Source of the DNA: an uncultured Puniceicoccaceae bacterium
GTDB lineage: Bacteria > Verrucomicrobiota > Verrucomicrobiia > Opitutales > Oceanipulchritudinaceae
Length of the DNA stretch: 64,000 nucleotides
Direction of reading: 5' to 3'
NCBI GenBank assembly: GCA_963933835.1
Contig: CAWVVV010000002.1
Location: forward strand, 128,001-192,000
Notes under the pieces: model-generated
Database searches by the model: none
The model's input: only the letters and a program-made list of their open reading frames with translations
Told to the model about the DNA's origin: nothing
Shown here: positions 1 to 64,000 of the stretch, piece after piece
How positions within the stretch are numbered: position 1 is the first letter of the stretch
How the letters are laid out: each line of letters begins with the position of its first letter
Position numbers and translations under genes: made by a program

Positions 1-635
1 AAGATCGATCCCTGCTGATTGGGGTCACTCTTCGACATCTTTCGCGTCGGCTCTTGAAGAGACATGACGCGCGCAGCGACCTTGGGGATGTAAACTTCTG
101 GGACCTTGAAAGTATCGCTGTAAGTCGAGTTGAATTTCTGAGCAAGATCGCGGCAGAGCTCAACATGCTGCTTCTGGTCTTCACCGACGGGCACTCGGTC
201 TGCATTGTAGAGGAGAATGTCTGCCGACATCAGAACGGGGTAAGTCAACAGTCCGCTGCCGATAAACCCCTTTGCCTGGCGCGAGGACTTATCCTTGAAC
301 TGCGTCATGCGCTCAAGCTGTCCCAAAGGGCAAATACACCCAAGGATCCAGCCGAGCTCGGTGTGTCCTGTTACATGGCTTTGCGCAAAAAGGTGGCTGC
401 GCTCCGGGTCGAGCCCACAAGCGATGTACATTGCGAGGGTCGCGTAGGTGCTCTTGCGCAGGTCTGCCGGCGTGTAGGGAACCGTGATCGAGTGCATGTC
501 GACGATACCGAAGAAGCATTCGTAGTCGTCGATCATCGTCGCCCAATTCTTCAGTGCGCCAAAATAGTTGCCGAGGGTCAGGAGGCCCGAAGGTTGGGCA
601 CAGGTCAGGATAACAGGCTTGGTCGTCTCACTCAT
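1..635 (-). CDS. trpS: Tryptophan--tRNA ligase (3' end runs off the window)
   Basis: Manual minus-strand translation from ATG at 635: [31 protein letters not shown]...[10 protein letters not shown]...[13 protein letters not shown]...RKMSKSDP. Has the TLGN (HIGH-like), GEDQ and KMSKS motifs. Absent from the ORF track because it is open at the edge. Confidence 0.96.
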
Positions 636-760
636 AGGATTTTTCAGGCTGAGAATGAGGTAGGGGTAGCAGCAGGAATCCGGCAAATGCTTTTTCCTGC
701 GCCCATCCTGCAAAAGGATGGAAGCGTTGCTTTTTACCCTCGAACTGCTTCTCTGCTCAG

Positions 761-1240
761 ATGCTCCTTTACCTCCTTCGGCATGCTGAAGCCGCTGACA
801 ACTATCCGGATGCAAAGCGCCCCCTCTCGCCGAAAGGGCGAGACGACACTGCCAGCCTCGGCAAGCTTTTGAAGCGCCAGGGCATCCCCCTTCCCAGCCT
901 AGTGTGGTGCAGCCCTTATCTGCGTGCGCAAGAGACCGCCCAGATTTTAATCGAAGAAGCAGGTAGCGACTCCGAGATCGAAACACACACCGCTTTGACT
1001 CCAGAATGCTCTGCCGCAGACCTTCTCCCTGCCCTAGCGTCAGCCAACGAAGATCTACTCATCGTAGGGCACAATCCACACCTCTCTATCCTCGCGGGTT
1101 TGCTCATTGGTGGACCTGATGCGATTGTCCAATACCGTAAATGCACCCTAGCACGGTTCGAAAGGATCAGCTTCTATTCGCAAGTAACGCCAGCCCGCTG
1201 GGCACTGGACTGGTTCATCCCGCCGAAGCTTTTTCGGTAG
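761..1240 (+). CDS. sixA: Phosphohistidine phosphatase SixA (histidine phosphatase superfamily)
   Basis: [32 protein letters not shown] motifs; 159 aa. Confidence 0.85.
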
Positions 1241-1267
1241 CCGTATCGAGCCCGATAGGCCGCCGTA

Positions 1268-1843
1268 CTAGGCGCCGGTGGTTTCTTCTTCGGCCCAAGC
1301 ATCGTAGAGATATAGGGCGGTCAACATGAGCGCATGTGACATGCGACCATCACGGATCGCCGCCCGTAGCTCGCTGTCTTCCCACAAGCAGGACTCGATT
1401 TCCTCATGTTCGTCCCACTCGGGCGCTCCAAACAGCTCAATCGATCTAAAAAAGACAAAGCCACACGTATTGTCCTGCATCGCCGGATTCGGTGCCATGT
1501 TCCCGAGCAGGACAGGATCCTTCCCCGCGTATCCCGTCTCTTCACGGAACTCGCGCGTAGCAGCCTCAATCGGATCTTCACCGGCTTCGGCGCAACCCGA
1601 AGGGAATTCCCAACCAAACTCATTTCGCCCAAAACGGAACTGTCGGATAACCAACCAACGTCCATCAGGAACGCGTCCCATCGCCACCGCCCAATTCGTC
1701 GGCCGGATGACAAAAAAATCAGCAGACTTTCCGTTCGCTAGACGCTCGAAGTGTTGACGCTCGACACTGAAAACCCGGCAGTCAGCTACCTGCTCAGCTT
1801 CGAGCTTCTTCCAACCTCCATCGTTCTTCGTTTCTCCGGCCAT
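1268..1843 (-). CDS. NUDIX hydrolase (ADP-ribose pyrophosphatase-like)
   Basis: Nudix box GCAEAGEDPIEAATREFREETG preceded by RQFRFG...WEFPSG. Confidence 0.9.
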   Translation of the reverse strand: MAGETKNDGGWKKLEAEQVADCRVFSVERQHFERLANGKSADFFVIRPTNWAVAMGRVPDGRWLVIRQFRFGRNEFGWEFPSGCAEAGEDPIEAATREFREETGYAGKDPVLLGNMAPNPAMQDNTCGFVFFRSIELFGAPEWDEHEEIESCLWEDSELRAAIRDGRMSHALMLTALYLYDAWAEEETTGA

Positions 1844-1870
1844 GTGTCGTTTGCCGTCGAACGTCAGATG

Positions 1871-2542
1871 CTAGTTTGCAGGGATGACAAGTTCGTCACC
1901 TGGCATCATACGGCGGGGTTCAACCGTTGGATTAGCAGCCATTAGATTTGTCAGCGAAACGCCATAGCGACGAGCGATGACGGCCATGAATTCACCCGGC
2001 TGGATGACATGAATCTGTGCGCCCTCAGGCAGACTGACCGTAGGCGTTGCAGCAGAAGATGAAGACGACGCGGGACGAGCTGCTGCTCCGCCGTCGACCC
2101 GAGCGATGAGCTGCTCGAGCTTGGTTGAGGCTTCGTTTAACTGCGTGCGATTTGCTTTCACCTCACTTGAAACAGAGTTGAAGGCTCCCTGCGTCTGAGC
2201 GTGCATCTCTTGAAGTTGTTTCGTGACATCTGCACCGGACTGGCGGCTGAGCTTCACGATCGAAGCCCCCATGTTGCCAAGGCGGCCTTCGATGTCGTCG
2301 ATGCTGGACTTGGTCTCAGCTTCGAGCGTTGAGAGGGCGTTCGCGGTAGGATCCGGCGATGCAGAGAGCTCAGCTTTATAGGTCTCAAGAGCACTTCCTG
2401 CCTTTAGTGCCATGTAAAGTCCCGCCAGCCCAATCAACAATCCAACGACTGCTATCACGAGGGCTACCGTGACTATCTTACTTGAACTGCTGCTGGAGTC
2501 TGCGCCTGCAAAACCGCTCGAATCGGTATCGAAATCTTCCAT
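1871..2542 (-). CDS. Membrane-anchored coiled-coil protein with C-terminal LysM domain
   Basis: N-terminal TM helix, helical middle, C-terminal HVIQPGEFMAVIARRYGVSLTNLMAANP...PGDELVIP. Confidence 0.85.
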   Translation of the reverse strand: MEDFDTDSSGFAGADSSSSSSKIVTVALVIAVVGLLIGLAGLYMALKAGSALETYKAELSASPDPTANALSTLEAETKSSIDDIEGRLGNMGASIVKLSRQSGADVTKQLQEMHAQTQGAFNSVSSEVKANRTQLNEASTKLEQLIARVDGGAAARPASSSSSAATPTVSLPEGAQIHVIQPGEFMAVIARRYGVSLTNLMAANPTVEPRRMMPGDELVIPAN

Positions 2543-2661
2543 TTTGAAATCACGCTAGAGACCGGTCTCCTTTCGGCAAGGCTTTAGGCGAGAGCGGAAA
2601 ATCGAGCATTTCCGTTGACTTCCGAAATCCAATCAACTCTCTATCTCCCCCTTTGGTCAAT

Positions 2662-2738
<77 letters not shown>

Positions 2739-2802
2739 ATTTTCCCTCCACGGGGATTTCCCAAGAGCATAGGATCTCTCAATCTGAGACGCGCTCACAC
2801 GA

Positions 2803-2868
2803 CTGGATGAGAACCTGCGGATGAAGCAGGTTTGACGCAGTGAGGCAGATCGCGGGAGCGGGAATCCT
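2803..2868 (+). repeat. tRNA-linked structured element echoing the T arm of the adjacent tRNA
   Basis: CTGGATGAGAACCTGC resembles the antisense of the T arm (CAGGATTCGAACCTGC); GCAGGTTTGA...AATCCT resembles a split sense copy. Confidence 0.5.
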
Positions 2869-4178
2869 TAGAGGCCGGTGCTGGCGAGCGCTAGAATATC
2901 GTTATAGCGATCACTGCCATCGTATAGAATACGCCATTGCTCCATCGAAAAATCGCTGCTTGATCCGACCTCCTTGAGTGATTCATCAAAATGGAATTCA
3001 AAGTTGCCGGTCATGAGGATCGTATCCGCGATAACAGCTCCAAGCATTGTTCCACCGGAACCACTACCCTTCATCTCCATCGCTGCATAGGGCGCATAGA
3101 CGGCAGCTGACATCGCTCCATTTCCGCTCAGCTTGATCGTTTGGCTGCCATCATCCGGCGCCGTTGAATACACGATTACGTCAGCGGGCACCGCATTTGT
3201 ATTCACTATCCCGTTACCACCGATGTCCATATCGCCCGAGACATAGAGGTTAGGCTCGATCCGGGGGTAATGGTAATCTCGCCCATCACAGAGATGTCAC
3301 CGTTAACGATCATCGTGACATCACCCGAGATCGAATAATTTATCTGACTGGTCGAAGTGAGTGACGTTAATTCATATTCAGGACTCGCCAGCGTATGAGT
3401 TCCGTTGCTCGTCGGCACGACTGTAACCGGGGCACCCATCGCCGGTGCGCTTATGGGCGGAAACTCAGCATAGAAATCGGTCGAGACCCGGTTTGGGTCT
3501 ACACTCACCCCACCCGGCGTATCCGCTCCCGTCACACTGCCGTTATTGCCAACAAGAGGTGAACTCCCACCCGTCGCGACATAGCCATACACATCCGCAT
3601 TTTGAAGATTCACCGCGTCGACCGCGACATTCACGCTCGCTACCGATCCATTGTCGTTGCGGTTATTGGTCGCATGGTAAGCACCATCGCTGGATTTGTA
3701 ACTATCGACGGCGATCTTATTCCCGTTCATCCGAACACCATCACGTGTGGTTAAGCCATTGGCGAAGAGACCGCCGCTACTCAAATCGATTCGAATTTGA
3801 TTTGAAACCTCGGAACCCATCCGGTGCTGGATACGCGCATCGACGACAATAGTGGGGGCTTGCGGATCATTCGAAACGAATACATCGACCCAACGAGGTT
3901 CACCTCTCCACCCATGAGGCATGTTGCTGATCGTTTTCGAATAGCCAGCTGCTCCTACGGTCCCAACCAGTCCAATCATCGGTAGTGATCGCAAAGAGCG
4001 CATCCTCAGCCCCGACCTCAGCGACGTTGATCGCCTCCATGTTCATCCGAGCTCGGTGCGCCATCTTGTATTCTTGGCGAGCACTTTCCAGATACAAGCC
4101 AGCAATCGATCCGACGAGGATCGCAATGAGAAAACTGGCGATGAGCGCGGAGCCCTTTTTTTCGCTAAAATGTTTCAT
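2868..4178 (-). pseudogene. PilX-like minor pilin/pilus assembly protein, broken by two frameshifts
   Basis: Starts MKHFSEKKGSALIASFLIAILVG...A.NVAEVGAEDA (PilX-type N terminus). Three ORF pieces (3900-4178, 3206-4003, 2868-3230) join after removing one G at ~3962-3964 and adding one C at ~3248-3249. Confidence 0.75.
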
Positions 4179-4203
4179 TTTCTTTCTTTGGTCGACAGGT
4201 GTC

Positions 4204-4793
4204 TCAGGTAGAAATCGCTTGGTTGCTAACACGTTTGTTTCGCAACATGAAGCGGGCAGAAATAATATGATTACGATTTGTTTGGGCGAGGACGTTACGC
4301 AAAAGCTCAGCCTCCAGCTGAACATGCTTAATCTCGAGCGGAGCCGTCGTTGTAACGTGTCGAAGGGTGAAGTAGTCGAAAGCTAGGTAGTTGATATCGT
4401 TCAGCAGAACATTACTCACTGAACTACCGCCTGCTGGCGTTGATGTCACGGTTAAGGTCTTATTAGTACTACTGTAGACATAGGCATTTCGCGTCGTGCT
4501 ACCATCGCCCTCGATGCAATCAACCGTCAGGGTAGAGGAACTCGCAGAAACAACATCCGCAGCAGAGCGAATCTGACGGCCGATGAGCTGAAGAGCCACT
4601 CGGCTCTGGGTGTTCATCTCAGTGTAGTTGATCAGGCTCTCAGAGCCCTTCGCGAGGGCCATGATCGATCCAGTTGCGATACTCAACGCAACTGAGCCAA
4701 TGAGGACCGCAAACATCAATTCTGGGAGCGTAAAGCCTCCAGTCTTCCGTGATGAGGACTTTTTTGGATTACCCTTTTTCTATCGAATTTCAT
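4204..4793 (-). pseudogene. PilW/PulJ-like prepilin with a 5' frameshift
   Basis: Prepilin motif GGFTLPELMFAVLIG lies just upstream of ORF 4204-4719. The ATG at 4793 (TAATG-coupled to the upstream gene) is one base out of frame; adding one A to an A-run gives MKFDRKKGNPKKSSSRKTGGFTLPELM. Confidence 0.72.
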
Positions 4794-5281
4794 TAAAATG
4801 CCCTGTAGTAATAATCGTTGAGACCATCCTCTGTGAAACGCGTATAATAGCGCTCATAGGTCCAGTAATTCGAATGTGAAGGCCACCACCCGACATAGAT
4901 GAAGACACCTATTTGATCGAGCGTGCCGTCGTTGTTGTTGTCCTCTTGAAGGACCCCTCTCCACAGAGTATATCTATCGGCGTAAGCAACGGCGAACTGC
5001 CCCTGCAATTGTAGTAAAGTGAAATTAATGAACTGCGGATCACTCGGGTTCGTCAGATCAGATAAATCTGAAAAAGTCATCGTGCGAAGCGTCTCAATTT
5101 CACTTTGAATGATCTGCGAGATACGAGTGGAGTCCCGAGCGTCGGAAATCATGCGATTTCCTTGGATGAGAGCCGTGATACCGCCTCCCAATACTAGGGT
5201 AATCACGGTGATCGCGACCATCACCTCCATTAGGGTGAATCCACCCGACTTAGTGCCTTCTGGCTGATGCAAATTTAGCAT
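4793..5281 (-). CDS. PilV-like prepilin (N-terminal cleavage/methylation domain)
   Basis: SGGFTLMEVMVAITVITLVLGG type IV pilin cleavage motif (G|F, E at +5). Confidence 0.85.
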   Translation of the reverse strand: MLNLHQPEGTKSGGFTLMEVMVAITVITLVLGGGITALIQGNRMISDARDSTRISQIIQSEIETLRTMTFSDLSDLTNPSDPQFINFTLLQLQGQFAVAYADRYTLWRGVLQEDNNNDGTLDQIGVFIYVGWWPSHSNYWTYERYYTRFTEDGLNDYYYRAF

Positions 5282-5290
5282 TAGGAGCTT

Positions 5291-5318
5291 ATATCGCCAA
5301 GCAGCCTTAGAACCTTTG
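5291..5318 (-). promoter_or_regulatory. Possible sigma28-like promoter of the pilin operon
   Basis: CAAA-N16-GGCGATAT versus consensus TAAA-N15-GCCGATAA; weak match. Confidence 0.2.
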
Positions 5319-5465
5319 CCTATGTCGCTCTAGGTCCGTAGCTTAACAATTCTTTCGCATAAAAGAGGCCCCCAGGCGGCATTGTCCTGACTATTTTACA
5401 GGAACTAAACAGATGGCGTCCTCGCACGGCCTGGCATAACTTATAACCTTTTAAGAAACCAAATC

Positions 5466-5849
5466 ATGGACGCATTTATTAACACGATTGAAGAATCAAA
5501 GGAATATTACTTCCCCGAGGGCTGCTACATCCTAGAATGCTTGCCCCACAAAAAGAACCCAGCGCTCAGCGTCGCTCGAGCCCGTGTAAAACCGGGTGTG
5601 CGCACCCGACTCCACTCCCTCGATGGCACCGCAGAGCACTACATCATCCAGAGTGGCGAAGGACGAATGTTTCTGGGCGACGACGAGGAGGGTCAGATGG
5701 TAGGGCCCAACGATGTCGTTGTAATTCCTCCCACCGTCGCGCAAGCGATCGAAAACACCGGAAAGGTCGATCTAGTCTTTCTGGCCGTCTGTACTCCTAG
5801 CTTCGAGCCCACCTGTTACATCGACCTCGAAGACTCGCGGGGGGAGTAG
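5466..5849 (+). CDS. Cupin domain protein
   Basis: ARARVKPG.RTRLHSL...EHY.I.SGEG and DVVVIPP...Q.IENTG..DLVFL cupin motifs. Confidence 0.85.
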   Translation: MDAFINTIEESKEYYFPEGCYILECLPHKKNPALSVARARVKPGVRTRLHSLDGTAEHYIIQSGEGRMFLGDDEEGQMVGPNDVVVIPPTVAQAIENTGKVDLVFLAVCTPSFEPTCYIDLEDSRGE

Positions 5850-5926
5850 AAGGCGTCTGAATGATCGCAGCAAACGCTGACAATTTGCTGTTCAGAATCG
5901 TTTCAACGACGTAGGCTTTGGTTTAA

Positions 5927-6487
5927 ATGGAATTCATCGAGAACCTAGAGGAAGCGCTAGCCCCCGTCTGGCAGTTTTGTGTTCTATACTTCAGTAACCC
6001 GATCATCTGGTCGCTGATCGGACTCATTGTCTTGGTCATCGTTTGGTTTCGCTTCGCGCGAGCACGCAGGCCGATTGTACTCCAACGAAGCCAAGGAGGA
6101 AACCTCGAGATCGCACGCACGACCTTGCGGGGATTGATCATTGGTGCGTCCGAGCTGATCGAAGGCGTCGACCGAGCTACCTGTAAGTATGACCAAAAGG
6201 GGAGCAAACTGCGCGTCACGGTGGCTATTCACCTCGCGGGCCAAGCCCGTCTTCCGCTCGTCGAAGAAGAGCTGAAGAAGGCCATCCGAACGACGCTGCA
6301 ACAGCACGTCGGATATGAGCCGAGCAAGGTCACCCCGATTAACGTCCGAGTAACAAAGATTTCTGGCGATACGATCACGATCGAGCCGCCACGCGAAGAA
6401 GAAGTCCAAGCGAGTCTTCCCCGTTTTGATTCGGATGACAGCGAAGAGCTTCCTGAAGGCCAAGCGACGACAACGGAGCGCCTTTAG
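5927..6487 (+). CDS. AmaP/Asp23-like membrane-anchored envelope stress protein
   Basis: N-terminal TM helix, then G.LEI.R.TL..LI...IEGV...IR..L...VG....INVRV pattern. Confidence 0.6.
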   Translation: MEFIENLEEALAPVWQFCVLYFSNPIIWSLIGLIVLVIVWFRFARARRPIVLQRSQGGNLEIARTTLRGLIIGASELIEGVDRATCKYDQKGSKLRVTVAIHLAGQARLPLVEEELKKAIRTTLQQHVGYEPSKVTPINVRVTKISGDTITIEPPREEEVQASLPRFDSDDSEELPEGQATTTERL

Positions 6488-6517
6488 CCCCTCCCAGACA
6501 GACACCTCCCTTCAAAG

Positions 6518-7168
6518 ATGCAGACATTCCATCTCCCCTCTGCCCGTCTGTACGGTATTCTGGACACAGGCTACGTAGATGCCTCCAGTTCCGCTTGGGA
6601 GAAGACCTGCGAGACGATGCTCGGGGCCGGGATAGATCTTCTTCAACTAAGAGCAAAAGGCTCCACGCGTGATGAGCGCCGCAAACTGCTTCATCGCATA
6701 CAGCCCCTCTTTGCAGGAAGTGATACCCCCCTCATCCTCAATGACGACCTCCTCCTCGCCTGTGAAGAGCCCGATGTTGGGCTTCACCTTGGCCAAGACG
6801 ACACCCCAGTAGAGGAAGCCCGCAAACAACTGGGGCCAGACAGGATCTTAGGACTCTCAACCCACTCCCCTGCTCAGGCGGCAGAAGCCATCGCCCACGC
6901 CGACCTAATCGACTACTTTGCGGTCGGCCCTGTCTTTGCGACACCGACAAAGCCTACCTACGAGCCCGTGGGTCTGGAACTGGTCAAACACGTTGCGAGC
7001 CTGCAACCACCCCTCCCCTGGTTTTGCATCGGAGGGATAAAACTGGGTAATGTCGCCGAGGTCTTAGAAGCCGGAGCGGCGGCCGTCGTAGTTGTCTCTG
7101 AAATCCTTCGAGCGGAGGAACCAGCAAGACTGATTCAGCGCTACCATCGGGCACTCAAAAAGGCCTAG
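6518..7168 (+). CDS. thiE: Thiamine phosphate synthase
   Basis: LQLRAK, ILNDD, GLHLGQDD, GLSTHS, GPVFATPTK, IGGI motifs. Confidence 0.95.
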   Translation: MQTFHLPSARLYGILDTGYVDASSSAWEKTCETMLGAGIDLLQLRAKGSTRDERRKLLHRIQPLFAGSDTPLILNDDLLLACEEPDVGLHLGQDDTPVEEARKQLGPDRILGLSTHSPAQAAEAIAHADLIDYFAVGPVFATPTKPTYEPVGLELVKHVASLQPPLPWFCIGGIKLGNVAEVLEAGAAAVVVVSEILRAEEPARLIQRYHRALKKA

Positions 7169-7181
7169 GGCCGCTGCCTTA

Positions 7182-8129
7182 TCATTGTCCGTAGACGGTC
7201 GTTTCAGGATGAAATGCCTGCCAAGCGAACCAGAAGCTTCTCACCGCAGGCAGCTCTTCGTTGGGATCTAATCTCACTGCCTTGAGAAGCTCAGCCTCTG
7301 AATCATAAACGATAGAAAGCGTAACACTGTTTACGGTGTCTGTAATCGTCGGATTATCTTCCACCGCCTGGAGTGGGTAGGTGCGAGCGACATCGTCGAT
7401 AACAACTCCATATACCCACGACTTGATTGGCAGATCTGGGCGAACCAATCTTTTGTCGTAGAAGAAAGGGGAATCGCTTGAGAAATAACCCGCGTATGGG
7501 TCTGAGTTATAGTTTCTCGAAAAACCGGTGTCGGTTGATAATACGACCCCGTTTGGGAATTTTTCTTTCCATGACGCATAGCGCATCTGAGCCGTAGGAA
7601 TCCATTCTAAGCCGGTCTTAAACATGGGCCCAGTCTGTGCCTGCAAGGCTAGTTGATTCCAAAGACTTTCGGTCTGATGATCATACATCAAAACATTATC
7701 CTGAAATAGAAGTCCAGAGACCCCGAAAGTCATCAGGCGCCCATTAATCATTCGATTGAATGCGAGGGCGCTACCGCAGAGCGGACAATAGGTGGCTGCA
7801 AAATGAACATCGCCGATCGAATCGTTAACAATCTCGTGCCAATTCATTATTCGAAAGGGATACGCTTTCGTCGCACCTTCATACGCCATACTTAAGACGA
7901 TGTCATCACTCGCCATGTAGGCATCTGCCTCAACTTGTGAGACAAATTTCGGATTCAGAATCGCAGGTATCCCATCCCGACCCGGTCCACCCGATTCGAT
8001 TTTAGTCGAGTCGACCTGCGAGAATATAAGCCGAAATCCATTTTCTCTCCGGACGCTCGGATGCTCATTGAAGGGGTACTCGATCTCTTCTTTGAGACTG
8101 AAATCCCAAAAACGCTTCCGCTGAATCAA
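7182..8129 (-). CDS. DUF3179 family protein (start uncertain, possibly 5'-truncated)
   Basis: SGGPGRDGIPAI, AYPFRIMNWHEIVND, TYCPLCGS, FGVSGLL...MYDHQTESLW, FWFAWQAFHPET; only a TTG start. Confidence 0.8.
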   Translation of the reverse strand: MIQRKRFWDFSLKEEIEYPFNEHPSVRRENGFRLIFSQVDSTKIESGGPGRDGIPAILNPKFVSQVEADAYMASDDIVLSMAYEGATKAYPFRIMNWHEIVNDSIGDVHFAATYCPLCGSALAFNRMINGRLMTFGVSGLLFQDNVLMYDHQTESLWNQLALQAQTGPMFKTGLEWIPTAQMRYASWKEKFPNGVVLSTDTGFSRNYNSDPYAGYFSSDSPFFYDKRLVRPDLPIKSWVYGVVIDDVARTYPLQAVEDNPTITDTVNSVTLSIVYDSEAELLKAVRLDPNEELPAVRSFWFAWQAFHPETTVYGQ

Positions 8130-8224
8130 ATATTCCCGACTAAAAGCAGAAATATCTCCACCGCATCAGGCTCCGGCTATGCGTGCCTTACGGCCTTCTT
8201 AAGAAAACCAAGGTCTAGTCGCCG

Positions 8225-9115
8225 CTAACTGCGCCAGAAGCTGACTTCGCCCCATTGGCCGTCGATTCGCTTCGTCACTTCAAAAGTCTGCGCCCAGCGC
8301 TTCTCAGCTTCTGTCTGGAAGTGCGCAGTCAACTCATCGAGCTCCTGGGCCAAAATACCACTCAGGATGAGGACGCCTTGAGTCTCCACGCTATCGAGCA
8401 GTGGGATCGAAAACTCGATCAGGACAGGTGCTAGAATATTGGCAAAGACGACATCCGCCTTGCGGTCGGCCAAACCCTTAACGAGGTCGGCCTCTTGGAA
8501 ATCGATTCCATTCGGCACTTCACAAAGAGCAGCGTTTTCAACCGCGATTTTGACCGAGTCCTGATCATTATCGAAAGCATAGGCTTCACCCCGGAACCCC
8601 GCCTTTCGTGCCGCGATCGCAAGAATTCCCGAGCCACAGCCAGCATCAACCACCGACTTATTTCTAAGCGTATCGGCTCCCCATCGATCACGAACATCGA
8701 GCAAGCGATGGATACACAGGCGGGTCGTTTCGTGGTTGCCCGTTCCGAACGCCATGCCCGGATCGAGCAGGATGATCTCTTCGCCCGCCGGAAGCTCGTA
8801 GCTCTCGCGTTCCCACTCAGGAACAAAATGCAGGCCTCGGTCCGACCACGCTTTAAAGTGTAGCTTGTAAGCATCCTTCCAATCACGGTCAGCCAATTCC
8901 TTGCCCACTGGCTCTGCATTTAAGGCAGGAAATTCTCCGCGAAGGCCCGCTAACTGTGCCGCAGCTTCCGTCTCATCGGCGAAGTAGCCCCGAAGCTCGT
9001 GCGTCTTTAGCTTCTCATTTTCAAAGAGCATCCAGAACTCTTGATACTCCTCGCAAAAGAAAGCTTCTAAAGCATCTGCCCCTGCAGAGCTGATGGGTAG
9101 GTTGAGCTGATACAT
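8225..9115 (-). CDS. prmA: Ribosomal protein L11 methyltransferase
   Basis: DPGMAFGTGNHETTRLC, DAGCGSGILAI, ANILA, LSGIL; start set at MYQLNL just after the purN stop. Confidence 0.93.
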   Translation of the reverse strand: MYQLNLPISSAGADALEAFFCEEYQEFWMLFENEKLKTHELRGYFADETEAAAQLAGLRGEFPALNAEPVGKELADRDWKDAYKLHFKAWSDRGLHFVPEWERESYELPAGEEIILLDPGMAFGTGNHETTRLCIHRLLDVRDRWGADTLRNKSVVDAGCGSGILAIAARKAGFRGEAYAFDNDQDSVKIAVENAALCEVPNGIDFQEADLVKGLADRKADVVFANILAPVLIEFSIPLLDSVETQGVLILSGILAQELDELTAHFQTEAEKRWAQTFEVTKRIDGQWGEVSFWRS

Positions 9116-9119
9116 TGTA

Positions 9120-9695
9120 TTAGAGTTCTTCTGCAAGGCGACGGACAACCGCAGGCAGGAGTCGGTGCTCGGCCGCATGCATTCTTTCCGCCAGTGAATC
9201 TTCTGTATCCGATTCTTCAATACGGACGACTTCTTGATCAATGATCGGTCCGCCATCGAGTTCACCCGTCACATAATGAACGGTGCACCCAGTTACTTTG
9301 ACCCCATACCGAAAGGCCTGCCCGATCCCGTCGAGACCTTTGAAGCTGGGCAGAAGACTTGGGTGAAGGTTGATGATCTGCTTTGGGAACGCGTCCAAAA
9401 AGCCCGCTTTCAAAACCCGCATAAAACCAGCGAGAACAATCAAGTCCGTTCCCGTTGCTCGGATAGCTGCAACATAACGATCTTCTGCCGCCGCATCCAA
9501 CTTTGTCTTAAATGGCCCGGAATCAATCGATTCCGCTGGCACCCCAAACGTCGCTCCGAGTTCAAGAATCCGAGCGTCAGGCTTATCCGAAAAGATTCCA
9601 ACGGGCTCCGCTCCTCCCAGAGCACCTGACTTCCACGCTTTCAAAAGCGTCTCAGCATTCGAGCCCCGTCCCGATCCTAGAATGACAAAACGCAT
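9120..9695 (-). CDS. purN: Phosphoribosylglycinamide formyltransferase
   Basis: SGRGSN, LAGFMR, NLHPSLLP.FKG, GCTVH.V...LDGGPII.Q. Confidence 0.96.
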   Translation of the reverse strand: MRFVILGSGRGSNAETLLKAWKSGALGGAEPVGIFSDKPDARILELGATFGVPAESIDSGPFKTKLDAAAEDRYVAAIRATGTDLIVLAGFMRVLKAGFLDAFPKQIINLHPSLLPSFKGLDGIGQAFRYGVKVTGCTVHYVTGELDGGPIIDQEVVRIEESDTEDSLAERMHAAEHRLLPAVVRRLAEEL

Positions 9696-9749
9696 AAGAA
9701 GTATTTGGTTAACTTAAGATTTCTACTACAGGCCGCCGCCTCGCGTGGC

Positions 9750-10907
9750 CTAATCAAAGATCTTCTTTGCCTTCTCCCAAAAGGAACCTTCAATAGGTTC
9801 ATCCGCGTCGCCGCAGGCGAGGGCAAAGGCTTCGAGGTGCTCACGCTGTTCAGTGGTCAGCTTTTTTGGCACCTCGATGTGAACTTTGATAAACTGGTCG
9901 CCATGGCCATTGCCGCGAAGAAGAGGCATTCCACGATTACGAAGCTTAAAGGATGTGCCGTCCTGAGTCCCTTCAGGAATCTTCAGAGTGACGAGGCCAC
10001 TTTCATTTGAAAGCGTTGGCACTTCAATCGAACCACCGAGGGCGGCGAGAGTGAACTTGATCGGTATATCGGTGTAGAGGCGGTCGCCCTCACGCCTAAA
10101 CACATTGTGCTCATCGACGTGGACAACGACATAGAGATCACCCGCCGGACCACCCATCACGCCGGCTTCACCATTTCCGGTCGAGCGGAGCTTCTGCCCT
10201 GTATCGATCCCTGCTGGGATGCGGAGTCGAACTTTCTTGTCCTCATCGACACGGCCTTCGCCGCGGCAACTAGAACATGATTTCTCCGGCATCCGGCCAG
10301 CCCCAGCACATTTGGGACAGGTTTGCTGCATTTGGAAAAATCCGCGAGAGGTCACAACGCGCCCCGCCCCGCCGCAGGTGGCACACGTAACCACCTTGCT
10401 GCCAGGCTCCGCTCCGTTGCCGCCACAAGTCCCACAGGAAGCAGCTGTGCGGTAAGAAATTTCTTTTTCACTTCCTCGATAAGCTTCGACGAGACTGATC
10501 TGGAGGTCATAGCGCAAATCAGCGCCCTCTTGAGCGCCTCCACGACCTCCTCCGCCGCCGCCAAACATATCGCTAAAGCCGCCGCCACCGCCACCGCCGC
10601 CAAAGACTTCGCGGAACATATCAAATGGGTCGACATGGGCACCACCACCACGGAAGCCGCCACCGCCGCCACCACCGCCGCCTTCGAAGGCAGCGTGTCC
10701 ATAGCGATCGTAGGCCGCGCGCTTCTCCGAGTCCTTGAGGACTTCGTAAGCCTCGGAGACCTCCTTAAACTTGGCCTCCATCGCTTTGTCACCTTTGTGT
10801 TTGTCAGGGTGATACTGAACCGCCTTCTTGCGGTAGGCCTTCTTTATTTCGGAGTCGGACGCTTCGCGCGCAACGCTGAGTAAATCGTAGTAATCTTCTT
10901 TTGCCAT
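9750..10907 (-). CDS. dnaJ: Molecular chaperone DnaJ
   Basis: J domain with HPD, G/F-rich linker, four CxxCxGxG repeats. Confidence 0.98.
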
Positions 10908-10910
10908 GCT

Positions 10911-11501
10911 CTATGCCTCGCTTGTGCCCGCCGGTCCCTTAGAAACTACAACCACGGCGGGACGCAGAAGTCGGTCATGCAGACTGTAGCCGACCCGGTT
11001 TACTTCGATCACATGGCCATCAGGAATTTCCGCGTGCTCTAAATGTGCGACAGACTCGTGTAGATTCGGGTCAAACGCCTCACCGACCGGATTGAGACAA
11101 GTGATACCATTACTCTCGAGCCAGCCGTTAACTTGGGTCAGCACCATCGCGAAGCCTTCGGCGAATGCTTTGCCCGCTTCGTGCTGTTGAGCTGCCTGCA
11201 GGCCCATGCTGAAATTATCGAGGAGCGGAAGGAACGTCTCCATCAGGTCCTGGTTCGCGTATTTACGGCTCTCGTCTTTTTCGCGAATGGCACGCTTGCG
11301 GTAATTCTCAAGCTCGGCAACGGCGCGCAAAGCGCGGTCACGGTAGCCATTGGCCTCAGCCGTGAGGGTTTCCAGCTGCTCAAGCAGCTTAGATTGCTCG
11401 TCTTGTTCACCTTCAGCTTCAAACGAAGCAACGGCTTCTTCTGGAGCAGTGTCTTCGGGGGCTGATGGTTCTACTTCGGATTCAGGTTTCGACGCGGACA
11501 T
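10911..11501 (-). CDS. grpE: Nucleotide exchange factor GrpE
   Basis: RAVAELENYRKR, FDPNLHE, GY.LHDRLLRPAVVVV. Confidence 0.97.
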   Translation of the reverse strand: MSASKPESEVEPSAPEDTAPEEAVASFEAEGEQDEQSKLLEQLETLTAEANGYRDRALRAVAELENYRKRAIREKDESRKYANQDLMETFLPLLDNFSMGLQAAQQHEAGKAFAEGFAMVLTQVNGWLESNGITCLNPVGEAFDPNLHESVAHLEHAEIPDGHVIEVNRVGYSLHDRLLRPAVVVVSKGPAGTSEA

Positions 11502-11733
11502 AGGTAGATCTTCTGTGCATTATTAAAGCCAAGCGGGTAAAATCCTGCATAGAGCATGCTTTTCAACCTTCAATTGACAAAAAGCGCATGAAATAGCGGC
11601 AACAACCCAAAGGACTCAAATATTCAGCCCGCGACGTCTTCTCTAAAAGTGTGACAGTGAGGCGATAAAACCGTCCCACCCTCGGCCCTCTAGCGACAGG
11701 ATGACTCACCCTCCGGACCTCCGAAACGAGCCC

Positions 11734-12684
11734 CTAGACAAAGTTTTCCGTCACGAGAACAACCGTCTCAACGATCGTGAAAGCGTGGAACGAAGCTGCG
11801 TAGGGAATCAGAAAATTAGCTCCACGATCGAAATGAGTGCCACTTGCGAGCAAAAGGCTGCCCTCAACGACGCTCACAATTCGCGGCTGAGCGCCCGCTT
11901 CGAAATCAAAGTGTGCTCCCGGCGCTAGAACAACGCGGCGAAGGCGAAAGGCGTCGCTATCCGCCAAGACAAAGTCGTCGCTATCAGCCTTAACGAGGGT
12001 TGGTGCGGCGTCTTCGAAATCAATCGAACGCAAGGATTCCTCGAGATGGAGTTGCCGCGGCTGCCCATCGAGGCCCACGCGGCCCCAGTCGTAGACGCGG
12101 TAAGTCGTGTCGCTGTTTTGCTGGATTTCGAGAATTAGATTTCCTGCATCGATCGCGTGCAAACGGCCACTGTGGACAAAAAGCGAATCACCGGGTTCGG
12201 TCTTGAGCCGAGGAACAAGAGCTTCGAGCTCACCTTTTTCGCCTTCAATCGCAGCGCCAAAGGCTTCGCGGGTCACACCCGGATTTAGGCCCGCCAAAAC
12301 GGCGGCGTCCGGCGCTGTTTCAGCGATGTACCAGTTCTCCGTTTTTGGCTCTCCACCGAGCTCGGGTGCTACCTCTGCGGGCGGATGCACTTGCAGGCTG
12401 AGGCGATCCTGACAGTCGAGCCATTTCACAAGAATGGGAAACGGGCGGGCGGGATCCCAGTCTGGACCCATCAGGCGCGCAGAGTCCGTCGAACGCAGTT
12501 CCGCCAACGTCTTCCCTTTGTTCGCTCCTGAAGCAATGATCGAGTTGGCCTCGGGGCGATCTACGATTTCCCAGCTTTCGCCAATTTTTGACTCAGAGGG
12601 AAGCTTTCTCCCTAGACTCTCAGCGAGGCCACGACCTCCCCAGACACGCTCTTGATAAATGGGATTGAAGACTACGACGTCCAT
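11734..12684 (-). CDS. Class I mannose-6-phosphate isomerase
   Basis: RVWGG, IGESWE, FPILVKWLD...LSLQVHP, KTENWY, EIQQNSDTTYRVYDW. Confidence 0.9.
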   Translation of the reverse strand: MDVVVFNPIYQERVWGGRGLAESLGRKLPSESKIGESWEIVDRPEANSIIASGANKGKTLAELRSTDSARLMGPDWDPARPFPILVKWLDCQDRLSLQVHPPAEVAPELGGEPKTENWYIAETAPDAAVLAGLNPGVTREAFGAAIEGEKGELEALVPRLKTEPGDSLFVHSGRLHAIDAGNLILEIQQNSDTTYRVYDWGRVGLDGQPRQLHLEESLRSIDFEDAAPTLVKADSDDFVLADSDAFRLRRVVLAPGAHFDFEAGAQPRIVSVVEGSLLLASGTHFDRGANFLIPYAASFHAFTIVETVVLVTENFV

Positions 12685-12775
12685 GCCGAACATTCAGGGA
12701 CATGGGGTATGTGGCGTCAAACCCCCATTCCGCTAGTTCAATCTAGACCTAGCTACCTGATAGAGAACGAATTAC

Positions 12776-15337
12776 ATGGCTCGCACTACATCCAAAAACA
12801 AGACCGACTCAACGTCCTTCAAACCACGTGGAGCACGGCCGCGCCCATTTTGGGCACTCGTCTGCCTCGTTTTTACAGTCCTTTTAGCCCTAGCGCTATT
12901 TGACTATCATCCAAATCAAACCGGACAGTTCAGCACCGACGATCCAGGCTCGAATATCGTCGCACGGTTTGGTTCCACTGTCGGCCATCAACTCAACCTT
13001 TACGTGGGGCTAGCAAGCCTCTGGGCCCCCCTCACTTTCGCCTGGCTCACCTACCTTTTCTTTCGGAGCTACGCTTACGTTCTAAATCTTAAGAAGCTGC
13101 TCAACCTCTCCTTTCTGGTCATCGCCACCTCGGTAGGCTCACAGATCCTTCAAAACGAGGTTCTCGAAGGCCAAAGCCTCGCCGCCGATCCAAACTATTA
13201 CCCCTACGGGATGGGCGGGCACATCGGGTTCCTCATCTACGACGGGTTCCTCCAAGAGTGGCTCAACATGGTCGGCACCATTGTTGTCTTTGGTATCCCA
13301 TCCATCGCTGCTCTCTTCTTCCTCCTAAGCGACAATCTCCTGAGCGACGTCACCAAGCGCCTCCGTGTGATAAATGACGAGTTGAAGAAAAATGCTGCAA
13401 AAAACAAAGCAGAACAGGCTCAGCGCAAAAAGGTAAACGAAGCCAACAAGCAAAAATCGAAGGCCGAAAAGGCGAAGGCCGAAAAGGCCAAAGCAGAAAA
13501 GCCTGAGCCCACCCCTGAGCCAAAGGCTCAAGAGCATACCGCCATCGATTCACCCGTCGAAATTGGCACCGCGACGCCCTTTCCAGAGAAAAAAGGCTTC
13601 TTCGGACGCACCAAGAAATCTAAAAAAGCGAAAGCCGTGAAGGCCGCTCCTACACCTCCACCTCCGGTCGAGGAAGCACCGGTTGAGGAAAAAGCCCCTG
13701 TCGCTTCGGACCCACTACCGACCAGCGGTGACCTGAAAATCATCGCTAGCGAGCGCACTCGAAAAGCCGTCGCCCAGCTTCCAGTAAAGCGAGGCGACTA
13801 CGTCTTCCCTCCGATGAAGTTACTCGCCGAAGTGCCTGATGTTGCGACAGAGGACAACTCTGCAGCACATCAAGAAACCGCCGAGAACCTCGTCCGCACC
13901 CTCGAAGAGTTTGGCGTCAAGGTGACCATGGGTGACGTCCACGCCGGCCCTGTCATCACGCGCTACGACATTTACCCCGCACCAGGCGTTCGGGTCGAAA
14001 AGATCGCAAATCTCGACAAGAACCTAGCCCTTGGGCTCAAGGCCACGAGCGTGCGAATTCTCGCACCCGTTCCGGGCAAAGGCTGCGTCGGCATCGAGGT
14101 TCCAAATGCAAATCCGCAAGCCGTCTTTATCCGCGACCTCCTCGAGTCGGAAGACTGGGCCAACAACAAGGCCGAGATACCCATTGCGCTGGGCAAAGAA
14201 GTGAGCGGCAAGCCCCTCATCGCCGACCTCACGAAAATGCCGCACCTTCTGATCGCCGGTTCCACAGGCGCCGGCAAGACGGTGTGTATTAACGCCATCA
14301 TTACGTCTCTCCTCTACCACAGTAGCCCAGAGGATCTCCGCTTTGTCATGGTGGATCCGAAGATCGTCGAGATGCAGGTCTTCAATAAGTTGCCGCACAT
14401 GATGATCCCAGTCGTGACGGACCCCAAGAAGGTCCCGAATGCACTCAAATATTTGCTCAATGAGATGGAGAAGCGCTACCAAATGTTCGCTGAATTGGGT
14501 GTGCGTAACATCGCTGGCTTCAATGCCAAAATGGCGAAAAGTCGGGGCGAAAAAGCCGAAGCTGAAGCGCGTGCCGCCGAGCTCGATGCTGCCCTCACTC
14601 CAGAAGAGCGGGCAGCCGCTGCGGCAGCCGTTTCTGTTCCTCGCGATCCAGACCTCGCCGGTGTGATCCCTCAAAAACTTCCCTACGTCGTCTGTATCGT
14701 CGACGAACTGGCTGACCTCATGATGGTTGCTCCTGCCGACATCGAAACGGGCATCGCTCGTCTCGCGCAGCTCGCGCGTGCTGCCGGCATCCACCTCATC
14801 CTCGCAACCCAAAGGCCTTCCGTAAACGTCATCACTGGCGTCATCAAAGCCAACCTTCCAAGCCGCATCTCCTTCAAAGTCGCCTCAAAAGTCGACTCGC
14901 GCACAATCCTTGATACCGGCGGAGCCGACCAGCTAATCGGCAAAGGGGACATGCTCTTCCTTCCCCCTGGCAGCGCGGATCTCGTCCGCTCACAAGGCGC
15001 TTTTGTCGGTGATGACGAAATTTCAGGTATCGTCGATTACGTTGTGGAGAACAACGGCGAGCCATCGTTCGACGAAGACTTCCAGCGAAGCGTCGAGTCC
15101 GGAGTTGATGAAGGAGGCAATGGTGCTGAAGGCGAATGGGATGACGTCCTTGTTCCCGATGCGATCGGAGTCTTGCGCTCTTCAAAGCGTGCAAGCACCT
15201 CGATGCTCCAGCGACGCCTTAAGATCGGCTACAATCGTGCCGCCCGCATCATGGAGATCCTTGAGGACGAAGGTATTGTCGGCCCTGAGAACGGATCGAG
15301 CCCCCGCGAGATCCTTCGTGACCTCGATAGCTTGTAG
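12776..15337 (+). CDS. ftsK: DNA translocase FtsK
   Basis: N-terminal TM region, linker, Walker A AGSTGAGKT, IVDELADLMM, ATQRPSVNVITG, C-terminal gamma domain (LQRRLKIGYNRAAR). Confidence 0.97.
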   Translation: MARTTSKNKTDSTSFKPRGARPRPFWALVCLVFTVLLALALFDYHPNQTGQFSTDDPGSNIVARFGSTVGHQLNLYVGLASLWAPLTFAWLTYLFFRSYAYVLNLKKLLNLSFLVIATSVGSQILQNEVLEGQSLAADPNYYPYGMGGHIGFLIYDGFLQEWLNMVGTIVVFGIPSIAALFFLLSDNLLSDVTKRLRVINDELKKNAAKNKAEQAQRKKVNEANKQKSKAEKAKAEKAKAEKPEPTPEPKAQEHTAIDSPVEIGTATPFPEKKGFFGRTKKSKKAKAVKAAPTPPPPVEEAPVEEKAPVASDPLPTSGDLKIIASERTRKAVAQLPVKRGDYVFPPMKLLAEVPDVATEDNSAAHQETAENLVRTLEEFGVKVTMGDVHAGPVITRYDIYPAPGVRVEKIANLDKNLALGLKATSVRILAPVPGKGCVGIEVPNANPQAVFIRDLLESEDWANNKAEIPIALGKEVSGKPLIADLTKMPHLLIAGSTGAGKTVCINAIITSLLYHSSPEDLRFVMVDPKIVEMQVFNKLPHMMIPVVTDPKKVPNALKYLLNEMEKRYQMFAELGVRNIAGFNAKMAKSRGEKAEAEARAAELDAALTPEERAAAAAAVSVPRDPDLAGVIPQKLPYVVCIVDELADLMMVAPADIETGIARLAQLARAAGIHLILATQRPSVNVITGVIKANLPSRISFKVASKVDSRTILDTGGADQLIGKGDMLFLPPGSADLVRSQGAFVGDDEISGIVDYVVENNGEPSFDEDFQRSVESGVDEGGNGAEGEWDDVLVPDAIGVLRSSKRASTSMLQRRLKIGYNRAARIMEILEDEGIVGPENGSSPREILRDLDSL

Positions 15338-15451
15338 GGGCATTATTTTCGTCAGCTACGTAATTTATGTAAAAAATGCACTGTCGTGAAAAAAATGCAT
15401 CAATCTTCCTTATTTTACTTGCCAAGGGCATAAAACAATACATCACCACTC

Positions 15452-15577
15452 ACATCTAAACGTCCCGTAAGGGAGTTTTGGGGTAACATAAGGAGTAGTG
15501 AACTGACCTGCAATAGTGGGTCAGATAAAGTAGAAATAAATGGCGGGTCGCTTAGGGGTAGGCGACCCGCCTTCTTT
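15452..15577 (+). ncRNA. Candidate small RNA 1 (unassigned family; ends approximate)
   Basis: Non-coding. TTGCCA at 15419-15424; hairpins TCCC-GTAA-GGGA and CTGACCTGC-AATA-GTGGGTCAG; 13-bp terminator. Confidence 0.5.
15542..15577 (+). terminator. Intrinsic terminator
   Basis: GGCGGGTCGCTTA-GGGG-TAGGCGACCCGCC followed by TTCTTT. Confidence 0.8.
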
Positions 15578-15730
15578 ATGTCTACTTTTAGTGAATGCGC
15601 CGTAACCCAAAGGGTAGCATGCATCCAAGCCACGTTGGACATGAACGCATGGCAGTCATCGTTTATTGCTACCGCCAATCTCTATCCGACTGAGTTTTCA
15701 AGAGTCTGCTATAACGCTGAAGAACGGCAC

Positions 15731-15812
15731 TGGAGGGACAGGCTCCTGCCTGTCCGCGACGTGGACGATGGGATTATTGAGCGTAGTGGACCGACGGGAG
15801 CCGATCCCTCCA
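15731..15812. repeat. REPIN-like element, copy 1 (two inverted 27-bp REP arms, 28-bp spacer)
   Basis: TGGAGGGACAGGCTCCTGCCTGTCCGC ... GTGGACCGACGGGAGCCGATCCCTCCA; same family and length as 63405-63486. Confidence 0.85.
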
Positions 15813-15884
15813 ATCTTTGTCCCTAAGCTGTTCGAAATTTAGATACCTCAGTCTTCAAAAGGATATTTCGCATTCGCTGGGCAT

Positions 15885-15915
15885 AAAAAAACCGCCCCAC
15901 GTTTCGGTGGAGCGG
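15885..15915 (-). terminator. Intrinsic terminator
   Basis: Minus strand CCGCTCCAC-CGAAAC-GTGGGGCGG followed by T7. Confidence 0.85.
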
Positions 15916-15985
15916 CCAGAGAGAACAAGATTACTTGCAAATTACTGAGACTGACTGCCGAAGCAGTTTTCTAACTCATAAACCA
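15885..15985 (-). ncRNA. Candidate small RNA 2 (unassigned family; 5' end approximate)
   Basis: Perfect TTGACA at 16019-16014, C(UUCG)G hairpin ACTGC-TTCG-GCAGT, strong terminator, no convincing CDS between promoter and terminator. Confidence 0.58.
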
Positions 15986-16190
15986 ACACCATGCAGACAA
16001 ATACGGTTTTATCTGTCAAGATATAAGGTATATTACTTACTTATTTACATGAGCCTCCATGTGGCCAAAAACGGGTAAAGTAGCCAAATTCCTCCCAAAT
16101 CGGCGAATTCCTTGGGCTGGCGATTGACTCGACTCCGATCGAAGGGAAGCCTTCCGGAGATTCGCAACCAAGCGTATAGCAATACTCATC

Positions 16191-17318
16191 ATGAATATCT
16201 GGAAATGGATTTTTTCTGTCATCGCCGCGATAGCTATCATCGTTAGCGTCGCACTTGCCTTAGGCCTCACCAAGAAGGATCAAATCGGTACGATAGTTGA
16301 GACCTTCAGCGGACCTATGCCTCCGACAGCGGTGAACATCGGCAGTCCGAGCGAGGCCACCTGGGAAGTCAGTATACCCGCCGTCGGCACCGTCACTTCA
16401 GTAGAAGGTATCACGGTCAGCCCTGAGACTCCCGGCATCATCGAGAAAATCCTTTTCAAAGCAGGAAGCACCGTCGAAGCCGGCGATATCCTGATCGAAC
16501 TCAACAAAGAGATCGAAAAAGCAAATCTAGCCCAAGCCGAAGCCAGCTTAGACTTGGCCAAAAAAACCCTGCGACGCTCCGAAGATCTCTTCAAAACACG
16601 CTCGATTGCCCAAGCCGAACTCGACTCTGCCCGCTCCCAAGCCAGCGCAGCCGAGGCCGCCGTGCTCTCCGTGCAATCAATTCTGGCCCAAAAAACGATC
16701 AAGGCACCTTTCGCTGGGCGTCTCGGGGTCAGGCAGATCAGCGTCGGACAATACCTCGACCCAGGTGAATCCGTCGTGGTACTCCAGTCAGTCGATCCCG
16801 TCTTCATCGAGTTTTCCCTTCCGCAGCGCAACCTGGGTCGCATCGCCGAAGGCTACAGTGTTCGTGCTAAGATAGATGCTTTCCCCGACAACGAATTCAC
16901 GGGCGAGCTCTCCGCGATCAGCCCGCAAGTCGACCGTGCGACCCGCAACGTGCTCATTCAAGCAACCTTTGAGAATCCTGAGCAGCTCCTTCGCCCCGGT
17001 ATGTTCACACGCGTAGAGGTTATCATGCCAGTGAAGCGCGATGTAGTGGTCGTCCCTATAATGGCGGTGCACTACAGCCCGACGGGTAACCGCATTTACG
17101 TCGCCGAGGAGAACGAAAACGGCCAGTTCGTTTCTCAACAAACGATCGTCCGCCTCGGCGAAACCCGAGGAGACTTCGTCGAAATCATTGATGGACTCGA
17201 AGGTGACGAACGCATCGTCGTGGACGGGGCCTTCAAACTTCTAGATGGCTCGCCCATTTTCCAATCTGAGCGTGGCACCGTTGAACCACAGCTCGAACCG
17301 ACTCCGGAGAATAACTAG
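16191..17318 (+). CDS. RND efflux periplasmic adaptor (MFP) subunit
   Basis: N-terminal anchor, lipoyl half motifs, IKAPFAGRLG, LRPGMF. Confidence 0.93.
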   Translation: MNIWKWIFSVIAAIAIIVSVALALGLTKKDQIGTIVETFSGPMPPTAVNIGSPSEATWEVSIPAVGTVTSVEGITVSPETPGIIEKILFKAGSTVEAGDILIELNKEIEKANLAQAEASLDLAKKTLRRSEDLFKTRSIAQAELDSARSQASAAEAAVLSVQSILAQKTIKAPFAGRLGVRQISVGQYLDPGESVVVLQSVDPVFIEFSLPQRNLGRIAEGYSVRAKIDAFPDNEFTGELSAISPQVDRATRNVLIQATFENPEQLLRPGMFTRVEVIMPVKRDVVVVPIMAVHYSPTGNRIYVAEENENGQFVSQQTIVRLGETRGDFVEIIDGLEGDERIVVDGAFKLLDGSPIFQSERGTVEPQLEPTPENN

Positions 17319-17347
17319 GTCCTAACCCGAGCACGCATCCCTGCGAA

Positions 17348-20300
17348 ATGAACATCACCGATATTTTCATCAAACGACCGATCCTCGCGATCGTCGTGAA
17401 CCTCGTGATCGTTATCGCGGGAATACAGGCTTATTTCAGCATCACCGTCCGGCAATACCCCGAGACACAGAATGCCTCCATCGTCATTAACACGGTCTAC
17501 ATCGGTGCAGATGCCGAGCTCGTACGGGGCTTCATCACTATTCCGATTGAGCAGGCCATCGCCGCTGCCGACGGCATCGACTACGTAAAGTCTGATAGCA
17601 AACGCGGCCTCTCGACGATCACCGCCCGCCTGAAGTTGAACTTTGACGCCAACCGCGCCCTCACCGAAATCAGTGCAAAGGTCGATCAAGTCCGCGGGGA
17701 TCTTCCACCCGAAGCAGAGATCCCGACGATCAATGTTGAGACCGCCGACTCTCAATTCGCTGCGGCCTACCTAAGTTTCACTTCCGATATTCTGCAGCAA
17801 AACGAGATCACCGACTATCTCATGCGGTCGATTCAGCCTCGCCTCGCCGCGATCGCCGGTGTCCAGCGTTCTGAGATTCTTGGAGCGCGCAACTTTGCCA
17901 TGCGGGTCTGGATGGATCCGAATAAAATGGCCGCCTTTGGCGTCACCGCTGCCGAAGTGCGCCAGGCGCTCTCAAGCAACAACTACCTCTCCGCAATCGG
18001 CCAAACCAAGGGCGCGATGGTGCAAGTGAGTCTTAGCGCTAACACCGACCTAAATTCGGTCAAAGAATTCGAAGAGCTCGTTGTCCGAGAGACCAATGGC
18101 GCACTTATCCGATTGAGTGACGTCGCCACAGTAGCCCTCGGAGCAGAAGACTACACCACCGAAGTTCGTGCGTCTGGTCGCACTTCCACCTTTATGGGTA
18201 TCTGGGTGCTGCCTGATTCCAATGCGATCGATGTCATCGCGGCCGTATCGGCAGAGATGGAACGTATCCAAAAGGACCTTCCGCGTGGGCTGGAGGCACG
18301 CGTCGCCTACGACTCGACGGAATACATCAACAGTGCGATTACCGAAGTGCGGAGCACCCTGATTGAGACCCTCGCGATTGTAGTCATCGTCATTTTCCTT
18401 TTCATCGGCTCGGCTCGAGCGGTCATCGTTCCGGTTATGACAATTCCGATCTCTTTGATTGGAGCTCTCTTCATAATGCAGATTTCGGGGTTCACCCTGA
18501 ACTTGCTCACGATCCTCGCAATTGTGCTCTCGGTGGGACTCGTCGTCGATGATGCGATCGTGATTCTGGAAAACATCGAACGCAATTTGCGCAAAGGGCT
18601 ATCTCCGTTTGATGCCGCTATCGTTGGGGCCCGCGAGCTCATCGGTCCGGTGATCGCCACAACCATCACCTTGGCGGCCGTCTACGCGCCGATCGCTTTT
18701 CAAGGCGGCTTGACAGGATCACTTTTCAGGGAGTTCGCTCTCACTTTAACGGGGGCTATCGTGATTTCGACCATCGTCGCGATCACCCTCTCGCCCTGGA
18801 TGTCCTCCGTCCTCTTGTCTCAAAAATCGACAGAAGGATGGCTTTCCAGAAAAGTAACAAATGTCTTCGACGCCCTGCGCGATGGATACACCCATATTTT
18901 GGATCTTACCCTGCGATATCGTTTCGCTATCATGATCATATGGGCAGGAGGCTTTCTCTTGGCTTTTCCGCTCTACATGTTCTCTCCTAAGGAGCTCGCG
19001 CCCATCGAGGACCAAGGCGTCATTTTCGCCATTTTGGATACACCGGCGAATTCCACACTGGAGTACACTTCCGCAGCCGCAAAAGCCGCTAACGAAAGTT
19101 TCTTCGGGGTCGAAGAAACAAATTTCAGTTTTCAGATCACTTATCCTAGCGGTGGTTTCAGTGGTGCCGTTCTAAAGCCATGGGATCAACGAGAGCGCTC
19201 CGTTTTCGAAATAAAGCCCGAGATCGACCAAGGCTTGTATTCGATCCCCTCGGTCAGTCTCTTCTCCCGCCTGCCGCCTGCCTTGCCCGGTGGAGGCAAC
19301 TTCCCGGTCGAATTCGTTATCGCTTCAACCGCTGAGCCCGCCGAAATCCTCGGCTACGCGCAGCAGATCATGGCCAAGGGGATGGAGCGTGGAGCACTGC
19401 AATTTGCCTTTCTCGATACAAAAATTGATCAACCCTTCACTGAGGTCATCATCGACCGTGAAAAGGGCGCCTCGATGGGGTTGAGCATGCAGAGCATCGG
19501 CACCGACCTCGCGTCGATGCTCGGAGGCAACTACGTGAATCGCTTCAATATCGAGGGCTACAGCTACAAGGTCATCCCGCAAGTCGAACGCATTGGCCGC
19601 CTCAACCCGTCTCAGCTCGAGGACGTCTACATCTCAGGCCCGAGCAACAGTGTCATTCCCCTCAGCTCAGTCGCCACCCTAGAACAAAGCGTCCAACCCC
19701 GCAGCCTTTTGCGTATGCAACAGCTCAATGCGGTCACGATCCAAGGTGGCCCTGCGCGCGCGCTCGGACTGACTCTCGCCACTCTCGAAGACATCGCAAA
19801 AGAGACTCTCCCCGAAGGCTACCGTGTCGATTATTTGGGTGAATCGCGCCAGCTGAAGAACCCCGGGGTGCCTTTCTGGTTAACGATGGTTTTAGCTTCG
19901 GTGCTTATCTATCTGGTTCTAGCGGCGCAGTTCAACAGCTATCGCGATCCCCTCGTAATCCTCCTCGGCTCCGCCCCCCTCGCCTTCTTTGGCGCAAGTA
20001 TTTTCACTTTTCTGAAGATGGATCCGGGCACGGGTATTCCCTACTGGACAGACGGGTGGACAACCTCAGTGAATATCTACACGCAGGTCGGCCTCATTAC
20101 CTTGATCGGCCTCGTGGCTAAGAATGGGATCCTTATTGTTGAGTTTGCTAACGTTTTGCAGCGTGAAGGCAGATCGAAGGTGGAAGCGGTTCGGGAGGCC
20201 TCTTGCATTCGCCTTCGCCCCGTTCTCATGACCACTGCGGCCACCGTCCTCGGACACTTTCCTCTCGTCCTCGTGACTGGCCCAGGTGCGGCGGCGAGAA

Positions 20301-20440
20301 ACAGTATTGGCCTTGTTGTCGTCACCGGGATGGCCCTCGGAACGCTCTTCACCCTTTTGGTTATTCCGACAATTTACACCCTTATCGCTAAGTCTCACCG
20401 AGGCGTCGATATGCGCATCGAGTCATCGCAAGTGCTGTAA
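17348..20440 (+). CDS. RND efflux permease subunit (MexW/MexI-like)
   Basis: FIKRP start, GLVVDDAIV.LENI, AKNGILIVEFA, RLRPVLMTT; 1030 aa. Confidence 0.95.
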   Translation: MNITDIFIKRPILAIVVNLVIVIAGIQAYFSITVRQYPETQNASIVINTVYIGADAELVRGFITIPIEQAIAAADGIDYVKSDSKRGLSTITARLKLNFDANRALTEISAKVDQVRGDLPPEAEIPTINVETADSQFAAAYLSFTSDILQQNEITDYLMRSIQPRLAAIAGVQRSEILGARNFAMRVWMDPNKMAAFGVTAAEVRQALSSNNYLSAIGQTKGAMVQVSLSANTDLNSVKEFEELVVRETNGALIRLSDVATVALGAEDYTTEVRASGRTSTFMGIWVLPDSNAIDVIAAVSAEMERIQKDLPRGLEARVAYDSTEYINSAITEVRSTLIETLAIVVIVIFLFIGSARAVIVPVMTIPISLIGALFIMQISGFTLNLLTILAIVLSVGLVVDDAIVILENIERNLRKGLSPFDAAIVGARELIGPVIATTITLAAVYAPIAFQGGLTGSLFREFALTLTGAIVISTIVAITLSPWMSSVLLSQKSTEGWLSRKVTNVFDALRDGYTHILDLTLRYRFAIMIIWAGGFLLAFPLYMFSPKELAPIEDQGVIFAILDTPANSTLEYTSAAAKAANESFFGVEETNFSFQITYPSGGFSGAVLKPWDQRERSVFEIKPEIDQGLYSIPSVSLFSRLPPALPGGGNFPVEFVIASTAEPAEILGYAQQIMAKGMERGALQFAFLDTKIDQPFTEVIIDREKGASMGLSMQSIGTDLASMLGGNYVNRFNIEGYSYKVIPQVERIGRLNPSQLEDVYISGPSNSVIPLSSVATLEQSVQPRSLLRMQQLNAVTIQGGPARALGLTLATLEDIAKETLPEGYRVDYLGESRQLKNPGVPFWLTMVLASVLIYLVLAAQFNSYRDPLVILLGSAPLAFFGASIFTFLKMDPGTGIPYWTDGWTTSVNIYTQVGLITLIGLVAKNGILIVEFANVLQREGRSKVEAVREASCIRLRPVLMTTAATVLGHFPLVLVTGPGAAARNSIGLVVVTGMALGTLFTLLVIPTIYTLIAKSHRGVDMRIESSQVL

Positions 20441-20540
20441 GGTTTTTAAACTCAAGCGGAATAGAATACGCTAGTAGATGCTCAAATGTCCCGAAGAGGC
20501 CAATCGTCGTCATCTTCGATACATTCAAAACACATCTCCT

Positions 20541-20936
20541 ATGCGCCTATCACTTCACCTCTTACCTGTAGCCATTTTTCTACTCGGTTCCTCACTTTAT
20601 GGCACCACCCTTGCCGAAGGCACCTGGACTAAAAGCAAATACAAGATCGCCGGGTCCTGGAAAATTGAAGAAACGGCCGATGGCACTTTTCTATCCTTCA
20701 GCGAAGACTTCAAAACGAAAAAGGCGCCAGACTTGAAAGTCGCCTTCAATCCAAAAGCTTTTGCGGACGTCTCGGCTAAGAATGCCCTCTTGGACGCCCT
20801 CATCATCTCGGAGCTCAAAACCTACAAAGGCGCAGTGTCGATTCAGCTGCCAGATGACCTTCGCTTGGACGCGTATCAATCGCTCATCATTCACTGCGAG
20901 CAATACTCCATTCTTTGGGGCGGAGCTGACTTATAA
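20541..20936 (+). CDS. Secreted DM13 domain protein
   Basis: Signal peptide, F.TKKAPDLKV, LK..KGA...LP, IIHCEQYSILWG.A.L. Confidence 0.75.
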   Translation: MRLSLHLLPVAIFLLGSSLYGTTLAEGTWTKSKYKIAGSWKIEETADGTFLSFSEDFKTKKAPDLKVAFNPKAFADVSAKNALLDALIISELKTYKGAVSIQLPDDLRLDAYQSLIIHCEQYSILWGGADL

Positions 20937-21075
20937 CCCCCTCGTCTAGATGTAGCCTTTACGGCTGCATTGATATATGGATAATAAATAAATTCGGTGG
21001 CTTCACTGCCTGGCTTTATCCCCTCATCTTCGTGATGCCTTGGCTCAGCCGTGCTAGCTACAACCCCCAACTGCT

Positions 21076-22635
21076 ATGATAAAATCCCTTCACATCGATC
21101 TACATAAGCTCTCGAACTTTGTTAGTTTATCCATTCCCATCCTAGCGATCCTAGCTTTTCTATGCGTCGTCTACATCTCATTCTATTTTCACTTTATCAG
21201 TGTTGCATTGTTCTTCGCCTTCCTAGTCGATTTGAGCTATCGCAAAGTGCAGAACAAGCACACCATGCTTAAGAACTTCGGCATCATGGGGCGGGCCCGT
21301 TACCTCATGGAAAGTATTGGTCCAGAACTACGACAGTAATTTTTCGCCAACGACACTGAGGAGCGGCCTTTCAACCGTCAGCAGCGCGCTGAAGTGTATC
21401 GTAAAGCCAAGGACATCGACTCGGCTGCATCTTTTGGTTCGCTCCATAACTTTGATGCCGAAGAGATCAAAGTGCGGCATTCGATGTTTCCTTCCTCAAA
21501 GGCCGATTTAAAACCCTTCCGCGTCACGGTGGGAGAAGAACGAGGCCTCAAATCAGCCTACACCATCATCCGGCCCATTATGATCAGCGCGATGAGCTAC
21601 GGCGCGCTCGGCAGCAATGCTGTCCGCGCTCTTGCCCGTGAGGCACGCCTAGCCTCAATCCCAATGAACACAGGTGAAGGCGGGTTTCCCAAATATCACC
21701 TCATGGAAGGCTGTGATCTCATCTTCCAACTCGGCACGGAAAAATTTGGTGTGCGCAATGAAGATGGCACCCTGCACGAAGAAAAGCTCCGTGAGCTCAC
21801 GGCGAAGCCCGAGATCAAGATGATCGAGATCAAGCTCTCACAAGGTGCAAAACCTGGAAAGGGAGGACTTCTCCCAAAAGAAAAGATATCCGATGAAATC
21901 GCCGAGCTCCGCGGAGTCAGTAAAGATAAAGACGTCGTCTCGCCACCGCATCACGCAGAATGTAAGGATCTTTCCACTACAGTCAGCTTTATCAAACATG
22001 TGCAGGAAGTGGGTGGTCTGCCCACCGGTATTAAACTGTGCGTTGGTTCTCTCAACGAATTCAAAGCACTCATCGGAGAGATGAAGCGACAGGACGTCTT
22101 TCCTGACTACATCTCGATTGACGGTTCTGAAGGCGGCACTGGCGCCGCTCCGAGGGCCTTCCTCGATCGCGTAGGAATGCCTCTTCTGCCCGCCCTCTGC
22201 GGCGTGCAACACATCCTTATAGAAGAAGGGGTGCGTAAACGGGTAAAGCTCTTTGCAGCGGGGAAACTCATTGATCCGAGTAGCCAAATTCTCGCCTTCG
22301 CACTCGGCGCTGATGTCATCTACTCCGCCCGCGGATTCATGCTTTCACTCGGCTGCATTCAAGCGATGCAATGCGGAAACAACACTTGCCCGGTTGGCAT
22401 CACAACACATGACCCGTCACTCACTCGCGGTCTAGTCATCGGCGAAAAAGCCGTCCGCATAAAAAACTACGTCGAACACATTGAACATGATCTCGTTGAA
22501 CTTCTCGCCGCAACCGGGAAACGATCACTACACGAGTTGACTCTGGATAATCTCTACGTCCCAAGTCAAAGCAGCCTCGCTGGAATGGTCCGTGAAGACC
22601 CGTTCTTCAAGCCTGAGATTTCCGCTGTTGTTTAA
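21076..22635 (+). pseudogene. FMN-binding glutamate synthase family protein (YerD-like) with an in-frame TAA
   Basis: ORFs 21076-21339 and 21394-22635 share a frame, separated by one TAA at 21337-21339 in GPELRQ*FF (family pattern PELRQYF). Motifs SAMSYGAL, NTGEGG, IKLSQGAKPGKGG, DGSEGGTGAAP, GCIQAMQC..NTCPVG. Confidence 0.85.
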
Positions 22636-22677
22636 TTCTGGATACATCTAAAACTAATCTCCTTACCCAGACACAAA

Positions 22678-23100
22678 ATGAAAAATCACTTTCTTCTCAG
22701 TTGGATTATCCAAGTCATTACCGCGATCGTTCTAGGCTTTGCAGTCTACCCCAAATTCGCCGGAGCAGAGGAGTCCATTGCCCTCTTCACCCATATAGAA
22801 ATGGAACCCTTTGGTCGCTATCTCATTGGAGCTCTTGAGCTCATAGCCATCATTCTGCTTCTTATCCCTTCCAGTGTGGCCTACGGCGCGCTCCTCACAT
22901 GGGGGGTCATGGTCGGGGCAACGATGGGTCACATGACAACGATCGGCTACAGTGGTTCGAACCTTTCCCTCGGCCTGCTCGCCTTAGCTCTACTCATCTT
23001 AAGCTCGGTCATCCTCTATATCCGACGCCTTGAGCTACCACTCATCGGCTCGATGTTCGATCGCGCCAGCGAAGCCAAATGCGCCACACCGGAATCGTAG
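22678..23100 (+). CDS. DoxX-family membrane protein
   Basis: KF.GAEESIALF...MEPFGRY.IG.LEL, M.GA...H; about four TM helices. Confidence 0.75.
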   Translation: MKNHFLLSWIIQVITAIVLGFAVYPKFAGAEESIALFTHIEMEPFGRYLIGALELIAIILLLIPSSVAYGALLTWGVMVGATMGHMTTIGYSGSNLSLGLLALALLILSSVILYIRRLELPLIGSMFDRASEAKCATPES

Positions 23101-23281
23101 GGTGATATTCGTAGCTGGGAGGACAAAATAAAATCTACATCTGAAGTTTAGGAGATCAAATATTTAGGGTCTCAAATCCGCTCAAATCGCGGGCTTGAAC
23201 GCAGATTGGTGCATCCCCACAAAATCAGCTTCCTTTCCCGCTTGCCCTGCCCCACACCCACACGCTTATTCCCTTCTTTCA

Positions 23282-26200
23282 ATGCCTAAGCGCACGGACA
23301 TTGAAACAATTCTCATCATTGGCTCCGGCCCGATCATCATCGGTCAAGCCTGTGAATTCGACTACAGCGGCACCCAAGCGTGCAAATCTCTCCGCGAAGA
23401 GGGATACCGCGTCGTCCTCGTCAACAGTAACCCGGCGACGATTATGACGGACCCTGAGTTTGCCGATGTGACCTACATCGAGCCGCTCACCGTCGACACT
23501 CTCCGCAAGATCATCGACCGCGAGCGCCCCGACGCTCTTCTCCCGACCCTCGGTGGCCAGACTGCGCTCAATCTCGCTTGCCGCCTCTACGAGGAAAAGA
23601 TCCTTGAGGAATTCAATGTCGAGATGATCGGCGCGCGCTACGACGCGATTCAAAAAGGTGAAGACCGCGAGCTCTTCAAAGACGCCATGCTCAAAATCGG
23701 GCTCGATGTTGCCCACAGTGTGATCGTCAACAACATGGAAGACGCCCGCGAAGCGGTAAAAAAGGTCGGCCTCCCAATCATCTCCCGCCCAAGCTTCACG
23801 ATGGGTGGCACCGGCGGTGGTGTTGCTTACAATCTCGAAGACTTCGAAGATCTCATTCAGCGCGGGCTCGATGCCAGCCCAATGCACGAGGTCATGATCG
23901 AAGAGTGTCTGCTCGGCTGGAAAGAGTACGAGATGGAAATCATGCGCGACCATAAGGACCAGTGCGTCGTTATCTGCTCGATCGAAAATTTCGACCCGAT
24001 GGGGGTTCACACCGGCGACTCGATTACCGTCGCCCCGACAATGACTCTCACAGACAAGGAGTATCAGCTCATGCGCGATGCCTCCTTTGCCTGTATCCGC
24101 GAAGTCGGTGTCGAAACCGGCGGCTCAAACATTCAGTTCTCCGTCAATCCGGACACTGGCCGGATGATCATTATCGAGATGAACCCGCGCGTAAGCCGGT
24201 CGTCCGCTCTCGCTTCCAAAGCCACCGGCTTCCCGATCGCTAAACTCGCCGCGAAGCTAGCGGTCGGCTACTCCCTCGATGAGCTGCAGAACGACATCAC
24301 CCGCGAAACCCCTGCCTGCTTCGAGCCGACAATCGATTATGTCGTGACGAAAATCCCTCGCTTCACTTTCGAGAAGTTCCCCAACGCCGACGACACCCTC
24401 ACGAGCTCGATGAAGTCCGTCGGCGAAGCAATGGCGATTGGCCGCACCTTTAAAGAATCCTTCCAGAAAGCCCTCCGCTCGCTCGAAATCGGGGCTTGGG
24501 GACTCGGCTGTGGCGGCAAGCACGGCGGCCTTGAACTCCCGCCTCTCAACGAAATCAAAGCAGGTCTTTCCCGTCCGAACGCACTTCGGCCCTTTCACCT
24601 GCGCTATGCCTTTCTCGCGGGCCTGACGGTCGACGACATTTTCGACCTCTGCGCCATCGACCGCTGGTTCCTTGTTCAGCTCGAACAAATCGTAAACATC
24701 GAAAAGGAACTCCGCGAAGCAAGCAAAACGCCTAGTGCCGAACTTCTGAAACGCGCCAAGGAAGCTGGCTTCACTGATCCCCAAATCGCCGAAGCGACCA
24801 CGCTTTCCTCCGCAGAAGCAAAAACTCAGCGCGAAGACGCGGGGATGAAAACGGTTTACCGGCTCGTCGACACCTGTGCGGCTGAATTTGAAGCGAAGAC
24901 TCCGTATTACTATTCCTCCTACGGCGACGAAAACGAAACGATCCCGAGCGACAAAAAGAAGGTCATGATTCTCGGCGGAGGCCCAAACCGTATCGGCCAA
25001 GGCATCGAGTTTGACTACTGCTGCGTGCACGCGGCTTTCGCTCTCACCGCCGCAGGCTTTGAGTCGGTCATGGTCAACTCCAACCCTGAGACCGTATCGA
25101 CCGACTACGACACTTCCGACCGCCTCTACTTCGAGCCACTTACCCTCGAAGACGTTTTAGAAGTTTATACGCAGGAAAAATGCTGGGGCGCGATCGTCCA
25201 GTTCGGTGGACAAACTCCGCTCAACCTCGCAAACGAACTCAAAGCGGCAGGCGTCAATATCATTGGCACTAGTCCTGAGATGATCGACGCAGCGGAAGAC
25301 CGCGAGCAGTTCAAAGCCATCCTCGAAAAGCTCAACATCCGCCAGCCGATCAACGGGATCGCTCGGAATGAAGAAGAAGCCTTCAAGGAAGCGCGGCGTA
25401 TTGGATTTCCAATTCTTCTTCGCCCAAGCTTCGTCCTCGGCGGACGGGGCATGTTCATCGTCTATTCTGAAGATGAAATGCGCAACGTCCTGCGCGAAGT
25501 CTTCGACGTCGCGCCTGGCAAACCCGTCCTTCTTGATCAGTTCCTCGAAGATGCGATCGAACTCGATGTTGATGCGATCAGCGACGGTGAGCTGACCGTC
25601 GTCGCAGGCATGCTCGAACACATTGAATTTGCAGGGGTGCACAGTGGCGATGCCGCCATGGTCATGCCTCCACACACCCTTGGTCGCCGCATGCTCGGCG
25701 AAGTCGAAGAAGCGACTAAGGACCTCGCCAAAGCGCTCAACGTTCGCGGCCTGATGAACATCCAGTTCGCGATCAAAGACGACGACCTCTACATCATCGA
25801 GGTCAACCCGCGCGCGAGCCGGACGGTACCATTTGTTTCCAAGGCTATTGGAGTTCCGATCGCAAAATACGCCGCCCTCATCATGGCCGGGCAAACGCTC
25901 CCTGAACTCGGCTTTACCGAATCCGTCACGCCGCCGTATTGGTCAGTTAAAGAAAGTGTTTTCCCCTTCGCTCGATTCCCGGGCGCTCCCATCACTCTTT
26001 CGCCTGAAATGCGCTCCACCGGTGAAGTCATGGGGATTGATGAAGACCTCGGCATCGCCTTTGCCAAAGCCCAACTCGCAGCCGGGCCACCCCTTCCAAC
26101 AGAAGGCACCGTTTTCATCTCTGTTAAGGAAGCGGACAAGCCGATCGCCGTCGATGTGGCTCGCCGCTTCGTTGCCCTCGGGTTCGAAATCGTATCCACT

Positions 26201-26512
26201 TCTAGGACTGCTAAAGTGCTGAAAGCGAACGATGTCCCTGTCAGCCTCGTACACAAGATCAGCGAAGGCCGCCCGCATGTCCTCGACTTGCTGAAGAACC
26301 GTGAAATCGCCCTCGTGATCAATACGCCCAGTGGCATGGTCCCGCGTCAGGACGAGAATATGATCCGCACAACTGCGATTAAATACGGCGTCCCGATCAT
26401 CTCCACCCTCACCGGAGCCCGCACCACCGTTGACGCCCTCCAAGCGATGACCCGCAAGGAGATCGACGTGAAGCCCATCCAGCACTACCACAAGCTGCTG
26501 AAGCAATCGTAG
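23282..26512 (+). CDS. carB: Carbamoyl-phosphate synthase large subunit
   Basis: [33 protein letters not shown]; duplicated ATP-grasp domains; C-terminal MGS domain. Confidence 0.99.
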
Positions 26513-26552
26513 GGCTTGGTATTAAAAGAGGCGTATAGCCCTTACGGCTAAT

Positions 26553-28386
26553 TCAATCTGCAACAAGAATGCGGTAGAAATATAGGTCACCTATACCGGT
26601 CCCTATTTGTTCGGAGCGGATTGCCTCTTCCCCGGATCCCTCGATCTCAATTCCTCGGATGCCCCAATTCAAAAGTGTAGTTGAGGACTGCAACATGTAA
26701 CGCTTGTCCCGTTCAGTAGACCAACGTAATTCGACTTCAGTCTCAGAAATTATACTAGGATCAAGAAAAAGGAATGATGCTGAATCCTCTGGATCTGTCC
26801 CTGCGAGGTATTCTGATCTGTTGCTCATCCCATCGAGATCTGAGTCCGTCTTACCATCGGTAATTCCGAGTGCTCCAAACTCTCGCCGTTCCCAAAAATC
26901 AGGAAGCTCATTTGTATCTTCATCGAAGGGGCGCATTCGGAAATCAGCCACAAAGAGAAGGTGGTCCGAAGCAAGTGAATCGCCGGCATTCAAGGCATAC
27001 TGAGCCAGTCGCTCTATGGACATGTCGGGGGTATAGACCAGGTAGGAATTCGCTAGCTCCAGAACACTATCCGAGTAGATCAAGTAATCGAGATGGCCCG
27101 GCCAAAAATCTGCTGCCCCTTCGTCAATCCAAGTGAAGCCACCACGACTCACTGTGCCGAGGAACAACACTGCTTAGCGCACTTCCGTCCCAATCTGGCA
27201 CATAGTCCTCTCCAAAGTTCGACTCATTGACGATGTCGCCTTCAAGCAATGTACGCGGCTGTTGCGCACGTCCGACAAAGTTCATGTCGCCCGCAAATAT
27301 AATGGGCGTGTTCTGCTCGATCGCTTGGCCTACCTCAGTCGTCACACCTGAGCGTAGAAATGCAATGATTTGATCCACCTCGACTTGCCGAGCATTGTCG
27401 TTGGCGCAGCAGGGCGGGTGAGCGTTTATAACTATGGTGTAGTAGCCCAATAGCTCCCGCGTATCGAGTTCGACGGCGAGATTCCCTGTCCCAGAATTAA
27501 GTGCATCCAGCGTCCAAAAGCGAGTAATCGGAAAACGGCTCACCGTGATCGTATCACCAAACTCTGTTGAAGGCTCCGACGCATACCACTGCGCACCCTC
27601 CTCCAGGGGCAGCCATCCTTCGATTAGACTCCGCGTTTCCTCCGCAGTGTGTCCGAAAATCTCTTGGAAATTAATAACATCGGGTCGCACTGCTTCTATC
27701 TGCCGCCGAAAGCTATCCGCATAGAGCAGGTTAAAGATGCGATCGAACAAAACGTTGTAGGTCACTATGCGTAGATCGCTTGTTCTATGTTTCTCGAAGT
27801 CGATGACGGTCTCTTCTGGCAGGGCGCCCTGCCCCAACACGTAACTGATACTCCCCGCATCCGGCAAACGATCACCACCTGCCCTCTCCTCCAGCCACAC
27901 TTCCACATTCATTCCACTGAAGAGTTGGTTCACCCCATCCGGCACGGCGTCGAGCGCTACCCCGATTTCAAGGACAGTCGTTGAAACCGTCGGCATCTGT
28001 CGAAAACCGATCTGAGTGTAATCCAGTGAAGTAGCCGTGACGCTCCCTCCAAATCGGTAAACTCCAGTGCGACCACCGAGGTGCCATTCCAATTCTTGGC
28101 CATTCTCACCTCGGATAAAGAGCCGGAGCTCGTTGTTTTCACTGGCATCGATCTCCGCCGTGGTCTCAAACCTCAAATATAGGTAGTCATCATCATCCGA
28201 TAACCAAAGTCTGCCCAAATCTACCTCCGAGACGGAATCGCCAAGGGCATCCGTTGCAGCCACCCCTACACTTGCCCAATCATCGAATTCGCCATCGATC
28301 ACGATTGGCGCCCGAATGCCGAATGCCACTCCTGTCATTGTGAAGATCAGCCCCAGCCGAACACTCAACGAAAACTTGCTCATCAT
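26553..28386 (-). pseudogene. Secreted endonuclease/exonuclease/phosphatase family protein, frameshifted near 27150
   Basis: Signal peptide, IDGEFDDW module, RIVTYNV, FQE, HPPCC, GDMN in ORF 27124-28386; the family motifs FTW, LDYLIY and SDH continue in a different frame (26553-27170). Confidence 0.8.
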
Positions 28387-28536
28387 CTCTATTCAGCTTT
28401 CAGCTTTTTGCATCCGAGGCAAGGCGCACGCTCACATACGCGCACTCATCTGAACTCCAATACCGCTTCCGCCGCAAAACCATTGACGATCAAGCTTCCG
28501 TCAGCGAGCGTTCGCGGCTGTTTCCTTAGCACACCT

Positions 28537-29256
28537 ATGAAAGACGAAGAAAAGAAGATTTTATCCCCTGCCGAAGCCGCCGCGCAAGCGACGCCAACTA
28601 ACTTTGATCTCGAGAGCGATCTCCCGCCAGACGCGGATATCGAGGATCGTTTCAACGATTTCTGGAAGAAGAATGGCACTTTCGTCTTCGCCATCATCGC
28701 CCTCCTCGCCGTCATCGTTGTCGGCTCACAGAGCGTCGGTTATATTGAAGACCGCGGTGAACGGAAGCTGCGCGACCAATACGCCCAGATCTCTTCAAAC
28801 GAAGCCCGCCTCGAATTCGCCGAGAAACACGACAATCACTCGCTGGGTGGACTCGCCTATCTCGAGCTCGCCGACCAAAGCTACCGTGCGGAGAGCTTTC
28901 TTGAAGCCTCGAACTACTACGATAACGCCGCCGAGGTGCTCGAAGAAAGCAACAGCATCCTCGCAAACCGCTCCAAACTTGGCAGCGGGATGGCTTACCT
29001 CCGCGCCGGTGACAGCCTCGGTCTAGAGCGCCTTGAAGCTCTCGCCAACAATCCTGATGCGATCGAAGCGATTCGAGCAGAAGCCGCCTTCCACCACGCT
29101 TATGCCGCATGGGAAGCAAGTAACCTCGACGATGCTCAACGCTCACTCGATTTGCTTGGGACATTTTCTACCGCACCTGAATGGCAGGCACTTGGAAATG
29201 ATCTCCAGTCAATGATGCCAGCTGCAGAAGTTCCGGAATTTGGCGTCGCCTCGTAA
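28537..29256 (+). CDS. YfgM-like membrane-anchored TPR protein
   Basis: FWKKNG plus a single TM helix, followed by Ala/Leu-rich helical repeats. Confidence 0.65.
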   Translation: MKDEEKKILSPAEAAAQATPTNFDLESDLPPDADIEDRFNDFWKKNGTFVFAIIALLAVIVVGSQSVGYIEDRGERKLRDQYAQISSNEARLEFAEKHDNHSLGGLAYLELADQSYRAESFLEASNYYDNAAEVLEESNSILANRSKLGSGMAYLRAGDSLGLERLEALANNPDAIEAIRAEAAFHHAYAAWEASNLDDAQRSLDLLGTFSTAPEWQALGNDLQSMMPAAEVPEFGVAS

Positions 29257-29295
29257 GCAACAACGCTCGGCCTTCAAACGCTGATAGGTAAATCG

Positions 29296-30102
29296 ATGAC
29301 CTTCGCCGACAAACTCCGCAAGGCTTGGACCTCGAGCAACTCGATGCTCTGCGTTGGCCTCGACCCCGACTTAAAGCGCGTCCCCGAAGTACTGCGTAAC
29401 CACGCTCAACCGCTTTTCGCTTTCAACAAAGCGATCATCGACGCCACCGCACCTTACGCCTGCGCCTACAAGCCACAGTTCGCTCACTACGCGGCCGAAG
29501 ATCGCCTCGATGAACTCAAGGCGACCCTCGAGTATCTCCGCACCGCTTACCCGGAGAAGGTCACGATCCTCGACGCCAAGCGCGGAGATATTGGAAACAC
29601 AGCCGTCCGTTACGCGAAAGAAGCGTTTCATGTCTACGGTGCAGATTCTTTAACCGTAAACCCCTACATGGGGGGTGATACGATTGCTCCCTTTTCAAGC
29701 GATGCGAGCAACGGCGTCTTTGTTCTTTGCCGCACTTCAAACCCTGGTTCAGGCGAGCTCCAAAGCCTCGAAGTCGCCGGCCGGCCGCTCTACGAAATCG
29801 TCGCTGAAAGAGCTGCTAAAGCTTGGAACGACAACCGGAACCTAGGTCTGGTCCTTGGAGCGACCTACCCAAAAGAACTCGCCCGTGTGCGTTCCGTGGC
29901 GCCTGATCTTCCATTTCTAGTCCCTGGTATTGGTGCTCAGGGAGGTGACCTTGAAGCCGTCCTAGAGCATGGGCGCGATGCCACCGGTTACGGCATGCTG
30001 ATCAACAGCTCCCGCGGCATCATCTATGCAGGTGAAGGCGAAGGTTTCGCCGCTGCTTCCGCCGCTGCCGCGCGCGAACTGGCCGAAGCGACGGGGATCT
30101 AA
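29296..30102 (+). CDS. pyrF: Orotidine-5'-phosphate decarboxylase
   Basis: LCVGLDP, DAKRGDIGNT, RTSNPG, GAT, PGIGAQGG, SSRGI. Confidence 0.96.
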   Translation: MTFADKLRKAWTSSNSMLCVGLDPDLKRVPEVLRNHAQPLFAFNKAIIDATAPYACAYKPQFAHYAAEDRLDELKATLEYLRTAYPEKVTILDAKRGDIGNTAVRYAKEAFHVYGADSLTVNPYMGGDTIAPFSSDASNGVFVLCRTSNPGSGELQSLEVAGRPLYEIVAERAAKAWNDNRNLGLVLGATYPKELARVRSVAPDLPFLVPGIGAQGGDLEAVLEHGRDATGYGMLINSSRGIIYAGEGEGFAAASAAAARELAEATGI

Positions 30103-30214
30103 GTAGGCTAGAAAGATTTCCTAAGCGCTCGATAAAAGGCAACGCCACGTGATTAGCACAAAGCCACCGCTTGCTTTCTCCAAAGGGCCATGCTACCAAG
30201 CCTTCTTTTAATTT

Positions 30215-30278
30215 AGAGGATAGTCGCTGGCGCACGTGGAAGACCAATTCTTGGCCAAGCCGTGCAGTCGCCACCTCT
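30215..30278 (+). promoter_or_regulatory. Candidate structured 5' leader of the SDR-tail gene
   Basis: Nested pairings AGAGG/CCTCT, TGGCG/CGCCA, CACG/CGTG, CCA/TGG; lies between TTGCTT (30171) and the ATG at 30295. Confidence 0.3.
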
Positions 30279-30294
30279 GTTGATTTTCTTACAT

Positions 30295-31812
30295 ATGGAC
30301 GTTGCTGTCGTTACAGGTGCCTCCTCCGGCTTGGGGTTGGCGATTTCGAATAAATTACTCAGCCTTGGGTTTAAGGTCTATGGTCTTGGGGGAAGCTACG
30401 GTGAAGACGGCCTGAAAAACTCAGGCTTCATTCCGATCAACTGCGACCTAGCTGACCCCGCCATGGTCGAACATATGGCCGGCGAGATCCTAAAAAAGGA
30501 GACCGCGATCAGTGTCTTGGTGAACAACGCCAAGTTCTACCCAGCAGAGTCCTTCACGGATGGAGCGGGCGGTGAGTTTGCCAGCTGCCTGAACATCAAC
30601 CTCCTCTGCCCACTCATACTCGCCCGAGCCTTTTTGCCCGGCTTGCAGAAGGTGCATGGTAAGGTCATCTCGATCAGCCCCGCTACCCCAGAAACCGCCC
30701 GCGGGGGACCCGCCGGAGCCGCAACCTCAGGTGGACTGCGATGGATGCAGGAAGTGCTTTTTCAGCAATACCGCGACGTCGGCGTTAGCTTCTCGACGAT
30801 CTCACCCGAGCCTAACCGCTGGCGCCCGGCCGATAGTCCGAAACCAAGAGGCAAAAAAGCAAAAAGCACGATCGACCCTGCCGCTATTTCTGACGCCGTG
30901 GCCCAAATCGTTCTTAACACGAGCGGCAACCTCATCACCGAGGTGGTCATCCGCCCAGAGCGTCTGACTGAGAACGGCCTGCCCGCTATGCGCGAGTTGC
31001 CGTATCCAAAGCCTCAACCGATCCCTTATACCGTTCCTCGCGAACTCATCGAAGCGGAGGAAATCGTTGAAAGGGAAGAGGAAGATCAAGAATTGCAGCC
31101 TAAACGCCAGCCGCGCAAAAAGCGGGCCCGCAAGCAAGCGAGAGCCGACGACGATCAGTCATCCGAGGACGCCACAGGGAACGAATCAGAAAGCCCTGAA
31201 AATACCGAAACAGAGGGAGAAGAAAGTCCCCCTCGCAGGCGCCGCAGGCGCCGCGGACGCAGGCGTGGTCAAGGCAGTGACGACAATTCAGAAACCCGCC
31301 GCGATGAACCGCGTCGCGATGATAACCGTCGCGACAGTGATGCTAAGCGTGACGCCCCTGTTGAGCGTCGCCGAAGGGAAGAAAAGCCTGCGGCGGACAA
31401 AGCGCCTCGCTCCGATTCGTCCGCTGAAGCGCCCGAGCAGTCCAGCGGAGACGCGAAGCCTTCTCGCCGTCGTCGCCGTGGACGTAAGCCACGCCCGATG
31501 GATGGCGCAGCAAAACCAGGATTCTTTGATCGCTCAAACGAAGCGCAAAGCGAGCAACCGAAGCCAAAAGATCCCGTAAAATCAGAAAAGCGGCCCGCTC
31601 AAAGCGACCGCTCTCCAAGAGCTGAAGATAAGCCGAAGAAAGCGGCCAAAAAGAGCGCCAAAAAAGCAGCGAAGAAGGCCGCCACAAAGGCGACAAAGAA
31701 AACTTCCGCGCCAAAAAAGAAGACAGCGAAAAAGGCTGCCACGAAGAAAGCGGCTAAAAAGGCGCCGCGGAAAAAAGTGGCACGGAAAGCGGTAGAGAAA
31801 AGCGCTGAATAA
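30295..31812 (+). CDS. Degenerate SDR-fold domain fused to a long charged low-complexity tail
   Basis: VVTGASSGLG, CDL, LVNNA, NINL typical of SDRs; YxxxK replaced by GAATS; tail with RRRRRRRGRRRG and KKAA repeats. Confidence 0.85.
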   Translation: MDVAVVTGASSGLGLAISNKLLSLGFKVYGLGGSYGEDGLKNSGFIPINCDLADPAMVEHMAGEILKKETAISVLVNNAKFYPAESFTDGAGGEFASCLNINLLCPLILARAFLPGLQKVHGKVISISPATPETARGGPAGAATSGGLRWMQEVLFQQYRDVGVSFSTISPEPNRWRPADSPKPRGKKAKSTIDPAAISDAVAQIVLNTSGNLITEVVIRPERLTENGLPAMRELPYPKPQPIPYTVPRELIEAEEIVEREEEDQELQPKRQPRKKRARKQARADDDQSSEDATGNESESPENTETEGEESPPRRRRRRRGRRRGQGSDDNSETRRDEPRRDDNRRDSDAKRDAPVERRRREEKPAADKAPRSDSSAEAPEQSSGDAKPSRRRRRGRKPRPMDGAAKPGFFDRSNEAQSEQPKPKDPVKSEKRPAQSDRSPRAEDKPKKAAKKSAKKAAKKAATKATKKTSAPKKKTAKKAATKKAAKKAPRKKVARKAVEKSAE

Positions 31813-31830
31813 GCACTCCTCGCTGATACC

Positions 31831-32202
31831 ATGAACCTTCACGTCGTAGACTTCCCGCTCGCCGTCGTTCGTCTCGAACCGTCGGACCCTATCCCTGACT
31901 TCGCGCTCAAAAGCCCGTTCTTCTCGATTACGAAGACAGCCACTGAGCTCTCCCTCTTCCTCGCCGAAGACTGTGTTCCTGAGGGCATGGATGCTTCGAC
32001 GGGCTGGCGGGCGTTTCATATCGAAGGGACGATCGACCTCGGGCTCACCGGTGTCATCTCTGCCCTCACCATGCCTCTGGCCACGAAGCAAATCAGCGTT
32101 TTCTCCATTTCAACCCACGACACTGACTACCTCATCGTCCCCGACGACCGCCTTGAGGATGCCATCGAACTGCTCCAAAGAGCTGGCTTTCAGTGGGTGT
32201 AG
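31831..32202 (+). CDS. ACT domain protein (CASTOR/ACT_7-like)
   Basis: FFSITKT..ELSL, GLTGVISAL..PLA...ISVFSIST.DTDYLIV. Confidence 0.85.
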   Translation: MNLHVVDFPLAVVRLEPSDPIPDFALKSPFFSITKTATELSLFLAEDCVPEGMDASTGWRAFHIEGTIDLGLTGVISALTMPLATKQISVFSISTHDTDYLIVPDDRLEDAIELLQRAGFQWV

Positions 32203-32357
32203 GAATCAATCGACCAGCCGTCGATGACCTCGCCTCGGTCGTCCGCTAGTTTCTTCGGAAGTATCCAGAAAGTGGTGACTGGGTAATGAGCGCGGCGGGC
32301 AGGCTTATTGGCGACAGATTGAAACTAGTAATCGCCTTCCCTCAACCCGCTTTCCCA

Positions 32358-32385
32358 TTGACCCCGCGAGGGCCTCTTCTAATTT
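32358..32385 (+). promoter_or_regulatory. sigma70-like promoter of miaB
   Basis: TTGACC-N16-TAATTT ending 12 nt before the ATG. Confidence 0.45.
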
Positions 32386-32397
32386 CCGCACACTCTT

Positions 32398-33780
32398 ATG
32401 AACCGGGTGTATATTAAGACCTACGGGTGCCAGATGAATGAGCGCGACAGCGATGCGGTGGCTTCGCTCTTGCGCGATCGTGGCTACTCAATGGTCGGAG
32501 ACGAGGATGAGGCCGATATTATCCTCCTCAACACCTGTGCCGTTCGCGACCAAGCAGAGCAAAAAGCGATCGGTAAAACCCACCGGCTCCTCCATTATAA
32601 GAAAAAGGGCCGCGAACTCGTCGTGGGCGTCATGGGCTGCATGGCTCAAAATCGCGGCGAAGCCCTCCTCGACGAGCTCCCCGACCTCGACCTCCTCGTC
32701 GGCACACAAAAGTTCCACCGTGTGCCCGAGATGCTCGACCAGTTTGTCGCCTCGCAAAATGGCCTCGGCCCGCGCCCCAGCACGATCGTCGATCTGGAAG
32801 AAGAAGCCGGCTCCGAGGAAACGATCAAAGACCACGCCAACGTCCGGCAAGTCTCCGCCTTTGTCAGTATCATGCAGGGCTGTAACATGCACTGTAGCTT
32901 TTGCATCGTCCCCAAAACCCGAGGCGGCGAGCGCTACCGCTCGATGGAAGCGATCTGCGCGGAGGTTGAAGGGCTCGTTGCTAAAGGGACAAAAGAAGTC
33001 ACCCTCCTCGGGCAAATCGTAAACAGCTACGGGATGCGAGAGATCCCCTACCGCAACAGCAAGAGTCCCTTCGTCCAGCTCATCGATAAAGTCCACGAGA
33101 TCGACGGACTCGAGCGCATCCGCTTCACCTCACCCCACCCGCGCGGTTTCCAGAAGGATCTCGTCGCAGCGTATGGAGAGCTCCCGAAGCTCATGCCCTA
33201 TGTCCATCTCCCTCTTCAGAGTGGCAGCGACCGCATCCTCAAAGCGATGCGCCGCCCCTACACCGTGCGCCGCTTCCGCGAGATCGTTGAGCAGCTCCGT
33301 GCGGTGAATCCCGACATCTCATTCTCGACCGACATCATCGTCGGCTACCCCGGTGAAACCGAAGAGGACTTCGAGCAGACGCGCGCCTTCTTCGAAGAGC
33401 TGCGCTTCGAGATGGCCTACATTTTCCGCTACTCACCACGCTCAGGGACTAAATCAGCCGAGCTCGAAGACGACGTGCCGAGTGAAGTGAAAGCTGAGCG
33501 CAATCAAATCCTTCTCAAGATTCTCGAAAAACACTCCATCGCAGGGAACACCCTCAGTCATGGAAAGATCGAGCCCATCCTCGTCGAAGGCCCCGCCAAG
33601 CGCGGCGATGGCATCTTTGTGGGTCGCAATCCAAGAAACCGTAAAGTCATCTTCCCTGCCAATGAACGCCTTGTCGGCGAGATCGTCCCCGTCCGCATCG
33701 ACGACAGCAACATCTCCGTCCTCAAAGGCGAACTGGTGCTTTCCGGGATGAATGAAGCGCTCGTGAAGAGCGTGAGTTAG
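32398..33780 (+). CDS. miaB: tRNA-2-methylthio-N6-dimethylallyladenosine synthase
   Basis: TYGCQMNERDS, radical SAM CNMHCSFC, RFTSPHP, TDIIVGYPGET, YSPRSGT, TRAM domain. Confidence 0.97.
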   Translation: MNRVYIKTYGCQMNERDSDAVASLLRDRGYSMVGDEDEADIILLNTCAVRDQAEQKAIGKTHRLLHYKKKGRELVVGVMGCMAQNRGEALLDELPDLDLLVGTQKFHRVPEMLDQFVASQNGLGPRPSTIVDLEEEAGSEETIKDHANVRQVSAFVSIMQGCNMHCSFCIVPKTRGGERYRSMEAICAEVEGLVAKGTKEVTLLGQIVNSYGMREIPYRNSKSPFVQLIDKVHEIDGLERIRFTSPHPRGFQKDLVAAYGELPKLMPYVHLPLQSGSDRILKAMRRPYTVRRFREIVEQLRAVNPDISFSTDIIVGYPGETEEDFEQTRAFFEELRFEMAYIFRYSPRSGTKSAELEDDVPSEVKAERNQILLKILEKHSIAGNTLSHGKIEPILVEGPAKRGDGIFVGRNPRNRKVIFPANERLVGEIVPVRIDDSNISVLKGELVLSGMNEALVKSVS

Positions 33781-33794
33781 CGGTGAATAAGTTA

Positions 33795-34223
33795 TCTCAC
33801 AGGGGCACGGAGGCACAGAGATGAATGAAAATGAAATCGGTACGATCATTGTTGAGGTCTCGATCCAATTGCATCGAGACCTAGGCCCAGGGTTGCTCGA
33901 ATCTGTTTACGAGAAACTGCTAGAGAGGGGATTGGAAAAGCGAGGCCTTATCGTCCAGACTCAAGAGCCCATTCAAATCACTTACGACGGAGAAACGTTC
34001 GATGAAGGATTCCGTGCTGACATCATAGTCAACGGTAAGGTCATTATCGAATTGAAGTCCGTAGAGAAGCTGCACCCGGCCCACAAGAAACAGCTTCTTA
34101 CTTACCTGAAGCTCACCGGCCTAAAACTTGGTTATCTCCTCAATTTCGGTGAAGAGCTAATGAAGCAAGGCATCACTCGAACGATCAACGGCTCCCTTTA
34201 AAGCCCTCCGTGCCTCTGTGAGA
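33795..34223. mobile_element. Putative GxxExxY cassette bounded by 19-bp inverted repeats
   Basis: TCTCACAGGGGCACGGAGG (33795-33813) versus the reverse complement of 34205-34223, TCTCACAGAGGCACGGAGG; 18/19 identical. Confidence 0.55.
33821..34201 (+). CDS. GxxExxY protein (PD-(D/E)xK nuclease-like)
   Basis: LGPGLLESVYE, FRADIIV...VIIELKS, QLLTYLKL....GYLLNF. Confidence 0.95.
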   Translation: MNENEIGTIIVEVSIQLHRDLGPGLLESVYEKLLERGLEKRGLIVQTQEPIQITYDGETFDEGFRADIIVNGKVIIELKSVEKLHPAHKKQLLTYLKLTGLKLGYLLNFGEELMKQGITRTINGSL

Positions 34224-34306
34224 AAAAAATCCACTCCCACTCCCACTGAGAATTTTCCCTTGGCTTTGCACTGCTGAGCCGACCAACTGAAGGACTCTCT
34301 TCTGCC

Positions 34307-34855
34307 ATGCCTAGCTTATTCACTTTTATCATCATTACTGGCCTCATTCTCCTCCTTCTAGGGGTCGGCTTTATTTTGGACAAACCCAGCTGGCGCAAAG
34401 GATTGACCGCCTTTCCGCGCGGCGAGAATGCCGCCTTCATCACGATGGGCATCGGTGGGCTTTGGTTCCTTTACAAAATGTATTATATTGGACCGCAGGA
34501 CGCACTCTTTGGCCCGAAGACAAACCTCATCCTCGTGGCTGTTTTTGGTGCCGGCTGGCTCGGTAGTTTCTTCGCCTTGAAAGAGTTCCTCGCGGTACGT
34601 GGAGTCTGCGTTCTTACCCTGATGGCGGCTTACTTTGCGCTCGAAGCTGGGAGGACGATTTATGACCCAGCTGTCCTTTACTTCAAGGCGATCGTTTATA
34701 TCTTTATCGTCCTTGCGATCTGGTTAGGCGTTTCACCCTTCCGGATGCGCGATTTCTTTAGTTGGACCTTTGGCGCAGCTCCGCGCCCGAAGACAATCGG
34801 GTCACTCCTAGCGCTTGCTGGGGTCAGTTTAACTCTCATCTCGATCACCCTCTAA
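34307..34855 (+). CDS. Hypothetical integral membrane protein
   Basis: 182 aa, about six hydrophobic helices, TAATG-coupled to gmk. Confidence 0.75.
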   Translation: MPSLFTFIIITGLILLLLGVGFILDKPSWRKGLTAFPRGENAAFITMGIGGLWFLYKMYYIGPQDALFGPKTNLILVAVFGAGWLGSFFALKEFLAVRGVCVLTLMAAYFALEAGRTIYDPAVLYFKAIVYIFIVLAIWLGVSPFRMRDFFSWTFGAAPRPKTIGSLLALAGVSLTLISITL

Positions 34856-35451
34856 TGACTTTACCCCAAGGCCTACTCATCATCATCAGTGGTCCCGCAG
34901 GTGCCGGTAAAACGACGCTCTGCGACCGCCTGATGGAGGAATTCCCAACAATCGAACGCGTTGTTACCACGACGACCCGTGAACCCCGCGAGGATGAAGT
35001 CGCTGGAGTCGACTACCACTTTTTGGGTGTTCTCGAATTTGAGGCCAAGGCAACCTACGGCGATTTCTATGAGTGGGCGCGCGTTCACGCCCGCTACTAC
35101 GGATCAGAACGCCGCGCTGTGCTAGAACCGCTCAAAGAGGGCAAAGATCTCCTCCTCAACATCGATGTGCAGGGAGCGGCCGCTTACCGAGAAGCCGCCA
35201 AAAGTGACACCTTTCTCGCGGATCGTCTCGCAACGATTTTCATCAAGCCACAGAGCCTTGAGCAGATGCACAAGCGCCTCCTACACCGTGCCGCCGAGAC
35301 GCCTGAGGACATCGCCCGCCGGATGAAAAGTGCCGAAAAGGAAATCGCCGCCGCGGACAAGTTTGACCATGTCCTCACGACGAGCACCCGCGAAGCCGAC
35401 TATCAGGAGTTCCGCGAAGCCTACTTGCGCGCACGCAGCGAACACACGTAA
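34855..35451 (+). CDS. gmk: Guanylate kinase
   Basis: SGPAGAGKTT, TTREPREDEVAGVDYHF, IDVQGA. Confidence 0.95.
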   Translation: MTLPQGLLIIISGPAGAGKTTLCDRLMEEFPTIERVVTTTTREPREDEVAGVDYHFLGVLEFEAKATYGDFYEWARVHARYYGSERRAVLEPLKEGKDLLLNIDVQGAAAYREAAKSDTFLADRLATIFIKPQSLEQMHKRLLHRAAETPEDIARRMKSAEKEIAAADKFDHVLTTSTREADYQEFREAYLRARSEHT

Positions 35452-35458
35452 AAGATTG

Positions 35459-36199
35459 ATGAGCAAAGCCTCTGCGACCGCTAAAGCGTTCCTCGCCAGT
35501 ACGCGCAAGCTCAGTAAGGCAGTCGCAAAGCTGCCAGCAGGCGGCCCCGTCACTCACATTTACAATCCCCTCGAATACGCGTGGGCAGGCTACGAAGCCT
35601 ACGTCACGAAGTTCCTCGGTGGTCCACGACGGGTTGTCCTTCTGGGCATGAATCCAGGCCCCTACGGTATGACGCAAACCGGTGTGCCGTTCGGTGCTAT
35701 TCCCGCGGTTCGCGACTGGATGGGTATCGAGGTTGCGATCAAGCAGCCAGCGAAGGTTCACCCGAAGAGGCCCATCGAAGGTTTTGCCTGCAAGCGCAAC
35801 GAAGTCAGCGGACGCCGGCTCTGGATCGATCTCTTTTCCGAGCAATTCCCCAACGCCAAAGAGTGCTTCAAAACTCACTTCGCGCTGAACTACTGCCCAC
35901 TCGTTTACATGATCGAGAGCGGAGCAAACTTTACCCCAGATAAGCTCCCGGTCGCCGTCCGCCGTCCGCTCGAAGAAGCCTGCGACACCCACCTCCGAGA
36001 AGCCCTCGAAATTATCCAGCCTGAGTGGGCGATTGGCGTCGGAAACTACGCCGAGAAGTGTCTCCTCCGTATCACCGAAGGCATGGGGAAAGCACCGAAG
36101 GTCACTCGTATCATCCACCCCGCACCAGCGAGCCCCATCGCAAATCGTGAGTGGCCAGAAAACCCGCGCAAGGCACTCGCGGATGCAGGCATCTGGTAG
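35459..36199 (+). CDS. SMUG1-type (family 3) uracil-DNA glycosylase
   Basis: IYNPLEYA, LGMNPGPYGMTQTGVPFG, EVSGRRLW, NYCPL, HPAPASP. Confidence 0.92.
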   Translation: MSKASATAKAFLASTRKLSKAVAKLPAGGPVTHIYNPLEYAWAGYEAYVTKFLGGPRRVVLLGMNPGPYGMTQTGVPFGAIPAVRDWMGIEVAIKQPAKVHPKRPIEGFACKRNEVSGRRLWIDLFSEQFPNAKECFKTHFALNYCPLVYMIESGANFTPDKLPVAVRRPLEEACDTHLREALEIIQPEWAIGVGNYAEKCLLRITEGMGKAPKVTRIIHPAPASPIANREWPENPRKALADAGIW

Positions 36200-36244
36200 C
36201 CAAACAGCCAAGTTCGTCCGCTCACCGAGCGATCACGCGTATCC

Positions 36245-37131
36245 ATGCCAAAAGAACCGACCCCAGCCATTCGCCTGTGCGACGGAGATCTCGAGGCCTT
36301 CATCCAACCCGAGCAAGGGGGACGCGTCCTCGGGTTTCACGGCGACACTTTCTGGCCGAGTCCTCAGGAAAGGTTCGATTGGCCTCCGCCCGCCATACTC
36401 GACGAAGATCCCTACACTGTCATTCAGGCGACGGGGAAAAGTGCGACGATTCAGAGTGCTCGCGATGAGCCATTCGGCTTTCAGCTCGAGAAGCACTTTG
36501 AAGTGAAGGGCAATGCGATCCACTTCACTTTCCGCCTCACCAACATCTGGGATCGCCCCCAATATGTAGCCCCATGGCAAGTGACGCGCGCGCCGCGCGA
36601 AGGAAAGCGCCACCCAAGCGCCACCCCAACAATCGTCGGCACTGGCAAGTGACGCGCGCGGCGCGCGAAGGAAAGCTCTTCTGGGCAACTGGGGACCCCT
36701 TCAAAGACGACGATCGCCTCATCAAGCAACGCGAAGACCCAGGCTGCTACTACCTCCATCAAAATGACGAAAAGCCCTTCCCCGCCGCCATTGAGAGACA
36801 CGGTCCACTGAGTTCCCTCTCGGTGCGCAAGGTCACAGCAACCTGCAAACTTTTCGCCGATGCTCACGGATGGCTCGCCCACCTTCAAGACAACTGCCTA
36901 ATCATCCGCAGCTTCCCCGACATCTCCCCTTCTGAAGCCGCTCCTCGCCAAGGCGAAATCGAGCTCTACTTCAACCCCGAGCTCAATTACATCGAACTCG
37001 AGAACCAAGGTGCCTATCAAGCCCTCGGAGCAGGCGAGACCCTGACCTACGAAACGAACTGGCAATTCCATCGAATCGATATCATTTCTATTCCTGAAGT
37101 TATCGAACAATTATCAAGACTTACCCCTTAA
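36245..37131 (+). pseudogene. DUF4380-like (aldose epimerase-like fold) protein, frameshifted by a 68-bp insertion
   Basis: GGRV, GDTFWPSPQ...WPPP, APWQVTR in ORF 36245-36652; KLFAD..GWLA, EIELY, YIELENQGAY in ORF 36574-37131; the junction is a duplicated 34-mer. Confidence 0.7.
36575..36676 (+). repeat. 34-bp direct repeat, 34-bp insert, 34-bp direct repeat
   Basis: TGGCAAGTGACGCGCGCG(C/G)CGCGCGAAGGAAAGC at 36575-36608 and 36643-36676, one mismatch. Confidence 0.92.
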
Positions 37132-37144
37132 GACCCACCGGCGC

Positions 37145-38644
37145 ATGAAATCGTTCCTCGCACTCCTCGCACTCCTCGCAACTTTAACGAATGCCCTCTC
37201 AGCCGGCGCCGAGCTCAAGTCCGGCCCGATGATTGGTGCAGCAGGCATGTATGAAACCATCATCTGGCTGCAAACGAGCGAAGCTGCAGAAGCGCAGATT
37301 CGCTATTGGCCATCCTCAGCAAAGAAGAGGGCTGATGTTGTAGTGACGGATCTAATACAAACCTCTAAAGACGACGCCTTCGTAGCGAAAATCTCTGTTG
37401 GCCCCCTGATAGCTGGCGCGACATATGGGTACGAAGTCGTCATCAACGGCAAAAAGGTCACACCCACTTTCAGCGAGACCCACGCGAAAGCAGGAAAGCC
37501 CATCCCCCTCACATTCTCGGCACCCAAGCTCTGGCGCTACCGCGAGGGTGGGCACAAGCCCTTCGACTACACCCTAGGTTTTGGAAGCTGTGCTTACGTC
37601 AATGACCCCGAGAGCCAACAAGACCGACTCGACGGTATACCTTATGGCGGCGACTACCAAGTCTTCGAGTCCATCTATGAGAAAGCCCCCGATGCCTTCA
37701 TCTGGCTGGGCGATACGCTTTATCTGAACGAAGGCGACTGGACGACAAGCCCGGGCATTTATAACCGTTGGACGCGCTCACGCGCCCTTCCAGAGCTCGC
37801 GCCACTGCTCGCAACAACACCGCATTACTTCACTTGGGATGATCATGAATTCGGACCCAATGACATCGGCAGCTCCTTCTGGAACAAAGCCGCGACAACC
37901 GAAGCCTTCGAACTTTTCACCGCCAATCCCTCCTATGGCCTACCCGAAACCCCCGGCATCTTCTCCTACTTCAATCACGGGGATGCCAACATCTACCTTC
38001 TCGACAACCGCACCTACCGCACTGAAGCCATGGTTGTGGGTGCGCCATACATCGAGAAGCAGATGCTCGGGAAAGCCCAGGTCGACTGGCTCGTCAACCT
38101 CATGGCATGGGCCGAAGGGCAACGCCACAGCTCTTACCCGGCGAGCTTCCACATCGTCTGTGTCGGAAATCAAGTCATCTCGCCTGCTCGCCGCGACAAC
38201 CTCCCACGCTACGAGAAAGAATGGCAATACCTCTTCGACCGCCTGATGAACGAAGACCTCAACAACGTCATCTTCGTCACTGGCGATGTCCACTTTGGTG
38301 AAGTCAGCAAGCTAGAACTCACTGGCGGAGGCGATGCGGTGGCAGGCAAGCCTGGTATCGATGGAAAAGCCTACACGTATTACGATATCACTACATCATC
38401 GCTTACGGCCGGATCATTTCCCGGCTTCCCGGCAGAGGAAAATCCACAGCGTTACGATATTTTTGAAGGCGAAGCCGACCGCATCGGGCAACGCAACTTT
38501 ATGCTCCTCCGCTTCACCGGTGAAAAACTCAGCCAGCGCCAAGTCGCGATCGAATTCTACGACACTGACGGGAACCTCCTGAATCAAAAAGAAGGCGCCC
38601 CCACAGGCACCGTCACCGACGCGTCGATCCTCAAACCACGCTAG
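37145..38644 (+). CDS. phoD: Alkaline phosphatase D family protein (secreted)
   Basis: Signal peptide, FGSC, WLGD..Y, WDDHE.GPND, LDNRTYR, LG..Q..WL, TGDVH. Confidence 0.88.
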   Translation: MKSFLALLALLATLTNALSAGAELKSGPMIGAAGMYETIIWLQTSEAAEAQIRYWPSSAKKRADVVVTDLIQTSKDDAFVAKISVGPLIAGATYGYEVVINGKKVTPTFSETHAKAGKPIPLTFSAPKLWRYREGGHKPFDYTLGFGSCAYVNDPESQQDRLDGIPYGGDYQVFESIYEKAPDAFIWLGDTLYLNEGDWTTSPGIYNRWTRSRALPELAPLLATTPHYFTWDDHEFGPNDIGSSFWNKAATTEAFELFTANPSYGLPETPGIFSYFNHGDANIYLLDNRTYRTEAMVVGAPYIEKQMLGKAQVDWLVNLMAWAEGQRHSSYPASFHIVCVGNQVISPARRDNLPRYEKEWQYLFDRLMNEDLNNVIFVTGDVHFGEVSKLELTGGGDAVAGKPGIDGKAYTYYDITTSSLTAGSFPGFPAEENPQRYDIFEGEADRIGQRNFMLLRFTGEKLSQRQVAIEFYDTDGNLLNQKEGAPTGTVTDASILKPR

Positions 38645-40083
38645 CTGCTCCGACTGGGCTCGATCGCACCACGCGAGGTATAGCGAAAGCGAAAGAACAT
38701 CGCGACAGCAACAGGGATCATGCTGATACAGATACCCGCCCAGATGCCGGGAGCTCCCCAACCAAGGCCTTCGGGAAAGTACGGGAGGAGGGCGTTGATC
38801 GGGCCGGGGAGGGCTTCACTTCCATCGAGACGAAAACCCATCCAAAAGCCGAGAGGAAGGCAGCCAAGCCAGTAGCCGACAAAGGCGAGGAGGGTCGGTA
38901 TTCTGGTATCTCGGTAGCCACGCAGGACACCAATCGCCGTCACTTGAACACCATCCGCGATCGCAAGAGCAGCAGCGAAGAGCATGAGGATGGAGGCTAA
39001 TGCGAGGACCTCAGGAGCCCGTGTACCAACACTGTCGTCGAGGTAAAGGCGCGGCAGCCAGTTCCGCCCTAAGGCATAGATTGCAGCCATTCCAGCCATG
39101 AAGACCGCGGCCAAGGCAATCGTAGTCCAACCAATCGTCCGTGCCTCTTCCAGGCGACCGGCGCCTCTCGCCTGCCCCACACGGATGACGGCCGCGAACA
39201 TCACCCCTAGCGGAACCATGAAGGCGAGGCCCGCGTAGTTGAGCGCGATGGAGTGCGCCGCGATCGCAACAACGCCATTGGGCAACCAACCCATCATGAA
39301 ACCAGCGCAGTTAAAGGCCGCGATCTCGAAGAAAATCTGCAGGCCAATGGGGATACCTAGAAAAGTAAGGTCTTTCGCCTGAACCCAGTCGAAGGCCATC
39401 CACTCCTGTCGGCTCCAGCGTAGCGACATCCCGCTCCGCATACGAATCCAAAGGGTTGAGGCGATCAGAACAATGATCCGAGAAAGCAGCGTTGCGATCC
39501 CCGCGCCCACTAGACCCAGCGCAGGCGCTCCGAGGTTTCCATAAATCAGTATCCAGTTTAGAACTACATTTAAAGCGATCGCGCCGAGATTGAACCAAAG
39601 CGGCTCCCATGGGCGTTCGCGCGATTCGCAATAAGCCTTCTGCACAATGAAAAGCATGAGCGGCACGGACGAGGCCGCGAGGAGGAGCAGATAGTCCCGC
39701 CCAAGAACGATCACTTCTTCGGGTTGTCCGAGGTGCCATAGGTCGGTCCAATAGACAATCGCTGCGAGACCACCGCCGAGAACTGCGCTGGCAAAACCCG
39801 CCACGAAGAATCCATTGCGCACGACATGCCGTGCTTTTTGGTCATCCCCCGCCCCATGCGCCTCACCGACCGAGACGCTGATCGCCGTCACAATACCCAA
39901 GCCAACAAACCAAAAGATGTTGAAGACGTTGGTCGCAAAGGTGCCCGCAGCGAGCTCTGCCACGCCGACTCGCCCGACCATCGCCATATCGACGACGTAC
40001 ATCAGCTGCGTAGCCAAGTTTCCGATCACCATCGGAAAGGCTAGCTTGAGGGTTTTGCGCATCTGTTCGAGGGCACCGGACAT
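38641..40083 (-). CDS. MATE family efflux transporter (NorM-like)
   Basis: LAFPM....L....M.VVD.AMVGR, LNWILIYG.LG.P.LG..GAG.AT, D..Q....G.LRG..DT..P. Confidence 0.92.
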   Translation of the reverse strand: MSGALEQMRKTLKLAFPMVIGNLATQLMYVVDMAMVGRVGVAELAAGTFATNVFNIFWFVGLGIVTAISVSVGEAHGAGDDQKARHVVRNGFFVAGFASAVLGGGLAAIVYWTDLWHLGQPEEVIVLGRDYLLLLAASSVPLMLFIVQKAYCESRERPWEPLWFNLGAIALNVVLNWILIYGNLGAPALGLVGAGIATLLSRIIVLIASTLWIRMRSGMSLRWSRQEWMAFDWVQAKDLTFLGIPIGLQIFFEIAAFNCAGFMMGWLPNGVVAIAAHSIALNYAGLAFMVPLGVMFAAVIRVGQARGAGRLEEARTIGWTTIALAAVFMAGMAAIYALGRNWLPRLYLDDSVGTRAPEVLALASILMLFAAALAIADGVQVTAIGVLRGYRDTRIPTLLAFVGYWLGCLPLGFWMGFRLDGSEALPGPINALLPYFPEGLGWGAPGIWAGICISMIPVAVAMFFRFRYTSRGAIEPSRSS

Positions 40084-40194
40084 GTGCCATTCACCAGAGT
40101 CAGATGAGAATCTACAGGCAAGCTCAAGCCGCTCGAACATTATCAGTCAGTGCCGCTTGACCGGACGCATTCGGCGGAGTTGAGTCTATCCTCT

Positions 40195-41382
40195 ATGCGC
40201 GTCCTCATCGCTTTCGATAAATTCAAAGATGCCCTTACCGCCTCTGAGGCCTGCGAAATTACGCGCAGAGCGGTGGAAGAGCGCCTCCCTTCAGCAGATA
40301 TTGAGGTCGCTCCACTAACGGATGGAGGTGAAGGCTTTGTTGAAATCCTCACCCAGCTCAGTGGCGGAACGATCGAAGAGCTCTCCGTTGCAGGTCCACG
40401 CTTCGAACAAACCGATGTAATAATGGGCTGGGCCGAATTAGCAGAGCTCCCGGAAAGTGTCGTCGCACAACTCGACGTCCCTCAACAAGGACGCCTTGCG
40501 ATCATTGAAATGGCTCAGGCGAGCGGACTCGAGCTCCTCAACCCTGAAGAGCGAGACCCATGGCAGACCTCTACCTTTGGCACCGGCGAGCTCATCGCCC
40601 ACGCCACCGAGATGGGCGCTGCAGCCATCCTCCTTGGCATCGGCGGTAGTGCGACGAACGACCTCGGCCTCGGCGCTCTCGAAGCGCTCAGCCTCCAAGC
40701 CTATCAGGCAGACCTTCAACCCGTCCCGCAGATCACACCTGAAAAATGGTCACAGATCACCTCGCTCGGCGGACTGGTCAATGCGGAGCGACGCTTCCCT
40801 CCCATCCGTATCGCCTGTGATGTGGACAATCCTCTCCTCGGAGAACATGGCGCGACGCACACTTTCGGACCCCAAAAAGGCTTGAAGCCGGAAGACATCG
40901 ATCGCTTTGAGCGTGGCATGCGCAAGCAAGCCCTGCGCCTCCTCGGTCTCTTTGCCCACGAACCCATAAGCTTCGAAGAGAAGCTCGCCGAGCCTGGCAG
41001 TGGAGCGGCGGGCGGCATCGGCTTCGGGCTGCGCACGAGTCTACCAGACGCTCGCTACGTCGCAGGTTTTCCGCTCGTAGAGGCGTGGCTGCAATTGGCC
41101 AAAAAAATCGACTCGGCCAACCTTGTCATCACCGGAGAAGGAGCCTTCGACGCCAGCTCTCTGCGTGGCAAAGGGCCGGGCACGGTTGTTTCGATGGCAG
41201 AAAAGGCGGGCCGCCGCGTCCAGCTTTTCGCGGGAGCGGTGGGCAGAGACGTTGCCGAAAAGTTGCCTTCCCGAGCGGGTGCTACGGCCATCAGCCCGCC
41301 CGAGCTCCCTCTCCCTCAGGCACTTAAAGAAGCGCCGGAGCGTCTAAAGCATTCAGTGGAAGCCTTCCTGGCCGATCTATAA
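40195..41382 (+). CDS. glxK: Glycerate kinase (GlxK family)
   Basis: IAFDKFK, PLTDGGEG, IEMAQASGL, GIGGSATND.G.G, GAAGG, ITGEG.FD.SS..GK. Confidence 0.9.
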   Translation: MRVLIAFDKFKDALTASEACEITRRAVEERLPSADIEVAPLTDGGEGFVEILTQLSGGTIEELSVAGPRFEQTDVIMGWAELAELPESVVAQLDVPQQGRLAIIEMAQASGLELLNPEERDPWQTSTFGTGELIAHATEMGAAAILLGIGGSATNDLGLGALEALSLQAYQADLQPVPQITPEKWSQITSLGGLVNAERRFPPIRIACDVDNPLLGEHGATHTFGPQKGLKPEDIDRFERGMRKQALRLLGLFAHEPISFEEKLAEPGSGAAGGIGFGLRTSLPDARYVAGFPLVEAWLQLAKKIDSANLVITGEGAFDASSLRGKGPGTVVSMAEKAGRRVQLFAGAVGRDVAEKLPSRAGATAISPPELPLPQALKEAPERLKHSVEAFLADL

Positions 41383-41442
41383 GGGAAGCATTACCCTTAC
41401 CCCTAATTTCCACGATGCACCACACCCCTTTGCCTCGAACTA

Positions 41443-42141
41443 ATGACTGATGATGAAGAGTTCCTCCGCGCTCTTCGACGTGGTCGTATCGCGAGGGTAA
41501 AACGCATCCTCCGCTGGCTTCCGCGCAAGGCGACGATTCATCGCTATCCAATCGTGGGTCGCTTTGCCAATTCAGCACGGAAACACGGCTTCCTCTGGTC
41601 GTTCCGAACTGCAGAAGCGCTGCCGGCTCTCTACGCAGGATTCCTCCTCGCCTTCACTCCGATCTACGGGCTGCAGATTCCGATCGCATTCTTTCTCGCC
41701 CTCAAGCTCCGAGCAAACCTTCCCATTCTTGTCGGGCTGCAGATGCTCACAAATCCGCTCACCGCAGTTCCAATCTACTACGCGGGCTACCATATTGGTC
41801 GGATAACGCTTGAGCTCGTCGGCTTCTCGTTTCCGCACCTGAATTCGAGCGAATTCAAGCTCCTCTTTGACCATATAATGACCCTTAACTTCGGGCATTC
41901 CTTCTCCTTTCTCGCACGCATACTCACTGTAATAAGTGTTGGCGGATGGATGATTGGACTTCTGCTCGGAACCGTATCAGCGATGCTCTACCGTCTAGGA
42001 GCACAGGAACTCATTAAAACCTATGGTCGCCTTCAAGGGCTTCAACAGAAGCGTTTGGACGCCATTGCGAGAGGGGAATTCGAACTTCGAAAAACACGCA
42101 TTCCTTTCCCTCGCCAAAAACGCCCTCGCACTACTGAGTAA
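41443..42141 (+). CDS. DUF2062 domain membrane protein
   Basis: LW.F, G..LAF.P..G.QI, RANLP, TNPLT.VPIYY. Confidence 0.8.
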
Positions 42142-42148
42142 AGAGCTA

Positions 42149-43390
42149 GTGCGAATACTCCGACTTCTCCTCGTCACTTTTTGGCTTACTCAGCTAGTCC
42201 ACGGCATCACCCCGATCAAACTCGGGATCGATATCCTTGAGGAACGACGCTTCGACATATTGCAGGGCCAACGCGTTGGGCTTTTAACCCACCCAGCGGG
42301 TCTCAATCGTCTCGGAGTGAGCTCGATTAAAGTGCTGCGGCAGGCGCCGGAAGTGGATCTAGTCGCGCTCTTCGGGCCTGAACACGGCATCTATGGAGAC
42401 GAGAAAGCCGACGTCCCCGTCGATGACAAGATCGACCCGCGGACCGGCCTACCCGTCTACTCCCTTTATGGAAAGTTTCGCCGGCCCACCGCCGCGATGC
42501 TCGACCGCATCGATGTGCTTGTAGTAGATTTGCAAGACATTGGGACGCGCAGCTACACCTACGTGAGCTGTATGCGCTACGCAATGGAAGCCTGTTTCAA
42601 TGCCGGAAAAACGGTTGTTGTGCTGGACCGTCCAAACCCACTCGGCGGCTTCAAGGTCGATGGTCCGATCCTAGACAACAAGTGGCGGAGCTATGTTGGG
42701 GCCTTCCCTACTCCCTACGTGCACGGTCTTACGATTGGAGAACTCGCCCGTTTCGCTAAGGGGACGCCCGGTGTAATGGAAATTTCGGACGAAATCCGTG
42801 AAAGCGGACAACTCATCGTCGTCCCGATGCAAAGTTGGAACCGACAGATGCTCTGGACTCAGACAGGCCTGAAGTGGGTGCCCACCTCTCCCGCCATCCC
42901 TGATCTCTCAGCCGTCCTCGGCTACCCGATGGCGGGACTCGGAACACAGCTTGGGCGATTCTCTCATGGCTACGGAACCGCCTTCCCGTTTCGCCTTTTG
43001 CGCTACCCCGGTGTCCGGCCTGAAGTGCTCGCGAAAAAGTTGACCTCTAAAGCGATACCTGGACTCGCCTTCCGCGTCATCAATTTCGAACAGAGGGGGA
43101 AACAGATCGAGGGTGTCTACATCGTCGTAACGAACTGGTCCCTCCTCCGTCCCACCGAACTGAGCTTTCACCTCATGCAGCTAGCCTGCGAACTCAGCAA
43201 CTCAAACCCATTCGCAGCCGCCCGTGAATCGCACCAAAACCTCTACAACAAGCACGTCGGTAGCAGTGCTTGGTGGACCGCTTTGAGTGAGCAGGGAGTC
43301 GATGTTCCGGTCGGGACCTTTGTCACCGAATGGGCCGTAGCGGCGAAGGCATGGCAGGCCTCAAGTCGCCCTTTTTGGCTCTACCGCTAG
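42149..43390 (+). CDS. namZ: Exo-beta-N-acetylmuramidase NamZ (DUF1343) family
   Basis: [52 protein letters not shown] start chosen after the DUF2062 stop. Confidence 0.88.
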
Positions 43391-43423
43391 CAATAAGCGG
43401 CCGGACCGATGAGCTCCGGACAT

Positions 43424-43457
43424 AAAAAAGCGCTCTGTCCCCATCGGAACAGCGCGC
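43424..43457 (-). terminator. Intrinsic terminator of the Cys-rich gene
   Basis: Minus strand GCGCGCTGTTCC-GATG-GGGACAGAGCGC then T6. Confidence 0.75.
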
Positions 43458-43541
43458 GAAATTCAATTAGGAGCTGAATATAGCGAGTGTGCTATTCGGT
43501 GCTTTCTGCCTTCTCAGCACTCTTTTTCGCAACCTTCGCCA

Positions 43542-43613
43542 CACTCAGGTTTTGCGGCACACTCTCATTTCTCAGCGCACTCAGGTTTTGCGGCACACTC
43601 TCATTTCTCAGCG
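43542..43613 (-). repeat. Two perfect 36-bp tandem copies, each containing an in-frame TGA
   Basis: CACTCAGGTTTTGCGGCACACTCTCATTTCTCAGCG x2 on the + strand. Confidence 0.95.
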
Positions 43614-43915
43614 CACTCTGATTTTTCGGCACAGGCTTCTTTTTCAGCACATTCCGCTTTATCCGCGCAGCATGCTTTTTCTTTTTCACATTTAGCAGCG
43701 CAGCATGCTTTTTCTTTTTCACATTTAGCAGCGCAGCATGCTTTTTCTTTTTCACATTTAGCAGCGCAGCATGCTTTATCACAATCAGCCGAGCAGGCTT
43801 CTTTTTCAGCGCAGCAAGCTTTTGCACGGTCAGCAGGGCAGGCTTCAGCGTGGTGATCGGCGTAAGACATTCCGCCAAGGAACAAGAGGGAGGTAAAAAG
43901 TAGGAGGTTCTTCAT
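43601..43915 (-). CDS. Secreted Cys-rich repeat protein, metallothionein-like (ancestral CDS probably extended to 43492)
   Basis: Signal peptide MKNLLLFTSLLFLGGMSYA; 19 Cys in the ~85-aa mature part; own terminator downstream. Confidence 0.8.
   Translation of the reverse strand: MKNLLLFTSLLFLGGMSYADHHAEACPADRAKACCAEKEACSADCDKACCAAKCEKEKACCAAKCEKEKACCAAKCEKEKACCADKAECAEKEACAEKSECAEK
43665..43777 (-). repeat. Three perfect 33-bp tandem copies plus a partial copy (KACCAAKCEKE unit)
   Basis: GCGCAGCATGCTTTTTCTTTTTCACATTTAGCA at 43665, 43698 and 43731. Confidence 0.96.
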
Positions 43916-44117
43916 CGTTGATTTATTGGAGGATTATTTCGGTAAAGGAGTAAGAGAAGTGCACTGGACAATTTATTCAATTAAATATCGGTATTCTTTG
44001 AAGAAGTAACAAGTGATTATCTCCCAATAAGGTATAGAGGCTACACTCTAAGCGCCATTGGCACTCGCCAATTCAGCAACGAAACCAAGAAAACCGCCCA
44101 CAGCTCGCCAACGCCTA

Positions 44118-44146
44118 TTGACCCCAATTAATGATTATCAATTATT
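44118..44146 (+). promoter_or_regulatory. TTGACC promoter overlapped by a Fur-box-like sequence
   Basis: TTGACC-CC-AATTAATGATTATCAATTATT; 12/19 match to GATAATGATAATCATTATC by hand. Confidence 0.35.
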
Positions 44147-44223
44147 GCCCCTGCAGGCTGACGCATTAGCTACTATTAGACCCCCAGCGATCGAGTTACA
44201 CCTCACTCAACACCACCTCCCCT

Positions 44224-46034
44224 ATGATCAATACCATCTCCCATTTCGACTACGGCGTCATCGCCCTCTATTTCGGCTTTATGGTCCTGATCGGGTATGT
44301 CTTCCGAACCTTCATCACGAATACGAAGGACTACTTCGTCGGCGGGGGATCGATGCTTTGGTGGATGACGGGGTCTTCGGCCTTCATGATGGCCTTCAGC
44401 GCGTGGACTTTTACGGGCGCAGCGAGCAGCGCTTACACCCACGGCCCAATCATGGTCATGACGATTTTTATGGGTAATGCCGTCGGCTTTTTTGTGAACT
44501 ACATTTGGTCGGCCGCGCTTTTTCGCCAGATGCGTGTGTTGACGCCGATTTAGGCGATGCGGATGCGCTTTGGCCGCGTCAATGAGCAGTTTTCACCTGG
44601 TCGTTTGTTCCGACGAACGTCGTTCAGGGTAGGATTTGGCTAACCGGTCTGGGTGTCTTTTGCGCGGCGGTCTTCGGCTTCGATTTGCAGACGACGATCA
44701 TCGTGACGGGTTCGGTCGTGGTCTTTGTCTCCCTTGTGGGAGGTAGTTGGGCAGTCGTCGCGAGTGACTTTATGCAGGTGCTCGTGATCCTGCCGATCTC
44801 GATCATCATGGCCTATTTTACCCTCGATCATATCGGTGGTGTGGGCCAGCTGATTGAACAGTTCCCAGTAGAGTCTCCCTTGGGCAATGACCTGAACTAC
44901 CGGACGATCCTTGTTTTCTGGGTCCTCGCGATGATCCTTCAGAAGCTGCTTTCGCTGAACAACATCATGGATGCGTATCGCTTCCTGACGGCGAAAGACA
45001 CGGAAAACGCCCGCAAGGCGTCCCTCCTCGCTTCGGTGCTTTTCCTCATCGGGCCGATCCTTTGGTTCATCCCGCCGATGGTCGCGGCGATCGTCTATCC
45101 TTCTGTCGCAGGGGAAGGGCAGCAAACGCTCGGTGAGTTGATGCCTGGGCTTTCAAATCCTGCCGAGGGTGCCTATGTCGCGATGGGCCTGAAGCTGCTG
45201 CCGGCAGGTATGATCGGTATCCTCCTCTCGGCTATTTTTGCCGCGACGATGTCCTCGATGGACAGTGGTCTGAACCGCAATGCGGGGATCATCGTTAAGA
45301 ATTTCTACAACAGTGTCTTGCGCCCAGAGGCCACTGATAAGGAGCTTCTCACCGCGAGCAAGCTGACAACAGCGCTGCTCGGGGTCGGCATCATCAGTGC
45401 AGCGGTCTGGTTTAGTAATAACGAAACGCTGGGCCTCTTCGACCTCATGTTGCAGTTTACGGCCCTGATCGCACTCCCGCTGAATGTGCCGATGCTCTGG
45501 GGAATGGTCTTTAAGCGCACGCCGGACTGGTCAGGCTGGGCGACAGCACTTTTTGGTCTCTGTGTCGCGTGGTCGGTGAAGCACTTCTTTGATCCCGTCT
45601 GGGCGGAGAGCTTCTTTAACCTCGAAGTGCCGATGACGGCTCGTGAGATCAATGACTATATCTTCCTCACCGCTGTGATCTCGAATGTGGGGCTGTCCTC
45701 CCTCTTCTTCTGGTCTACCAAGTTCTTTTACAAAGAGCCGACGGAAGGTGAGCGCAAAGAAGAGTCAGACCTCCTTTTCAAGAACATGCATACCCCAGCT
45801 ACGGTGGCGGAAAATGAAGGCCGCTCGACGGATACCCGCCAAGCGAAGATTCTTGGCTACCTTTCGATGGCCTACGGTGGCTTTATCGCTCTGCTCATCT
45901 TCATCCCGAATCCAATTGAAGGGCGGTTGGCGTTTTTATTCTGCGGTGCGTTTCTCGCAACGATCGGTGGTCTTCTCCTGCTCTCCGCGCGCAAAAGTGC
46001 TCGCGTGGACAAGGCGCTAGAGAATGCAGGCTAG
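44224..46034 (+). pseudogene. Sodium:solute symporter family transporter with a nonsense codon and a frameshift
   Basis: DYFVGG..M.WW..G.S, FSAWTFTG, AATMSS.DSGLN. TAG at 44551-44553; one T missing in the run at 44590-44593 (restores NEQFFTWSFVP...IWL into ORF 44685-46034). Confidence 0.88.
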
Positions 46035-46107
46035 GGCTGGCTGCAGGTTGTTTGGAGCGATAGTGGCGTAAGCCGGTGCCCTACGAGGCACTGGATAAAG
46101 CGTGGTG

Positions 46108-46938
46108 TTACTCTTTCGGCCACGTCTGCCAAGCGGGTGACCAACAGGTCGTTCTCCCGCCGATTTTTTCTCGCTCCAGCGGCTTGCCCGTTTGCGGGCA
46201 GAAACCGCCGTCTTTCCAGCGATGGTTAAAGAGCCAGTGGCCTGGGACTTGCGCGTTGAGTGACTGGGGCACATGGCCTCCACCTTGGTCTGCGATCTCT
46301 CTCATCGCGTCCTCTGTGACCTCGATGATGCGGGCGTAAAGTTGGCTCAGCTTTTGGCCTTTTATTTGGCCAGCGAGGCAGTCTGGCCGAATCCGCGCGC
46401 GCCAGAGGATTTCGTCCGCCATCCAATTTCCAATGCCGGGGAAACGTTCCTGCATGAGCAGCACCGCTTTAATCGGGGCACGCTGCCGCCGGATCAGGAA
46501 TGCCTTTACTACGTCTCGGGTGAACGCTTCTGAAAGCACCGGCGGCGGCAGTTTTGTCCACCACTGCGGGAGCTCCTCGCCTGACGCCCACTCCACCTTT
46601 CCAAACATACGATAGTCAGAAAAAACGAGCGCGCGCTTTGATGTGTAGAGGACGAGATGATCGTGCCGATCTGGCACCATCACTGGATCAGCAACGAGCA
46701 ACCTGCCCGCCATCCCAAGGTGGATCCCAAGGCACCCCGCTTTAAAGCGAAAGAGCATCTGCTTCGCCTGTGCCTCGGAGTCGATCAGGACCGAACCCGT
46801 GAGCGACTTCTTCAACTTTATGCAGTCCACCTCCCGAAAAATCCGCGCCTTCGGGTGCAACGCTACTCGCTCGATACGCTCACCGTGTCCAGGCGCCCAT
46901 TGACGCCGAAAAAACTCAACTTCTGCCAGCTCAGGCAT
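46108..46938 (-). CDS. Fpg/Nei family DNA glycosylase
   Basis: MPELAEVE N terminus, HLGMAG, D.R.FG, H2TH motif GIGNWMADEILW.A.I.P. Confidence 0.93.
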   Translation of the reverse strand: MPELAEVEFFRRQWAPGHGERIERVALHPKARIFREVDCIKLKKSLTGSVLIDSEAQAKQMLFRFKAGCLGIHLGMAGRLLVADPVMVPDRHDHLVLYTSKRALVFSDYRMFGKVEWASGEELPQWWTKLPPPVLSEAFTRDVVKAFLIRRQRAPIKAVLLMQERFPGIGNWMADEILWRARIRPDCLAGQIKGQKLSQLYARIIEVTEDAMREIADQGGGHVPQSLNAQVPGHWLFNHRWKDGGFCPQTGKPLEREKIGGRTTCWSPAWQTWPKE

Positions 46939-46941
46939 GGG

Positions 46942-48042
46942 CTAGCCCTGTTCGCCAAGGCAACGGACAGCGACTTCGGCCATGATGGCTTCCTGCTCGT
47001 TCGGACGGTCAAGAATGCCCGTAAACGCCGAAACGAAGGCCTCTTGAAAATTCATCAATTGCTTGAGCGAGAGATGTCGCAAAGGCATCGCGAGACGGCT
47101 GAGATACCATGGGTTCTGAGAAAACAGATTGAAGCTCGATTTTGCAGTCGAGCCCTCGAAGGCCTCGCCAAAACGTGCCGCGGCTTGTTCGAGCGCGGGC
47201 TTCGAGATGCGATCGCTCAAGGCTCTGGCGTCTTGCAGCGCCTTGATCTGTAGAAGGAGGCGATTGCGGTTTTGCAAAGAGGTGATCATCGGGCGCCCAT
47301 CGTGCCCCGCAAAGAAGTGCTGCCGAATCGCTCGGAGCGTCCACTGGAGGTCTAGGCTATAGAAGGCTTCTGCCGTCTCAAAAAAGTCGCCTTCACCAAA
47401 ATTCGGGACGAGTTCGGTGATGTGTTGCTCTTCAATACGCCCCCCCTCAGCCCCTAGATAAGTTGCGAGTTTGCGGACTTCTTCGAGACCAAGGCGGAGA
47501 TTGCCGTTGATCTTTGCCATGAGGACTTCGGCAGAGCCGGGAGCCATCGTCACACCCTGTTTTTCTGCTTCACGGTTCAGCTCAGCCGCAGACGCCGTCC
47601 CGTCATTTTTATCCTCTAGAAATTCGTATGCGCCGTTCTTCTTCCACCAATCGACGAGCTTTTTACTCCGGCGGCTGAAGGGGCTGGCCGAAAGCAAAAC
47701 GGCGACTTCGCCTGCTTTGAGTCCCTCAAGCGTCGCCTGAATTTTTGCGATGAGCTCTTTTGCTCCTTCGGTCCCGCCGGGGCGGGCATCGCCAGAGAAA
47801 GAAATATTCTTGAACCAGACCGCTTTACGATCACCGAACATCGGCATCGTCTGAACAGCGCTGATAAATCGTCCAACCGCCACATCCGCCTCGGTCAAAT
47901 TGCTCGATTGTCCATCAACAATCTCTACCGCATAGGGGTCGTCAATCCCCTTGGAAAAAGTCGCCCAATGCTCCGCCGCGCGTCGCATGACACGAAAATC
48001 ATCCGGACCGCAGACAAGCGTAAATGCCTTCTCAGCACTCAC
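46942..48042 (-). CDS. holA: DNA polymerase III delta subunit
   Basis: LVCGPDDF, TMPMFGDRK.V, GNLR....E..KL..Y; 366 aa. Confidence 0.85.
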   Translation of the reverse strand: MSAEKAFTLVCGPDDFRVMRRAAEHWATFSKGIDDPYAVEIVDGQSSNLTEADVAVGRFISAVQTMPMFGDRKAVWFKNISFSGDARPGGTEGAKELIAKIQATLEGLKAGEVAVLLSASPFSRRSKKLVDWWKKNGAYEFLEDKNDGTASAAELNREAEKQGVTMAPGSAEVLMAKINGNLRLGLEEVRKLATYLGAEGGRIEEQHITELVPNFGEGDFFETAEAFYSLDLQWTLRAIRQHFFAGHDGRPMITSLQNRNRLLLQIKALQDARALSDRISKPALEQAAARFGEAFEGSTAKSSFNLFSQNPWYLSRLAMPLRHLSLKQLMNFQEAFVSAFTGILDRPNEQEAIMAEVAVRCLGEQG

Positions 48043-48265
48043 CGTTTTTAGCCTCCTTGCCTCGGCGCGTTGTCAGGGCGCAAATCAAACCTTGGTCAAA
48101 ATTCAGCCGAGGAAGTATCCGTTTTCTCAATACACGCTTGAGCAATGCATTAGCGTTAAAGAGGCCGAGTGAAACCAGGATCACAAGAAGAAGCGAAAGC
48201 GGTGTGAAGGAAATCGTTCCAACGGAAAACTCACGCAACCAAAACTCGAGTAAAAACCATTCCAT
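48032..48265 (-). pseudogene. Probable N-terminal remnant of an MscS-family channel gene
   Basis: FSVGTISFTPLSLL...LKRVLRKRILPRLNFDQGL..AL.T resembles MscS TM1 and the following loop, then ends abruptly at the holA start. Confidence 0.4.
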
Positions 48266-48304
48266 GTCTCTAGTGGACTAACGGCGCAGTCAGTCGACGA
48301 GCGC

Positions 48305-49117
48305 TTAAGGAAGGTTAATCTGCCCCATCCCTACACGCAGATCAGGGACGGTCAGACCATTTGTATACTCGATTGAAAGAAAATTACCGCTCGAGTACTT
48401 GATCAGGAGTGGTCCGTCTTTCTCGACCTGCTGAACGTTTCCTTCGTTGAGAATTCCACGAAACAGGCGCTCACGCGTGATAATATTCTCCACGATCAGG
48501 GTGACATCTCCTCCGACAGCTCGGAAGATCATCGTCGTCGGATCGTCTGGGATCCTGAGCGCAGCGGGCCCGGCGGATTCAGTCGTCGATGGGTCGTTTG
48601 ACTGTGTCGACTGGACGGTTGAGGAATCTCCACTGCCTAGGAGCCAAACGAGCAAAAAGACGAGCAGGACGACTAAAGCAGCTCCCGCGAGTCCTGCCGC
48701 GATTTTCAAATACAGGGTGTTGTCCGTCAGGATGGCTGTCGGACGCGCCGGCGGTTCTTGGCGAGTCGCCGGCGTATCGCCTTCTGGACGCGGGGCGGCG
48801 GGGGCTTCATCAGACGGCAGCTCCATCCGACCATAGACCGGGCGGTCTTCGCTAGCGGACGAACGCTCCCGATGGATCACAGCGCTTCCGCGAAACTGCG
48901 CATCGTAATCCGTCATGATCTTATCTGGATCCAGCTTCAGGAAGATTGCGTAGTTCCGGAGAAACCCTCGCCGGTATATTTCCGGCAATGCAATCTCCAT
49001 CGAGTTGTCCTCCATCGACGCGAGATACTCGCTCCGTATCTTGGTCGCGTCAGCGACCTCACCAATCGATATTCCTTTGCGCTTACGCGCTTCTTCTAGT
49101 TTCTCGCCAATCGTCAT
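48305..49117 (-). CDS. rodZ: RodZ-like HTH-TM cell-shape protein
   Basis: IGEKLEEARKRKGISI.EVA..TKIR..YL..ME, GFLRNYA.FL.LD, single TM helix, periplasmic domain. Confidence 0.8.
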   Translation of the reverse strand: MTIGEKLEEARKRKGISIGEVADATKIRSEYLASMEDNSMEIALPEIYRRGFLRNYAIFLKLDPDKIMTDYDAQFRGSAVIHRERSSASEDRPVYGRMELPSDEAPAAPRPEGDTPATRQEPPARPTAILTDNTLYLKIAAGLAGAALVVLLVFLLVWLLGSGDSSTVQSTQSNDPSTTESAGPAALRIPDDPTTMIFRAVGGDVTLIVENIITRERLFRGILNEGNVQQVEKDGPLLIKYSSGNFLSIEYTNGLTVPDLRVGMGQINLP

Positions 49118-49228
49118 GTAGGCCTCGCCTCTTCTGAATTGAGGGAAAGAGTGTTAGGCGTTGCTGGTGAAATCAAATAAAATAGCCACCTGAACAGCGT
49201 CTCTTTTGCGATCGGCTCTAAATGCCGT

Positions 49229-49759
49229 TCAGGAAGCAGATTTTGCCTTCGCCGCCGTGAATGCAGCGATCGCATCAGCCGCCTGTGAGCCAGGTGATAC
49301 CGAAGTATCGATCCAAGCAACCTTGCGATCGACAATAAGGAACGACTGCCGCTTGTGCAGCGGAAGCACCCCCAGCGTCGAGCCGACGCCAAATGCCTCA
49401 CCAAGAGCACCATCCACATCAGCTACGACGTCGAAAGGAAGTGCATACGCCTCCTTAAACCTAGCTTGCTTCTCTACATCGTCACGACTGACGCCCAAAA
49501 CGGTGAGGCCTACCGCAGACGTTTCGCTCACATTGTCGCGAAGGTTACAGGCTTGGATATCACACCCACGCGTGAAGGACTTTGGGTAAAAGTAGATCAA
49601 GACCGGACCCGCCGCGTAAATTTCTGCCAAATCGAGCATTTCGCCCGTCTGGATCGTTACACTGATGGCTGGAGCCTCAGCTCCGACCGCGAGGGGGTCT
49701 TTTCCGAATGCAAACATGGTAAGCGAGAATAAGGCGGTGAGAGCGACCAATGCTTTCAT
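49229..49759 (-). CDS. Peroxiredoxin (BCP/PrxQ type) with signal peptide
   Basis: YFYPKSFTRGCDIQAC.LRD, GVS.D, RQSFLI. Confidence 0.9.
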   Translation of the reverse strand: MKALVALTALFSLTMFAFGKDPLAVGAEAPAISVTIQTGEMLDLAEIYAAGPVLIYFYPKSFTRGCDIQACNLRDNVSETSAVGLTVLGVSRDDVEKQARFKEAYALPFDVVADVDGALGEAFGVGSTLGVLPLHKRQSFLIVDRKVAWIDTSVSPGSQAADAIAAFTAAKAKSAS

Positions 49760-49850
49760 GCCCTATCGAAGCGCCTTGAATCCCGCTGCGCAACACCTCG
49801 CAGTAGATTTCTACAAAACCCTGTGGTGCAGGCTGGCCGTGAAGAGCACG

Positions 49851-50222
49851 CTAGCGCGTTGCCCAGAGTGGATTTTCCCGAGCTGTATCAATCAGCTTCT
49901 GAGTCGTCCGGTCGAGTCGGTTCGCAAGGGTCTTGATGATCGTGACCGCCACTTCAGGTTCCTCGCGGACGAGCTCATCGAGTGAATCAAAATTGTAGTG
50001 ACTGATCTCTGAAGGATTCTTCGCCCGCACCTTACAAGTGCGTTCGCCCCCTAGGATATCACTCATCTCTCCAAACACGGTCCCAGGATACATCAGGACT
50101 GAGAGAAGGACGTCGTCTTTGAAGACCTCTAGGGTGCCTCTGCGCAGAACGAAGAAGCCAGAGCCATCTTCACCTTGCTCAACGATATTTTCCCCAGGAC
50201 TAACTTCGATCATTTCATGCAT
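49851..50222 (-). CDS. Stand-alone cyclic nucleotide-binding domain protein
   Basis: PGE.I..QGE.G..FFVL..G.LEV, PG.VFGEMS......RT. Confidence 0.85.
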   Translation of the reverse strand: MHEMIEVSPGENIVEQGEDGSGFFVLRRGTLEVFKDDVLLSVLMYPGTVFGEMSDILGGERTCKVRAKNPSEISHYNFDSLDELVREEPEVAVTIIKTLANRLDRTTQKLIDTARENPLWATR

Positions 50223-50363
50223 AACAACGGACAGGATTGAAGCACTGATTGCACACTAAGACGACCCCAGGAGCAAGGATACAACGGACAAAGGCAGCCC
50301 TCGTGGCCGATTTTAAAAAGTATTTATAAACCCTAGGGCGAATGTCTCGCTAGCATACGTATT

Positions 50364-51839
50364 TTAACGGATCTCCTGCAAAAACGCATACAAGCGCTCG
50401 GCCAACTTTGGTCCAATCCCTTCAACCGTTTGAAGGGCCTCTTGATCCGCGCGGCGCATCGCGGCCATGTTGCCAAACTTATCCAAGAGCGCCGCTCGGC
50501 GGACTTTGCCAAGGCCGTCGAAATCATCGAGCACAGTCTCCTTCAGGCGCGCACTGCGAAGTTCAGCATTAAAGGAATTAGCAAAGCGATGGGCCTCGTC
50601 GCGAACGCGCTGGAGAAGTAGCCGTGCTGGTTCATGCCCAGGGAGCAGTAGTGGTTCGCGCCTGTCTGAAAAAATGAGCGCCTCTTCCTTTTTCGCTAAA
50701 CCGATGAGCGGCGGTGGCTCGAGGCCTTGTGCCAGAAATGCTTTCAGCGCCGAGCTCACCTGCCCGCGCCCCCCATCGATGACAACGAGCTGTGGAAAAG
50801 CGCGGCCTTCGTCATGCAAGCGGCGGTAGCGGCGGCCAACGACCTCTTCCATCGCACGGAAGTCGTCGTTCCCCACGAAACTACGGATGCGGTAGCGGCG
50901 ATACTGCGCCTTGTCGGCAACGCCCTCTGTAAAGTGTACCATCGAGGCGACACAAAAGGTACCCGAGATGTGTGAGATGTCGAAGCACTCGATGTTACGT
51001 GGGCGTTCCTCTAAGCCGAGATGCTCAGCCAGCTTCTCAAGAACGGCGAGCGGATCGTTCGGCTTGAGCGGATCACGGACAAATTTGCGCGTGCGCTGGA
51101 TAGTGCCTTTGAGTGCAACGATGAGGTCGCGTAGCTGGGCGGCGCGCTCGTAGCGACGGTCCTCCGCAACCTCGAGCATTTCGGCTTCCAGATCCTTCAG
51201 CCATTCGCGCGATTTTCCTTCGAGAAAGACACAGCCTTCGCGCACCCGCTCAGCATAGGTCTTTGTATCCACAATATTACTATGTCCATAGATCTCGGCG
51301 CGGGCGTCGTCGTAGAGCACCCAGTTGCCATCATCGAGGCGCTTCGGCGTAGCATCGTGAAGAAGAATGCCATATTTCAGGCGCAGTTCAGCGAGTGTTT
51401 TTCGCAGCAGCCCGGAGTGGGCAAAAGGGCCGAAGTAGAGCGATTGGTCGTTTTGCTTAAAGCGCACGAGGCGGAAGCGTGGGATCGGATTCTCAATGTC
51501 TACGCGAACGAGCAGAAAGCGCTTATCGTCAACAAAGTCGGTGTTGTATTTCGGCTTCCACTCTTTGATCAGCTTACCTTCGAGGAGAAGCGCTTCGCTC
51601 TCGTTCTTCACCTCGATGATATCGAAGTCCGCGATGAGATCGAGCATCGCGGCCACCTTGGGCTGCTGCCACCGTTGGCGACGCGACGCCTGAAAATAGG
51701 TCGACACTCGGCGCTTCAGATTCTTCGCCTTACCCACATAGAGAATACCCCCGAAGCGGTCTTTCATCAAGTAGACCCCGGGCCCCTGCGACAGGAGCCG
51801 GACCTTTTCTTTCAACGCTGAGCGGTCGGGGTGAGGCAT
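50364..51839 (-). CDS. uvrC: Excinuclease ABC subunit C (short form)
   Basis: GIY-YIG (PGVYLM...YVGKAKNL), UVR motif (YERAA.LRD), IECFDISH, DGGRGQ, RDEAHRFA, HhH. Confidence 0.93.
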   Translation of the reverse strand: MPHPDRSALKEKVRLLSQGPGVYLMKDRFGGILYVGKAKNLKRRVSTYFQASRRQRWQQPKVAAMLDLIADFDIIEVKNESEALLLEGKLIKEWKPKYNTDFVDDKRFLLVRVDIENPIPRFRLVRFKQNDQSLYFGPFAHSGLLRKTLAELRLKYGILLHDATPKRLDDGNWVLYDDARAEIYGHSNIVDTKTYAERVREGCVFLEGKSREWLKDLEAEMLEVAEDRRYERAAQLRDLIVALKGTIQRTRKFVRDPLKPNDPLAVLEKLAEHLGLEERPRNIECFDISHISGTFCVASMVHFTEGVADKAQYRRYRIRSFVGNDDFRAMEEVVGRRYRRLHDEGRAFPQLVVIDGGRGQVSSALKAFLAQGLEPPPLIGLAKKEEALIFSDRREPLLLPGHEPARLLLQRVRDEAHRFANSFNAELRSARLKETVLDDFDGLGKVRRAALLDKFGNMAAMRRADQEALQTVEGIGPKLAERLYAFLQEIR

Positions 51840-51912
51840 AGGAATGTGATACACCACCTTGCATTCTCTCTTTGGGGGCGCAAGTTGATGGTCTCAAGTG
51901 CTTTAATTAACT

Positions 51913-53190
51913 ATGTCTCACTCTCGGACGACAGAACTAATCTGTCTTGGTGATGAACTCCTGATCGGACTTCGCGCCAACGACCACCTTACTTTTATCG
52001 GCAAACACCTTTCGGATGTGGGACTTCCGCTTACCCGGAGTCAGGAGATATCCGATAAGCGGGAAGAGATCGAAAACGCGGTCAAAGACGCCTGGAAACG
52101 CTCCGACCTCGTCATCATAACAGGCGGCCTCGGACCCACTGAGGATGATCGCACGCGCGAAAGTGTCGCGGAAGCCCTCGGCACCGGACTCGTCCACAAT
52201 CTGGCCACAGAGGAGAAGCTAAATGAATTTTTCCGGCAACGCGGCTACGCCATGTCTCAGACAAACCTGAAACAATGCCTCATCCTCGAGGGTGCAGAAG
52301 TCCTCGAGAACACGCGCGGCACCGCCCCCGGCCAGTGGTTTGAGCGCGATGGAAAGGTCCTCGTCCTGCTTCCGGGCCCACCCAAGGAACTGCGACCGCT
52401 TTTCGTTGAACAAATTCTTCCCCGCCTCGACACCCTCGGGTGGACAAAAGGCGATGACTACACCGTCCGCTTCCGCACCAGCGGGGTCGGCGAAAGTCTC
52501 CTCGCCGAGCGTCTCGAAGCATCCCTCAGCGATATCAGAGGCTCGCTCGACATCGCCTACTGTGCCCACGAAGGCTTCGTCGATGTGAGGCTCCACCCAA
52601 ACTCAGGGATCGTTGATCCAGATCTGCTCAAGCACGCCGAGGAACGCTGCAAGACCGAGCTCGGGGTCGACTATGTCGGCCGTGGTGAACCAGATCTAGC
52701 CTGCCTCATTCTTAAGCACCTGCGTTCACTCGATAGCTGTCTAGCGGTCGCCGAATCCTGCACCGGTGGTCTACTCTCCAGTCGCTTCACGGACATCGCG
52801 GGAGCTTCCAAGGTTTTTAAAGGCGGCGTTGTCTGCTACCGGAACGAGATTAAATCCAACTGGCTCGACGTCCCTGAATGCCTCCTCGAACAACACGGAG
52901 CGGTCAGCCCCGAAGTCGCCGTCGCGATGGCAAATGGCATCGCTGAGCGCATGGGCACCGACTACGCCCTCAGCATCACCGGCTTTGCCGGTCCGGAAGG
53001 TGGCAATGAACCCGTCGGCACCATCTACCTCGGCTATGTCAGCCCCGTCGGCATCTGGTCCCACAAACTCATCGCCCCCGGTTCACGCCCCAGGATCAAA
53101 GCCCGCGCCGTCAACGGAGCCCTCGATTTCATGCGCCGCAAACTACAAAAATACGCCACCCAGGACTTCTTGCGGTGTATGTGTGTTTGA
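51913..53190 (+). CDS. cinA: CinA / nicotinamide mononucleotide deamidase-related protein
   Basis: GDELL.G, TGGLGPTEDD.T, GTAPG, LPGPP.E, VAESCTGG, SITGFAGP. Confidence 0.93.
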   Translation: MSHSRTTELICLGDELLIGLRANDHLTFIGKHLSDVGLPLTRSQEISDKREEIENAVKDAWKRSDLVIITGGLGPTEDDRTRESVAEALGTGLVHNLATEEKLNEFFRQRGYAMSQTNLKQCLILEGAEVLENTRGTAPGQWFERDGKVLVLLPGPPKELRPLFVEQILPRLDTLGWTKGDDYTVRFRTSGVGESLLAERLEASLSDIRGSLDIAYCAHEGFVDVRLHPNSGIVDPDLLKHAEERCKTELGVDYVGRGEPDLACLILKHLRSLDSCLAVAESCTGGLLSSRFTDIAGASKVFKGGVVCYRNEIKSNWLDVPECLLEQHGAVSPEVAVAMANGIAERMGTDYALSITGFAGPEGGNEPVGTIYLGYVSPVGIWSHKLIAPGSRPRIKARAVNGALDFMRRKLQKYATQDFLRCMCV

Positions 53191-53244
53191 GCAGAGGCTA
53201 GATCAAAGGCGCGCATGCACCTCTGAACTGGCCATGCCCCCGCC

Positions 53245-53280
53245 TTGACAACCCATCATCATATCCGGATATATTGATTC
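53245..53280 (+). promoter_or_regulatory. metH promoter with an overlapping palindromic operator candidate
   Basis: TTGACA at 53245-53250; ATATCCGGATAT palindrome and ATCCG-N6-TTGAT at 53261-53278. Confidence 0.45.
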
Positions 53281-53281
53281 T

Positions 53282-54367
53282 ATGTCACAAGCTGTCACCA
53301 CTCCTGCCTTTCGAGCCGAGCGCGAAGAAGCCTTCAAAAAGGCCCTCGCTGAGCGCATCCTTCTGCTCGACGGCGGGATGGGGACTTCGATTCAGGGCTA
53401 TAAGCTCGAGGAAGAAGACTTTCGCGGAGAGCGCTTTGCGGACCACCCTTCTGACCTCAAAGGGAACAATGACCTCCTCGTCCTGACGAAGCCGGAGGTC
53501 ATCGCCGAGATCCACCGCTCTTTTATTGATGCAGGGTCTGACATCTTTGAGACGAACACTTTCAACAGCACCTCGATCAGCCAAGCCGACTACGGCCTCG
53601 AGACCATCGCCTACGAGCTCAATTACGAGGCCGCCAAGCTCGCGCGCAAGGTCGCAGATGACTACATGAAGGAACACCCTGAGCGGGAGATCTTTGTTGC
53701 GGGTGGACTCGGGCCGACCAACCGCACAGCCTCGATGTCACCCGACGTCAATCGCCCCGGCTACCGGGCAGTGACCTTTGACGACCTCCGCCTCGCCTAC
53801 CGCGAACAAGCCGCCGGGCTCCTCGATGGTGGCTGCGACACTCTCCTGATCGAAACCATCTTCGACACCCTCAACGCCAAGGCCGCTGCCTTTGCGGTTG
53901 AAGAGCTTTTCGAAGAACGTGGAGAACGCATTCCGATCCAACTTTCGGTTACGATCACGGATGCCGCTGGACGCACCCTTTCCGGGCAAACCATCTCGGC
54001 ATTCTGGGCTTCGATGGAACACATCAAACCGCTCTCCATCGGAATCAACTGCGCCCTGGGTGCAGATGACATGAAGCCCTACCTCGAAGAACTCTCGGCT
54101 CTAGCGGATTGCGCCGTCAGTTGCTACCCAAACGCCGGCCTACCGAATGCCTTTGGCGAATACGACGACTCGCCCGAAGCCATGGCCGAAGTCCTCGCGG
54201 ACTTCGCCAAAAGTGGTTGGCTCAATATCATCGGCGGCTGTTGCGGCACTGCACCCCCACACATCAATGCGATCGCCAATGCTGTTAAAGAGATCTCCCC
54301 GCGAGACATCACAGCGAAACCCATCGCTATTCGCCTCAGCGGCATCGAAGCTTACACCGTTGGCTAA
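53282..54367 (+). CDS. metH: Methionine synthase, homocysteine-binding module (split MetH, part 1)
   Basis: [50 protein letters not shown]. Confidence 0.95.
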
Positions 54368-54377
54368 GATTGAATCT

Positions 54378-54427
54378 TGAATGATGAGTGATGAATAGAA
54401 GCGCACTCATTCATAATTCATCATTCA
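54378..54427. repeat. Inverted arrays of TGAATGA-like heptamers
   Basis: TGAATGA-TGAGTGA-TGAAT ... ATTCA-TAATTCA-TCATTCA. Confidence 0.75.
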
Positions 54428-54446
54428 CCCATCAAAGAATTTAAAA

Positions 54447-57146
<2,700 letters not shown>

Positions 57147-57152
57147 ATAGGT

Positions 57153-58475
57153 CTACTTCGTGCAGGAGATATCTGCAATCGAAGCATAGCTATCTGGATA
57201 CCGCGTTGCTTGCATGACCCAGCCCACGGATTGCTCATCCCACTCGTTCACGAAAGACCAAACAATATCACCCTCCGGTGAGATTTCGAATACGCGACCC
57301 GCATCTGTCTCAGTGATCAGAATGTTACCGTTCTCTAGCTGCTGGTGCTTTCCACGGTACGGTGAGTAGAAATCATTTCTTTCATCAGATGCATAAACCA
57401 CGCGGTAGCTATTGTTATTTGGGTCCACCGATAGGATACGGCTTCCGTTACGGGGATTGTTGATTTCAACATCATCAGCCGTGCTCTCTTCGGCGCCCCT
57501 ACCAATAGCTGAGCCCGTCTGATTATCGAACACCGTAATGGTTCCATCCAACTGAAAATCAGGATCATGCTGGCCAACCATGGGGCCTGCGTACCGCCAC
57601 TTTATGGCCTTTGTTTCTCTATCTAAGACCCAAATTTGATTATAATGCCGGGAGGAAAGAAGGATGTCGCCTGCCTTAAACATTGGAAAAGCTGAGGCCA
57701 TCCGTGCACTCAAAATCTCGAGATCGTTCAGGTGCATCATATCACCTGTTAAAACAGAATTGGTCAGCGCTAAGCCCATCAAGTCGGCACTCATCAACGC
57801 ATCGACTAAATCAATTTCTTCGAGCGTTACTCCAGTCGCGGCGTCAAATCTGCCCAAGCGATCAAAATTGAAATCTGCACTATAAAGACGATCTTCATCG
57901 TATCTAGATCCATTGATCGGCGTCCAGATATCTCCATTATCATCAATGTCGATCGAATGATGATTGAGCTCACGATTTTGCCAGACGATGTCACCGCAAG
58001 CTGAAACACGGACAAGGCCTCGGCCATCTAAATTCGCTAAGAAATCACCATTCTCATACAAGTGGTCTCCGTGAATGAGGGCATCGAAGTTGTAGGCCAT
58101 TCCATCAGGGGCGATCTCGAAGAAGTCGATCGGCCACTCTTTCAGTAAAGTGCCATCCTTCGCATAAAGGCGGGCCCCCAATTTTTCCCCAAACAAGCCT
58201 GTCACAAAGGTCACCCCAAGTGACACCTGATCCGGATGAGGCACGGTCACACCTCCATAGCCGAAGCGATTTGGTCGGAGATGCTGGGATGGCGTATCAC
58301 CAAAATAAGCTTTAACATTCTGGTTGAGATCCTTTGCGACGCCGACCGCAAAACCGATCAGCGGCGAGGGCTGCCATTTGAAATATCCAAAAACGAGCCC
58401 CACCCCAAATATGAGCACAACTCCCGAAGCCATACTCCAAGCTTTAATGAAGTCGAACTTAGGAAGCTTGGGCAT
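57153..58475 (-). CDS. Arylsulfotransferase (ASST)-like beta-propeller protein
   Basis: N-terminal TM helix, HHSID, D.MHLND, ILLS.R, QHDPDF, FDN, Q.L.NGN.LITE...GRVFE. Confidence 0.8.
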   Translation of the reverse strand: MPKLPKFDFIKAWSMASGVVLIFGVGLVFGYFKWQPSPLIGFAVGVAKDLNQNVKAYFGDTPSQHLRPNRFGYGGVTVPHPDQVSLGVTFVTGLFGEKLGARLYAKDGTLLKEWPIDFFEIAPDGMAYNFDALIHGDHLYENGDFLANLDGRGLVRVSACGDIVWQNRELNHHSIDIDDNGDIWTPINGSRYDEDRLYSADFNFDRLGRFDAATGVTLEEIDLVDALMSADLMGLALTNSVLTGDMMHLNDLEILSARMASAFPMFKAGDILLSSRHYNQIWVLDRETKAIKWRYAGPMVGQHDPDFQLDGTITVFDNQTGSAIGRGAEESTADDVEINNPRNGSRILSVDPNNNSYRVVYASDERNDFYSPYRGKHQQLENGNILITETDAGRVFEISPEGDIVWSFVNEWDEQSVGWVMQATRYPDSYASIADISCTK

Positions 58476-58486
58476 GTTTGGCTACT

Positions 58487-59095
58487 TTAGCTATATGGTT
58501 TCTCCGCGCGCGGTTCTCCGAGGATTTCGCTCAGGACAATCGCTTTTCGGGCTGCGATAGGGCTCTTCAATGTAGCAAAGACTTCACTACGTAGATTCTT
58601 CGTCGCAGGCACAGAGGCATTCGGCTGCTTTGCTTCTTTGGGGTTTTGCTTGGTCCGCCGAAGGGCAGCCTCACGGACTTTTCGTGATTCTGCGAGGCGG
58701 GCCTGTTGCTCACGTAAGTGCTCCTGAAGCGTCTCCTGCGGACTTGGTTGATCGAACGAACTCGGAGCCGCCTGAACGACGGGCTCCGGTCGAAGCTGAG
58801 CCAGTTGAGGTGTCGGTTCGGGACGCTCGACCGGCCGAAACTGAGCCGGTTGAGGTGACTCTTCAGCCGAAACAGGGGCCGAAGCCCCTTCTCCTCGTTG
58901 GGCTTCAACGCGACGGCGGATCTCTTCGCGAATTTTGCGCATCCGCTCCTGGGCGGCGTCAGCAGCCTCCCCACGTTCGGGCGCATCCTCCCCTCCCTTC
59001 TTCTTTCCGGGGAGGAAATACTGCAGCACCCAGATCAGTGGGATCAGGTAGTAAAGGACTTGGTCCCAGCTGAAGTTGGCGATGAGTGGATGCAC
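58487..59095 (-). CDS. Hypothetical membrane-anchored protein of the nfeD-floA operon (YqfB-like)
   Basis: Short TM helix, charged/Pro-rich body, C-terminal RKAIVLSEILGEP.A. Confidence 0.7.
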   Translation of the reverse strand: MHPLIANFSWDQVLYYLIPLIWVLQYFLPGKKKGGEDAPERGEAADAAQERMRKIREEIRRRVEAQRGEGASAPVSAEESPQPAQFRPVERPEPTPQLAQLRPEPVVQAAPSSFDQPSPQETLQEHLREQQARLAESRKVREAALRRTKQNPKEAKQPNASVPATKNLRSEVFATLKSPIAARKAIVLSEILGEPRAEKPYS

Positions 59096-59130
59096 TGTAT
59101 TCGTCGTCTAATGGGCGGAAGACTTCGTCA

Positions 59131-60153
59131 CTACGAAGTCGGACCTTTAGTGCCCTCTGGGTCTGAAATTGAGCGGCGCATGTCAGTATCGCTTTCGATG
59201 TTTTTGAAGCGCATGTAATCCATCACACCGAGGGAACCGCTGCGGAAGGCTTCGGCCATGGCAAGCGGCACTTCGGCTTGGGCTTCGACCACCTTAGCCT
59301 GCATCTCTTCGACTTTCGCCTTCATTTCTTGTTCGAGCGCGACAGCAGCAGCACGGCGGATTTCGGCCTGTGCTTGAGCCATATTCTTATTCGCTTCGGC
59401 CTGCGCCTCTTGGAGTAGAGCTCCAACGTTTTCGCCGACATCAACGTCAGCGATATCGATCGATAAAATCTCAAATGCGGTTCCGGTATCGAGGCCACGA
59501 TTGAGCACGTTCTTCGAAATCGAATCTGGGTTTTCAAGCACCCATTTGTAGCTATCTGCCGAACCAATCGTCGTAACAATGCCTTCGCCTACGCGAGCAA
59601 CGATCGTTTCTTCCTGAGCACTGCCTACATAGAGCTCTAGATTAGAGCGAACCGTTACACGGGCCTTCACCTTCACTTGAATACCATCCTTAGCGACACC
59701 ATCGATCGTCATTCGGCCGCCTTGTTGAGGACTTGGGCAATTGATCACCTTAGGGTTAATCGAAGTGCGAACGGCTTCCATTACGCTCTTCTCTGTCCCC
59801 TTCGTCGCAAGGTCGATGGCACAGGCACGCTTCCAATCCAACGGGATACCGGCCGTATGGGCGTTGATCAAGGCTTGGACGGTTTGGATAATATCGCCGC
59901 CAGCCATGTAGTGCGTTTCGATCTGATCCGTCGTGATCGGCAGACCCGCTTTAGTCGTCATGATGCGCGCATCAACGATGAGGCTGTAAGGCAGCTTCCG
60001 AAGGTATCTCATCGTAATGAGATTTACGATACCAACAGGCGCACCCGAGGACCATGCTTTGATCCAGACTCCGAGAAAGGAGAGGACGAGGAAAAAAACG
60101 ACGACGACGACCAAGAGGCCAACCGCAATGAAGATGAGGTTTAAGGGATCCAT
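59131..60153 (-). CDS. floA: Flotillin-like protein FloA (YqfA/UPF0365)
   Basis: [63 protein letters not shown]. Confidence 0.93.
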
Positions 60154-60168
60154 AGTTCTAGTACAAAA

Positions 60169-60636
60169 TTATTCCGCAGCGGACACTCGGATAAGTGCCG
60201 GATCTGCCTTTGTTACAATGATAGATGTGCCTTTCGACAGGAAGCCGTCAAGCGATGCTGCATGATAAACTGATTCTTCGATCAGGACTTTGCCCATTGG
60301 ATTCATCGGGGTGAGCACCTTGCCGGCCTTACCGACAAGCGAGGCAGTCTCTTCTTGCCCAGCCTGGGCCTCATTCACTTGCTTATGTTGAAACCAGCGT
60401 TTACCCCAGCCGCTACCGCAAAGGACTTTGATTTCCAGGTAGAGCATGAGCGCCGAGAGAAGGGCGCCGCCAGTGAAAACCGCCATGCCCATCCACGGGC
60501 CATAATCCTTAAAAGCAAGAATCGAAGCCGCTATGATGCAAAGGATGCCAACAAAGGCGAGAATTCCGCCGGGAAGGATGATCTCGACAAGAAAGAGTGC
60601 TAGGGCGATGGCGATAAGAAGGATGATTGTGCTCAT
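60169..60636 (-). CDS. Short NfeD family protein
   Basis: EIILPGG, three TM helices, OB fold LVGK.G.V.T...P.GKV. Confidence 0.85.
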   Translation of the reverse strand: MSTIILLIAIALALFLVEIILPGGILAFVGILCIIAASILAFKDYGPWMGMAVFTGGALLSALMLYLEIKVLCGSGWGKRWFQHKQVNEAQAGQEETASLVGKAGKVLTPMNPMGKVLIEESVYHAASLDGFLSKGTSIIVTKADPALIRVSAAE

Positions 60637-62165
60637 TCGTCGCTCACCTTTCGCACTTCGAGGTTAAATTGGCCACGCCCAACGACTTCAATCTCATCCG
60701 CTTTACTGAGCGTGCCCATATCGGTGCGGGCTTGGTAGCGCTGCCCATCGATTTCCACTTCCCCGACGGGGTGAAGCGGACGAGTGACAAAGCCACAGGT
60801 GCCGATTGCTGGGACTTTTCTTATGCCTTCGACGCCTACGGCAGCGGCTCCGCCTCCGGTATTTGCCACGGCAGTGCCTAGAACGAGGCGATCCATCAGT
60901 CCAGTTTTCGGAAGGAACTTCATCAGCACAATCATACCAACAACACTGAGAATCAGGCTCAAGGAAAGGCTAGCGGCCGCTGAGATCAAAGAATCCATAT
61001 CGACAGTGATACCGCCGTCGATCGTCGGCCACACATCGGCCAGCGACCAAAGTAAGGATCCAAAAAAGAGAAGCATGCCTGCCGCGAGAAAGACAACCGT
61101 CCCTGGCAAAATAAAGATCTCCACTGCAATGAGAACAAGCCCGAGGATCATGAAGAGAACCACCTCCATCCCTGCTAAGCCCGTGATGTAGTTAGTCGCA
61201 AAAACGAGGCCGATGAGAAGCACGCCACCGATGCCGAAGATTCCAATACCCGGCGTCTTAAACTCAATGAAAAGCCCTATAATACCCAAAGCCATAAGGA
61301 GCGGAGCAATCTTCGTCAGGTAGGTCGCGACTTCTTCGCTCCACGTCACTTCGAGCGAATTGAGCTCGTAGTTGCCCTCGCCAAAACGCTCGTCGAGGAG
61401 CGCCTCAAGGTCCTTTGCGATGCCATTTCCGAAGAGCGGCGTCGGCGGCTCGCCGTAGACCTGCATCGCTTCGCTCGCGGTGAGGTTGAGCATCTCGCCT
61501 TCTTTGCTGATAATCTCACCTTCGACAACGAGCTCAAAATCGCCGTCCATCATCGCCTTGATTACATCGGCTTTGTAAGGGTGCTCCGTCCCAAGGGCGC
61601 GGATCTTTGCCTGCAGGTAGGATTCGATTTTGAGGGCCATGGTTTCGGCGATGTCTTCACCAGAACCGGTGACAACCCCTGCGGAACCAATGATAGCTTT
61701 TGGCGTAAACCAAATCTCTTTGGTGACGGCTGAGAGCAATGCTCCCGCACTGATCGCCTCATTGTTGACGTAAGCGAGGGTAAGGCCGGCTTCATTAAAC
61801 TCATCGAGTGCCTCCATCATCTCCAATAGCGACCCTACGGAACCACCGGGCGTGTCCACGTCGAGGACGAGAACGTCAGCCTTACCTGAGATAGCCAGCT
61901 TCAGCGCACGGCGCAAAATGTATTCATTCGGTCCCGCAATGACATCGTGGATCGGCACCGAAATGACCGTTGGCGGCTCGCCGGTCCAAGGCTCGAAATA
62001 AATGGCCCCATCTGCCAACGAGTCAGCTTCATCGCTCTCCGCCTCCTCCGCTGGTGTCGTCACCTGCTTCAGGAGATCCGTTGCCCGGTCTTGCCCAAAA
62101 AGAGCAAACCCCGCGCTGATCAAGAGCGCGGTGAGTCCCAGTCGAACACCTCGGGGAAATTGCAT
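60633..62165 (-). CDS. Long NfeD family protein (ClpP-class membrane serine protease)
   Basis: DTPGG, AISAGAL, IGSAG, IEFKTPG.G, EIFILPG, C-terminal OB fold. Confidence 0.88.
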   Translation of the reverse strand: MQFPRGVRLGLTALLISAGFALFGQDRATDLLKQVTTPAEEAESDEADSLADGAIYFEPWTGEPPTVISVPIHDVIAGPNEYILRRALKLAISGKADVLVLDVDTPGGSVGSLLEMMEALDEFNEAGLTLAYVNNEAISAGALLSAVTKEIWFTPKAIIGSAGVVTGSGEDIAETMALKIESYLQAKIRALGTEHPYKADVIKAMMDGDFELVVEGEIISKEGEMLNLTASEAMQVYGEPPTPLFGNGIAKDLEALLDERFGEGNYELNSLEVTWSEEVATYLTKIAPLLMALGIIGLFIEFKTPGIGIFGIGGVLLIGLVFATNYITGLAGMEVVLFMILGLVLIAVEIFILPGTVVFLAAGMLLFFGSLLWSLADVWPTIDGGITVDMDSLISAAASLSLSLILSVVGMIVLMKFLPKTGLMDRLVLGTAVANTGGGAAAVGVEGIRKVPAIGTCGFVTRPLHPVGEVEIDGQRYQARTDMGTLSKADEIEVVGRGQFNLEVRKVSDE

Positions 62166-62282
62166 CAACGAACGATGCAAAGTAGATCGCGGAAACGCAA
62201 GGCGCGTGAGAAAGAAGTTATTTTGTGCCCGATGGGCGGAAAGCTTGGCTCGGCTCGCAGATGTGCGAAAGTGCTACCTGAA

Positions 62283-63311
62283 ATGAGCCCTGCCGAACAC
62301 AAAGCCGCCCTACAGGCCCTCGCTATCGCCGATGGTGCGGATGCCTTTGGCGTCTTGGCTTTACCGAGTGAGCTTAGAAATGACTTCTATCGTGAGTGGA
62401 TCGACGGGGGTAACCACGGGACGATGCAGTGGATGGAGCGCGGGATCGAGAAACGCGGTGACCCGCGCGAAGTGCTCCCCGAAGCCCGCTCCGTCATTGT
62501 CCTCGGCTACAACTATTACCAGCCCGAGCCCGAACGCCGGGGCCGCATCGCAAAGTATGCCCTAGGCGGGGACTACCACAAAGCGCTTCTTAAAAAGCTC
62601 AAACGCCTCTGCACTCAGATGCGCGAATGGGGCGGCGAACAAAAGCCTTACGTCGACACCGGCCCAAATCTCGAGAAGCCACTCGCCGCGCTCGCCGGGA
62701 TCGGATGGCAGGCGAAGAACACCCTCGTGATCAACGAGACGAACGGGCAATGGCTCTTCCTTGGCGTCATCCTCACCACCCTTGAGCTCCCCGCTGACGA
62801 ACCCAAAGCCGACCGCTGTGGGAGCTGCACCCAGTGTATTGACATCTGCCCGACCCAAGCGATCACGGCGCCCTACCAACTCGATGCCCGCCGCTGCCTG
62901 AGCTATCTCACAATTGAGCACAAGGGGAGCTTCCCGATGGAGTTTCGCCGCGCCCTCGGCGACCGCCTTTACGGTTGCGACGAGTGCCTCGATGTCTGCC
63001 CGTGGAACCGCTGGGCTCAGCCGACTCGCGAGGCCAAATTCGCACCCCGCCCCTACCCTGATCTGGGCGAGATGCTGACGTGGGAAGAGGACACTTTCCG
63101 AGAAGTCTTCGCTGGCTCGCCTCTGCGCCGGCCTGGCCTCAAAGGCTGGAAGCGCAACGTCTGTGTCGTCCTCGGAAACATCGGCACGACAGAGGATCTG
63201 AAAGACCTTCAAGTGCTCGCCGAAGGTGACAACGCCCTGCTCGCCGAACACGCCACCTGGGCAATCAACGAGATCACCGAGCGCGACAGCAAAAAAGCTG
63301 TCCACGAATAG
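62283..63311 (+). CDS. queG: tRNA epoxyqueuosine reductase
   Basis: G.HG.M.WM, YA.G.DYH, YVDTGP.LE, CGSCTQCIDICPT, DARRCLSYLTIE, GCDECLDVCPWN. Confidence 0.95.
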   Translation: MSPAEHKAALQALAIADGADAFGVLALPSELRNDFYREWIDGGNHGTMQWMERGIEKRGDPREVLPEARSVIVLGYNYYQPEPERRGRIAKYALGGDYHKALLKKLKRLCTQMREWGGEQKPYVDTGPNLEKPLAALAGIGWQAKNTLVINETNGQWLFLGVILTTLELPADEPKADRCGSCTQCIDICPTQAITAPYQLDARRCLSYLTIEHKGSFPMEFRRALGDRLYGCDECLDVCPWNRWAQPTREAKFAPRPYPDLGEMLTWEEDTFREVFAGSPLRRPGLKGWKRNVCVVLGNIGTTEDLKDLQVLAEGDNALLAEHATWAINEITERDSKKAVHE

Positions 63312-63340
63312 TACGAATTTACACGAATCCGTCGTGTAAA
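63302..63340. repeat. Triple ACGAAT repeat with a short inverted arm
   Basis: CCACGAAT, GTACGAAT, ACACGAAT spaced 9-10 bp; hairpin TTTACACGA-ATCCG-TCGTGTAAA. Confidence 0.5.
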
Positions 63341-63404
63341 CGGTCGCCTCTATCAATCCCAATTAAACACGCCTCGTATTTTCTAATGCATTAAAGAACC
63401 ACAC

Positions 63405-63486
63405 TGGAGGGACCGGCTCCCGTCGGTCCGCACCGTGACCCAAGGCCTTTTGAACTGCAGCGGACCGACAGGAGCCGGTCCCTCCA
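63405..63486. repeat. REPIN-like element, copy 2
   Basis: TGGAGGGACCGGCTCCCGTCGGTCCGC ... GCGGACCGACAGGAGCCGGTCCCTCCA; arms 26/27 complementary, 28-bp spacer. Confidence 0.88.
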
Positions 63487-63559
63487 ACCTCAATCTCTAA
63501 CCTGATCTCAAGTTCGATAACCCTCCATTCATTCGTGGAAAAACAGAAAAACCGCTCCA

Positions 63560-63856
63560 ATGCCCAACCCGCCTAGCCATGACAATGACGAGCCGATAGA
63601 GCTCCCGATCGACGGCACCCTCGATCTGCACAGCTTTCGCCCCAAGGACGTCAAAGAGGTGCTCGATGCCTACTTCGACGCCTGTCTCGAAAAGGGCATC
63701 TATCAAGTCCGCGTCGTTCACGGCAAAGGCATCGGCGTCCTCCGTCGCACCGTCGAAGCCGCGCTTAAAAATGACCCCCGCGTTGCCAGCTACGGCCCCG
63801 GTGGATTCACCGGCGGTAGCTGGGGCGCGACGGTGGTGGAACTCAATGACCGGTAG
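63560..63856 (+). CDS. Stand-alone Smr/MutS2-C domain protein
   Basis: LDLH.F.P, VRVVHGKGIG.L, GATVV.L. Confidence 0.92.
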   Translation: MPNPPSHDNDEPIELPIDGTLDLHSFRPKDVKEVLDAYFDACLEKGIYQVRVVHGKGIGVLRRTVEAALKNDPRVASYGPGGFTGGSWGATVVELNDR

Positions 63857-63921
63857 ACCAAAGAAAGAGGCCAATTTAAATTCGCTCTATATCCAAATCA
63901 CCCTAAAGTTGCACATCACGA

Positions 63922-64000
63922 ATGGCACTACGACACCAAGCAAAAAGCAATTTCGAAGAAATTGAAAAACTTCGGCTGAATTACCGAGAAAAATACAACC
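63922..64000 (+). CDS. Possible start of a hypothetical protein (runs off the window)
   Basis: ATG-initiated frame MALRHQAKSNFEEIEKLRLNYREKYN is open to the edge; too short to assign. Confidence 0.3.
   Translation, partial: MALRHQAKSNFEEIEKLRLNYREKYN

Follow-up and report, generated by a model that had tools for sequence, protein, structure and literature searches.

The Rossmann fold can be put to use outside canonical catalysis: NmrA, CSP41 and HCF173/HCF244 reuse it in sensing or RNA-related roles, and the NmrA-like and atypical SDRs, which are folds of the extended or atypical type, mostly keep cofactor binding. An SDR fold that has lost catalysis and kept a structural role is described, in the available part of the source, for BbsC of the BbsCD enzyme and for the beta subunit of petunia benzaldehyde synthase (BS-beta) (PMC13418739). 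Charged tails are known from other proteins. According to the available part of a study on Caulobacter RNase E, alternating charge blocks are needed for the formation of its foci, or BR-bodies, and the net charge per 10 residues of its tail reaches from 2 to 8 in either direction (10.1101/272286). An H1-like domain makes the Streptomyces protein DdbA bind and condense DNA, as stated in the part of the report available (PMC3643593). Each of the three elements, SDR pseudoenzyme, H1-like appendage and charge-blocked scaffold, is already known; their union in one protein, restricted to one bacterial order and with a traceable enzyme ancestor, had no description in the literature searched, which lay largely outside subscription journals.

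We analyzed a gene for such a protein of 505 aa in a window of 64,000 nucleotides (the whole stretch of DNA studied) from an uncultured Puniceicoccaceae bacterium. Like BbsC and BS-beta, as these are portrayed in the available part of PMC13418739, it has an SDR fold without catalysis, but those two sit in alpha2-beta2 enzymes together with an active SDR, whereas the protein studied here has no linked partner SDR (0 of 80 loci within 5 kb) and carries a long charged tail. The RNase E scaffold of the alpha-proteobacterial BR-bodies, so far as the source excerpt describes it, shares the combination of an oligomeric folded head and a disordered tail of alternating charge, both of which are predictions for our protein; in contrast to RNase E, the latter has no nuclease domain, no detected homology (low-complexity tails align poorly) and no degradosome partner known here. 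DdbA and the proteins of the Pfam family HC2 resemble our protein, in what the partial source conveys, in fusing pentapeptide-like Lys/Ala repeats to another domain. In our case, however, the carrier is a dead metabolic enzyme, the repeats score below the HC2 cut-off, and they occur in less than half of the wider family. From NmrA-like proteins it is set apart by its origin from a classical SDR, the lack of a Pfam NmrA match and a decaying cofactor site.

The Gene and Its Product

The gene is a single open reading frame with an ATG start and no internal stops. Its product consists of an SDR fold (residues 1-222) and a 284-aa tail, in which a conserved Pro-rich linker is followed by an acidic helix, alternating acidic and Arg blocks, and repeats of the KKAA type. 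The features of the gene and of its folded domain are as follows.

30295..31812, plus strand: whole gene for a 505-aa pseudo-SDR with charged tail (open reading frame and translation; same protein on 11 contigs)
30295..30960, plus strand: classical SDR (Rossmann) domain, residues 1-222, catalytic residues gone, predicted tetramerisation module (profile, alignment, AF2, fold and complex model)
30313..30336, plus strand: Gly-rich loop TGASSGLG, intact here and decayed in more than half of the family (sequence, row comparison)
30523..30534, plus strand: NNAK replacing NNAG; Lys in 118 and Arg in 2 of 120 close homologues (alignment)
30673..30681, plus strand: ISP, with Pro at the catalytic Ser position 129 (alignment to SDRs and intact sisters)
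30715..30729, plus strand: GAATS replacing YxxxK, in helix 5 and also in the predicted dimer interface (alignment, complex model)

All of the motifs listed in the preliminary description were found in the translation: TGASSGLG at residues 7-14, CDL at 50-52, LVNNAK at 75-80, ISP at 127-129 and GAATS at 141-145, and in the tail RRRRRRRGRRRG at 314-325, SRRRRRGRKPR at 390-400 and the KKAA/KKTA repeats at 448-505. The tail is real and a misassembly can be dismissed, since 11 contigs carry an identical copy of the 505-aa protein and a contig from an RNA library matches tail bases 31418-31629 with 0 differences. RNA data from two runs of one study contained short contigs over parts of the gene; these were small shares, for which DNA carry-over is possible, and they give no measure of the level of expression. 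We found neither a promoter nor a terminator on the gene's own strand at the locus, which is flanked by pyrF on one side and on the other by an ACT_7 gene followed by miaB. Database records label these proteins oxidoreductases, a label that is likely wrong. Pfam holds no dedicated family model, and the best 25 NCBIfam matches were all under the cut-off.

Loss of the Catalytic Residues

Residues 3-171 match the Pfam model adh_short (E 2.4e-19). Only adh_short and adh_short_C2 were recovered from Pfam at E<=0.1, with no NmrA-family match, and the comparison with NmrA drawn in the preliminary description is an analogy only, the domain being a classical adh_short SDR. An AF2 model computed from an 83-row alignment has the SDR 3rkr as its nearest solved fold (Z 28.1, rmsd 2.0, 207 residues); the entries of this fold comparison included the BbsCD structure (PDB 7pcs). 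Averaged over ten-residue blocks, pLDDT is 83-98 in the domain except for the loop 171-190 (73-78), about 75 in the linker, 77-87 in the helix 249-267 and 43-57 from residue 271 on; a confidently modelled SDR domain is thus joined to a tail of low confidence from about residue 271.

In pairwise alignments to solved SDRs, the catalytic Tyr corresponds to G141 and the Lys to S145. Position 129 is Ser in 100% of 37 intact sister rows and Pro in the 505-aa protein. The protein retains the adh_short/Rossmann fold and the TGxxxGxG loop of an active classical SDR and lacks YxxxK (G141/S145), the catalytic Ser (P129) and the NAG motif (NNAK). A search for close homologues with residues 1-255 returned 152 proteins of 277-884 aa, from which we built an alignment of 120 rows (119 homologues and the query). 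Position 141 is Gly in 119 of these rows and Ala in one, and position 145 is never Lys. A catalytic motif at a shifted position was considered and rejected: YxxxK is absent from residues 118-180 in 120 of 120 rows, and residues 126-150 contain no conserved Tyr in this alignment. The substrate-loop motifs GxFGPHE and FYD of the intact family are erased in the dead clade. Loss of catalysis is therefore common to the family, and so is the charged tail, 108 of the 120 rows being at least 400 aa long.

Decay of the Cofactor Site

We compared three groups of rows: 37 intact sisters, for which Tyr141 and Lys145 are the defining criteria, and 97 dead rows, made up of 42 rows of an NNAK clade (to which the 505-aa protein belongs) and 55 others. 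TGxxxGxG is present in all 37 intact sisters, in 30 of 42 NNAK rows and in 12 of 55 other dead rows (42 of 97 dead rows); among the 120 close homologues it is intact in 42. Within the 55 non-NNAK rows, position 10 of this phosphate loop is Asp or Glu in 55%. The Arg at position 33, which contacts the NADP 2'-phosphate, is found in 95% of the intact sisters; all 42 NNAK rows have Gly instead, with no substituting Asp. The 505-aa protein reads G32-G33 at the end of strand 2, where neither the NAD (Asp) nor the NADP (Arg) determinant is present. The sisters have Ser129 and, in 36 rows, xxAG; the NAG motif is kept in one of 97 dead rows. The nicotinamide segment P-D-x-T-x-T has likewise been lost in the dead SDR.

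The preliminary description took the domain for a dinucleotide sensor. As a statement on the family this finds no support, with Arg33 gone, NAG kept in 1/97 and the Gly loop in 42/97 dead rows, but the 505-aa protein itself has retained the adenosine half-site. It still possesses TGxxxGxG, D51, NNA and N102, and because this adenosine half is retained it could still bind a nucleotide. Within the 42 rows of the NNAK clade, conservation has newly arisen at K80 (95%), R136 (93%) and N174 (100%), and G137-G138 are near-invariant; in the alignment, this set hints at a site for a ligand or a partner.

Selection and the Predicted Tetramer

Purifying selection acts strongly on the dead domain. Across 71 related, non-independent pairs, the median Nei-Gojobori dN/dS was 0.049 in the domain (maximum 0.19) and 0.23 in the tail, and the low values hold in the clade with a broken Gly loop as well. 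Taken together with the decay of the motifs, this indicates a role for the domain other than that of a canonical dehydrogenase; taken together with the decay of the cofactor site, it argues against an NAD(P) sensor across the family.

A model with four copies of the protein reached an ipSAE of 0.87 in three runs, compared to 0.01 for the best of 3 controls. The runs shared at least 57% of their contacts, with a partner pLDDT of at least 79, and the modelled interfaces are helices 4/5 and the face formed by 160-165/189-225. In calibration, the mark set for a complex was reached by 20 of 30 solved self-pairs and by 1 of 23 single chains. The oligomeric scaffold envisaged in the preliminary description can accordingly be modelled as an SDR tetramer (0.87 versus 0.01), a result that may simply reflect likeness to the solved SDR tetramers. 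The interface positions P106, G146-L148, L155, F156, R160, G163 and P221 are conserved in all three groups of rows, so that predicted interface positions persist while cofactor positions decay.

The Charged Tail

30961..31038, plus strand: Pro-rich linker, residues 223-248, present in the dead clade and absent from short intact SDRs (alignments, AF2)
31039..31098, plus strand: acidic helix, residues 249-268, net charge -8 (AF2, charge count)
31099..31227, plus strand: basic block of net charge +9, then acidic block of net charge -12 (charge count)
31228..31269, plus strand: Arg block 1, net charge +10 (charge count)
31453..31497, plus strand: Arg block 2, net charge +9, ending in RKPRP, with a similar motif in 56 of 120 close homologues (charge count, motif search)
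31636..31809, plus strand: histone-H1-like Lys/Ala repeats, net charge +24 (repeat scan, charge count)

A mixed spacer separates the two Arg blocks, and another spacer precedes the Lys/Ala repeats; the linker is ordered and extended in the AF2 model. The tail is the longest stretch of low hydrophobicity among the 1872 open reading frames of the genome, and this reading frame alone passed a genome-wide filter for Arg blocks combined with a charged region of low hydrophobicity. Its charges are blocky (z=6.9 against 200 shuffles), the net charge per 10 residues running from -6 to +9. Family tails (99 sequences) are 84-606 aa long, with a median of 287. Charge blockiness exceeds z>2 against shuffles in 88 of them, and 98 are more basic in their last third than in their first. 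Of the 99 tails, 67 contain an Arg block, 45 at least three KKA repeats and 29 neither, while the Pro-rich linker follows a strict pattern in 54 of 99 and is visible more widely in the alignments. Split or tail-only forms were not found in a search with residues 222-300 against shorter proteins, which gave 1 candidate.

The likeness to RNase E and H1 noted in the preliminary description stands as one of composition; homology to RNase E tails was not detected. Tail homology was pursued and abandoned, the NCBIfam matches being only compositional and the Atlas scores at most 0.78, as was a structure match of the tail to an RNase E/G cluster (TM 0.18, meaningless). Pfam gave no HC2 match for the 505-aa protein, and two of four scanned homologues scored 25.5 and 32 bits, under the cut-off of 40. 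Five further open reading frames of the genome were flagged for Lys/Ala repeats: a sigma-70, a topoisomerase, a DksA-like protein, an RHH protein and a glucan phosphorylase, the last with merely scattered matches. Since such repeats are a frequent appendage in this genome, they may be incidental here. In the sigma-70, the DksA-like and the RHH protein (L224, L226, L227) the repeats are H1-like; the DksA-like protein has a DdbA-like layout, and the RHH protein runs off the contig end.

Distribution and Probable Descent from an Operon SDR

The search with residues 1-255 was unable to return proteins shorter than 277 aa, and we therefore took as the unbiased test an HMM search of representatives at 50% identity, with its best 150 matches and the query as 151 rows. 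Both Tyr and Lys are lost and the tail is at least 80 aa long in 99 of 151 rows; both residues are kept in a short protein in 40. Discordant rows are those that lost the pair and are short (8/151, mostly fragment-like) or kept it and are long (4/151). In the sequences compared, catalytic loss and tail gain are coupled and belong to one clade. The dead rows form one clade in quick trees of 148 rows (11 fragments dropped; SH-aLRT 97), of 140 rows without the motif columns (SH-aLRT 86) and of 64 rows (SH-aLRT 98).

Named records with a member of the family are from Opitutales, Puniceicoccaceae, Coraliomargarita, Lentimonas, Thalassobacterium and Ca. Moanabacter, which points to Opitutales as the source of the window too; named Thalassobacterium strains (L100, L120) carry the gene, the L100 copy with a loop of the TGAETPLG type. 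It is present in one copy in 71 of 201 Opitutales genomes searched and was not found in 130, nor was it found in several coded families; a tail peculiar to one strain, which the preliminary description had considered, is at odds with this single-copy family. All 13 genomes of the same family have the gene, in a single copy, and it was found in 27 of 41 relatives. The long form was not found outside the order in a 251-genome sample of the class. Re-searching 10 negative genomes loosely, at E 1e-8, gave only ordinary SDR matches, which end before the family linker or hit a stop; 5 genomes of family f19 were negative even with a divergent member as the query. In-frame stops within the SDR domain occur in a metagenome copy (L200) and in a genome match (G283:C4:136789-137442), either as occasional loss or as assembly error.

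In 21 of 79 dead-type genome loci, the dead gene lies directly after, and overlaps, an SPL-like radical SAM gene, upstream of which there is usually a phosphorylase-superfamily gene. Operons with a divergent phosphorylase-superfamily gene, an SPL-like radical SAM gene and an NADP-type SDR are widespread (e.g., L096:2756-5702, L126:2149-4764, L144); the SPL-like protein has an intact CxxxCxxC motif and scores far under both SPL cut-offs. In 80 metagenome loci fetched with the SPL-like protein, this gene is followed by a short intact SDR in 26, by the dead form in 11 and by an unclear fragment in 1; two have an unrelated SDR, 33 no SDR (as also seen after the phosphorylase and SPL-like genes at L127:4706-6545) and 7 end too soon. 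Twelve of the 26 intact SDR genes share with the dead ones an overlap with the SPL-like gene. The operon SDRs (L096, L126, L144) share fold, N-terminal sequence and predicted tetramer interfaces with the dead SDR and occupy the same slot directly after the SPL-like gene, but they are tail-less, measure about 230-245 aa and retain Ser, YxxxK, NAG and the NADP Arg. Short intact operon SDRs are the nearest tree neighbours of the dead clade, the exact sister not being settled in quick trees. From these sequences we infer that the dead clade descends from a short intact operon SDR that was converted in place, once, and that the operon was then lost. The SPL-like gene occurs in just 6 of 27 carriers, one of which has it in another operon that includes an intact SDR of its own, and the genome studied here (97% complete) has neither the SPL-like gene nor the phosphorylase. 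An obligate tie to the SPL-like enzyme was rejected on these grounds. On the parent operon, we found no paper in the literature searched, which lay largely outside subscription journals.

This record of an enzyme becoming a non-enzyme is unusually complete: the intact ancestor type, the operon and the gain of the tail can all be seen in living genomes. The decay is graded, from the catalytic motifs to the cofactor motifs, and selection is still strong.

Proposed Role and Alternatives

There is, in our estimate, an even chance that the protein is a non-catalytic, predicted tetrameric hub with four putative nucleic-acid-binding tails, likely tethered to the nucleoid and possibly forming condensates. 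The dead SDR would form a homotetramer through the two canonical SDR interfaces and hold four likely disordered, charge-patterned tails, which would bind nucleic acid without sequence specificity. The Lys/Ala end may tether the hub to the nucleoid, a function that such repeats have in other proteins, whereas binding to RNA and self-association may fall to the alternating Arg/acidic blocks; the Pro-rich linker and the acidic helix would likely dock on the SDR domain or on a protein client. The outcome would be a nucleoid-associated nucleoprotein scaffold or condensate. Several findings speak against this hub: an Arg block and a set of three KKA repeats are both missing from 29 of 99 tails, and tail length varies from 84 to 606 aa; a dN/dS of 0.05 and the near-invariant K80, R136, G137-G138 and N174 are more than a bare hub obviously needs; 130 of 201 genomes of the order gave no copy of the gene; and RNase E/G has the same length with and without the dead SDR gene.

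It is unlikely, although the 505-aa protein with its TGxxxGxG, D51, NNA and N102 would suit the idea, that members of the NNAK subclade bind NAD(P)(H) or an ADP-containing ligand in the half-site and thereby switch the activity of the tail, with K80 in place of the YxxxK lysine. K80, R136 and N174 are newly conserved in the 42-row clade, and the migrated catalytic lysines of pseudokinases, as presented in the available part of PMC10211241, set a precedent for such a replacement. Set against this are the losses of the 2'-phosphate Arg, Y141, K145 and the P-D-x-T-x-T nicotinamide segment, a Gly loop that is intact in just 42 of 120 close and 12 of 55 distant homologues, many of the distant ones having Asp or Glu in it, and the fact that members with a broken loop still maintain the domain, the linker and the tail, with selection of the same kind. 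No more probable is a BbsC-like non-catalytic subunit or adaptor that pairs with an active SDR, the SPL-like enzyme or another client, while the tail only localises it. SDR pseudo-subunits of this kind exist in BbsCD and petunia BS-beta (per the available part of PMC13418739), an overlap with the SPL-like gene, seen in 21 of 79 dead loci, would fit, and the conserved Pro-rich linker and acidic helix resemble docking elements; yet a second SDR lies within 5 kb in 0 of 80 loci, the SPL-like gene is present in 6 of 27 carriers and missing here along with the phosphorylase, and the modelled self-tetramer scores high.

Very unlikely, in our judgement, is an atypical enzyme that uses another catalytic set (K80, N102, N174, R220) on a substrate not named, the tail being an accessory. 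Several polar residues never vary among the 120 close homologues and dN/dS is as low as in enzymes, but K80, N102 and R220 are not kept across the wider clade, residues 126-150 have no conserved Tyr, and the GxFGPHE and FYD motifs are erased. The patchy presence of the gene and the in-frame stops in the L200 and G283 copies might also suggest that the operon SDR is decaying and that its remnant bears a functionless, low-complexity tail gained by read-through. This we regard as scarcely credible: dN/dS values of 0.05 (domain) and 0.23 (tail) largely refute it, the gene is present in a single copy in 13 of 13 same-family genomes with a conserved order of tail blocks, and it has been retained in this 1.94-Mb genome.

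A more specific form of the hub, in which the dead SDR tetramer, as a stand-alone condensate scaffold converted from a metabolic enzyme, would supply in trans the charge-blocked tail for RNA binding that Opitutales RNase E/G lacks and so build nucleoid-tethered RNA bodies, strikes us as doubtful. RNase E/G of this genome has 579 aa and ends with a thioredoxin-like domain and no C-terminal scaffold. Among 150 of about 200 matches listed, the RNase E/G frames are mostly 567-651 aa long with and without the gene, and four are shorter (424-510 aa). Complementarity with RNase E was rejected, as this similarity in length leaves no pattern. Since a tail-less RNase E/G is also found in genomes of the order that do not have the gene, its lack of a tail is an opportunity and not evidence. 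Should the tail build nucleoprotein condensates, a metabolic enzyme that has lost catalysis would have become a bacterial scaffold, and this in an order in which RNase E/G lacks a long tail for scaffolding.

Neighbouring Genes and Other Loci

31831..32202, plus strand: gene for an ACT_7 protein, 18 nt downstream of the 505-aa gene (Pfam)

The ACT_7 gene adjoins the family gene in 17 of 80 loci; it is possibly co-transcribed with the 505-aa gene and is a candidate partner at most. Within 5 kb of the family gene, miaB (window 32398-33780) is found in 24 of 80 loci and a recA-like gene, named by eye, in 28 of 80 (L043-L122), which is probably plain synteny. A small gene of the PD-(D/E)XK_3 family (window 33821-34201) lies between miaB and conserved downstream genes.

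Elsewhere in the genome, a stand-alone, low-complexity protein rich in Arg and Asn and without a Pfam match is encoded upstream of a murA-like gene (L223:1493-2374; G000:C2:460992-461873, minus strand). An amphipathic-looking segment precedes its Arg-rich part, a layout that presumably resembles the membrane-targeting sequence and RNA-binding region of RNase E. The tail-less RNase E/G gene is located directly upstream of an RNase Y-like gene with KH and HD domains (L229, L230; G000:C2:311757-315041). The genome also contains two Rho-like genes (L124, L125), one of them with a long low-complexity N-terminal extension.
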